Under the pieces are notes generated by a model. That model saw nothing but the letters and a program-made list of their open reading frames with translations. It made no database searches and was not told where the DNA came from. 64,000 bases of DNA, taken from the NCBI GenBank assembly GCA_025786725.1, contig JAHLTZ010000006.1, forward strand, positions 310,001 through 374,000, written 5' to 3'. This document shows, in pieces, positions 1 through 64,000 of the stretch. The stretch is from Syncephalis fuscata S228. Taxonomy: Eukaryota > Fungi > Zoopagomycota. The position numbers were made by a program, and so were the translations under genes. Positions within the stretch are counted from its first letter, which is position 1, and each line of letters begins with the position of its first letter.

Positions 1-1496
1 TTAAGTGTAGTGAATAAAATGGCTAGCATAAGTGCTTGGTAGTATCGTGCCAATGAGCTAGATAGCCATTATTATGTTACTCATGATTTATTTGTCTATA
101 TTATTAATTGCGCTTACCGATCTGCTTCACCACTGCGAACATTAAGAAATTTACCAAAGCTTCGTTGCCAAAAATCAAGATCTTTCCAGTCAAATCGTGG
201 CCATCCTCGACCACTTCGTACGCGTACGCCAGTATGTTCAAGTAAATCCAGCGACATAGTTAGTGTCAGTCCCCAAAGTGGTACCTCGGTATCAGGTAGG
301 CGGATCGTTTCAAATCGCACTGCACCAAGTATCCAACAGGTGGATGCATATACAAAGCGTGCTAAACTTGCTAGAACTTTATTAGGCGGGCTGGCGTTGT
401 TCCTGCACGCATAGCTGATGGCGATAGACTCGATGATTTGCGTCGAGATCCGGATGGTCTGGACCCACTACCGCTGCCATTACCCGCTGCTGAAGTAATA
501 AAGCGTGGCAATAGTCGCGGTGCAATCTCTACACGAATAGCATGTGGACGTGGTGTCGACAATAAGTAGTCGATAGAGCACCAGTGCAATGATGCCACTT
601 CTCCAGCAGATAAGGTTGGATCCGGTGTTGTAGGGGTCAGTTGCAGATAAACTATCATTAGATCGTCAGTTGCGTTGTACATCTACATATGTTTATTATA
701 ATCGTACCAAATGGGCATAGAATTAGCAAAAGCCGTCTGCCAAAGCGCGTTGTCACCTCTCGTTCGTCTAACGCACCAACAAATGTAAATCTATGATCAT
801 TTTGATTATTACTATTGATTATACAATTGTAATATACTTACGTATTTGATGTAATATCAAATCCAACCTCTTCTCGCGTTTCCCGTTCGGCAGCCTCTCG
901 GTCAGTTTCCCCACTTTCTCGTTTACCACCCGGAAATGCAATCTATTTGGTGTTAATTGCAGCACATATATTTACACCAATGTTACCTGGCCTGACCAAG
1001 GATCTTGTGGATTCGACGTACGGCGAATAAACAATAGCTCTGCCTTGCCCGATTTAACCCATGGCACTATTATCTATTAGTAAACTGATTACTATTATCA
1101 AGTATCCTATAGCTTACGGTTGAAAAAAGTAGTCAAATCCGTGTTATTAGCAGATGATGGCGACGACAATTCTAGATATGGTTTTGTGGTTAGTATAGCT
1201 ACTTTAACAGCTCTATTTGTTAGAATACACTAACGCCTCTCTAAACTAGTCGATAAACATATATATCCATAACACTCATCTATTGCATATAGATGGTAGC
1301 TCACCTTGAATAGGAATGTCATCGATAGGAATGGTGGGTACAACTCTTAGGATCGCGGCTACACTAGCACGCTTTCGACAAGCAGACGGCGATGGAATAC
1401 GCCATGTGTCGGTGCGTCGCAACGAATGACAGAGCGCATCCAAATGTTCAATAGAGCCTGTTGTTGCAGTGGACGTAGAGGGGCAGAAGTTGCCAT
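1..1496 (-). CDS. Nudix hydrolase (CoA pyrophosphatase-like subfamily), multi-exon, 3' end outside window
   Basis: Spliced translation gives KRASVAAILRV...ELLFIRRTSNPQDPWSG...IAFPGGKRESGETDREAAERETREEVG (Nudix box, ~860-940), then GEVASLHW and LWGLTL. One frameshift near the putative ATG at 1496. Confidence 0.85.
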
Positions 1497-2039
1497 GATA
1501 ACTTCGGCAGACCAAGTAGTCAGGACGAAAACACGCGTGCACAACCAATAACAGTTGACTATAAATGAATTACCTGACTAAATGCCTAAATATATAGTTG
1601 TGATGACATATAATAGTAATGAATTAGAAAGATGCTGTCAGCAAACAGAGCTGTAGTACGTGTGTTTACAAGAGATATAACATGAAAGAAATAAGACAAA
1701 TAACTGACTGGGCTACACCTCGTTTAATTAACTGAAATAGCCAATGGAATCGGCAGTGGAAGATCCGATATGGTGGGTAATTGTGCGCCCGATGCAATAC
1801 TATGTTTTGTTTCCTATTAATACTGGTTATTTAGTTGAATCGACTGCACTAGAGGTCTTTATACTTTTTTTATTACTAAATACAATAAAATATATTAATC
1901 ATATTGTAATTTACTAAGAGGATGCAAAAGCACTATATTTTGCATTTATTTATTCATTAATTGTATGTTGAATTTAGTACTGTGTACTGATCGTGTTTGT
2001 GAACATCAGAATATAAATATATGGCTAGTTGGCCGTAAA

Positions 2040-2450
2040 TAAAAATAATCAATTTTGGTCTAATATAACTTGGTTCTATTAAACACGGAGCTAGATGATG
2101 AAAAATATTAAATAATAAAAATCTTTAGTAGTTTATTGTGATTTGGCGGTCAAATGGCTACATTTGATATATATTCCTACATTTAAACTAAACATTCAAT
2201 TTATTGAATATGCTGATGGCGGTGAATTACATTAAAGTCTAAAATACTCATCATCGTAGATTTATTATCCAATATGCACATATCCAGTATGCATATATAC
2301 TCTATTCATTTATATCATTTCCATCTATTACACACTACTGTATGCTATTTTATAACATAGTGAATACATTCTATTTATTATACAAATTAATACACTCCAC
2401 TCGCTCCACTCGCTACGCTGTATATTCATTATATTGTATGCTATTTATCG
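2040..2450. repeat. Dispersed AT-rich repeat family copy (inverted relative to 3620-3990)
   Basis: Aligns by eye as reverse complement of 3620-3990 and in the same orientation as 7040-7270; boundaries approximate. Confidence 0.65.
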
Positions 2451-3619
2451 TATAGCGCATAAGAGCTATGCAACACCATTGTTGTTTTGATTCTAGATTA
2501 TTATTAAATAAGTGTTTTTTATGTTTTGGTGCTTTTGGCATCGGAAAGGCGCTGTGCATTAACACCATTTGTGCGGGCGCTTGAATGGCCATATTGGTAC
2601 ACTGTACCTTTAGTACTGTAGATTTGACATAGATATTATATACTTTATATTTATAGAGTGTTGTTATATATTGTTATACAGTATACTGGCCACACTACAT
2701 CGATTGGCGTTGTCCATTTTACCCTAGTTTATCTTTAAAGTTGGCCCTTCATTACACTTTTTGCTAATGACCATATTACACAGTCACAGTTGGCATATTG
2801 ATAAAGTTAACAGTAAATTAACGAATATATATACTGCAAATCCGATTGGTTCTGCGTACTCGCATGACAATTCTGGCTATAATAAACCAATAAAATAAAA
2901 TGTCTAAATATTTATTGTTTTTATTTAGGATTGTATATGCATATCATAGCAATATTGGTCAAATATTGGTGAAAATCGTTAAATATAAATATAAATTTGT
3001 TTATTTATCGCTATGATTTGTTTATTATGCTAGTTTGTCGATTGGTGTATAGTATACTGGCTACTGGTTGTCAATCTGGCTTATTCTAGTGCAGTTTGCA
3101 GTCATTGCAGTGATTTCAGCTAATGACCAGTCAGTATGGTCCTTGCAGGTCTTACTCGTATATCAGCTGGGTATTTTGTTTGTTTTACGCCGCGTATGCA
3201 TCGATTGCATTGCCCGGGTTGTTTCTGGCTATTGAGCTATGTAATGGTACGCTTTATTCGTTCTATTTCACTTATATTGGCCTCAATGTACACAGCACGC
3301 CACTACATCACTTCCGTTTTTGTACCACCTTCCTAATATGGAGTATTGCCGTGACTCGGTTTAACATTCAACTCCAGAGCCCGTAGTAATACAGCCACCC
3401 ATTGGGCCATTTCCGGCTGACCTTGCCATTACTGTGGATACGCATTGTTTTGCTTGATCAACACCAAAGCCATTGCTAATTGACAATTGCCGGGTTGTCT
3501 AGCAGACGGTTACAATAATTGATTTGTTAATAATTAGCCTGGTGCAAAAATAAACAGATTTTGGATAGAGGAAAGATGGGTGATCATAGAAAACATAAAA
3601 AGCGGTGTCAAAGTTAAGT

Positions 3620-3990
3620 GCATATAATGCAATGAGTGGAATGAATAAAGTATATTAAACATATAATAAATAGAATGTGTTTAGTATATTATAGAATGAT
3701 ACATAGTAGTGTGGGACAGAATGGGAATGATATAGGTAAACGGTGGATATATGCATACTGGATAACGAATCTATGATGACAAGTATTTGATGACTGATGT
3801 CACTCACCACCCATCATCATGTTCAATAGATTGGGCGTCATTAGATGTTGGTCATTTGTCCCCTAATCATAATATAATTTAATGATTTAATGGTTTAGTA
3901 AAAATGATTACTCGGTCCCATGTTTAATAAAATAAACGTTTAGTTTGACTGCGCCAATGCTGTCAAACAAGTCAATTGGCACCAATCATA
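3620..3990. repeat. Dispersed AT-rich repeat family copy
   Basis: Core ATATGCATACTGGATAA...GTATTTGATGA...CACTCACCACCCATCATCATGTTCAATAG recurs with variation at 9880-10060, 32220-32350, 53500-53750 and inverted at 2150-2450 and 7040-7270. Confidence 0.75.
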
Positions 3991-4769
3991 ATAATTGTTT
4001 ATTTTTATTACATCAGCACTTGCACCCACACTATAAAAACAGTCTGCCGATCGCATAACACACGATTTACGTCACACCTTCCTCTTTCTCTTCCTCCACA
4101 CTTGACAGCATTCATCCACTAGCCACCTTCCCCACTTGCACTCGCTTCCATAAGTTCGGTATATGCCTTGCTTGCTATGTGTCATTGTTAGTCTATTAGT
4201 ATAAGCATGCTTAGTCTCGGTACTACATACCGCCCTGCTGTATGGCGCCATACAGCAGTGCTAGCGGTATCGTTTTACCTTGTAGGCAGCTGCTAGTATG
4301 CTAGCTATTATGAATATATGCTATCAAGCATATACCGTTTTCTTTCTCTTTCTCTTCATCCTCTTCTTCTCTAACCTTCCATTACTCACCGTACTAGCAA
4401 CAGTGTATGCTGGATATATGCTACCAAGCATATACTGTTCCTTTCTCACTCTCTACCTCATCCTTTCCTCTATACCTTCCATTGCTCGCCGTGCTAGCAA
4501 TAGTGTGTTTAGCTACGGTAGTAGCATATGGTGGCACTCTGTACTGGCCATACAGCAGTGCCATTATATGCACTGCCTGTAAACACCTGCCAGCATGGTG
4601 TTGCATTGGCAGATCTTCTTCTCTTTCCCTTTTCACTTTAACAAACCACTTACCGGTCCTTCTTTATGATACACTGATTATGCAATGGTAAGTAACTAAC
4701 TTAAATCAGTCACTAACTCTGCATATAATGCTTTAGATTTACAAGCCATCAAGTATCAAGTTCAAGGAC

Positions 4770-6508
4770 AATGGTGATTAGTGTGTTAGCGGCCGGCTAC
4801 CAAGCAATATAACAATCAATGTTATATTGATGACTTTAAATTTAGTTCACTAACTTACTAACCTGTATTGATAATTACAAATTTATATCATAAATAAAAA
4901 TCACCAAATTGTTTTAGTGTGCTAGCGGCCGGCTACACAACATTACAACATACTAACTTTATATGTATTGTTTTATATTTAGGTACTTGGACACTAACAC
5001 TAACACTTGTTGATTATTATAGATTTTAGATAGCCGAACACCGACACCAACATCAACATCAACACCAACACAACACCGGCACCAACATCGACACCAACAC
5101 CGGCACCAACATCAACACCGGCACCAACACCAACACCAACACCGACATCAACATCAACACCGGCACCAACACCGACACCAACACAACACCGGCACCAACA
5201 CCGACACCAACATCAACACGGGCACCAACACCAACATCGGCACCAACACAACACCGGCACCAACACCGACACCAACATCAACACGGGCACCAACACAACA
5301 CCGGTACCAACACCAACACCGACACCAACACCGACACCAACACCAACATCAACACCAACACCAACACAACACCAACACCGACACCAACATCAACACCAAC
5401 ACCAACATCAACACCAACACCGGCACCAACATCAACACCAACACCGACACCGACATCAACATCAACACCAACACCAACACCGACACCAACACAACACCGG
5501 CACCAACACCGACACCAACATCAACACGGGCACCAACACCAACATCGGCACCAACACCAACACCAACACCAACACAACACCGGCACCAACATCGACACCA
5601 ACACCGGCACCAACATCAACACCAACATCAACACCGGCACCAACACCAACACCAACACCGACATCAACATCAACACCGGCACCAACATCGGCACCAACAC
5701 CAGTACCAACATCAACACCAACAGCAACATCAGCACCAACACCAACATCAACATCAACACCGGCACCAACATCGGCACCAACATAACACCAACACCGACA
5801 CCAACACAACACCGGCACCAACACCGACACCAACATCAACACCAACACCAACACCAACATCGGCACCAACACCAACACCGACATCAACATCAACACCGGC
5901 ACCAACATCGGCACCAACACCAGTACCAACATCAACACCAACAGCAACATCAGCACCAACACCAACATCAACATCAACACCGGCACCAACATCGGCACCA
6001 ACACCAACACCGACATCAACATCAACACCGGCACCAACATCGGCACCAACACCAGTACCAACATCAACACCAACAGCAACATCAGCACCGACACCAACAT
6101 CAACACCAACATCAGCACCAACACCGACATTAACATCAACACCGGCACCAACATAACACCAACACCGACACCAACACAACACCGGCACCAACATCAACAC
6201 CGGCACCAACACAACACCAACACCGACACCAACACAACACCAGCACCAACATCAACACGGGCACCAACATCAACACGGGCACCAACATCGGCGCCAACAC
6301 CAACACTAACATTATTATTGTTATTTAGATTTTAGATAGCCGGCCACGGACACCTGACGTAAGTATTATTATTATTAATAGCCGGCCGCTAGCACACTAA
6401 AACCAAATACAAAATATTAATTCAGGACAATTGTCTACTAACGTACTAACATTGTATTTATTATTTTAGCATTGTAGGTAGCCGGCCGCTAACACACTAA
6501 TCGCCATT
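4770..6508. repeat. Two nested inverted-repeat pairs (32 bp outer, 25 bp inner)
   Basis: Outer 4770-4801 vs 6477-6508 (31/32 complementary); inner 4911-4935 vs 6379-6403 (25/25). Confidence 0.9.
5034..6307. repeat. AC-rich hexamer array (ACACCA/ACATCA/ACACCG/GCACCA) with higher-order blocks
   Basis: About 1.27 kb of 6-bp periodicity with recurring 5-bp units that shift the frame. Confidence 0.95.
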
Positions 6509-7039
6509 TTAAATAAGTAAGTAATGTGATACAGCAGTTGTAGCAGTATCTATCATACTTTATATGTGGTGGTATACTGCCACCAATAAACGGTGGTATA
6601 CCATCACAACAATAGCAACAATAGCAACAATAGCAACTTCACAAGTACTTGATGCGATATCATCAAGATTAATTGATACTATTGCTATCAATTAACAGCA
6701 AGATTAAAGTTATATTGGATCAATTAATAATATATTATTTATTACCAATATCAAACTTATTATGTGCTGATATTACCAAACAATATCCAAGCAAAGCATT
6801 AAATAAAAGCACATAGCTACTAAATAAGTAGATGCAAAGGTTTATACTTTTGCATCTCTTAAGCGACAACAATAAATACAATATACTTTATTGTACTCAA
6901 TAATGTTAATTGTAATAATAAATATTATATAATTAGTATATATTGCACATACTAACTAATCATTAAACAATTTAATAAAATGACTTTTACGCTCGTTAAA
7001 TAATTTACTAATCATTATAGTATGATTTGTTATTAAAAT

Positions 7040-7450
7040 AACTATTTTTAATAACATCTAACCTATTGAACATGACGATGGGTGGTGAGTGACATCAATC
7101 ATCAAATACTCATCAGCATAGATTCGTTATCCAGTACGCATATATCCACCATTTACCTATATCACTCTCAATATGCCCACACTACTATATATTATTCTAT
7201 GATATACTAAACATATTCTGTTTATTATATGCTACAATATACTTCGTTCAGTCCACTTATTGCATTATGTGGGTTATAGTTTCAACAGCGCTATTTATAC
7301 TTGTCTATTGTGCATTTATTCTACTTTATATTAACCTATTGTATAGTACCAACACGTTATTTGAAACTGTTATTTATTTAATACTAGTTTGGTTACTAAT
7401 AAATTTAAATTATTACGTTTATTTGTTCATGCATATATGTAACATGCAAT
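7040..7450. repeat. Dispersed AT-rich repeat family copy
   Basis: 7060-7270 is the reverse complement of 3620-3830; 7260-7450 resembles 9515-9705. Confidence 0.75.
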
Positions 7451-7752
7451 CATTTGATAAACAAATTAGTTAATGCAAATTGACTATAGCTTTGATGCTA
7501 GTAGGGCAGATCAATGAATATTTACATTAATAACAAGTTCAAGCGAAATAGGAACATGATGTATTAATAAGTATGCAAATAAAAAAAAGCTAAAGATAAA
7601 ACAGCGTAAACAGCAACAACATAGTACTGTAATGATGATATATGCGTACTAAATAATAAATATACAATAATAAATATTTAAAAAATTAATACTATTTAGC
7701 ATTCAGTTTCATGTTTAATAAAGCAGATATGTAGTTAGTTGCATGAAAAATA

Positions 7753-9507
7753 CTTAGCGCAAATGCTGGCACATAATGCTTAGCACAAATGCTGGCACAT
7801 AATGCTTAGCGCAAATGCTGGCACATAATGCTTAGCGCAAATGCTGGCACATAATGCTTAGCACAAATGCTGGCACATAATGCTTAGCGCAAATGCTGGC
7901 ACATAATGCTTAGCACAAATGCTGGCACATAATGCTTAGCGCAAATGCTGGCACATAATGCTTAGCGCAAATGCTGACACATAATGCTTAGCACAAATGC
8001 TGGCACATAATGCTTAGCGCAAATGCTGGCACATAATGCTTAGCACAAATGCTGGCACATAATGCTTAGCGCAAATGCTGGCACATAATGCTTAGCACAA
8101 ATGCTGGCACATAATGCTTAGCGCAAATGCTGGCACATAATGCTTAGCACAAATGCTGGCACATAATGCTTAGCGCAAATGCTGGCACATAATGCTTAGC
8201 GCAAATGCTGGCACATAATGCTTAGCGCAAATGCTGGCACATAATGCTTAGCGCAAATGCTGGCACATAATGCTTAGCGCAAATGCTGGCACATAATGCT
8301 TAGCGCAAATGCTGGCACATAATGCTTAGCGCAAATGCTGGCACATAATGCTTAGCGCAAATGCTGGCACATAATGCTTAGCGCAAATGCTGGCACATAA
8401 TGCTTAGCGCAAATGCTGGCACATAATGCTTAGCGCAAATGCTGGCACATAATGCTTAGCGCAAATGCTGGCACATAATGCTTAGCGCAAATGCTGGCAC
8501 ATAATGCTTAGCGCAAATGCTGGCACATAATGCTTAGCGCAAATGCTGGCACATAATGCTTAGCGCAAATGCTGGCACATAATGCTTAGCACAAATGCTG
8601 GCACATAATGCTTAGCACAAATGCTGGCACATAATGCTTAGCGCAAATGCTGGCACATAATGCTTAGCGCAAATGCTGGCACATAATGCTTAGCGCAAAT
8701 GCTGACACATAATGCTTAGCGCAAATGCTGGCACATAATGCTTAGCGCAAATGCTGGCACATAATGCTTAGCGCAAATGCTGGCACATAATGCTTAGCGC
8801 AAATGCTGGCACATAATGCTTAGCGCAAATGCTGGCACATAATGCTTAGCGCAAATGCTGGCACATAATGCTTAGCGCAAATGCTGGCACATAATGCTTA
8901 GCGCAAATGCTGGCACATAATGCTTAGCGCAAATGCTGGCACATAATGCTTAGCGCAAATGCTGGCACATAATGCTTAGCGCAAATGCTGCACATAATGC
9001 TTAGCGCAAATGCTGGCACATAATGCTTAGCGCAAATGCTGGCACATAATGCTTAGCGCAAATGCTGGCACATAATGCTTAGCGCAAATGCTGGCACATA
9101 ATGCTTAGCGCAAATGCTGGCACATAATGCTTAGCGCAAATGCTGCACATAATGCTTAGCACAAATGCTGGCACATAATGCTTAGCGCAAATGCTGGCAC
9201 ATAATGCTTAGCGCAAATGCTGGCACATAATGCTTAGCGCAAATGCTGGCACATAATGCTTAGCGCAAATGCTGGCACATAATGCTTAGCGCAAATGCTG
9301 GCACATAATGCTTAGCGCAAATGCTGGCACATAATGCTTAGCGCAAATGCTGGCACATAATGCTTAGCGCAAATGCTGGCACATAATGCTTAGCACAAAT
9401 GCTGGCACATAATGCTTAGCGCAAATGCTGACACATAATGCTTAGCACAAATGCTGGCACATAATGCTTAGCGCAAATGCTGACACATAATGCTTAGCGC
9501 AAATGCT
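7753..9507. repeat. 26-bp minisatellite TGCTTAGCGCAAATGCTGGCACATAA, about 67 copies
   Basis: Nearly homogeneous head-to-tail units; variants GCGC/GCAC and CTGG/CTGA; no spacers. Confidence 0.98.
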
Positions 9508-9879
9508 CATTTTTCTCATTACGTTATATGCACTATAACCTCAACACCACTTATCATAATTTTTCCTTATATGTTTATTCTATTATACATCATTTTATAC
9601 TTGCCTAACCTCCCTTTATTTAATGCTATTTTTATTTTTGTTCTAGCTTTATTATTAATAAATTTCAACTAATGTCGGCCATCTGCTCATGCATATATGC
9701 TCAATAACTTTAACATAGCTAATTATCACTCTGTATTGCATATTATTTATAATATATATTGTTTTATTGTTTAATAACTATTGGCTATTTATTGCAACTG
9801 TTCTTTTTGTTTTAACTCTATTATTAATAAATCCCAACGTACTGGGCGCATTGAACTATATATAAAACTCATAGCAAAT

Positions 9880-10060
9880 ATAATATGTCTAGTATATCAT
9901 AGAATGGAAATGATATAGGTAAATAGAGTATATGCATATTGATAATAAATCTACGATAATGCGTATTTGATGATTGGTGTCACTCACTACCCATCATCAT
10001 GTTCAATAGGTTGGATGTTAATAAGTTTTGCCATTTGATTACCAAATTGCAATGAATTAT
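9880..10060. repeat. Dispersed AT-rich repeat family copy
   Basis: Matches 3670-3870 in the same orientation. Confidence 0.7.
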
Positions 10061-11679
10061 TAATAAATTGTTTATAAAAAAACTGCTTATTAAATGTGAA
10101 ATAATGCAAGTAAATCATTATCATGTTGCTATATGGCAGCCGTGTTTTTCTAGCAGCAGTTACCGATCAAATTTAATAATCCTATAATGGAAAATATTTA
10201 ATAAAATATAAGCAATGTGCTATTATTTTCTTAACTATAAAATGAAGGTAAGACAATAACAAAATAATAAATAAATAAGTGGTATAAGTGTGATGATTAT
10301 ACGATATTTTTTATTGTTTATATTTTAAAATCATTTTACTAAATGTAGAAGTTATTGCTTTATATGCAGACCTATATTCGAGAGCGTAAGCGACAGTATA
10401 AGCATATACATCGACCATAAATATACAGAATAAAGCCAAAGCATTTAATTTTATATTACTAAAAATATACGAATTTTTTTTAAAGTTTGAGACTATAGTC
10501 AGGTATTTAGTTATAAATAAACAAATGAACCCAAAAGGCCATTGAATCGAACGTGCAACTCACATTAAGTCATGTCAACAATAGCGATTATTTTAAAGAT
10601 ATTATTATTATTATATGATGTAGGCAGAGAATATCACATGAAACGCATTATAAATAAGATATTACTAAATATACAGCTTTGCAATGAGTTATATATGGAC
10701 TGACACTTGCACATTAAGACCAGAGCCGGTAGATATGCTATGCATTGCCATAACCCGTTCAGAGCCGGTTGTGTTTAATAGATTTGATTTATGTGTATAA
10801 CTCAGTGTATATACACTGTGGTGTATACAGTACAATTGATTTACGTGATGTTACAATGGAACAGTCGGCTGAATCTGTGCTTGGGTACAGTATTTTATTA
10901 GTAAAACTACATATATTCAACATTTAACAGTCGACATTGATAATCAACTAAAATACTGATTGTATACGCAACAAGTAATATTACATTGTGTTAAAAATGC
11001 ATTTTTTGTTCTTTAGGCAATAGCCATAGTTACAAGTTGAATGGATGTGTGAGTCAATCAGTATATTTTGATAAGAAATTGCAACTAGCCTATGCATAGT
11101 AGTGCATATTTGTAAAGGATACAAGTTCAATGTACTAGTGTTGTTTTTGCTTCGGCGTTAAGCGTTGTTCGGAATGCATGTGGATATTGTGGGCTGTATT
11201 TGTCGGTGAAAGCAACAGCAAAGACGTAGTGTGCATCGTCACTATTTCCGCAACTAATAGATTTAGTTTGCGCCACATGGTCGAATTGAGTTACACAATA
11301 CAAGGTAATAGGTAAGTTTCTACCAAAGACGTAATGAATCTGTAATATTGCCACATCGTCTGTGTAATTACCGAACAAATTGAAATAAAGGCTGGGAAGC
11401 ATGATATTACATTATCGATATGTTGGTATATGTATGCATCAAGCCACCATGTGAATGTATTGTTATTATTGGTTTACATCGCACATCAATGGTATTGTTT
11501 ATACAACGTAGTATTTCATATATCAGCATAATCCTAGACTTAAATAGTTTATACAATACACACAAATAACTAGCAATATCATCACACTCTAATTTCTGGA
11601 AAATACCTACTACTATCTATTTTATACTAAATATTATATTGTCTATTCTACTTGTTTGCTTTAACAAATCAATATTACC

Positions 11680-11862
11680 ATGAAGCTCTCTATTGCCGTC
11701 GTCTGCACCATTGCCGTGGCTTTTGCAGTCAGTACAGTCATGGTGGATGCTAAGCCTAACCGAGTCCGTCGTGGTATGTTGCAATTACAACAAATATGCA
11801 GATTGGATAGCTACTAACATTATAACAAATCAACCATGGTATTAGCTGGTAAATCGCGATGA
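11680..11862 (+). CDS. Putative 36-aa secreted cationic peptide (2 exons: 11680-11773, 11846-11862)
   Basis: MKLSIAVVCTIAVAFAVSTVMVDA-KPNRVRRAGKSR*. Signal peptide ending VDA; intron GTATGT...TACTAAC...TAG; GC-rich codons within AT-rich flanks; AATAAA near 12025. Confidence 0.7.
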
Positions 11863-12099
11863 TGGATCGTTGTTCCAGCACTTACAATATACTGCTATAT
11901 GCATATGAGCGGTCAATAAGTTTTGAAAATATGTGCTTATTGATGTGATAATCAATGATTGTTTGCTATGTATAGTGGTTAGATCAGTGTTATTGGCTAA
12001 AAGTAGGTTCAATGCTCAATAATCAATAAAATGTTGCATTAGAAGTGATAATCTGCTAAATGTGCATTAATAGGAGATATCTTACAGTATAGATGCTTG

Positions 12100-12670
12100 A
12101 TCATTTAGTTAGTTGCCATTAGATTACTAAATCAACGTTGATAGGCGGTAAGTAGCATTGCATAGTAATTAACTACACGCTAAGCATATGTTATACGCCT
12201 TGTTCGCTTAATAATTTGTATTGATAGTCTGTAAGTGGTATTGTATATTAAATGACTATGCACTAATTGCATGCTATGTGTCATATATGATTAATGCTCG
12301 TATTAATGGTTGGTAAGAGTCATGTATACTAATTAGCCATGTGCTAAATATATATCATGCTTTTTTGTGTTCGATGACTTGTATTAATAGGTCATAAGTA
12401 ATAATTTAAACTAATTAACTATATACTAAATATACCTCACACACTGTATGTGGCCATAACTTGTATTGATAGTGCGTAAGTATGATTTTACATTAATCAG
12501 CTATACATCAAACACATAATGTGCACTGTGTATATTTAATGACCTATATTAATAGAAGTTAAGTCTAGTGTATATTAATTAATTTTATACTATTATATGC
12601 TATGCACTGTATATGTGTAATGAACTGCATTAATAGGATTAAGTGGCAGTATGTAATAGTAATATATGGG
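12100..12670 (+). repeat. Degenerate tandem repeat, ~82-bp period, about 7 units
   Basis: Motif GTATTRATAG-NNN-GTAAGT or a variant, with the donor-like part at 12148, 12231, 12313, 12394, 12476, 12559 and 12639. Confidence 0.75.
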
Positions 12671-14352
12671 CTAATTACATGGTACATGGCATATTATTTA
12701 TGAAAATAGAATAACCGGTGCTCCAAATGCACTAGCATTGGCAGTGTGCTTGAACTGTTAGTTTGATATAATTTAGATATACTGCTGGCAAGAATCAAGA
12801 TCATTTGACAACTAAACTGCCCCGTTCATCTATCTATCAAGTTCCAGCCAATGCTCCGGTTTATTCCATTTTCAATGGATGGATCCATTACATTACCAAC
12901 AAGCTTGCACTTAGTTGCCCTTAGTCAGCTATGCAAACTTTTGGTAATAAACATATGGCTTTATCTTATTTATATATATATATGATTGTGTTACTATATC
13001 TATGTCTATGCTTTATTTACATTCAATGATTATTTAACATCAACCAAGTAAACACATTAAAATATCTTACATGGATATATTGCATTGTTTATTAGCATAT
13101 ACTGCTACAACTATACAGACATTATCATTTCAACGATAATTATAAATACAGACCTATCGCTGTGCGTTTTAATATTATAATCAACTGTATTTATTTATAT
13201 GCTATAAATCGTATCGAAGCAATTGCCACTATGTAACCAGAGCTGTATTATAGCAATACCAGATGCTAACATCTGCAAACTTATAAAATTGAACAATAAG
13301 ATAAAACTGTAGAAACAAAAAAACTTCTATATAACTAACACAAGACCCATCAATAAGCTATCACTTATTCACAAGTAATATGAATCTTATATAATACAAT
13401 TTAAAATAATATAAAATACTGTTTTATTATTTGTTTTGGTTGTGCATATTGTTGTACAACAAATACTGCAACTTTAAACGTAACAGCGCTTATTAAGCAT
13501 CTTACATTTTGCGCATTTATGGCGTTGAAAAAAATGATATCCAGTTTAAGCAATCAACAATAAAGTTTATACACTTGCAGATTATCCATGTTTTCATTCT
13601 TTGGTTCAATATCACACTTTGAATCTCCTAAAACCATTGGCACTCTTTTCATAATAAAAGAGAAATTAAAACGATACTTAGGCAGCTGTTATCCAGATTT
13701 ATAATTCTATGCTGTTACCCAACTGACTCCGCTATTCAAAACTTAATTACATGTTAGAAAATAAGCTAATTACTTATCGTTTAACATAAACATAAAAAAT
13801 AAATTCATTCTTGCCTTTAAATATGTTGCTTATAACAGTACAGAAATGGTTATGAACGAATGAGTTATATTCGATTCATTTGTTTCAAGTGGATGAATTC
13901 GACTAAATAGGTATATTACAGAGCTTATCACACCACTCATTTCCAACGACGAAATAGTTTTTCGCCATTTTCTTTTAGCGCAAAAATGGCATCAATGACA
14001 TTTTGGATGTAATGTTATTGTTTTTTCAGCAATGTAACTTGTAGTTTATTAATTAATATTATTATTTTTATAACATATTTATAGTAAATGTGACGGGTCA
14101 TCATTTCTATTTAACAAAACGTGGGCATGATATCTGGAATGTCAACAATGTTGTTGTGCTATAATATAAACACCGACAAATAAATGTGTAGCAATCATGA
14201 CACTGCAACTAACTATTTTTAATGCAACAAAACATGACACCAAACCAAGCACCTAATATGGTTTTGGCTTTGAGACATAACGTCATTGGTACCAACGTCC
14301 AACCTTGTTCTTTTCACTGATTCCTTCTAAACAACTGTTTATACCAATTGTT

Positions 14353-17754
<3,402 letters not shown>

Positions 17755-17859
17755 AGGTATTACCAATAACATGGTGTATACACAAAGGGATGATGCCAAT
17801 AATAAATTTGTTTTATTTTCATTTGAACAGCTAATAAATTATAATGGGGAATTACTGTA

Positions 17860-18457
17860 CTTTGACTTTCACAATTTCATTTATCCATTTCACTCCTCAA
17901 CACTTTTAGTTACAATCAAACACCCATTCATTACTATAACATGTATAATATTACATCCAACATTAATTAATTCATATGTAATTATCAATACAATAATGTA
18001 ATTAATTAGTTATTTTTATTATTGCGTTAATATATATACATTGTCATTATGATATTAATTGTTCAAAATGCCATTTATTTAGTCAATTGGCTATAGGAAA
18101 AGTGGTTGTTTAATAAACGACTTTTATAATAATTATATTGATATTGACCTTACATCACAAATATACCCAAAATGCAACAGTAGAATATTAGAAAATATAA
18201 AAAACCATTTAGATGCAATAATCCATGTTGTATGTAGATCCAACAACAGCAAATGCGGAATGACATGGAATTACAATTATATGGTTTCTATTAATATTCG
18301 ATCAATCTTTCTATACATGGCCAACAACAACAATAATCGCCTCATGAATAGCAAAGTAGTTAAATGAAAGCATTATAATTATGTTTGTTGTGCAATAGCA
18401 GCATGAGTTCAATTAAAACAAATTTTGCTTTGAGGACTCCAAATATGGGAGTCAAAG
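17860..18457 (+). mobile_element. Non-autonomous TIR element with Fanzor C-terminal relic (copy A)
   Basis: TA|CTTTGACTTTCACAATTT ... AAATATGGGAGTCAAAG|TA. ~18149-18367 translates LTSQIYPKCNSRILE...IHVVCRSNNSKCGMTWNYNYMVSINIRSIFLYMANNNNNR. Confidence 0.8.
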
Positions 18458-18832
18458 TAAAATTCAAGCCATGACATACATCAATTTAAATACAGCTGTT
18501 AAATAAATAACTATTTATATAAATGACGATATCCATACTTGATGGAACAATAGTAACGTTAACGTTAAATGAAACAATTAAGTCATGGTTTAACATTTAA
18601 TAATCTCTCCTTTCTAAATATGGACAACGACGACTTGACCCATCGTCTTTCGCTATAATCTTTCTTGTTCTTGCTCTCTCTCTCTCTCCACTCTCCTACT
18701 GACTTCCTTACTTATTTGGCCGTTTACTGCAGCAGTCTATGCACCATCATTACTTGCTTTTTTTATTAAAACTAACTGTTATTAAATTGCATCTAAATAA
18801 CACCAATTCACACACCTGCGTCGATATTTAGT

Positions 18833-21800
18833 ATGCCATCGTCGAAAACGGGTCGGGCCGCAAGTGGTAGTAGCAGTAGCACTAGTAATGCACGCGCCAC
18901 CAACCTTGCTGCCAATGACCAACACCATCGAGCGTATACATTGCCGGGTCGGGTAAATACACCGTTATCGCAATATCAGCCTGTTCCCATCAACTCTGCT
19001 GGTAGTGCGGTGATTGTGACTAGTCCTGGCGGCAGTGAAGTTGGCGACCAAGAAAGCGGCATAGCTATGCCGGCCGCCACACTACCAAGAAGACAGCAGC
19101 GGGAACGCGCTTCAGTATTTAATATGCCAGGATCGCCGCCCAATGTAGCAACTTCATTTGATACAGAATCAGCAAAAAATTATACTTCTAGTAGTCGCCA
19201 AGATAATACTCAACAACATTCACACCATATTAGCGAAGGGACAACACAGGTAACACAACAACAGCAAGAGGATAGCCGTGTAGAAAAGGCAACCAGAGTA
19301 GCTGGTAGTGGTAGAGAAGCGGATTCGGTACAACATATTGCTGCTACACCTCCCCGCACCGCTTCACCGGTCCCGTCACTATCAAATATGAGTACCAATG
19401 AGGTTCATAGTACGAGTACCAACTCGCTGACCTCAGCTGCAGCTCAAGCAGCCGCAGCTATGCTTACGGCTGTCACCGGGCGTAGTATGTCCGTTAATCT
19501 TCCACCTAGCGGTACAACAAATGGTACTGAGCCCATTTCACGTCCACGATCTCCGTTACAGCATTTCACGCTACCGAAAAAGAAACGGTCAGCAGCACTT
19601 CAATCGGTATCGAAAATAGATGTAACTACTACACCTAACACCGATGATAAAGCGGCTACATCAAATAACCAGGGTGATCGTGAAACTATTGGTAACGATA
19701 ATGAACAAGGCTATAATGCTGCAATGGCCAATGGCGCCTGTACACCGTACTCAGTTGGAAGTAGTATTGATCAAGCTGATGGTACAACGAGTGTGTCACA
19801 TCGACGTAATGGCAGTAATAATGAAAATAGTTTAAAGGCCAATCAGCAGCTAAGTGCTGCCTCTACTATTACAAGTTTACGTAAAAGAAATTTGGACTTT
19901 CATGCCCTATTTCCAACAGTACCAGTTGGTGAAATCCTTGTAGATGGTAAGTAGAAAGAATCTGTTTATTTATAATAGCTAATTTAGTATTTACTGGTGG
20001 ATAGATTATAATTGCGCTATGCAAAAAGAAATATTAGTACAAGGACGGCTTTATATTAGTGAAAGAAACGTATGCTTTTACGCCAACATCTTTGGTTGGG
20101 TCACCAATTTAATTATTCCATTCTCACAGTTATTGGCGGTGGAAAAGCGTAATACGGCGTTTGTTATTCCCAATGCTATTCAACTAGCGTCAACACAAGG
20201 CCGTTTCTTCTTTACGTCATTTCTGTTTCGTGACTCAGCCTATACGAATCTTGTAGATACGTGGAAACGTTGCCGAGCTGCCGAGGAGGCAGTTCACTTA
20301 CTCGCCGACGATGATGCGCCAGAAAATGCACCAAACGAATATGGATCGCCAGAAGATCAACCTACAGCCTCCCCTCCTCCACCGGCTGCTGCGGCCATCT
20401 TACCTCGATTAGTAGAAGGTTACCAAAGTACGTTTATTGATGGTTATGTGACCAACAATGCTAGCCAGGAACAATTAAGCAATGGCCCTGTACAAGGTGT
20501 ATACCAAAACGAAGAAGAGAATGATACACAAGAAGCAGATGAAGATGGACAGCAATGGCGTCGTGGCATTGACAGTGACCGCAATGGACTTGCTGTTATA
20601 ATGGATGGTCAACGAGAAGTACTAAGTGATGGTGGCTACACCGAAACAGAACAAGATGACAATGGTAAGTTGTTATATTAGATAAATTGGCTATTAATAT
20701 CAATTATAATACTAATTGCTATTATTGATTGTTATATTAATTACCACCGTTTTATTAATAGGTCCATCAACGCCATTTTCACGTTGGAGAAAACGTATTG
20801 TTAGTTCACGAAATACAAAGCCTAAAAAGGAAGAACGTGTATCAACACCACTTAGTGCAGACATGGTAGACTTTGACTCGGATGACCATTTGGACGGCTC
20901 TGAAGCAGAACATGGCCATCCAGCACAAGCAGCCCAGCATCGACCTCGTCGTGCACATAGAGGTCATCGTAAAACACACGCCCATAATGAAGGTGCAGGC
21001 GATACAGATACACAGAATAAATCTGCAGCCGAAGCGGATACATTACCAGTATTAGATGCTGATGTTTTATGTGACTGTAGTCAAGATGGCACACATGACA
21101 AGGAACAACAAGCCGTTGATACTATTATTGAAGCGCCATTACCTGTTGTGTTTAAAACACTATTTGGTAATGATATAGCTTATATGGCACGATTTCATAC
21201 AGATGATCAAAAGAATAAAAGTAAGAAACAAGATGATTATATGAAACACGATAGCTAATATTTTATGATTGCTTTACTATTTCATTTGGCAAATAGATGT
21301 TAAATACGGCGAATGGCATGCAGACGAAGACAACCAAGAAGTACGTGACTTATTTTATGAAATACCCATTCGCAATCCTTTAGGTAATTAATTTACAATC
21401 ATAACTATAATTATAACTTATAACAACTATTAGGTCCAAAAATTACACGAGCCAATATTGTAGAACGTTTATTACACAAAGATTTGACAAAGTAAGTGTT
21501 TGTAGGAATGAATAGTAAAGCAAATGATAATTTATACTTTATTATAGTTATGTAACTATATTAAGTAAAGTTAATACGCCCGATGTACCTCAAGGCAGTA
21601 ATTTTCACTCATTGACCCGTGTTTGTATGATGAGATGTGCACAGCCAAATCGCACTCGTATACGCGTCACCTGCAAAGTAGAGTGGCAAAAGAGTACCTG
21701 GCTTAAAGGCCCCATTGAAAAGGGAGTGATGGAGGGAAACCAAGGCTTTTATCGAGCCTTGTTTGAAGATGTAAAACGCTATTTGAAATCACCTCAGCCG

Positions 21801-22664
21801 GCAGTTAATGCAGTGGGTACAGTCGGCCAAGACTTGTATCAACGACGACGACGTGGCTCTCGAGCACATGGTCCTGGCGATCGTAGTCGCAATCTAGCTG
21901 AAGGCGACACTTTATTAGATGCTTCAAAGATTGCTGCCCATAATACATCTACTAGTGGCACTACAGAAGACACTTCGGTGTTTGACGCCTTTTTCGGTTG
22001 GTTTACACCAATTCGTATACTTGGATTGTTTGTTGTTGCACTTTGTATTGCAATTAATATTTGGTGCTGGTATCAATTGACTGGCCCATCGACGCACTTA
22101 CCATCTGGCTCAACCTATTTGCCACCAACAACTCAAAGATATACTCGTAACCAGGAATATGAACAAACTAGCCATCTTGGATATAGCAACGATTATATTG
22201 ATACTGAGAAAAAGCCAATTTCTTCTCAATTTGATGAAACGATGCGTACAGGTGATGCTATGGATCGACTACTTGCCTTTTTATCCAAGTTACGACATAC
22301 TCACGAAACATCGCCAGATTCGCAGCTTTATCTTGCGGAAATGGACGATTTACAGCAACGGCTATTGATGTCCTACAATCGATTCCGTCAATTAGATCTT
22401 CGAGTTATCGAGTTAACGCGCAAGATTGTCGATACAGACCGTGAATTACGCAGACTAATGCACGCAGTCGAAGCGGAACGAGCGGTACTTATGGACGAGA
22501 TGGATCATATTGTTAGTGTCTACAATGTGCCACCAACACCAACAGATCAAACGGCAGCAAGTTCATCGCAAACGACTAGCGAAACAGTATTTGGTGCTGA
22601 AGAGACAACAACCAGCAAAGCAGATACAAGCGTAAGACAGGAGAAAGAAGCACAACACCGATAG
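18833..22664 (+). CDS. GRAM + VASt/StARkin sterol-transfer protein (LAM/GRAMD1 family), multi-exon
   Basis: RNLDFHALF...CAMQKEILVQGRLYISERNVCFYANIFGW (GRAM); TPDVPQGSNF...VEWQKSTWLKGPIEKG (VASt); C-terminal transmembrane segment and coiled coil. Confidence 0.92.
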
Positions 22665-22877
22665 AGCCGCTAGTAGTACGTCTGTAAACGCGGCCATTGA
22701 TACTTCTGTGTAGATAAGAATAATCTATAAATCAGTAGTGCAATTGCTCTGTATAGAGTGAATACGGGGACAAAGAGGCCACTCAGCATATTTGCATTTT
22801 TAATAATAGTATCTTTAATTGTTAAATTAGCAGTACACTCATCAGCTAATAGTAATAAAGTAGTCATAACACAGAAT

Positions 22878-23252
22878 TTACAATTTATTCATTGGTGCCA
22901 GTGATTGAAATATATGATTTAACTTGTAGGTAAGTAATTTGTTGCCTTTGACCCAATGTTTTCCCGCTCGATTAGATGGCGGACCACAGAGACGGCCAGC
23001 CACGACATCTGACCATGTCTTAATTGGTAGATAGATGGTAACATCGGTAGGCCCTACAGCACCTTGTGTGAAATAGCCACCTGCTTTATCATCCTTCAAA
23101 TTAAGCGTATAATAAACTTCGTGGCCACTCGGCAACTGAATACAGAACAGAAAAGAAGCGTTGGTTTGGGCGATGAGCACTTTTCGTCGTGGTGGCTCCA
23201 ATGCATCAAGCCTTATGGCAATATGTTGGGCAATTTGATTAGCTGTCAACAT
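22878..23252 (-). CDS. SCP2 sterol-binding domain protein
   Basis: 124-aa intronless ORF; YTLNLK...G...DVTI...WVKGNKLLTYKL fits the SCP2 pattern. Confidence 0.7.
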   Translation of the reverse strand: MLTANQIAQHIAIRLDALEPPRRKVLIAQTNASFLFCIQLPSGHEVYYTLNLKDDKAGGYFTQGAVGPTDVTIYLPIKTWSDVVAGRLCGPPSNRAGKHWVKGNKLLTYKLNHIFQSLAPMNKL

Positions 23253-25399
23253 ATTAACGATTTAATGACAGCCGTGTTGTTTGGTAAAAAAAACCTGATC
23301 AAAGATGCTGAATAATGATGTGTATAGATACGCCGTGTTAGTTACGTTCGCATCCACATCGAACTATAGGATTACAACAGCAATAGATAGGCCACAATGT
23401 AGAGGAAATAGTTAGCAACGAGTATGAATACAAACAATTATGCATGCTGTATTTATAGTAAGCGGCAACACAATAAATACATTGGGGTAAATTCATTTTT
23501 TCCTTTTACGTTAATGCCCTACATGACTGATAAGATAGACCCACAGTCGTGTAACGTCCAGATGGTTGGGGCAGCCTTGTATGTAAATGATTGCACTGTA
23601 TATGAGAAATTATAACTATGTCTTGGCTATCATAACGATCTTATGGCTACTATTAATCTGAATAATAATAACAATGATAATAAAATACAAGTCTAGTTTA
23701 TGCTAATGTATACCACTTTATTGCTTTATTCAATCAATTAGCAAAATAATTTTATTATTATTCAATGAGCGACAGTGTAACGAAGCACTGAAATAGAGTC
23801 GATGTATTAGTAAGCACATGTTAGATCCACTTTCTAGTCTTTAGCATAATATATCCCGGGTAATTTTGTTTTTGCAATTTTATTATTTTCTTTCAAGGCT
23901 AGGCATTGGACGATTTATTATCGAGGGAGTGTCGGAAACTAAGGTAATCGCACTAATATTTAATTTCCTGCTAATTCACATCAGTTGATCTTATCGTACT
24001 CATAAAAAAGTAATTATTTTTACAGTTGATCAGTCTACTACTAGCTACTATTAAGGTTAATAAACTTTTATTTATCTGCAGCTGCTCAATATAATATATT
24101 GTAGTAATATTTAGGCATACCAATTAGTTGACTATCGCCTTATTGTAAAGACTGATAAGCACGTCATAACATGGCCAGTATTACCGGTGATCCTATTGTT
24201 AAAGGGCATATAATTTTTTATTTTATAGTTGTTTTATAATAAATACTAGATATTATTTATAGCATACCTATATATACCATCCATGACTGGTATCTATTTT
24301 AAGTAACAACATCTATTTAGTATTATAAACGGCATCAGCTATTCACTAATTATGCCCATACCATTGTAATATGGAATATATTGCTGCATTGTATCGTTTA
24401 AAAATTACTACGCATGTAATAATATGTTTTTGTTTATTCATTTCATACGAATCATAAAATGTAGCAAATATAGAATGATTATTACTAAGCTATGCATTTA
24501 ATTATTGCTTAGTATAGTGTTACTATTTAATAAACATTCTATTCGTTTTATAATAGTTATTCTACAATACATTTTATTTGTACTATATAATAACATTGTT
24601 TAAATTACACCATTATACCAAACGTAGAATTTTTAAAGGCATTACTAAAGTCAAGACAGTCTATATACATATCTCATTTTAGTTGGAAAGTACTATTGGG
24701 AATCAGATTGGTGTTATCCATGTTGATAAAGAAGTGGGAAAAGCAAATAATTTGTATTACCATATTTATTATCAACAATACTATTACCGCCACATATTGC
24801 ACTATTAAAATGCAATAAAACATAGTAGAACTAACTTGCTATTATTGTCATTACGTGACAAATTACGAATAATAAATTGCGTATTTTAACATGATGTAGT
24901 AAAAATGAGTCTTGTTAGAAGAAATTGAAAAAGTAAGACACCACATTTGCCTGTACTACTTTCAATTACCTATAATAGCATTGATGTATATAACTCCGCC
25001 ATTTTAAGACCCAGATTAGGAAATATGACTCATGTCTAATCAAGAGCTCTATTCAATGACGCAACATATTGCGGCATGCCACGCAAGTCAGAGTTGTTCA
25101 CTTTGCGCTCGTATTATGTTTATTGTTGACAATTGAAAAAAACACGTACTTTATATAAAACGACTAGACAGATACAACTAATTATTAGCACACATCAACT
25201 CGCTTTGACTCTTTCTCACTATTTGGCTTAATTCTTGCTTGAATATCACAAAGACGGTCTTTTAATTGTTCTAAAAGCACCGCTTTCAGGTCTGAAATTC
25301 AACAATTTCCCAAGAACTAGCTTGATATTCATCCTTGCTTTATTAAACGTTCAGAAACACTAGGCTAAACAACTACTCAATCATTTACTGTATTCAATC

Positions 25400-28300
25400 A
25401 TGCCAGAAGCTAGCTTAAGCTATCCCGATGCAACTATTCGTGCTTTTTTAGAGCAAAATGCCAACAATCCAGCTGAGGCATTAAAAAACGCACTGATCTC
25501 TGAGGCCGGATTTCGCCAACAGTTTGCCCAACAGCCGGATGCCATCGCCTGCGCAATCCGTATGTATCGCTGCTTGATGTTTTTCAGCATCCAGAGCTAT
25601 GGTACCATCAAGAAACAGTTCCAAAGGACGAGCTCGAAAAGACTGGATATGGTGTCGTGATGCCACTGAAAGAAAACGAGCGCCGTAAGCCAGGCGAACT
25701 GGCCATTTGTTCTGAAAAAATGGACCAGTTTCGTCGTAACTGGCGTCTATTTACCGAAAACAGTCTGGAAAATCTTAACTGGAATAACGTATTTGTTGCA
25801 GGTAATTATCAATTAAAGACTGCAGTATCCATTTTTCTAATCAATTGGTACTAGGTGGTGCGGTCAATGCATGTCTGCTGCCAATACCAAAAGAACACTC
25901 GGCAACTTATAGCCAAATACGTCAATATTACCACAGTACAGCATATGGTGGTTCAGATATTGATCTGTTTATCTATGGCTTAGATGAAGAACAAGCGAAA
26001 ATTAAAATGGACGAAATCTATACATCAGTGCGCGATAGGTAGGCTATACAATATTTACTGTATTCAAACAGACCAGTAATAACAATGTCTTTTAGCATTC
26101 CATGGGAGGTGACGTGCATTCGTAGTAAAAATGTCGTTACTCTAGTGTCGCAATATCCATATCGACACATTCAGATCATCCTTCGTCTTTACCGTAGCCC
26201 AGCCGAAGTTTTAATGGGATTTGACGTTGATTGCTGTTCTGTTGGATTTGATGGTAAAAAGGTGTGGGCTTTACCACGCGCTCGAGAGGCGTTTATTCGT
26301 CAGCAGAATAGCGTGGATATGACACGCCGTTCGCCATCTTATGAAGTTCGTTTAGCAAAATATGCAAAGCGTGGGTTTGAGGTATTTATAACTGAATTTA
26401 ATATATTAATAACGAATAAAACTGACATAGTTTACTACAGATTCACGTTCCAGGATTGGACCGCCAACGCATCGATCCTACAATCTATGAACGTGGCTTT
26501 GAGAAATTATACGGACTTGCTCGTTTATTAGTCCTGGAAGAACTGGCCACACCAGAAGTTCGATACACATTTTTGGAAAAACGACGCGAACATCGCAAGC
26601 GACCAGCACATAAAAATGCTGGCAGCTATGCTGCAAAAGATCGCCAAGGTGATTTGAAAGCGCTAGAGGCTGACAATAACGATTATGAAACGGTCCATTT
26701 GCCATATGGTCCAAGATGGCATGCTGGCAATACTGTTAAACAGCTGTACACTAAAGACGTAGTGCTTAATTCACCATGGTATACCAAGAACAAAGGCCGC
26801 AGCATTAAATTCCATCGCCATCCTTGCTTTTTCGGTACTATGGAAGAAGTCATGAATGACTGCTGCGGTTATTGCCCTGATGTTACCAAATTAGCAGAAG
26901 AAGATAAACCACACCAGAACGAACTTGATATTTATGTGCAAGGCACTATCAGCTTTATAAAAGATGATCCTGGACGTCAGGCAATTGGATCATTTCATCC
27001 TATCACTGATGGCGACTGGTCAGCGGAGGCTTACATTAAGCAGCCGTGCAATGATCTTTGTGCCGCAGCATCCAATGGTGATCTGGACACTGTGAAACAG
27101 CTTTTAAACAGCATCCAACCAGCTAAAGCTAATGTCGCCGAATTGGATGGCACAGATCATGTACAAGATGCAATAATGGTATTGGAAGAACCACAAGATA
27201 ATGCAAATACACCGACAGTCGATGTCAACATTCGTGATCACGTTGGCCGAACACCATTGCAATTGGCAGTTCTTGAAGGGCATCGGGATGTAGCAGCATT
27301 TTTGATTGACCAAGGTGCGCGTATTTGTGCACGTGTTGCCGACGGCAGAACCGTTTTACATTTGGCAGCTCAGCAAGGAAATAGTGAGATTATCCGACTA
27401 CTTCTTGCCCGCAGTGAAGAGAATCGCAAAGCAAAGGAAGCGCGTGAATCAGCAGCAATGGAGATATTGTTAGCGATACCGCCAGTGAAGCCAGCTCAAT
27501 TGATATTATTGAGAAACACGAGCTCAGCGACTATCCAGGCAGAATCAACTGGGACCAGGAAGCTGATGGAGAGACGGAGAAATTGGAACCAGAAGAAATT
27601 GATGATGACATTATCGATATTAGTGTGGTCGATTGGGATTTTCAGGTAAAATATTGCATAATTAGCTACCAAATTAAGTAAATGCTAATTTAATTATGTT
27701 TAAATTACATAGCTGACAGCTATGGAACACGCTGTATTTTATGGAAATTTGGATGTTGTTAAAGTACTTATCGATGCTGGCGCAGATCCATGTCGAGTTA
27801 TCAAGTTTAAAGCACGACGATTAATTTACTATCCATTGACTTTAAGCATGGCAATTAAGGATACGGAAACAAGTTTAGAAGTTGCCAAATATCTTATTAG
27901 CAAGGGTGCAAGACCAACACAGGTAAGTTATAAAATAATATATGGCTAAAAACAATACTCATGTTTGATTATATCAGCTGAATCATAACAGCGAATCATA
28001 TTTCATGCAGCAATTAAATATGGCCGTTTCCAATTTATTGAGCTTTTTATAAGTGCGGCTAAGAATCCACTTTCTTTAGTCAATTCCTTGAATGCTCAAT
28101 TTAAATCACCACTGTGTGAAGCTCTTAAGTGGAAAGACAAGATGTAGTCGAATTGTTACTAAAAAATGGTGCAAAGGTAATTATAATTTATAATTGTCAT
28201 ATTTGGTAATGACAATAATACAACAAAAATAGCTAACTGTTCTGTTTACTAGCCACAAATCGATATTGACGACTGTAGAGCATTTCTACGAATCAGTAGC

Positions 28301-31300
28301 CAGACTCATGTCGATCTGGAAGAACAAGCCACATCTAATCTTAACGGACTTGCTCAGCCGATCACGTACACAGCTGACAATGATTTGTACAAACTTTAGT
28401 GCCTTTAGGTGTTGATATTAACAAATTTAATCCTATTGGCTATTTTGGCGAATATCATACAATTCTTGATAAGATCGAGGCCAATATTCGTCGCGTAGAG
28501 AAACAAATCAATACATTGCAGCCAACAGTATCAGTAAAACCATCAGAAAACCAACAAATACTTTTACAACTTTATCTGGACCAAGTCAACGCATGCAAAG
28601 ATGATAGCTATGAACGTTATTGCTGGGACAGATCATATTACAATTTGCGAACGCCACTTAGTACTTCTACTAAGGTTGAAGAAAGCGATGATTTTATTAA
28701 GGCAAAAAAAAAGCTTAAAGAACTTGAAGCTCGTCGCGATTATTTTATTTCACATAATGCAAAACGTTATATTGAATTATTTCCAGATCAAAAAGAAGAC
28801 CAGTTAAGCAAGCGGTATAGATCGGAATATGGATATAGACCATACAACATGCACGCTATCAATCCTACGGTAGTTGAAACAAAGGAAAAACCAGAGATTC
28901 CACAAATATTTGCGTATACATTACCAAATATTACCTCAGGTGTTATTAGAATGTCTGTATGCCAAGAAGAGCAAGATACTTATTATGGCCTATTTAATGC
29001 CGTATGGAATAATGACATTGCTACCGTAAAACGCCTTACATCCCCTGTAAAACACACATCCGAACAACATTTACTTCATATTGGTGTGTATGATCAAAAT
29101 AGCCAGTCACTACTATCGATTGCTTGTTTACGTGGACATGCTGAAATGGCATCGTTAATTATTGAGATTGCCGACAAACAGTACACGCCAAAAGTTAAAT
29201 CAGAAAAGAATGACCGCAAAGAAAAGGCCATTAATAATTATACTTTAAGAGTGTGTAAGTTACTAGCATTATTATTTAGATTATTGTGATTAACGTATGT
29301 TTTAAACTTGACAAATTAGCTTCCGATAGTGAAGATGATGATGAATACTATAGCGAAGAGAGAATGCTGACACAGGTGATGATGATGATGATGAGGACGA
29401 GGATGAACTTCAAAGAATACGGGACCATGACTTACCAGAAGTGCCATATAAGCCATTAGTCAATCATATGCTTCCAAAGAATTTGCTTACAGGCCAGCAT
29501 AGTATTTATTTGGGCTCTATTCTTCCTGATGGTTGGATTGAATATAATCCAAATCAAAATAATGGTGTAAAGCCTTTGAAAAGTATTTTCAAAGCACTAA
29601 CTCCGTTACAGATTGCGGTAATTCGTGGCGATCTTGAATTGGTTCGTGCTTTATTAAATGCGACAAAGAAGCTTGAAAATGGTAAATATTAACAATAGTA
29701 TGATTAATTTAGACAACTAATTAATGCAATATTTTAGGATTGGATTTGGACACAAAGGTTCAATCAGATGCTGTACAAGCATTAATAAGCAGTGAGCGCG
29801 GCAACTCCTACGGCAATACGGCGATAACGGCATTTTTCTCTACTTCATTAGCGGTGTTGCTTGGACACGAAGAAATTATCGATTTATTCATTGAGTAAGC
29901 ACCCATTAATACAAAATAATTCAATTGACTAATCGCTATTTATGTTCATATATATTACAGAGAATGTGCCGCTGGCGATAGTTTCTCTGGAGTTAACATT
30001 TATCGCGATTGTGACGAGATTGATCCTGAAACTAAACTAAACATTACTGAAAACTACCTCGGACTGAACGTCGACGGAAAGAAGAAGCTAAGCTGGATCA
30101 ACAAACACAATCCGGACAATCGTGATCCAAAAGATTTACCATTATTACACCTCGCCATCTCAGCAAACAATCATCGTAGTATGGCGTATTTGCTTAGTGA
30201 TCGGCCTACCCATGCTCTTCGGCGATTTGCGCAAAAACATCCGCAAGATCGCCGTACTTCAGTGTTAAAAACAGATACCGAATTGGAAGATGCCACAAAG
30301 CGTTTAATAGGGGTGGACTCAATCAACAAGCCAACACCAATCCACATTGCTGTTGCGGCCAATCAGCCAGATGCTTTGCGATTTATAATTCAGCATTACC
30401 AACAACTATATAGTCATGACCCGTCAAAGTTCAAGCAACTGCTTGAATTTAATGATAAGGCAATCTAGTTCGACCTATCTACTTGGCCATTGCTAATAAT
30501 CAACTCGAGTCTTTTGATACTTTAGTTGAATTTGGTGCCAATCCATTGGCTACCTACAAAGGCTGGAACATTGCACATTTTGCTGCGTAAGTATTATTAT
30601 TAATACTTTGTATTATTTAACTAACAATTATTCATTTTACTAGATACCATGACCATCATGAAACATTACGTCACATCGCTAGCAAAGTAACCGCTGATGA
30701 ATGGCGTCAACTAATGTCATCGCGTGCAACTGGCTGTCTTTGGACGCCACTAGCAGTTGCTGTAGCCAAGTCGAATCTTGATGCTACTTATACCATCTTG
30801 GAGCTGTTACCTGATTCAAGCGCACTAAACATATTTGATGCCGACTGTGAGCTACCATTACATTTGGCAATCAAAAAACAGCATTCATTTATTGTCGGTC
30901 GACTTATTGAGGAAATCCGCACACGTCAGCTTTGGGCGCTGCTGAGTGTCGAGAATGGCGCTGGCATGATCGCCCATGAACTTACTCAGCAGTTAGCACT
31001 TGGCACTTTTTGCAATAAGAATCCAGCAACGCCATATGATAATAAGGACATACCAAGTGCAGATGCGCTGTTTGAGATGGTTCGAAATTACAACATTGAT
31101 GAAAGAAAAAGCTATCTTTCAATCCCGATATTCCTACGATACAGGCAATTATGACGCTTGTTCAACCAGAGATTACGCCATTGAACATATCGCGTAAGAC
31201 AATTGAATTGCAGCAGTTACACGAACTGATTAAGGAGGCAGCCAACGATTCACGACGACTTGCGCGTATGCACTATTGGAGCCGACAACATGATAACGAA

Positions 31301-31441
31301 CGCAATATGCCCAAGACACCTTCCCACATTCCTACATTTAACGTTATCTGGCGCATTCAAGCTAACACTCAACCATTGGAAACAGATGATCCAACCAAGC
31401 TACGTTTCTGTGTTCCCAAAATCATTGACATCTACGGCTAG
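25400..31441 (+). CDS. Large ankyrin-repeat protein with N-terminal nucleotidyltransferase-like domain, multi-exon, several frameshifts
   Basis: VFVAGGAV...SDIDLFIYG...IQIILRLY...GFDVDCC; ankyrin motifs GRTPLQLAVLEGH, GRTVLHLAAQQGN, LTPLQIAVIRGD, TPIHIAV, LPLHLAI. Confidence 0.85.
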
Positions 31442-32219
31442 ACACAGCAATGAATGAGCACTATGCACTTTAAATAATAAACAAATGTTTTTTGTATAAC
31501 TTTGGTTACTGTTACGTACATTTTATATACTGATTTCTATTCAATTTTTTATTATACTCGCTATTATACTGAATATATGTTCTATGATAATGAGTAGTTT
31601 TGGTGGTAAAATGCTTTTATTCTTAATTCACTATTGCTTCACTTGTTCTATGATGTACTGACATGTTGGGTAGATTGACTTTTATTATTCACACTCCATT
31701 TATTAATGAATTAAACTCGGCTGTTTATAAATATTGACTGACAGGCTCACATCTCACAATCTACGTCATCACATTTCCTTTCTCTTTCTTCACACTTGAT
31801 AACATGTAACATGCATATACTTGTACACTCCATATATACCATCTAAATAGTGTCAGTAGTTGACTGACTACTAGCTATATACAATACTATTTACACTATG
31901 TACTTGCATTGCTCTTTTGTAATCTGACCTTTTTTACAAATCACTTTCTTTACTTTGATCATTGAAATTAATAGATTTATCAGCATAGTAATTACAATTC
32001 CGGCTTGTTTTGTGTTATTTTGAATATAAGCTACAAAAATCTTGCTATATACTTTGTTTTTTGTTATAGATTGTCATTGCAGATTATCTGGCAACAGCAT
32101 GTGCAATCTTGAACGTAGTAGATCGCACCTTTGCATTGTACAATTACTGTATTTATTATATTTGCTTTTACTTCTCCGCTTATAAACCGATATAGAAGAA
32201 TAAAAGATAATGTGTTAAT

Positions 32220-32350
32220 ATATGTGTACTGAATATATGCACATTGACTAATAGATCTACAATAATAAGTATTTGATCTTTAATATCATTCACCACCCAT
32301 CGTTATGTTCAATAGATTTAATATTATCAAATTTAGTCATTTGATCTCCA
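32220..32350. repeat. Dispersed AT-rich repeat family copy
   Basis: CATTCACCACCCATCGTTATGTTCAATAGATT matches ~3800-3832. Confidence 0.65.
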
Positions 32351-32527
32351 AACTATATCAAGTTGTTGAAATAAGCAATGTAAACGTAATTGTATGGAAT
32401 ATAGCTGACTACAGCGTGTTTAATAATTTATAATGCTCAAGTAAATAGATGTAGCAAATATAAAGCATTTGCGTAAAATAAAGATATACTACTATTATTT
32501 TATTATTATCAGTAACTCATCACATTG

Positions 32528-34305
32528 CTAATGCGTTTTGCAAGCATTGGATAGGTCGCGTTCGATATACTCTTCAATGTGTTCCAAGTATTTGGGCAAT
32601 GGACAAGCCTTAAAGTCGCACCAGTCAGCGGCAAGTGAGCGGCCGTTGTAAATGATACGGATGACGTAGTTGTTAGGATCATTGTGCTTCATGTCTGGCT
32701 TTGGATCTTGCCATAATTCGAAATTAAGTTAGAAGCATAAGGCGGCCAGCGAAGATCCTTGGCAAGTAGTAGTCCAATTAATCCATAAACTGTAGTGTCA
32801 TGCCCAGAAAATAGCTCAAATTTAGGTGTTAATATAGCTGCATGGCCATTGTCGTCGCTAGACACTGTCGAAGCTCCATTAACAGCATTCATTAGACGAT
32901 CACGTAGTTCGCCCATAAAATAACCCAAGCTAAGGAGATTGTGTTCTTTTGCTTCAGGCAATGCACCGTACATCATAGCAACTTCCTCGTTAACGCCTTG
33001 ATTTAATTCATCAACATCGCGGACGGTTAGGCACTCATTGTTAAGGCATGGTAATGTCATGTTGTGACAAACACGAGCTCGGAGAGGGTCCATGTATTTG
33101 GTCCATGACTTCTTATACTTTTCTATACCTCCAGTGCCAAGAATCTTCTCCAAGCGGTCGCGCAGTGAATTGTGGCGCGCAAAGACAGCATGATATTGAT
33201 CTGACTTGCGCATGTTATCTTTAATTTCGTCAAAACGAGGACAGGTATTGTCCTTCCTACTGCGCATTGTTTCCACCTCGTATGGATACACGATAATTGG
33301 AAGTATTTGCGCATCTGCTGCACGAGCATTCTTCTTGGGCCAAACACCTGTAAGGAAAGAAGCGGCTGATTGCTTAGTACGCCACATATCTGTGCTACGG
33401 AAATAGACATTGCCGCCATGTTCGCCGTTCGAAGTAAGGTCTTTTTTAGCAATGGTAGCCGGTAAATATTTAAGCTGATCGACGTAGATTGAGCGGAACT
33501 GTTTGCCTAAATCCATATGTTGACGGGCACCCTTGCTTGTCAACTGTCCGAGAACGCAGCTGCCTTTTGACCAAACTGTATCATTAAAAACCTTTTTACT
33601 TGGGATGACAATGTGTGTACTATAATCAGCGACATCTGGACCATTGAACTGATCAGAGCCCGCCTTGTTGTCGTTTGTGTGTGCGATTTCTATCATATCA
33701 TCGCAGCGCCAGTCAACCAGTTCATTTGGTAAAACGGGCGACTTAGGAACGCGATCTCCATGGCGGATAACCATTTGGAGGTGTACTAGCTTGGCGGTTG
33801 TCGATAGTGGCTTGTATTGCGTGGAATTTGGATAATCGGCCTGACAGTAATCATAGCCGCGAAGCCCAAATTCGCCACCGTCACTACTACCTGGCACGTT
33901 ATTAATATCAAACGTGGCGGTAGATTTGGCCTCAGAAGTAGTAGTGCCATGGATGAGCGCTACTAGGAAGACAATAAAAAGAAACGCCAGAAACGCCATA
34001 CGATATGCAAAAGGTATGTTCATGATATATGTAGCCAAATGGCCAATTTGCTTTTTAGCTTTAAATAAAAATAGCGATAGCTGATGCCGATTATATAAAT
34101 CTCGCTTTGGTGTAAAATTATGTTCATTCTCTATATCTTGGCTATCAAGAAGTAAATCAGAGTCTATAGAGTCTGCTCGAGATACATCACCAGCAGTAGC
34201 AGCTAAAATGGGCTGTCTAGCTGTAGACTGGTTTGAGCTAGCGCTAATAAATTCAGAAAAGGCGTGGCTAGAGCCAGCCACGAAAGCTCCTTGCTCGCGT
34301 TCCAT
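32528..34305 (-). CDS. Histidine acid phosphatase (branch 2), type II membrane-anchored
   Basis: RHGDRVP and SGHDTT motifs; transmembrane helix near aa 100-120. After a frameshift near 32720 it continues ELWQ...VIRIIYNG...WCDFKACPL to the stop at 32528. Confidence 0.93.
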
Positions 34306-35728
34306 GTCTAAGCTAATTGAGACTTTTGGTTTAAAAATATATAGAAGATTACGAGGTGGTTTCCTCGTATTTAAATATACAGTATCGGACTAAGAAACGA
34401 CGTAGAAAGAGAGTATGAGAAAACTAGTTTGGGCAAAGTTGAGCAAAGTCTGTTAAAAGCGATGGATATATGCAATAGGCGGCTAGTGTTACAATGAAAA
34501 CAATTCTAGAAGTAACGACTAACGTGACAAAGCTATTTGCCAGAAATAACCAGATGATACGATGTTTGAATAGCAACAGTATATCCATAATAACAAAGTA
34601 CTATCAATATTAACCTTGTACTGCTATTTTTTAAAACAAACCTTTTGTATGAACCCATATGTTTGTCCATGTTACAAAATTGTATATACCATGTCATTTA
34701 GCAACATAAACTTTAAGAATATTAAATTAAGTTAGGCTATTGATGAGTATTATCAAAAACTAATAGATTATCACACTAATGTAACTGCTTAATTAGAGAA
34801 TTATCCAATATTAAACATAAAACTAAATTGCGATTACTAAAAGATATCATTTTATAGCACCTGATATTTCAATATTAGAATACGCAGCTGCCAAAAAGAT
34901 CAACAAATGGAAACTATAAATGCAGCATACTTTATTTTTATTGCGCAAAATGAAATAAGCTTTTTAATGGCAGTTTATTTGAATATATATATATTTAAAG
35001 ACTTTTATTAGTTGCAAGGTGTATAATTTGCAGATACAAGCTACACATACACAGAAAATAATGCAGAATTTACATGAAAATAAAAATAAAATAGCTAGCG
35101 TATTTTATGGGCTTAAACTTGATAAAATAAATCTTTGTTCAATTTTTTCATGACATTGGCTGGATGTTAATAAAGAATTCTTACTTAGAATTTGGCAAAA
35201 AGCAGCAGTCATCAAGTTAAGCAAATTTGCATATTGCTTACATTGCCTGCAGATTTTAGCATCAAACTACCGCCGCTTGTTTTATTTTTTATACAGCAGC
35301 CGCGGCCACATGGCGTACTATAAAAATAGAACACGAAAATAAATATGACGATTTGCAGCCCGATACAATGTGGTTTTTACTCTAGCTCTTCATATAAAAT
35401 TTAACCAAGCAGGTTCTTTTTTTGCGACAAAAAGCAACTGCAAAGTTTGCTTTTTTTAATGACGATTGTAATGATTCATGCAATAATACCGCCAATAAAA
35501 TTACAGAATTAGAATGATACTTTTCTTTCGAGTAAATCTCCGCACTAGTTCCGTTTAGGATTGGAACAATGGTCAACGTGGCCCCGTTGTCCAGATTGGA
35601 TCAGGCATGTATTTCCAACACACGTGAAGAGATGCATCGTTAAACAGTCCGCTTTATTTTAAAACCACATCCTGTTTGGCAGAAATCGCCCTCTCAACTT
35701 TTTCTTTTTCCTCTTAACGATACAAATT

Positions 35729-36953
35729 ATGATTATGAACTATAGATTATCTTTATTGGCTACCTTCTTGGGCTATATCGCTGTGATTTCTGTAGTATAG
35801 CTATCCGAGTCAGTGCCGAAGACTCTGTTAGCCTTAAAGATTACATTGAACTTTACGAAATTGAAGCCAACTACCTAAACTAAAATATATCAAAGATATC
35901 CGTAGTCACAATATAGGTCAGGCTCTTGGAAGCGCTTTTTATGACGGCCAGCCAGCATTTATAAAATGCACCACTAACACGGAATATCACAATATGGAAA
36001 GCGCCATATTTGATGTAAATATTTTGCATGCAGTAATATTCTAACATATTACTAACTACATAATTTTAGCACCTTGACTCCGTTAATCTTAAAGCTATCA
36101 AAATGACTGAAGCAGATCGTGCTTTGGTTGTTCGTAGAATAGCTAAATTCGAACTAACGCCCCAATCGCCTTGTTTCGTGCTTTCTACGATACCCTCTGC
36201 CATAGATTTGGTTGATTTTATTGGAAATGTACCGCTAAAGAAGCGCTTGAATTCACTTTCATTTATATTGCCCCAATTATTGCGAGGTAAGTTAGCACTT
36301 GCATCATTGCCATTGACTTACATATTGTAAAATTAGCGGTAGCTTACCTTCATCGTGCTGGTGTTGGGCATGGCGATTTAAAGCTTGATAGTAAGTTGAA
36401 TCAACACAATTATTTAGCAAATGCTAACTTGTTTCATCTAGACTTTCTCATTGGTCCTGGCAATAGTCCCAGGGTGCTTCTTATTGACTTTGACCGTTCG
36501 GTCATTTATAATAAAGAACCATATGGAATTCCATATGGCGGCACTCCTGGCTATATACCACCCGAATATTACAACAATAATCCCGATCTGTCGAAACCAC
36601 CAATCGTCAACTTGCAGCTCTACGATTCCTGGCAACTTGGCTGTATCTTTTATGTTTTTCTTACCAACAAGCTACCTTACGGGTTTGAATCAACAAGCAA
36701 AGGTTCACTCTCTCCATTGAATCCAGCAGTACATTTTGCGGCAATGGAAAAACTACTGAAAACAAAAAAGCACACCTATCCACCGGTAAAATATCCATTT
36801 ACAGACCTGCCTCTGGTGGAGAAAATGAGGCTATACGTGCTGGAAATGTCCATGAAGCGTCTAATGACGATTGATGTTAGACAACGATACACCCCCGAGA
36901 GATTGCTTGATTCAAACCTATTCAATCTCCAAAAAGCAGCGATGCGTCAATAA
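35729..36953 (+). CDS. Divergent protein kinase with signal-peptide-like N-terminus (tandem copy 1)
   Basis: Hydrophobic N-terminus, AFIKC, spliced HGDLKLDNFLI, IDFD, GTPGYIPPE, DSWQLG; 5' frameshifts. Confidence 0.8.
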
Positions 36954-37396
36954 TACAGCAACTGTTGGCGATAGTCATAGAAATAAAATTTTGACCGCAT
37001 TAAATACAAAGTTTACTAGCAGTCTTGTTTATATTCATAAAACATGTCCACAATCTAGTATTAATCCTTTTTGTTTATTAGAAACCAAAGTCAACGTCTA
37101 ATCGCTATCAGTATAAATGATGAACTTGGGATTAAGATAAAATCTAAATACTAAGAGTACTACAATAAATTCATCCATATGACAACAAAGCACCTATCGG
37201 GTAATATTCAGATGTTGTCTATTTTAAGAATGTCACTGCCAAAAAGACGCATCTGACACTAGTCCGACTGTAGACCCGTCGGCATAACTAAGCGGTCTCC
37301 ATCCTTGTTTCAGAATTGCGTGTTATCTGTGGATAAATTCCATCTTGAGTAACGCCCGTAACTTTACCTTTTATTCCTCGCATCCACTACTTCATC

Positions 37397-38689
37397 ATGA
37401 AATCTAGATATCCATGTTCATTTATTGCTGTTGCATTCATCGCCATCATCAACACACATGAAACGACTACGCATGCCATGCCCCATGCTCTCGTAGCACC
37501 TATTCAACCACACTTTCACCACTTAGCAATAATGTCCTTACAAATCATAGACAAGTTACATTGGTAACTCGAGCTTTAAACAAAGCAAAACTTGATGTTA
37601 TTGCAGACACACCATTAGCTGAGCTTACTGCTGTGGCGATAAAACAAATTTCTGATTTAAAAATTACTGGACTGGTTCCATCGCCGAAAGATACATTATT
37701 AGTTGCTAAAGGATTTCTCAACAAAATACCTGTTTTTATTAAATGTAATTCAAATTTAGAACGTTATGCTGCCGAAGAAAAAACATTTGCTGTAAGTATT
37801 TACGACATGTACTGTAATGAATTTGATTTATTAATAAGCAATTTATAGCAACTCAATTCCGTTAAACCGGCATCAGCTGAAATAGCGAAATATCGCGACT
37901 TGATTGTTAGCAAACTAGCTAATTTCAATCTGAAAGCCAATGTGCCATGCTTTGTGTTGTCCACTCTTGTTTCGGGAATTGATTTATTTGATTTTAGTGC
38001 GAATTTAATACCTAAAGAACGTATCGCTCTCATGACTGATATATTACCTAAAATACTTCGCGGTAAGCATTACATCATTTATTTTACATCAACACTCATT
38101 TAATACGTTTAGGACTGGCCTATCTCAACGAAGTAAACATTGCTCACGGCGATATTAAGTTAGAAAGTAAGTGAAGCGCAAAGTGTTGAATATTATTTGT
38201 AAACTAACAAACTATTATTTAGATATTCTTATTAGTTACGTGGATAAAGTTTTCAGAATCATGATCATTGACTTGGATCATGCTGTGGTGTTTAAAACAC
38301 CTGAGGGAAAGCCACCAAGGGCACAATAGGCTATCGTTCTCCCGAATCTTACATAGGCCTAGATCCTGTCAACAATCCACCAGTTGTCGATTATTGAAAG
38401 CTGACGCTTGGTCTCTCGGCATCACTATATTCGTCGTACTTTATCGTATATATCCCTACGCTTTCACTCTTACTCCATCGGGAACAACTGTCGAGCTTAG
38501 TCAAAAAGTTACCATTGATCAAATGCAAAATTTGCTAAAAACAAATGAGCGTAGTTATAGAATATCAAGTTTCCTACTGCGTCACTATCACCAGCTGAAT
38601 ATAATCAATTCGAAATGCTGATTAACACAATGGATAAGTTGCTAACAATAAACCCAAAGGACCGGCTAATACCTAAAAGTTTAATTTAA
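37397..38689 (+). CDS. Divergent protein kinase with signal-peptide-like N-terminus (tandem copy 2)
   Basis: MKSRYPCSFIAVAFIAII..., VFIKC, HGDIKLENILI, IDLD, DAWSLG; same intron positions as copy 1; frameshifts. Confidence 0.8.
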
Positions 38690-39307
38690 TCAACTATCTA
38701 ACAAATAGGAATGATAATTAACTTGCAAAAACAAAATATATGGAATAGCAAGTAAAACAAACTTATCTGTAACAAATCATCAGGATGATTTGATTATTTC
38801 GTTCCTTTTACATTCTGGTATGATTACTACCATTCTTTTATTAGTATAAATCAAATAAAGGTGAATTTTTTTATAAACATGATAATATTTGGCTGTAAAC
38901 GATGAATCTAAAAGTCTACTCTCTTTCATTGTACCATATATCTTTATTAATATACTGTAAAATGCATTGACCATACGTTATGACTTCTATGGACAATGTA
39001 CATGATCACATGGCCCATCCCTCCCTCTCTCTCTCTCTCTCGCTCTTTGACCATAAGTTAACATTTATACAATGATTGTAACATCCAAAAATGCGTGCTT
39101 TGAACGGCACTTGAATATAAACTTAATTTAGACATGAATATCCAAAAGTAATCGCTTTTATTCAATTCTGGCTATCATGTAGTGAACCCCGTTATTCTAA
39201 TGCCAAATTTATCCAAATGCCGAATTTTTTGCAAGCTTTACTAAAAACTAAATAGATTGTCTTGATAATGACATACCATTTCTTTTCGCCAAATATCAGT
39301 TATCATC

Positions 39308-40557
39308 ATGAAATGGTTTAGTTTTACGAGTTTATTTCTCTTTAATGTTTTCTGGGTAGATTTTGTTAAAGCAAGTCCAGACTGGGACATAGCAAATAAA
39401 CTACCTAGTATTGTGCAAAATAAAATATCAAAACTATGGCATCCAGATACACGGAATGTACCACAATTAAAAACGGAGACTTGGAAGGCTAGCAAAGACC
39501 ATAAATTATTTAACACCGAAGGTTTCTACAACGGCAAACGAGTTTGGATTAAATGTAATCGCAATCAAGCTCATTTTCAAAATGAAATGACCATTCTACG
39601 TGTAAGTTATTCACTTTAACGGGCAAATACATAGAATAACAATAATAATAACGATAATGCTAATAAATGTATAGAAACTTAAATCAACCGATCCCAGTAC
39701 AGTTAGCACACCTGCCACAGACAAAGATCTATCTACAAGCTATTTGCTAGAATTTAAAACTAGAAATAAAATCAATTGCGTGGTATTTCCCAAAATCCAT
39801 GGCACCGTCAACTTATATCAATATGTTACGTCAAAAACGCTACTACTTCGTATAAAACCTTTATACGAAATTGTATATCTAATAGCCCGTGGTAAGCTAC
39901 CGCTCGTTACCTACTAATATAAGCTACTAACTTTTATATAGCGCTAACCTATTTACACCGATTGAAGATCATGCATGGTGACATAAAGCTAGAAAGTAAA
40001 TACTAATGTTGTGTTAACGATTAAATAGACTAACAAATAGCTCTATTAGATGTACTAGTTATCCCATCAAAAATTTTGCCGCAAAATGTTCAAATAATGC
40101 TTATAAACTTTGAACACGCTATTCTCTTTGACAAGCCTATGCAACGACCACCTATAGGTACATCCGGTTATCGACCACCCGAAGCGTATTTTGGAAAAGA
40201 TCCAATGCTTTATCCGCATGCTGTAAACATGAAGAAATACGATGCCTGGTCACTTGGTGTGCTAATTTACGCAGCACTAACAAATCGCTATCCGTATAGT
40301 GATACAATTGATCCAAAACCGGCCAACGCGTAGCTTGGACGACCCACGATCAAGTATGGGCGATGAAGCACTTGGCTAATGTAGGCAAGCACACTTATCA
40401 ACCCGTACACATTTCATCCATGAAATTAGAAGCAAACAATGACTGGCGAGTAAGCTATCTAGTCGATGCCATGACAAGTTTAATGGCAATCGATCCAACA
40501 AAACGCCTCACGCCCGAAGAATTACTCGATTCCAAAGCATTTAGTCTTTATTTATAG
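39308..40557 (+). CDS. Divergent kinase or pseudokinase with signal peptide (tandem copy 3)
   Basis: MKWFSFTSLFLFNVFWVDFVKA-SP, VWIKC, HGDIKLENVLV, INFE in place of DFG, GTSGYRPPE, DAWSLG. Confidence 0.82.
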
Positions 40558-40835
40558 CTTTTATTAAAATAAGAGCTATTTTACTTTGTTCCTTTAGCTT
40601 CAAACTGGGGCAAAAAGATCCATAACTCGAATAATAAATCATCAATTAGTTTTTACTACTGAGAAGTGTTATTTGTTGTAGTGTCACATCAACTCCAATT
40701 GAACTAATTGGAGATGAATCAGTCTGCACTATTTTCAATATCTGATATCAGTGTTAATAAAATTTAAATAGTATTTCATGTTACTTACAATAAAATACTA
40801 TAACTTAATTACGATGTTGATGCGACAGTGTCAGT

Positions 40836-41230
40836 TTAATTTCTTATAATAGTAGGTGGTAAGAAATTAAAAGGCCTTGGTTCGCCACTGGCCATTGTAC
40901 TGAATATACTGTGCATGTTTCTACTGGCATTAACATCACGCTGCCATACCTTACAACAATTATTGCTTTGGCAAACAAGTACGCTATGCATTGTGCTGTT
41001 GTGTTTTTGCAAATGTAAATTTGCCATCTCCTTTTTCTTGCACTTGGAACAGACTTTGATGTATTGTATTCGTCAATATCTACAATCACCAAAATTCCTT
41101 CTTGCTCAGCAGTTTTGAGCATCTTTCTGCAACGATTGGCCAGTACAGCAACCTTGCCTTTTATAGAAATGGCAAATCGGACAGCTCAAAAGCAATAAGT
41201 GGAATTTTATCATCAAGTGACTGAATAGGT
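40836..41230 (-). pseudogene. Fanzor1 (TnpB-like) C-terminal relic (copy D): RuvC-II, zinc finger, RuvC-III
   Basis: KIPLIAF...KGK...LVIVDIDEYNTSKxCSKC...HSVLVCQSNNCCKVWQRDVNASRNM...RP, with two frameshifts; no RuvC-I seen upstream. Confidence 0.88.
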
Positions 41231-41459
41231 AGAGGCTATGTGCTAGTGTAAATGTTAATAAATCTTGATCCATATTATTGTTACTGTAAAGTATTCAAAG
41301 CATTACAATTTGATATTTAATGCCATTCACCATCCAGTTCCATGTTTAGTAGAACAATAAATGTGTAGTTTAATCAAGCAAAGGATGTCAGCTTTGATCT
41401 TTTGGTACTGAATTATATGAGTTTACTAATGAATTATTTATTATTAGTAAACTATTTTA

Positions 41460-41935
41460 CTTTGGCTCTTAGATTTTATTTACTCATTTCACTTCCTTTT
41501 TCTTAATGCTTTTAAACACAACTAAACATTCATTCATCACTATAGTATGTATAATATTATATCTAATATGAATTAATTCATATGTAATTATCAATACAGT
41601 AATGTAATTAATTAGTTATCTTTATTATTGCTTTAATATATATATATATATTGTCATTTATTTAGTCAGATTGGTTATAAGAAAAGTGGCTGTTTAATAA
41701 ACAACTTTATAAGAATTAATTAATATCGACCCTACATACAATATGCTCAAAATACAATAGTAGAAATTAGAAAATAAAAGAAACTATTCAGATGCAATAA
41801 TCCATGCTGTATATAGATACAATAACAACAAATGCAGAATGACATGGAATTACAATCATATGGCTTCTATTAATATCCAATCAATCTTTCTACACATAGC
41901 CAACAACAACAATGATCAACCTCAAATGTTTCAAA
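41460..41935 (+). mobile_element. Non-autonomous TIR element with Fanzor relic (copy B; right end missing or degenerate)
   Basis: Starts TA|CTTTGGCTCTTAGATTT; colinear with 17860-18345; encodes IHAVYRYNNNKCRMTWNYNHMASINIQSIFLHIANNNNDQP. Confidence 0.78.
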
Positions 41936-42267
41936 CTCAAATAGTATGTTACATTTTTATTTAAATGTTTAATATTATTACTGATACAATGTTCTTTACA
42001 TTTAATTTAATTTAATGGAAATGATAATGTTATTATATATATTAATATTTATTGAAAATAATCATTTAAACACAATTTAATCAAATCAAATCATTACAAT
42101 AGATTGTGTAAAATGATTTACTGCACCGGGGGATTAAAGTAAAGTTCAACCAAAATTTATTTATTTATACTCTTCTGTCTCTTAACATCTTTGCCGTCTT
42201 ATCACTATCGTGGTTATTGCTGTCCATATCTTCATCTACGCGCAGCTAGTTCATTGTCATCGCTATC

Positions 42268-42814
42268 ATGGTAGGTATACAGGTGGCATCGTTATGATAT
42301 AACGACTGATGACATGCACTTTACTTTCATCCAACGATGGGTAGTCTAGCGGCAACGACCCAACATTTACACCTCGCGGCCCTTCAGAAATTGCGGCCCC
42401 GACCGAATTCAACATAGAAGAGACGGTCGACCGCATTGCTTCGCGTAAGGGTGTTCATGGTGTTGTGATTCTTAATCGGCAAGGTATGGCCGTCCGCTCC
42501 ACACTACCTATCGATATGACGCGGCAGTATGCACATCTCCTTAATGGTCTAGTACAACAAACGCGCAATGTAGTCCAAGACTTGGACTCGGAAAATCAGG
42601 CAAGCTACTTTATATATAAACAAATATAAACACACGCTTATTTATTACAATAGAATGATTTAACCTTTCTACGTATTCGAACGAAGAAACATGAGATTAT
42701 GGTGGCACCAGGCAAGTATCAATACTAACTACTGCATAGCCATTTAATGAATAATCAATAGGTCCTGAATATCTACTAGTGGTCATTCAAAATCCACAAG
42801 AGCACTATCAATAA
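42268..42814 (+). CDS. DYNLRB: Dynein light chain roadblock/LC7 (exons 42268-42270, 42345-42599, 42654-42711, 42762-42814)
   Basis: IEETVDRIASRKGVHGVVILN...RSTL...DLD...NDLTFLRIRTKKHEIMVAP...YLLVVIQNP; not in the ORF track; first exon less certain. Confidence 0.93.
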
Positions 42815-42995
42815 TTCTTAGTTCTTGTCGTATCATTCGTGCCAATATTTACATAATAATACATTGTTATTGTCATTACATCAATATTATCAATATTAAC
42901 ATTTCATTCTGTATAGCTGTGTTATTGTTATTATTATTACTACTACCATCATTGCTATTAATTATCGTTTAACTATAACACTAAAGTAAAGAAAT

Positions 42996-48770
<5,775 letters not shown>

Positions 48771-48928
48771 TGTTGTCAAAAAGGTCTAAGCAAAAACAAC
48801 TATAAAAAAGAAAAAGACGCCTTGAAGCGGATACAAATAATGTAAAATTTTAGTTATCATATTTCTTTTTTTCTATTTAATTTAATCTGCTTTAAATCAA
48901 TTTTATTTAAATTGTATTCAACTTTTTA

Positions 48929-49668
48929 CTTTGACTCCCACATTTAGAGTTCTCAAAGCAAAATTCGTTCCAATTTAATTTATGTTGTTCTGCGCAGCAA
49001 ACATAGTTATAATGTTTTTATTTAACTACTTTGAAATCCACGAGGCCGATTATTGTTGTTGTTGGCCATGTATAGAAAATTGATCGAATATTAATAGAAG
49101 CCATATAATTGCAATTCCATATCATTCCGTAGTTGTTGTTATTGTTACTACGTACAGTGTGGCTTCTTTGCGTCTAAATGGTCTTTTATATTTTCCAATC
49201 TTCTACTGTTGCATTTTGAGCATGTTCGCGATGTAAGATACTCGTCTATGATGACAAGAAGGTAGGACAACTAGCGTTTCTGATGTTCACCATTGTTTTG
49301 AGCATTGTTGGTATCAACTTAATAGGCGCAATTACTTTGCCAATCATTAATGAAGCAAATGACCTTCACCATATGCAATAATAATAGGCTAAGTGTCTTT
49401 ACCAGGAAGATCTTGTAGCGACAGTTGTAATCAGAATATACGGCATGCCGTTGAGGTTACTTGAACAGGTGTTAATGTAAAATAATATAAATAAAGACTA
49501 AGAATTAAATAATGTTATTTATTGATGTTCAAATACACATGTTATTTATATCGTTATATTTGGTATTATTGTGTAATCTATTACTGAATAAAATATCTAA
49601 AAAGAAGATAAACGACAACGATAAGAAAAAGGCGACGAAATCAGTAAATAAAAATGTGAGAGCCAAAG
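48929..49668 (-). mobile_element. Non-autonomous TIR element with Fanzor relic (copy C)
   Basis: TIRs CTTTGACTCCCACATTT (48929-48945) and reverse complement of 49652-49668 CTTTGGCTCTCACATTT (15/17), TA on both sides. Minus strand encodes PIIIAYGEG..F..LMIGKVIAPIK...LVIIDEYLTSRTCSKC...WNCNYMASINIRSIF with frameshifts. Confidence 0.85.
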
Positions 49669-49940
49669 TACAACAGCTTCAAATGATTAATTAACCAACG
49701 CTATAATGTCTATTTGATATAATACACCACAATCTATTCATCTGTTACGATTATTACTACTATTTCTACCACTGCTACTACTGCATATCAATAGCTATAC
49801 AGAGACAGTATAGTATGAAAGAAGTGAATTAGTTACATTTCTTTTTACTTGACCAGATCTGTAGATCTATACGTGTATATATACTTATTGAACAGTGCAT
49901 TCCTTGAGCAATATTTGTTATATATTTCTTTTCATTTAAT

Positions 49941-50662
49941 ATGCTGTCATCTAACATTTCATTGTCAAGTATTAGTAGCTCGTTAGCTACTACTAATGTT
50001 ACAAGCCGCGGCATAGCACCAAGCCAAGTTGCTTATCCAGATTGGGAGAGTTTAGTAAGTCGTTATCGCTATTGTGTTTAATAATACAAGTTGACTAATT
50101 AATTACTATAATAATAGGAACAACAGGTACCACCAGTCAATTGGACCTAAATCAACGACATGCACCACAACTAGTATTACCAGGTCTGTATATCGGTTCG
50201 TTGCAAGTATCCCGTTCGCTACCAGAGCTTCGGGAACGAGGCATTACACATATTATTCATGCTTGTGACTCGGATGGACGGCCCTTACCCTCCTCTCTTA
50301 CTACTATGCACAGCTACAACACTAGTGACAATATTATAAACAATACTGGCATGCCTTTGTTGTCTGATGGAGGCCCAGTAATTGAATTAAAGACTATCGA
50401 CATTTATGATCGAGGCCGTCATTCGTTGGCTGCCTTTTCTGATGCATCACAATTCTGCCGACTAGCATGGGCCAATGGCAGCAATGTGCTTATTTACTGC
50501 TTAACCGGCATTGACGCAAGCCCCGTCATTGCTGTAGCCATTATTATGGAAATGACGGGTATGGCTTGTGTTGATGCTATGCACTGGGTTCAAATGCGTC
50601 GACGATGTACCAATATTCGAGGTGTCTATCTTCGCTTACTAGAGGCAAGTTATTCAATACGT

Positions 50663-50693
<31 letters not shown>

Positions 50694-51047
50694 GGAACAA
50701 CACTAATATATTTATATACAGGAATATGAACCTGTATTATATGCACAACAAACAACAATGAATGAAACAGCATTAGCTATCGATCCATCATTGCATGGGT
50801 CACTACAACAACAGTCATCAAAACGGTAAGTTGTTGTTAATAAGCTTGTATTTTGTTTATATTTGCATTAATGCCATACTGAAGTAGTCTAAGAGACCAT
50901 AATAATGACCATGAAGACGATGAAACAATGGGTCACAGCCATCGAAAGAATCTCTTGCTTGATTCTACTGCTACTGATTCTAATGCAAACTCGGCCTCGC
51001 CTATTACTATTTGTACACTTCCTATTAACTGGTCAGGTCCAAATTAG
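49941..51047 (+). CDS. STYX-like dual-specificity phosphatase-fold protein (copy 1), multi-exon; 3' end approximate
   Basis: QLVLPGLYIG, GITHII, NVLIYCLTGIDASP, VQMRRRC; 1-nt deletion near 50149 relative to copy 2. Confidence 0.8.
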
Positions 51048-51186
51048 CTTTTTTGTTTCATTTATCCAATATGACTGCTACTATACTAATATATATATAT
51101 ATATACATTATTACCAATAATTTTTTTATTCCATTACTGTTATTACTAACTATACGTCATGATTTTTATATAAATGACGTAGATAT
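49952..51186 (+). repeat. ~1.24-kb near-identical direct duplication (partner 54221-55453)
   Basis: Identical by eye apart from about five substitutions and small indels. Confidence 0.95.
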
Positions 51187-52295
51187 AAATTTATTATTAT
51201 TATTGACAATTTATTTAGCTGATTGTTTATTTATTTTTGTTAAGGTTATTAATTACCATTAAACAATTCATTAACTATTTATTATGAGTTGATGGTCAAA
51301 TAACTACTTTAATAATATTTGCGTAATTGAACTACACATTGTTCTATTGAATATAGGAACGGGTAGTGAGTTATATCAGTCATTGAATCTATTATTATGG
51401 CTATTCTGTATAAACATATCTATTGTGAATACCACCATATCGTTACATTCTCGCAGTATTGCAATATTGATATTTGCATTGTCCTTATTCTCTAACTTTT
51501 TACAGTCCCATATTGACCTATTTGGTGTTAGCTAGCTTAACGATTATTAGCTATAAATTATTAACTAAATACATATTTTAATAAATCAATAAAGTTATGC
51601 ATACTCATATTGTTTCATTCGTCTGTATGGTTCAATAAATAAAATGAATCAAGGTGTATTGGTAATTGAGCCAGGGACAAACAAGCGACCGTTATGAACA
51701 GTACGTGATTACTAATAAATAAATAATTTAGAATAGGATGAATATACAATGGAAAGTATACAATTAATAGCGTTGAGTCTATAATGCATAAAACCTTACC
51801 ATTGATGTACAATATCAACGAACTTTGTAAAATGGTATTATTCGTTATTTACAATAGATACTTCCATCATAAAAATGTACTATTTTATTTCCAATAGCTA
51901 TGATCACAATAAAGCATTTAACTTTACATATAATATTTGAAATGTCAATAGAGCGTTAGTTTACAAATCTAATTGTAAAAGCATTGCGCCCACACTGTAA
52001 AAGCATTTAAAAATATTGAAAAGTTATTCCAGTGTAATAGTGTGTAAAAAAGATGTAAAACTAGCTACAATCGTAACAATATCTTTATGTAAAATAAAAC
52101 ATTATATGATATTTCGCACAATTATACTAAGTAAATTATTAATCAAATTCAAATATATTATATCCAATTATTTATTGCCTCATCTACCTTTACATAACTT
52201 AATTTTTTAATTACTAAAATAATCAAAATTAAGCGCGATCTTCCCGCTGTAGCTTAAACAAAACAATATGCATCGCCAATTGCAAAAAAACAAAG

Positions 52296-52311
52296 CGCCG
52301 TGGCGCAAAAA
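52296..52311 (-). terminator. Pol III terminator (T5) after tRNA-Asp, followed by a short GC inverted repeat and another T-run
   Basis: Minus strand after the tRNA reads AACCTTTTTGCGCCACGGCGCTTTGTTTTTTT. Confidence 0.7.
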
Positions 52312-52315
52312 GGTT

Positions 52316-52387
52316 CTCTCTGTCGGGGAATTGAACCCCGGTCTTCCGCGTGACAGGCGGATATACTCACCACTATACTAACAAAGA
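52316..52387 (-). tRNA. tRNA-Asp(GTC)
   Basis: 72 nt; acceptor stem TCTTTGT/ACAGAGA, A box TAGTATAGTGG, anticodon loop CTGTCAC, B box GGTTCAATTCC. Confidence 0.97.
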
Positions 52388-52394
52388 TAACTAG

Positions 52395-52513
52395 AAACTA
52401 CATTACTTCTCATTCCCGCGTGGTCCCCCACCGCAGTACTACAGAAGCGCGGCCTAACTTAACTTCGGAGATCGGACGGGATCCGGTGCTTTCTAGGCGC
52501 AATGAACGTAGTT
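52395..52513 (-). rRNA. 5S rRNA
   Basis: 119 nt; AACTAC/GTAGTT terminal helix; AAAGCACCGGATCCCGTCCGATCTCCGAAGTTAAG; TAGTACT...TGGGGGACCACGCGGGAA (box C region). Confidence 0.95.
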
Positions 52514-53399
52514 GAAGTGGAAGCAGTTTTTTGCAAGTCGTTCGTAATTTCTTTTACGTAAAAGCCTACCATTATCATGGCATTTGGCTACACATACGTC
52601 ATAGGATTGCATCGTATACAAAAGCAAACGCATACACGCAATAATAACAACAATTATAAACATAGCACTATCGATAAGCATATATATAATAATGATGACA
52701 GTATATGCATGTAATCTATTAGTATAGTTATTACTATCATCAGCATAATACAATAAACGAATCATATCAATGAATAACAACAAGAGCATTTATGAGTAGT
52801 ACAGTGCATTATATATGCAGTTATAGAATACGATTACTATTCAATAGTAAAAGTATATATACACATATATTGTGCATATATGCGTACTGTTATTCAATAG
52901 CTATAGTAGATGACAAGGCAATACAGTGCATTAAATGATAAGTATAAGCAACAATAAAAATGCATATAGAGTAGATGACTAGCATACATACAGGCTGTGT
53001 ACTATAGTCAATAGCAACAAAGCAAACACGACAATACGAAAGAAAGATAGATAGACAAGTGTGACGTGCATATAGTATACCTACTTACCATCATAATTAC
53101 CTATAAAAGTGATGAACAAAGAATACAGATGGCAAGTACAGTAAGGAATAGAAAGAAAGAGTGCGATAGGTGACGTGATGGAAAGGAATAAGTGTGATGC
53201 ATATAGGCTGTGCTAAATGGTGTGTGACTATTGTAAAATAATAAAACGAATAAGTAATAGGAAAAGTATGAATAGTAATGCCGAAGCTATAGTGCATATA
53301 GCCTGATGAGCGACATAGGTTAAATGAGTCGACTGTTATTAGTAGTCAAACTAGCGTTAGACAAATAGCAGTTCTGAATAGCGTGTAGCCATTGTAGAA

Positions 53400-53750
53400 C
53401 AAAGCGATATATAAAAGAATGAATATAGAGTGAAAGGTGTCTGAATAGCGATGTTAAAGTTATAGTGCATACAATGCAATGAAGAGAATGACTGAAGTAT
53501 ACTGATACATATAAACAATAGAATGTGTCTAATATATCATATAATGGTATATAATAGTGTGGGATATAATATGAATGATATAGATGAATAGTAGATATAT
53601 GCATACTGGATAATAAATTTATGATGACAAGTATTTTGGTTATTGATGTTATTCACCACTCAGTTCAATGTTCACTAGAACAAATGCCTAGTTTAAATGT
53701 GTAAATGTTATTAACTATAGTCGTTTGATCGTCAAATCATGCCAAATGTT
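53400..53750. repeat. Dispersed AT-rich repeat family copy
   Basis: ATATATGCATACTGGATAATAAATTTATGATGACAAGTATTT matches ~3747-3788. Confidence 0.7.
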
Positions 53751-54210
53751 AATAATCAATTAGTCTAAATATGGTAGTTATCTAGACAAACAACTACAAC
53801 AATAGCAAGCGCTGGCGTTACTAGCAATGGCTAAATGTATTGGTCCCAACTGTCAGTCATGGACATATTTTGCACAAACTATTGCCACCTTGTGATCTAG
53901 TATATAATTTTAAACCATTTGCACGCGTTAATAAAGCAATTAACTTTTATTTTGCTCTGAATTTAATACACATATTTCTCAATTTAAAAGCATAGATTTT
54001 TAAGCTTTTTTATATTTAAAATAGCTAACAATAGCTTAAAAGACATCAAGTTTACCTTTTTGAAGACAGAAGAAAAGTATAAGCTCTTTACAAAAAACAA
54101 AAATACTTAAGCTACGTTTAATGAAAATTAAATATTTTATAAGGTGGCTAATTTCTATTAATTATTTATAAATCATATAACTATGGGATAAACAAAAAAC
54201 AAACAAAAAT

Positions 54211-54932
54211 ATGCTGCATTTAACATTTCATTGTCAAGTATTAGTAGCTCGTTAGCTACTACTAATGTTACAAGCCGCGGCATAGCACCAAGCCAAGTTG
54301 CTTATCCAGATTGGGAGAGTTTAGTAAGTCGTTATCGCTATTGTGTTTAATAATACAAGTTGACTAATTAATTACTATAATAATAGGAACAACAGGTACC
54401 ACCAGTCAATTGGACCTACAATCAACGACATGCACCACAACTAGTATTACCAGGTCTGTATATCGGTTCGTTGCAAGTATCCCGTTCGCTACCAGAGCTT
54501 CGGGAACGAGGCATTACACATATTATTCATGCTTGTGACTCGGATGGACGGCCCTTACCCTCCTCTCTTACTACTATGCACAGCTACAACACTAGTGACA
54601 ATATTATAAACAATACTGGCATGCCTTTGTTGTCTGATGGAGGCCCAGTAATTGAATTAAAGACTATCGACATTTATGATCGAGGCCGTCATTCGTTGGC
54701 TGCCTTTTCTGATGCATCACAATTCTGCCGACTAGCATGGGCCAATGGCAGCAATGTGCTTATTTACTGCTTAACCGGCATTGACGCAAGCCCCGTCATT
54801 GCTGTAGCCATTATTATGGAAATGACGGGTATGGCTTGTGTTGATGCTATGCACTGGGTTCAAATGCGTCGACGATGTACCAATATTCGAGGTGTCTATC
54901 TTCGCTTACTAGAGGCAAGTTATTCAATACGT

Positions 54933-54965
<33 letters not shown>

Positions 54966-55453
54966 GGAACAACACTAATATATTTATATACAGGAATATG
55001 AACCTGTATTATATGCACAACAAACAACAATGAATGAAACAGCATTAACTATCGATCCATCATTGCATGGGTCACTACAACAACAGTCATCAAAACGGTA
55101 AGTTGTTGTTAATAAGCTTGTATTTTGTTTATATTTGCATTAATGCCATACTGAAGTAGTCTAAGGGACCATAATAATGACCATGAAGACGATGAAACAA
55201 TGGGTCACAGCCATCGAAAGAATCTCTTACTTGATTCTACTGCTATTGATTCTAATGCAAACTCGGCCTCGCCTATTACTATTTGTACACTTCCTATTAA
55301 CTGGTCAGGTCCAAATTAGCTTTTTTGTTTCATTTATCCAATATGACTGCTACTATACTAATATATATATATATACATTATTACCAATAATTTTTATTCC
55401 ATTACTATTATTACTAACTATACGTCATGATTTTTATATAAATGACGTAGATA
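54211..55453 (+). CDS. STYX-like phosphatase copy 2 (duplicate; altered first codons, possibly pseudogene); span is the duplicated block
   Basis: Exon 2 intact (VNWTYNQRHAPQLVLPGLYIG) but the ATG at 54211 is out of frame. Confidence 0.7.
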
Positions 55454-55717
55454 TGAATGCTCACGCTGTCTATAGTCATATGATCGGTGTAAATAGGCGG
55501 CGTGTTGACCACATGCCATAACTGCACCCCACCCTCCCCTTTGCTTTTATAAACAGGCTAATACATTGTAGGGATGTATGTGTGTGTATGTGTACACGGA
55601 GTGGTACATTTACATATTTCATATTCTATTCGTTCAACCATCTGCACACACCAAACACACATCCCAGCAGGTACTTACACAATAAAAACAAGAACAACAC
55701 CACAGAAATGTGATGTA

Positions 55718-55724
55718 TACACAC

Positions 55725-55773
<49 letters not shown>
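55718..55773. repeat. Compound (CA)n(GA)n microsatellite
   Basis: Seen directly. Confidence 0.9.
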
Positions 55774-56373
55774 TAAACAAACCATACATTAGCAATATTT
55801 CTCTTCCTTTCTCTTCCTCTCTCTCATCCACTCTCACTTCTCCTATTTGGTTTATTTGTCGTCTATACTAACTGGAATAACCAAGACGACAAAGACCTTT
55901 TAAACAACCTTTATTGGTTTGTCGGTTTCATCTTTATTTCTTTTCTTTTCCCCTTATTGCTATTCGACAATTCCAGTCATCCTTTCTATCTGGGATACGT
56001 TGCATACATTGTACCTGTATAGGCCTCGTTTTCATTTCTGTATTGACGCCTTTATATTCATTGCCTTGTCGTTCTATACGCTTATTACTACCTTGTCTAC
56101 GCCCCATTGTGCTTCTTACTCTCAATAGTTTGTTGGCTGGCCTAGTATTATTGTGTTTGTTTGGTTGTTGTACGTCATCTCTTCATTGGTTACTTACGCA
56201 TTCTAACTTATTACTCCTATCGCTACTATTATTATCGCTACTATATTATTTCTATATTATTTCTATATTATTATTAGTATATTAGAACGTATTAGTGGTC
56301 ATCTATTTTAGTTTATTTTATTTTATTATTCTTTATACGAGCCACGCTGTGACGTGCTCATTACAACTCCGAT

Positions 56374-59300
56374 ATGTCACATCGGGATCTAATTCAATTG
56401 CCGTCAGCACGGCATCATGATCTCGACATATTAACTGATACAGATGCATCAATGAGTGAACATAATGACCATGATGACCAAGAATCAATGGCTGATCTAT
56501 CAAATCACACCGTACAAACCGTATTACCAAATGTTAATGAAGATGAAATACTAGGTTATAGATATGCTGATCCTCAATATTATCAACCATCAGCCATATC
56601 ATCAACAACTACAATGACAACAATTACAAAAACACCAATAACATCGCAGGAATCGGGAACTGGCCATAATCGATCAATGACAGCGGTCGTTATATCACCC
56701 ATTACACCGTCAGTTACAGAAGAATCGGGTATAAAATTGCCGATACCAGGGGCACACGATCTTACACGTAGTCCCTCCAATGTACTTAATAGTGATGCTT
56801 ATCGGGATGCTGTAGCAAGATTTCGTAAGTGTATTAATATAATAATAATCATAACAATAATATAGAGTGAGGAGTGAAATGGGAGTGAATGGGATGGGAT
56901 GAAAGGTAATTAAATGATGATAGATTTCTATGAATTCTACGTAAAACACGATGATATCATATATATAATTCACACGCCCATGGTTTCGTTTATTTAACTT
57001 GACAACAGCCATTTCCATGATTCATTTCCCCTTTGATTAATATTACACACACTATATCATTTGAGTCTATTGTTTCCATTTCTACTTGGCCACACATCTC
57101 TATCGGATATGATTCCCCTTTATTAATACACTTTATATTAATACTATTGAACATCATTGGTATTATTGCTATACTCCCCTGGTTATCATCTATTGATTTC
57201 CTTTTATTAGGCTATTTTTATATGCATGATTGTATATTGACAGGCCTTGGCTACACTATATATCGTTGATATTGCAGTGTGGTTCAGTCATCTATAATAT
57301 ATTATTGTTGTAGATACGGCAGACCATTTATAATATACTAACGATTAACTTTACCACTCTTGAATATACTCGCATTTTATTTCATTTTCTATCACCTTTT
57401 TCATTTTCTTTATTGCTATTAGGTGCCTTTACGGCTACACTTGACGTGGCAGATAAAGTTCAACATCCTATTCGCTCGCCTGGCTTGCGCGCTTCTAATG
57501 CTCAGTGGCGTCGTAGAACAATGTCATTATCGGCAATGGCCGAATCTTTAGCCATGGTCACCGGTGCCAATCCTGTAGTAGGCGGGGGAAAGGCAGGATT
57601 GAATATAAGAGCCGGTGAACGTATGGCTCATGTTATATCTCCACTGGCGGGAAAAAGAATGACCAGTGTACAGGAACAACCAGGAGCAGAACCTACTGAT
57701 ACGACAACATCATTACCAAACGATAACTCAAAAGATTTACCACCTACTAATTCAGTAGTAGAAGTGAAAATTAATGAATCTATTGACGGTGATAATGATG
57801 ATGAGGTAGAATCAGAAGTGGCTGCAGTGACACAGGCTGCTGCTGCTGCCGGTGGTCGACGTCGTTCTCATGCCGCACTAGATACAACTATGACATCATC
57901 TACGATCAATAATGGACGTAGATCACGTAGTACAGTAATCGGCGTGGCAGCAACCAAAAGACCACCTTCATCGACGGCCACTAGTCGTAATACAGCCACT
58001 AGTCGAACAAGACCTTCATCCGTGGCATCTAACCGTTCAACAACAACAACAACCACTTCTGGTCACACCCGTAGTGCTACAACAACTTCACTATCACGAC
58101 GTGCCTCTTTGGTTGGTATGCGTGCTTCTAACAATCATTCGCCTACTACAATGAATCGTGAACCAAGTAGTACACGACGTGGTGGCGTTGCAGCATCTAC
58201 AACTACAACAACAACAACAGATCGAAAACGGCTGAGTAACAGTTCAAATACTTCAACGGATACCACAGCAAATACTCGTAAAGCAGCAACTGAAAGACGT
58301 GCCCGTAATGGCACCGCATCTACTGCTGCTTCATCATCAACCGCATCAGCATCAGCAACCGCAGCAGCAGCAACAACAACAGCATCTACACGATCCGCTT
58401 CTACTTCGAGTGTCACTCCAGTACGTCGAACAGCCACTAATCGTGCCACTAATGCAAATACCAATACTGGTGGTAGTGCCACTACCGCCAACACAAGCCG
58501 TACGCCAACACTTGGCAATTATTCAGTATCATCACGAACAACTGCAGTATCTCGTGGCGCCATGCCATCTAATCGGTCAAGATCCAATAGTAATACAAGC
58601 ACATCAAGCACAAGTGCCACGGCAATGACGACAACAAAATCATTGCCATCGACTACTAGCAGCCATAATCGTAGTGTTAATCATTCACGTAATACTTCTA
58701 TTACTAATACGACATCACCAGATACACCTGTTGTTGCCAATGCTTCATCTGAACACGACCATGATATAATGTCTTCAAATCAGCATTATCATTATGGGAA
58801 TGCCATACTTTCATTACCAGCCTCACCGGTACCAACTGATATTTTCCCTAATGAAGCATTGACCATTAATACTTCAGGATTTCTATCCTCTGAAATGGAT
58901 TTATCAACCGCTGTTGAACATGCATTTACAACTGAAGAAGAAGATGGCTGCTGTTGCGAACAATCCAATTGTCCACGTTGGCGTGTATGGTGTGATAGTA
59001 TGGCCGCTAGAGATGAAGATTTGCGATTAGCCGCTGGTAAGTGCAATATTAACATTAATATGATTGATAGGATGAACACTAATGTTTATGTATAGAAATT
59101 GGCCAAACTTTATTGGAAAAACATGATTTGTATGTGGCACAGTCACAAGAAACGATTCATGAATTACGTGAACGGTGTCGACAGGATGAAGAGCGAGTTG
59201 CCGATCTTATCCGTAATCGTGATCGTTGGCAATGTACAGCTGAATCAGCACTACGTGAACGTGATGTGCTTGATGAAGAGCGTATACGATCTGAACAGGT

Positions 59301-60961
59301 AATTACTTGACTTTTTAATATTGATTACATAATACTGATAACAATTAGACACTACGATCAATGGAAACTGAACAATCACGTTTACGTAATGAACTAGTAC
59401 GGGCCCATTCTGCCGTAGATGATTCTGAAAAACATGCCATCAATGTACGTAAATAGATAATAACCATAATACAATAGTATAATTAACTACTAAATTAACC
59501 ATTAATAGATTGATACATTACAAGCGGAATTAAATGAGGCACGTAATGCAAAACATAGCGCTGAAGCACGTCTACGTCGATGGAAAGTTCGTCATGGTAA
59601 CTAACTATACTAATCATAATTAAAATGATATTAATAATACTGTTGATAGAAACACTAAACAATTCATATGATCGTCTAAAACGTGAACACCAAGATATTC
59701 AAACATCTTATGACACACAAAATCAATCGATGGTTCAACTACGTGATGTTAATGACAAATTACGAGGAGAACTAGAAAAGGTAACAATTATTTAATATAT
59801 TAATAGCCATCTATTAATATGTATTTGTATAGATTGTTCATAAATCTGATCTTGAAGGCGATAGTCCCGAACGCACTCAAATTCTTAATATGGTACAAGA
59901 TGTCACTACACGTAATGCAGAAATGCAAGCATCTTTAGAAGAATATCGACAACTATTGAATGATTCACGAGAAGAGGCAGCTCGTTTAAGAGAACAAGTT
60001 CTATGTCCTACAACTATTCATCAGCGTAGTAGTAGTTATGCCGATAGTGTATTTTTGGATGAAGAAGTAGCATCTGCTGTGGGATCTAGACGTGGATCTA
60101 TTAGTTCAGTTGCTACCAATCCAACACCTACTGCACATGTACCCAGTATAGATGATATCGATTCATTATGTCTATCACCGCCTATACGTTCCATGTCATG
60201 TCAAGGCACCAATAGTACACGTCAACAACAACAACAGCAACAACCAAGTCTACGTCATTGTTATAGTATTGACTTTCCACCAGCCCCTGTTCAAGCAACA
60301 CCGACTCGTAGTCCAGAATTAAGACCCGTTTCAGATATACAAGATGGATCTTTAAATAGAACAGGTGCAGTAACGGATGATGACCAAGTCTATGTTGGTC
60401 GTCTACATCATCGACAACAACAAATGAGATCCCGTCGTGGTGCACGTCGATGGACAGAAATAACACCATTACCATCAGTAACTGTTACTGATGCCACTAC
60501 TGATACTACTGTATCGCCATTATTGTGTATTCGTTGTCAACATTCTAGTGATACGACGGCTATTACAACGAATGAAATGGCTACACAGACTGATCCAGTC
60601 CTTACTGGTTCTATTACTCGCCGTGTTACTAATCGACCACAATCTATATCGGTGATGACGGATAGTCAACGTCGTCGTCGTCGTCGTTCGAGTTGTAGTA
60701 ATAGTCCCGATGGTGGTGACAGTGACGAAGAGGCCAGTAGTTATGATGAATATGATTATTATGGAGATGAAGAAGAGGGTGAAGCTTTAATGAGACAACG
60801 AGAAGCCATTCAACAAAGTGGATCGACTGAATATAATAACAGCAATCCTAATACTAATTATAGTAATAACAACAACAACAGTAATAATGATAACGATGAC
60901 GAGAATGATACAGCTCGCTTTAAACGCGAGGTAAGCTGGTGGGATTTGTGGATGTAACAAG

Positions 60962-60994
<33 letters not shown>

Positions 60995-63949
60995 TTTACC
61001 ATTCGAGAGGATATTCTATTTATCAAATGATAATATAACTCGACAACAATGGTATATCATTTATTGAAGCAGTTCTCGTTCGATGGAAATTCATGTATAT
61101 ATATTTATATATATGTATCTATATATATATATACGGTGATGTTTATTTTTTAGATGGAGCCGTGTATTATTGTATATATCATTTTTCTCTAGTCGTTAAT
61201 ACACACAAACACATATACAACGTATATACACACATAGGCATTGACTATAAGGATGATCTATTTATTGGCGTATATATATATATATATACATATATATAGA
61301 TCGTTGTATGTATGTATGTTGCGTGTCTGTATGTATTTTGTATACAGTATAAAACGGCTATGATCTCTTTTACTATAACTATTATTATTACGTATTTTTC
61401 TTTTCTTGATTTAATTTGATTTATTTTGATGGATGTGATGTGATGTGATTAATAATTGGTTATGAATGATTCACATTATGGGTAATTTGAGATTAATATT
61501 ACAAAATATGATCCATATTATATATTATATTATATTATATATTATATAGATTACTAACTATAGATTTAAATCATTATTTTATTTGTATTAATAGAAGAAG
61601 AAGAAGAAGACAAAGAAATCATCGCCTTTACGATTAAATCTATCTCCCAATACAAATGATATGCCTATCAAGTCATTGGCACCTGCTCAACAAACAATAT
61701 TGCTAACACCGAATGAAATAGTGGCATCACCGATTAGTGAACATATTACTCGATTACCGTTAGTTGGCAATTCTCCATTGCCATCACAGGATAAAATAGT
61801 AGAATTTACTACCAATGAACCTACAACGGCAGAACCACGTCAGCCTTTAGTGCGTTTACTCTCTCGTGGTAAATCACCGGCTGTATCGATGGTGGTTGAT
61901 TGGGGATCGGCCGATGAACATACATGGACACCGCGTGGATCCATTTACTCACCCAACTATTCACCGATGCCGACCATCGAGAATGAAGAGCGTAAATTGA
62001 CCAATCCTGTAAAGATTGAACGGAAAGGATCGATGGCAGGTCGTATTGAAGCATCAGCCCGTGCATTATGGCGTCGATCAACAGCATCATTGGCCGATAT
62101 AACGCGCAATAATGAACAGAGTCCTCAGCTTGATCAGGTACCGAATAGTACACAGGTGGCACAAATAGCGGCTGCAAACATTGTTGCTGCCACTCAAGAT
62201 ATGACACCAGAGGATATGCTTAGACGGCATTCACTATCTCGTCGTCATTCAACGATCTATTCACTGGCATCGAAGTCATCAAGTCCACGACATTCGATAG
62301 CATTATCGGAAGAATGTGCACAAGCCGTGTTGTCACCACCGTTTGTTAACCATGCTATACGCACATCTATTAGTTCAAATCGACCAGCTAGTCCATTGCA
62401 GCATCCAGACAACAGTAAGGTATTACAGTGGCGATATCCACGTCTACGGAGACTGCTGTGCCTAGTATGCCAGTTAAGAAAATGTCTATGGCCTCTACTC
62501 ATCCATTACCACCATTATCGGCACTATCTAATAGTCATACGGCGATAACGGATTCGGCAGCCACGGCAGCCATTCTATCCGCCACGGCTCGACCTGGCAC
62601 CTTCCGACGACGAAGCCGTTTAGTGCCGCCGGTACAACAAAGTACACCGCCATTACGTCAACTGCACGATCGATCAGTTGCGCTTTTACAACGATTACAA
62701 AAAGCGGAACCACGGGCATTGAATCGACGATTGAAACGTGCCTATGATGCGGAAGAATTGGCCACACTAGCTAGTTCGGTACTTGATGATGTTATGGATG
62801 ATGTACATACTCTACCAGATCGATTTACCTGGTTACTCTACCCAAAGACACAGATAAATGGCAAAATCCTGTGGAGACAATTGATACAGAGACAGAACAA
62901 GCGAGTGATATGAATCAAGTACCATTTACTACAACACTGGGCGATTTTATTGCTATTGTTGATTTGGTAGCTCGTTTATTAGAGGAAGCAGTCGAGTTAC
63001 AGCGTACAATAAACTCATTGGCGCTATCCTACGTACAAGCGACCGAGGAGCGAAGTCGTGAGGCAGTAGGCACGGATTATATTGGCGATGCGATGCACGC
63101 GGTGTGGCAGGTGCGAGGCTCTACGGGCATTGGCGGTGGTGAAGAGGCAGCGACAGCGTTTGCAGCATATGACATCGCAGTAGGTGTCTTTTTCTACGCG
63201 CGAGAGAGAAAGAAATATATAGATAGATAGAGATATAAAGATATATAGCGTGTATGGATATGGGAGAGTGATATGGGAATCTATTAACATGACACTAACA
63301 TGATACTATTTGTTTATTATTATTATAGCGTATGAAACAGAGTAATCAATCAGCGGCACGAGTGTATCAATCAATGCCTAATCGACGTGGTGCTACTATC
63401 GGACCGGGTACATGGGCTGATTGGGCTCATCAACAGTTTGTCGGATTACGTAGACAACAGGCGATGCAAGCAAATACGATATCACCACAACGCGGTACCA
63501 TTTCAGATGATGTAACGAATGGAGCGTTTGGACGACGTCGACCACGACTTATTACCTTCCAAAGCAAGCCAACCATCTATTCAGGCGAGAATGGTAATAG
63601 CAATGGTAATACCGAGTCATTAATAGCATCTACTTCTACGAGTGCACCACTACCACCACCACCAACTGTTCCCATAACCCGTGTACTTACTGCTCGTGAC
63701 GTGCTTTTAAATCGAGCAGGCTGGACACCTAGTGGTGATGATACTAGTGGTGGCAATGATACATCAGCAGCCGCTAATGATGCAAGTGCCATGCTAAAAA
63801 GACGAGAGACTATTGCCGCCATGGAGCGGAATAGTGCACGTCAGCGTGCTTCATGGTGGTGGCCACAGCCATTAGCAGCTTATTTTGTCGGTACGGCTAA
63901 TACGGTAAATAGTGGTAGCAGCAGTAGCAATAATGGTATTACTTCTTAA
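56374..63949 (+). CDS. Large uncharacterised low-complexity/coiled-coil protein, about 9 exons
   Basis: Exons join through GT-AG introns; S/T-rich region, then RDEDLRLAAEIGQTLLEK and a heptad-rich region, C-terminal LNRRLKRAYD segment. Single-gene model is inferred. Confidence 0.7.
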
Positions 63950-64000
63950 AAGACTATTCATTCAGTCATCCATTCATTCATCTAATCATTTACTCAGTAC

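Follow-up and report, generated by a model that had tools for sequence, protein, structure and literature searches.

The window analysed here is a 64,000-nt stretch of the Syncephalis fuscata S228 genome (contig JAHLTZ010000006.1, positions 310,001 to 374,000), part of a 29.4-Mb, 371-contig eukaryotic assembly. In the window, copy A, a 622-bp non-autonomous element (17848-18469, plus strand), follows closely on the end of a phosphofructokinase gene, which has short GT..AG introns, and is followed closely by the start of another gene. Short introns of this kind, together with the Fanzor1 relatives, would point to an early-diverging fungus. The ends of copy A were placed by locating the left and right end motifs, with the ends of the family derived from 38 two-ended copies. 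The left terminal inverted repeat (17848-17877, plus strand) has 3 mismatches to the family motif, and the right terminal inverted repeat (18441-18469, plus strand) was assigned by family alignment and location of the end motif. Between them, on the plus strand, lies a relic of the C-terminal part of a Fanzor1 gene (18137-18363), comprising a zinc ribbon (TNB) and a decayed RuvC-III motif; it was recognised by translation, by tblastn against the C-termini of P0001 and P0005, and by a profile match to GtFz1 and PpFz1 in the PDB. The ancestral TAA stop codon of the relic is at 18361-18363, and a 1-nt loss shifts the relic's own stop to 18365-18367.

Directly 3' of the relic, on the same strand, are ~106 nt of non-coding DNA (18364-18469), referred to here as the 3' module. 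The stretch 18345-18480 is made up of the end of the short relic ORF, these ~106 nt and 11 nt of flank. The module of copy A begins with a stem-loop region, SL1 (18379-18407, plus strand), in which the loop is one base longer than in the family form and one closing pair is broken. A linker follows (18408-18420, plus strand), with a TCAATT motif directly after SL1, and then a long hairpin, SL2 (18421-18464, plus strand), whose 14-bp outer stem includes a G.U pair and whose 3' arm is the inner right inverted repeat. The flank (18470-18492, plus strand) consists of the 8 nt at the position of a target-site duplication, where a duplication is no longer recognisable in copy A, and then the ~15 nt expected to correspond to a guide. 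An Rfam search gave no match to the 3' module; its sole match, a sub-threshold snoRNA, was at 17902-17967 on the opposite strand.

Two more copies lie in the window. Copy C (48917-49680, minus strand), a 764-bp member of a long subfamily delimited by its end motifs, has the same arrangement as copy A on the minus strand near 48917-49300, with its 3' module at 48917-49013. As the original prediction had noted, copies A and C share about 100 nt after the relic ORF; their identity is about 84% through the relic and this segment (18353-18462 versus 49032-48924, minus strand). The pairwise similarity stops at 18462/48924, where the element had been thought to end, but similarity among 30-88 copies of the family continues 7-10 nt further, to a shared tip that commonly reads ...GTACAGTTCAACC, and copy A therefore ends at 18469. 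Copy B (about 41448-42151, plus strand) belongs to a subfamily with a different 3' region, in which it retains only the right repeat and tip, without SL1 and without the 5' arm of the hairpin. A further relic of the Fanzor TNB type is found just upstream of copy B (40842-41194, minus strand; tblastn with P0050, E = 2e-6).

A search of the genome at the DNA level gave 617 first-look candidates; for 40 of these an identity was scored, in the range 80-85%. With ≤3 mismatches allowed, 99 genomic occurrences of the hairpin motif were counted, compared with 0 of a reversed control, and the family comprises at least 99 copies. Ninety copies were fetched for family analysis, with alignments spanning 30-88 of them. 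The hairpin was absent from metagenome contigs scanned for the exact pattern. The left end of the family reads GGAGCTACTGTACTTTGACTCCCACATTT and, except for the outermost few bases, the two ends are inverted complements of each other, giving terminal inverted repeats of ~29 bp. Outside the shared tip the sequence diverges, and the flanks of different copies are unrelated.

The boundaries were evaluated by scoring 72 combinations of offsets for how well the 8-nt sequences flanking the two ends agreed, using 38 two-ended copies. At the best offset, which corresponds to the tips, three of the 38 copies (L019, L023 and L087) matched at 8/8 positions and six at 6/8, whereas about one base in three matched in the background. 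The placement of the ends at the shared tips by the best of 72 offsets, with matching 8-nt flanks, indicates that the family makes 8-bp target-site duplications. Duplications of this length are generated by hAT, Mutator-like, Merlin and P elements. The element had initially been described as flanked by TA, and a Tc1/mariner-type, TA-flanked element was considered; it was rejected since the TA is inside the longer inverted repeat, most right ends have TT at that position, and the flanks of the element are the 8-bp duplications further out. One subfamily (L002, L007, L010, L013, L025, L057, L070, L074, L075, L084, L093 and L100) has a right tip ending in ...TTGGGAA, a disrupted SL1, and constant sequence outside both ends; it appears to have inserted into another repeat and then to have been copied as part of that repeat.

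Members of the family are 537-831 bp long and lack a functional ORF. A Fanzor relic was detected by tblastn in 38 of 39 two-ended elements, indicating that a single internal-deletion derivative of an element with Fanzor1 gave rise to the family. The coding content of each copy is limited to the last ~100-170 codons of the Fanzor1 gene, to which the ~106 nt of 3' non-coding sequence are joined. Members of a subfamily with a different spacer (L053, L063, L073, L087 and others) were considered as ORF-less "ghosts" and rejected, as tblastn shows the TNB relic in these copies too.

The relic reads ...TSQI.PKCN...C..WN.N.M.SINI..IF...., with better copies reading IDEYLTSQICPKCN and, further upstream, IIAYGGG.F...APTK. 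The Pfam Cas12f1-like TNB domain (PF07282) matches 71 places in the genome; PF01385 has zero matches there, although this model may simply not see Fanzor1. A profile built from six relic peptides (A2) matched 678 proteins in a library of 1.8 billion proteins, including full-length proteins of 560-1040 aa. Against the PDB, the same profile found the Fanzor1 of Guillardia (GtFz1; E = 3e-4), then that of Parasitella (PpFz1; E = 0.01), and then TnpB. The closest full-length relative, P0005, ends in ...NRDHMASMNIRNIFLYMANNN..RPEIFQ. The RuvC-III codon pair is TGCAAT in most copies and CGCGAT, TGCGAT or CGCAAT in several others, which is the pattern expected if an ancestral Arg-Asp pair had decayed at CpG sites. 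This CpG-to-TpG/CpA signature, seen in the RuvC-III codons and family-wide, suggests cytosine methylation of these repeats. A second, better-kept family of relics is also present, with WQRDVNASRNM intact; it includes a stop-free reading frame of 131 aa (L033/L043, C339:~387.1k) and one of 98 aa (L032/L045, C290:~29.0k), and no upstream Fanzor exons were found within 3-4 kb of either.

The majority sequence of the last 97 nt of the family is predicted to fold into two hairpins, SL1 and SL2. The predicted family form of SL1, present in many haplotypes, is a 7-bp stem with a 6-nt loop, the commonest versions being GTTGTGC-ATAACA-GCATGAC, GTTGTAC-ATAACA-GTACGAC and GTTATGC-ATAACA-GCATGAC. The linker after SL1 reads TTCAATTGGAAC, and TTCAATTAAAAC in copy A. 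In SL2, a 14-bp outer stem pairs GAATTTTGCTTTGA with TCAAAGTAAAATTC around an inner GACTC/GAGTC stem, and the G.U pair of the outer stem is kept in 75 of 88 copies. A hairpin overlapping the right terminal inverted repeat had been proposed, and this holds for copy A: positions 18371-18467 fold with -23.2 kcal/mol (z = -3.5), with 0 of 200 shuffled sequences folding as well, and the 3' arm lies in the repeat. In copy C, the fold is not better than chance (z = -1.4). Across the family, the sense strand folds with a mean of -19.0 kcal/mol (z = -1.7) versus -13.6 kcal/mol (z = -0.8) for the antisense strand, and is the more stable strand in 75 of 80 copies; because the copies share ancestry, this figure is a property of the ancestral sequence and not the outcome of 80 independent tests. 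In one subfamily (L062, L067, L082, L097, L098 and L101-L103), a 36-nt insertion after SL1 forms an 11-bp hairpin of its own, in which copies differ by G.U and compensatory changes, e.g., GTAAC/GTTAC versus GTAGC/GCTAC.

For covariation across copies, a check that the original prediction had named, there are signs in SL1, but over the structure as a whole it is weak. In SL1 (helix 3), double changes occur at 5 of 6 pairs, and subfamilies switch one pair from G-C to A-U and another through G.U, A-U and G-C; in one subfamily, 16 copies have an A.C mismatch in SL1. For the whole structure, pairing is 82.9% versus 82.1% in shuffles, and the covariation score of 0.163 versus 0.157 was reached by 50 of 500 shuffles. 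RNAalifold predicted 0 pairs from the raw 88-copy alignment, and returned a structure only after trimming of the alignment and ribosum scoring. Overall, G.U pairs outnumber A.C pairs by 357 to 116. Selection on individual copies was considered as the source of this excess and rejected, since the excess consists mostly of wobble pairs fixed in the consensus. Departures at Watson-Crick consensus pairs are near parity in a hand tally (about 143 G.U versus 110 A.C), implying that individual copies decay regardless of structure.

The copies are old. The median pairwise identity of two-ended copies is 82.5%, and the best identity between copies with unrelated flanks is ~87%, with the exception of one pair. 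This pair, L101 (C361:738581-739845) and L102 (C361:748332-749596), is 99% identical inside and lies 10 kb apart, while the tips (the outermost 4-10 nt), the duplications and the flanks differ. Ectopic gene conversion between old insertions explains this pair better than recent transposition, given the differing tips and duplications and the 10-kb spacing. Identity to the family majority is 0.89 for the ORF relic, 0.88 for the 3' non-coding sequence before the repeat, 0.92 for the inner right repeat and 0.70 for the tips. The original prediction had drawn attention to the module as conserved and structured; as the module is conserved no better than the dead ORF, "conserved" does not mean selected, and as far as present-day selection is concerned the comparison goes against that prediction. 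By these measures, the copies appear to decay neutrally, with no sign of selection acting on the module today.

Characterised systems offer points of comparison for the module. Saito et al. (2023, PMC10432273) described the omegaRNA of SpuFz1 as a 75-nt scaffold encompassing the 3' inverted repeat, followed by a 14-15-nt guide. Xu et al. (2024, PMC11423790) compared three Fz1 structures, in which SL1 "consistently contains seven base pairs"; between SL1 and the guide, the fungal Fz1s have just one more stem-loop. The PpFz1 omegaRNA in their Table S3 has CAATTAA immediately after an SL1 of 7 bp and a 6-nt loop. The family described here resembles the PpFz1 and SpuFz1 omegaRNAs in having a predicted 7-bp SL1 with a 6-nt loop and a single SL2, after which the guide would follow, and, of the proteins with solved structures, GtFz1 and PpFz1 come closest to the relic. 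The TT-CAATT(A/G)(A/G) that follows SL1 recalls PpFz1 as well, a match that is short, and suggestive rather than proof. Important differences from PpFz1 are the length of SL2 (14-19 bp here versus 4 bp), the lack of overall sequence similarity, and the fact that the structure here is a prediction. By eye, the 3' module does not obviously resemble in sequence the region 3' of P0001 (L120), a related fragment of Fanzor1 in another organism, and the contig that encodes P0005 stops 35 nt past the stop codon.

Carriage of Fanzor1 by DNA transposons offers further parallels. Yoon et al. (2023, PMC10711439) listed hAT among the Fanzor1-associated transposases, and sequenced the reRNAs of insect-virus Fanzor1 transposons with terminal inverted repeats and target-site duplications, which reach ~15 nt past the duplication. 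Like those elements, the family here is non-autonomous, with clear inverted repeats and target-site duplications, and the repeat would be part of the scaffold; whereas the viral RNAs were sequenced, the guide position near 18478-18492 is an expectation by analogy. This expectation revises the original prediction. Its candidate scaffold does lie 3' of a Fanzor1 relic on the same strand, runs into the right repeat and has a predicted two-stem fold, but the guide had been started too early, right after 18459-18462, inside an element that ends at 18469. Bao and Jurka (2013, PMC3627910) found Fanzor1 in cut-and-paste elements without a transposase of their own, in the Mucorales and other eukaryotes, with old families at about 80% identity to the consensus. 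The present family shares the non-autonomous carriage of Fanzor1 and the old age; it differs from the MuDr-type elements of the Mucorales, which make 9-bp duplications, in making 8-bp duplications and in that only a C-terminal fragment survives.

The closest counterparts in kind would be the published Spu-1 "ghost" loci. In Spizellomyces punctatus, 134 ORF-less ghost elements with ~30-nt repeats retain the omegaRNA region, and ghost omegaRNAs worked with SpuFz1 (PMC10432273). The elements here are similarly short and multi-copy (540-830 bp, versus ~550 nt there), with ~30-nt inverted repeats, a putative omegaRNA region at the right repeat and no working Fanzor. In contrast to the ghosts, every copy analysed here bears a C-terminal fragment of the Fanzor1 ORF, and the copies are much more decayed. 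Moreover, S. punctatus has 19 full-length genes, whereas no full-length Fanzor of the family was found here.

Together, these data argue that the 3' module is probably a fossil of the ancestral element's omegaRNA gene, i.e., the omegaRNA and right end of a decayed, non-autonomous Fanzor1-derived transposon that is inactive today. The reading draws on the adjacency of the module to a Fanzor1 relic, on the two-stem fold of the sense strand with a 7-bp SL1, and on the precedent for a right repeat inside the scaffold. In the ancestral element, the module would have been laid out as SL1, a CAATT linker and an SL2 ending in the right inverted repeat, and transcription in the sense of the nuclease gene would have continued across the repeat and the 8-bp duplication, ending in ~15 nt of flanking DNA that would have served as the guide. 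Internal deletion of the Fanzor1-carrying element probably yielded a non-autonomous DNA transposon that reached hundreds of copies by means of a transposase acting in trans. Given the 8-bp duplications, this transposase would have been hAT-like or similar. The copies would then have decayed neutrally.

The main competing explanation, which is unlikely, is that the module was never a guide RNA and instead combined the 3' untranslated end of the nuclease gene with a cis-acting right end, the hairpin having arisen from a subterminal transposase-binding motif present as an inverted, imperfect copy of the repeat. Elements of the hAT-like and Mutator-like kinds often have subterminal repeats, and in SL2 the 5' arm does resemble the repeat core in reverse complement, apart from an insertion of 3 nt. 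The weak global covariation and the equal conservation of the module and the ORF relic would also fit this explanation. However, no counterpart hairpin exists at the left end of the element, and the sense strand folds markedly better than the antisense strand, owing to G.U pairs that are A.C on the other strand. SL1, for its part, lies outside any repeat, has the reported 7-bp form of Fz1 and shows compensatory changes at the level of subfamilies. Lastly, the right repeat is in the guide RNA of those Fz1 elements with terminal repeats that have been characterised, from fungi and insect viruses. On balance, the evidence points to a fossil omegaRNA gene.

The original prediction went further, proposing that the relics donate guides to a Fanzor acting in trans, such that right-end transcripts would load a Fanzor encoded elsewhere and direct it to sequences flanking the relics. 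The idea itself is not new, since ORF-less ghost loci with working omegaRNAs have been published for Spizellomyces (PMC10432273); that ghost omegaRNAs work with SpuFz1 speaks in favour of live donation, as does the fact that the scaffold of copy A still folds well. Live donation would nonetheless require a nuclease, and an intact Fanzor was not found in the 29-Mb assembly with five N-terminal queries and profiles. All TNB matches sit in open frames of ≤186 aa, and further Fanzor exons were not found at ten of the best TNB loci with 3-4 kb of upstream sequence each. Full-length queries P0005 and P0014 match the genome solely over their last ~140 residues, with no match for their N-terminal parts at E ≤ 1. 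A profile of the RuvC-I/central region (A3) gave a single match, on contig C317, which is also the only match of a further query (P0008:560-945); a second N-terminal profile (A5) had zero matches. At the C317 locus, a frameshift separates ...GNEFHK from IRRCSTKEYY, and stops follow IDEYLSFR and CSICLPP. This locus (L122, C317:731500-736500, at about 2300-3000 on the minus strand) is the only place found that keeps the central part of Fanzor1 (AVDPGISQVF..., IRRCSTKEYY), and it belongs to a different family. These results apply to a fragmented assembly of 371 contigs, searched with divergent queries for a protein family with fast-diverging N-termini, only the first-look candidates having been scored.

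The one public run that contains the locus is RNA, as shown by contigs that skip the GT..AG introns in both neighbouring genes; it is available as contigs only, which are poly(A)-like and cannot show small RNAs. The phosphofructokinase contig stops at 17827, 21 nt short of copy A, and the contig of the downstream gene starts at 18625. Between these genes, the only RNA contigs on copy A come from other copies of the family, at 90-95% identity, and none crosses the right end of copy A, among contigs of this one run, in which small RNAs would not appear. The depth over 18444-18627 is 8.8, compared with 180-400 in the two neighbouring genes. Some copies of the family are, on the other hand, transcribed within longer RNAs: a 1925-nt RNA contig (run X1), whose depth of about 1985 is the highest of the region, includes a sense-oriented family copy from elsewhere in the genome, which differs from window positions 18086-18338 at 24 sites over 253 nt. 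While such abundant transcripts could be taken as support for guide donation, the copies are ~17% apart and decay at the rate of the dead ORF, and many scaffolds are broken, that of copy C among them. Guide donation in trans today is therefore improbable, given the neutral decay of the copies and the failure to find a nuclease.

Least probable of all, and very improbable, is co-option of the relics independently of Fanzor, either to give rise to small silencing RNAs or to act as regulatory hairpins within transcripts of the host: hairpin-derived small RNAs from MITEs are known in other eukaryotes, and a long, near-perfect hairpin (14-19 bp) in hundreds of dispersed copies, some within transcripts, might suit such a role, but individual copies show no sign that the hairpin is under selection, and Dicer substrates usually have longer stems.

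With no working nuclease found in the genome, the stretch at copy A is most likely ordinary transposon debris, of which the 3' module would be the fossil omegaRNA portion. There is a slim chance that the family is not wholly dead, and that a transcribed and foldable SL1-SL2 provides guides for a Fanzor1 missed by the assembly, or structured small RNAs adopted by the host; the family would then constitute an "orphan omegaRNA" population that has outlived its own nuclease. The analysis documents a high-copy family of Fanzor1-derived miniature transposons and establishes where its copies end, that it makes 8-bp duplications and how its guide-RNA module was probably laid out. This helps the repeat annotation of the genome and shows where the guide should start when Fanzor guide RNAs are mined. 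Ghost omegaRNA loci, hAT-type carriage of Fanzor1, and the inclusion of repeat and duplication within the scaffold have been published already, and no new question is opened. Elsewhere in the window, repeats of other kinds were observed: arrays with a 12-bp period at 5000-6320, a 26-bp tandem array of about 66 units at 7593-9300, and a direct duplication, 99-100% identical and spaced by ~4.27 kb, that pairs 49948-51190 with 54217-55458.

What the first reader, a model, noticed from the sequence alone, without database searches (positions are those of the whole stretch)
48929..49668. Hidden family of TA-flanked TIR elements carrying Fanzor (eukaryotic RNA-guided nuclease) relics
Seen: three related elements at 17860-18457 (+), 41460-~41935 (+) and 48929-49668 (-). 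They share a 17-bp terminal sequence CTTTGRCTCYCACATTT bordered by TA; A and C have both ends. Each keeps only the C-terminal coding part; copy C shows IAYG..F...GK..AP, IDEYLTSxxCxKC and WNxxxMASINI. None is in the ORF track. Established: these motifs are RuvC-II, zinc finger and RuvC-III of TnpB/Fanzor1, and fungal Fanzor1 is known inside TA-targeting Tc1/mariner-type TIR elements, including ORF-less ghost copies. Inference: a Fanzor1 transposon family in this lineage; three copies in 64 kb suggest high copy number and possibly an intact parent elsewhere.
Basis: partly seen in the sequence, partly recalled or inferred. Interest (0 to 1): 0.9.

Follow-up and report, generated by a model that had tools for sequence, protein, structure and literature searches.

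The report
Dead Fanzor mini-transposons, 8-bp target duplication
These are decayed, high-copy jumping-gene remnants in a fungus that parasitises other fungi; each keeps the tail of an RNA-guided DNA-cutting enzyme gene (Fanzor1) and usually its guide-RNA scaffold, and they sit next to a one-sided target motif that may record how the enzyme once helped them spread.

Summary
The three copies and their Fanzor1 motifs are real. They belong to a family of several hundred decayed copies (about 88% identical to consensus) in a Zoopagales fungus. The TA lies inside a 29-bp imperfect TIR that starts GG and ends CC, 12 bp further out, and the target duplication is 8 bp (z=6.2), not TA. So the carrier is not a TA-targeting Tc1/mariner; its ends fit Merlin or a short-TIR Mutator, unresolved. 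No intact Fanzor or linked transposase was found. Behind the relic lies a three-stem omegaRNA-like scaffold whose middle hairpin is shared, with compensatory changes, by Mucoromycota Fanzor1 loci. Left flanks carry an orientation-locked motif, (A)TT^AA (T in 40/46 versus 7/29 at the mirror position), resembling a TAM. Transfer from a Mucorales host is not shown. The scan noted this family many times elsewhere in the same genome. Verdict: dead new member of a known kind, with one testable oddity.

The parts
48917..49680 (-). Copy C: non-autonomous Fanzor1-relic element, 764 bp, long 5' variant
49652..49680 (-).
49681..49691 (-). Left flank of C: decayed 8-bp target duplication preceded by the ATT^AA motif
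49025..49480 (-). Frameshifted relic of about the last 145 codons of Fanzor1 lineage A: IAYG strand, RuvC-II E (IDEYLTS), zinc finger, RuvC-III; RuvC-I and the N-terminal lobe are deleted. Upstream limit approximate
48917..49036 (-). Putative omegaRNA scaffold (three stems, the third using the right TIR 48917-48945); decayed in this copy
17848..18469 (+). Copy A, 622 bp, short 5' variant; TIRs 17848-17876 and 18441-18469
18131..18364 (+). Copy A Fanzor relic (zinc finger and RuvC-III remains; RuvC-II E lost)
18352..18469 (+). Copy A omegaRNA-like three-stem region (fold z -2.6)
40572..42151 (+). Copy B composite, 1580 bp: outer left end, second Fanzor relic, inner left end, lineage-A relic, alternative 3' region, right end
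40860..41206 (-). Relic of a second Fanzor lineage (B): IDEYNTSK, CSKC, WQRDVNASRN; back-to-back with the lineage-A relic
41448..41476 (+). Inner, tip-degraded left TIR of the lineage-A part of copy B
41740..41937 (+). Copy B lineage-A Fanzor relic
41926..42151 (+). Alternative 3' region (R2) and right TIR, shared with many genome copies and with a third Fanzor lineage in L024

Best explanation
A dead, MITE-like family derived from a cut-and-paste DNA transposon that carried Fanzor1. Shown: 29-bp imperfect GG..CC TIRs, 8-bp (sometimes 7-bp) target duplication, internal deletions that removed RuvC-I and everything upstream, a retained C-terminal relic and a 3' three-stem region homologous to Mucoromycota Fanzor1 3' regions, neutral decay, no intact Fanzor found. 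Inferred: a DDE transposase (Merlin-type about 0.4, short-TIR Mutator about 0.4, other 0.2) moved the copies in trans; each copy, like Spu-1 ghost loci, could make an omegaRNA running through the right end into the flank; Fanzor made in trans cut empty sites. The one-sided (A)TT^AA flank motif most likely marks the TAM/target preference of that system (about 0.5). The same TIR type picked up several Fanzor lineages, and neighbouring copies formed composites whose inner ends lost their tips.
For: Ends and TSD: 8 bp z=6.2, all other lengths 2-12 at most 1.8; 10 of 22 independent two-ended copies at least 6/8, 2 with 7 bp. Copy number: 105 left ends, 34 right ends, 219 TIR cores at up to 1 mismatch with controls 0, 0, 3; 747 protein candidates. 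Fanzor identity: only PDB hit is Guillardia theta Fanzor1 (E 0.02); PF07282 E 6e-4 for the window piece, below cut-off; 34 hits down to E 4e-12, named ones from Thamnidium, Rhizomucor, Rhizopus, Parasitella, Blakeslea, Cunninghamella, all eight tested over the PF07282 cut-off. Scaffold. Decay. Flank motif. Precedent: ghost loci and a conserved CA before the left end in Spu-1 (PMC10432273); TIR inside a three-stem reRNA (PMC10711439).
Against: No transposase could be tied to these ends: IS1595/Merlin, DDE_3 and hAT models found nothing (the hAT search had no working control), and the 15 MULE hits are not beside the ends that were listed (lists are incomplete). No small-RNA data; the scaffold is no better conserved than the rest of the element. 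Half of the two-ended copies show no recognisable TSD. The flank motif could come from the transposase alone.
Confidence: 0.8

Rival explanations
1. One reading: a TA-targeting Tc1/mariner-type Fanzor element ending at the TA. A historical form of it: the ancestor had Tc1-type ends and the family later gained about 7 extra bases per side and a new mobiliser.
For: The closest Fanzor relatives sit in TA-flanked TIR elements: Umbelopsis and Mucor TA|CAGTC and three ENA contigs TA|CTGTATTTT, which resembles the inner part of this TIR (TA-CTGTACTTT). Mucorales Mariner-Fanzor families are published (PMC3627910 supplement).
Against: The mobile unit here includes the outer GG..CC tips and is flanked by exact 8-bp repeats in L002, L006, L046, L059; the right side reads TT, not TA, at the matching place; no DDE_3 hit. 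The resemblance is about 10 AT-rich bases.
Confidence: 0.08
2. Carrier is a short-TIR Mutator (MULE), making this a sister of the published Mucorales MuDR-Fanzor elements ROr-4, PBl-3, MCi-4.
For: MULE is the only DDE family detected in the genome (15 hits); MULE TSDs are 8-11 bp and TIRs 14-500 bp (PMC6446971); ROr-4/PBl-3/MCi-4 have 31-42-bp TIRs and no transposase.
Against: Those elements make 9-bp TSDs; here 9 bp scores z 1.5-1.6. Their printed termini do not match this TIR. No MULE hit lies at a listed end; a SWIM-like stretch in a neighbouring module gave no Pfam or Atlas hit.
Confidence: 0.4
3. Carrier is a Merlin/IS1016-type element, a superfamily not listed among Fanzor carriers in the papers read.
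For: Merlin TIRs are 24-462 bp, begin GG, give 8-9-bp TSDs, can be imperfect, and occur in Mucoromycota (PMC8101967). Carrier lists in PMC3627910, PMC10530073 and PMC13565253 omit Merlin; no relevant paper holds both words.
Against: No IS1595-type transposase in the genome by two models; the TIR core was not found at a Merlin end in that paper's supplements.
Confidence: 0.4
4. Copies were inserted by a nick-primed, retrotransposon-like route, since TT^AA with the duplication starting at the nick and joined to the 3' end is what L1-type endonucleases leave (own knowledge).
For: One-sided motif; first base after the right end is A in 26/29 against 31/46 at the left 8-bp position (p 0.05); some 7-bp TSDs.
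Against: Fixed 5' ends, TIRs, no A-tail, internal-deletion subfamilies that keep both ends, interior flips between TIRs (L014, L024). The end-anchored searches favour copies with ends.
Confidence: 0.07
5. The Fanzor came by horizontal transfer from Mucorales hosts of this mycoparasite.
For: Host genes match Thamnocephalis and Syncephalis; named Fanzor relatives are all Mucoromycota; the RNA hairpin is shared.
Against: In the tree lineage A is sister to, not inside, the Mucoromycota clade (94/79, about 150 decayed residues); at least four Fanzor lineages are present; no other Zoopagales Fanzor was available for comparison.
Confidence: 0.3

Closest known systems
Spu-1 / ghost Spu-1 elements of Spizellomyces punctatus (Saito 2023, PMC10432273)
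   Same: Fanzor1 TIR element with many ORF-less or partial copies, about 30-bp TIRs, 3' RNA region overlapping the right end, conserved bases outside the left end only
   Different: Spu-1 has a TA TSD and 19 full-length genes; here 8-bp TSD, GG..CC ends, no intact gene found, a C-terminal coding relic kept in the copies examined
Mucorales MuDR-type Fanzor1 elements ROr-4, PBl-3, MCi-4 (Bao and Jurka 2013, PMC3627910)
   Same: Short TIR, long variable TSD, no transposase inside, related host group
   Different: 9-bp TSD, different termini, intact 1165-1245-aa Fanzors, few copies
MCi-2 (Mucor circinelloides, PMC3627910)
   Same: One-sided AT-rich pattern at the target duplication, slightly variable TSD length
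   Different: No TIR, 11-12-bp TSD, Crypton fragment
Merlin/IS1016 superfamily (PMC8101967)
   Same: GG-start short TIR, 8-bp TSD
   Different: No IS1595-type transposase found; no Fanzor cargo reported in the papers read
Fanzor1 of Mucor circinelloides (P0059), Parasitella (P0060), Umbelopsis (P0066), Thamnidium (P0001, P0037)
   Same: 38-50% identity over the relic; shared hairpin with an ATAACA loop behind the stop
   Different: They lie in longer, mostly TA-flanked TIRs and are largely intact

Membership tests
Fanzor1 | C-terminal TnpB-type zinc finger with TS-xx-C4 and RuvC-III | tested here: met
   second cysteine pair decayed in most copies
Fanzor1 | RuvC-II glutamate about six residues before the zinc finger (PMC13565253) | tested here: met
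   IDEYLTS in C; E codon in 29 of 50 copies
Fanzor1 | RuvC-I aspartate, REC/WED lobe, intact ORF | tested here: not met
   deleted in all copies read; searches found no upstream part in the assembly (one search has no positive control). Hence relic of a Fanzor1, not a working one
Fanzor1 | Closest relatives are eukaryotic Fanzor1 rather than IS607-type Fanzor2 | tested here: met
   no Fanzor2 reference was in the tree
Fanzor1 | Structured omegaRNA scaffold between stop codon and right end | tested here: inconclusive
   three-stem fold z -3.1 to -1.25 and cross-genus covariation of one hairpin; expression as a small RNA not testable (only assembled RNA contigs)
Fanzor1 | RNA-guided cleavage next to a TAM | not testable with these tools
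   needs biochemistry; flank motif only
Tc1/mariner | TA target duplication directly outside the TIR | tested here: not met
Tc1/mariner | DD(34)E/D transposase | tested here: not met
   PF13358 no hit; other Tc1/pogo models not tried
Merlin/IS1016 | TIR of 24 bp or more starting GG | tested here: met
Merlin/IS1016 | 8-9-bp TSD | tested here: met
Merlin/IS1016 | IS1595-type DDE transposase with these ends | tested here: not met
   (partner may be lost, so not filed as Merlin)
Mutator/MULE | 8-11-bp TSD, G-start TIR | tested here: met
   the 9 bp of the Mucorales examples is not met
Mutator/MULE | MULE transposase between these TIRs | tested here: inconclusive
   MULE hits exist but their flanks could not be read
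hAT | 8-bp TSD plus hAT transposase and CA/TA-type termini | tested here: inconclusive
   TSD fits, termini do not (own knowledge of the consensus); PF05699 search had no working control

The most novel reading that the evidence does not exclude
A Merlin-type (previously unlisted) carrier of Fanzor1 in which the TAM lies just outside a long, variable target duplication (ATT or ATTAA), so the guide must begin inside the 3' duplication instead of after it; the filled site is spared because only 8 bases match, and homing into empty alleles, driven by omegaRNAs from non-coding copies, enriched TAM-adjacent insertions to about 87%.
Probability: 0.2. Interest if true: 0.65.

Novelty: new member of a known kind. 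Interest (0 to 1): 0.42.

Why it matters
Fanzor1 relics and ghost elements are known in fungi, so the basic finding is expected, and a dead family gives no new tool directly. It extends Fanzor1 to Zoopagales (no such report in the papers searched) and adds a carrier with GG..CC ends and an 8-bp duplication. Published structures put the 3' duplication inside the RNA scaffold and the 5' one in the TAM (PMC13565253), which cannot hold for a variable 8-mer. Hundreds of fossil insertions with a one-sided flank motif are a natural record of how Fanzor1 copes with long duplications and whether it drove its carrier in a eukaryote. The shared hairpin also locates candidate omegaRNAs for several largely intact Mucoromycota Fanzors.

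Tried and rejected
TA as target duplication: rejected. Intact parent: none among the best-scoring hits; the longest stop-free frames (274 aa at C68:536972 and C338:6189) could not be read. Partner transposase: PF12762, NF033547, PF13358, PF05699 blank; PF10551 hits not linked. TIR pattern in JGI metagenomes: one chance match in a small virus-like contig. Neighbouring modules R3 and LM: no Pfam, Atlas or Fanzor match. TIR words in the supplements of two papers: nothing relevant. Selection on the RNA region: not seen. Proteins were searched as stop-free pieces by reference; in one script relic pieces were read with X at breaks for the tree.

Full report
Observation. Copies A, B and C align at 81-84%. 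Copy C holds the quoted motifs in three frames. So the elements are real.

Host. Window genes are spliced eukaryotic genes. A single-exon acid phosphatase matches Thamnocephalis and Syncephalis best among named proteins, so the host is a Zoopagales fungus, a group of mostly fungal parasites (own knowledge). The assembly has 29.4 Mb in 371 contigs.

Family size and age. Copy C finds 43 scored matches of 600 candidates; an 81-aa relic piece finds 747 candidates, 150 scored. There are 105 left ends, 34 right ends and 219 TIR cores within one mismatch, with reversed controls of 0, 0 and 3. Near-complete copies average 88% identity to consensus, C>T and G>A changes dominate, and no part is better kept than the rest. 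The family is old and decaying neutrally.

The ends. The left end starts GGAGCTACTGTA and the right end finishes TACAGTTCAACC, giving a 29-bp imperfect TIR with GG..CC tips. Outside the tips an 8-bp repeat stands out: z 3.3 in the first set and 6.2 in the end-anchored set, with all other lengths from 2 to 12 at 1.8 or less. Of 22 independent two-ended copies, 10 match at 6/8 or better and 2 fit 7 bp; L002, L006, L046 and L059 are exact. The true extents are A 17848-18469 and C 48917-49680. This rules out a TA-targeting Tc1/mariner as the present carrier.

The protein relic. A stop-free piece from a sister copy hits only Guillardia theta Fanzor1 in the PDB (E 0.02). PF07282 is hit weakly by the window piece (E 6e-4, below cut-off). 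An exhaustive search gives 34 relatives down to E 4e-12; the eight tested pass the PF07282 cut-off, and the named ones come from Mucorales. The relic covers about the last 145 residues of a protein of about 900. The RuvC-II glutamate survives in 29 of 50 copies; RuvC-III is D in 20 and N in 54 of 79. With a 912-aa Mucor Fanzor as query, all 50 best genome hits start at residue 767 or later and residues 330-765 find nothing. No intact parent was found in this assembly.

The RNA scaffold. The 118 nt from the stop to the right end fold into three stems, the last using the TIR (z -3.1 in L005, -2.6 in A, -1.25 in decayed C). This matches the three-stem, TIR-including architecture described for Fanzor1 RNAs (PMC10711439). 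The middle hairpin, with an ATAACA loop, recurs behind the stop of Fanzors from Mucor, Parasitella, Umbelopsis, two ENA contigs and, weakly, Thamnidium. In a ten-row alignment 91% of cells pair and 5 of 7 pairs show two-sided changes; I anchored that alignment on the loop, so it leans towards the structure. An RNA run with spliced contigs holds contigs of the family, which shows neither a small RNA nor a level.

Copy B and composites. B is larger than reported: 40572-42151. It has an outer left-type end, a relic of a second Fanzor lineage on the minus strand (41206-40860), an inner left end with a degraded tip, the lineage-A relic and an alternative 3' region. Back-to-back or nested forms recur in many loci, and on contig C57 two copies appear to bracket a 3.3-kb module (a 310-bp gap was not read). 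At least four Fanzor lineages are present in the loci read. Earlier scan notes describe the same.

Target motif. In 46 independent left flanks the bases at -11 to -7 read A, T, T, A, A, with T at -9 in 40 of 46 (p 1.5e-12 against local background); the duplication starts at the first A. The mirror position beyond the right end has T in only 7 of 29 (Fisher p 6e-8). A symmetric transposase target would be palindromic (own knowledge). Spu-1 elements show a similar left-only CA that is part of the TAM (PMC10432273); the Parasitella Fanzor TAM is ATN (PMC11423790). I infer a TAM or a co-evolved, oriented target preference. With a variable 8-mer between motif and element, the guide would have to start inside the 3' duplication, unlike the arrangement summarised in PMC13565253. 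This is untested.

Carrier. GG tips, a 29-bp TIR and an 8-bp TSD fit Merlin (PMC8101967), but two IS1595 models find nothing in the genome. MULE transposases are present, MULE TSDs span 8-11 bp, and Mucorales have short-TIR MuDR-Fanzor elements with 9-bp TSDs, but no link to these ends could be read. Tc1 and hAT models were blank. I leave it open at about equal odds. The nearest Fanzor relatives lie in TA-flanked TIRs, some of which begin like the inner part of this TIR, so a Tc1-type ancestry of the cassette is possible.

Origin. Lineage A is sister to a Mucoromycota clade (94/79), not nested in it. Transfer from a host fungus is possible but not shown.

Limits. End-anchored searches favour copies with ends. 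Pattern lists were cut at 100 rows.

Verdict. A genuine, dead, high-copy Fanzor1 ghost-type family with corrected ends; a new member of a known kind. The one-sided target motif beside a long duplication is the part a specialist would want to test. Interest 0.42.

Noticed in passing
window 40860-41206 (-): Second Fanzor lineage relic inside copy B, with RuvC-II E and RuvC-III D still readable; closest named relative is a Cunninghamella Fanzor
   Followed up: yes
L053:1648-2012 (+) and L024:540-972 (-): Two further Fanzor lineages next to lineage-A copies; the L024 one is followed by the R2 3' region and a family-type right end
   Followed up: partly
window 7749-9507: Tandem array of a 26-bp unit, about 68 copies, 98% matches
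   Followed up: no
window 5037-6311: 6-bp tandem array (AACACC-like, about 215 copies) within ORFs 5462-6154 and 5754-6212, probably a repetitive protein
   Followed up: no
window 49938-51190 and 54208-55458: 1.25-kb direct duplication at 98.8% identity, covering a dual-specificity phosphatase exon; recent duplication or assembly artefact
   Followed up: no
window 2139-2411, 3586-3843, 7049-7308, 9890-10074, 32218-32352, 53444-53739: Another dispersed repeat of about 260 bp, six copies at 70-84% identity, also in many fetched loci; ends not defined
   Followed up: partly
L084:5657-10373, L086:5923-10343, L091:3092-6866, L083:4537-9350: Mucor, Helicostylum, Umbelopsis and Cunninghamella Fanzor genes lie between TIR-like repeats of 86-143 bp; in Mucor the conserved RNA region ends well inside the right TIR, so its guide would be element-internal
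   Followed up: partly
L083-L092, 3' of the Fanzor genes: A GGTAAG motif closes the conserved 3' region in most of these Fanzor loci, and the same word occurs in the published PpFz1 RNA; absent from lineage A
   Followed up: no
L079:128-343 (module LM): Cys/His spacing reminiscent of a SWIM finger in a repeat joined to many copies; no Pfam or Atlas hit
   Followed up: partly
window 47879-48631 (-): Largest RNA polymerase subunit gene (Rpb1 domain 1, probably RPA1) starts about 150 bp downstream of copy C's right end
   Followed up: no
L089: 13.5-kb JGI contig that looks like a small polinton-like virus or virophage; chance pattern match, unrelated
   Followed up: no
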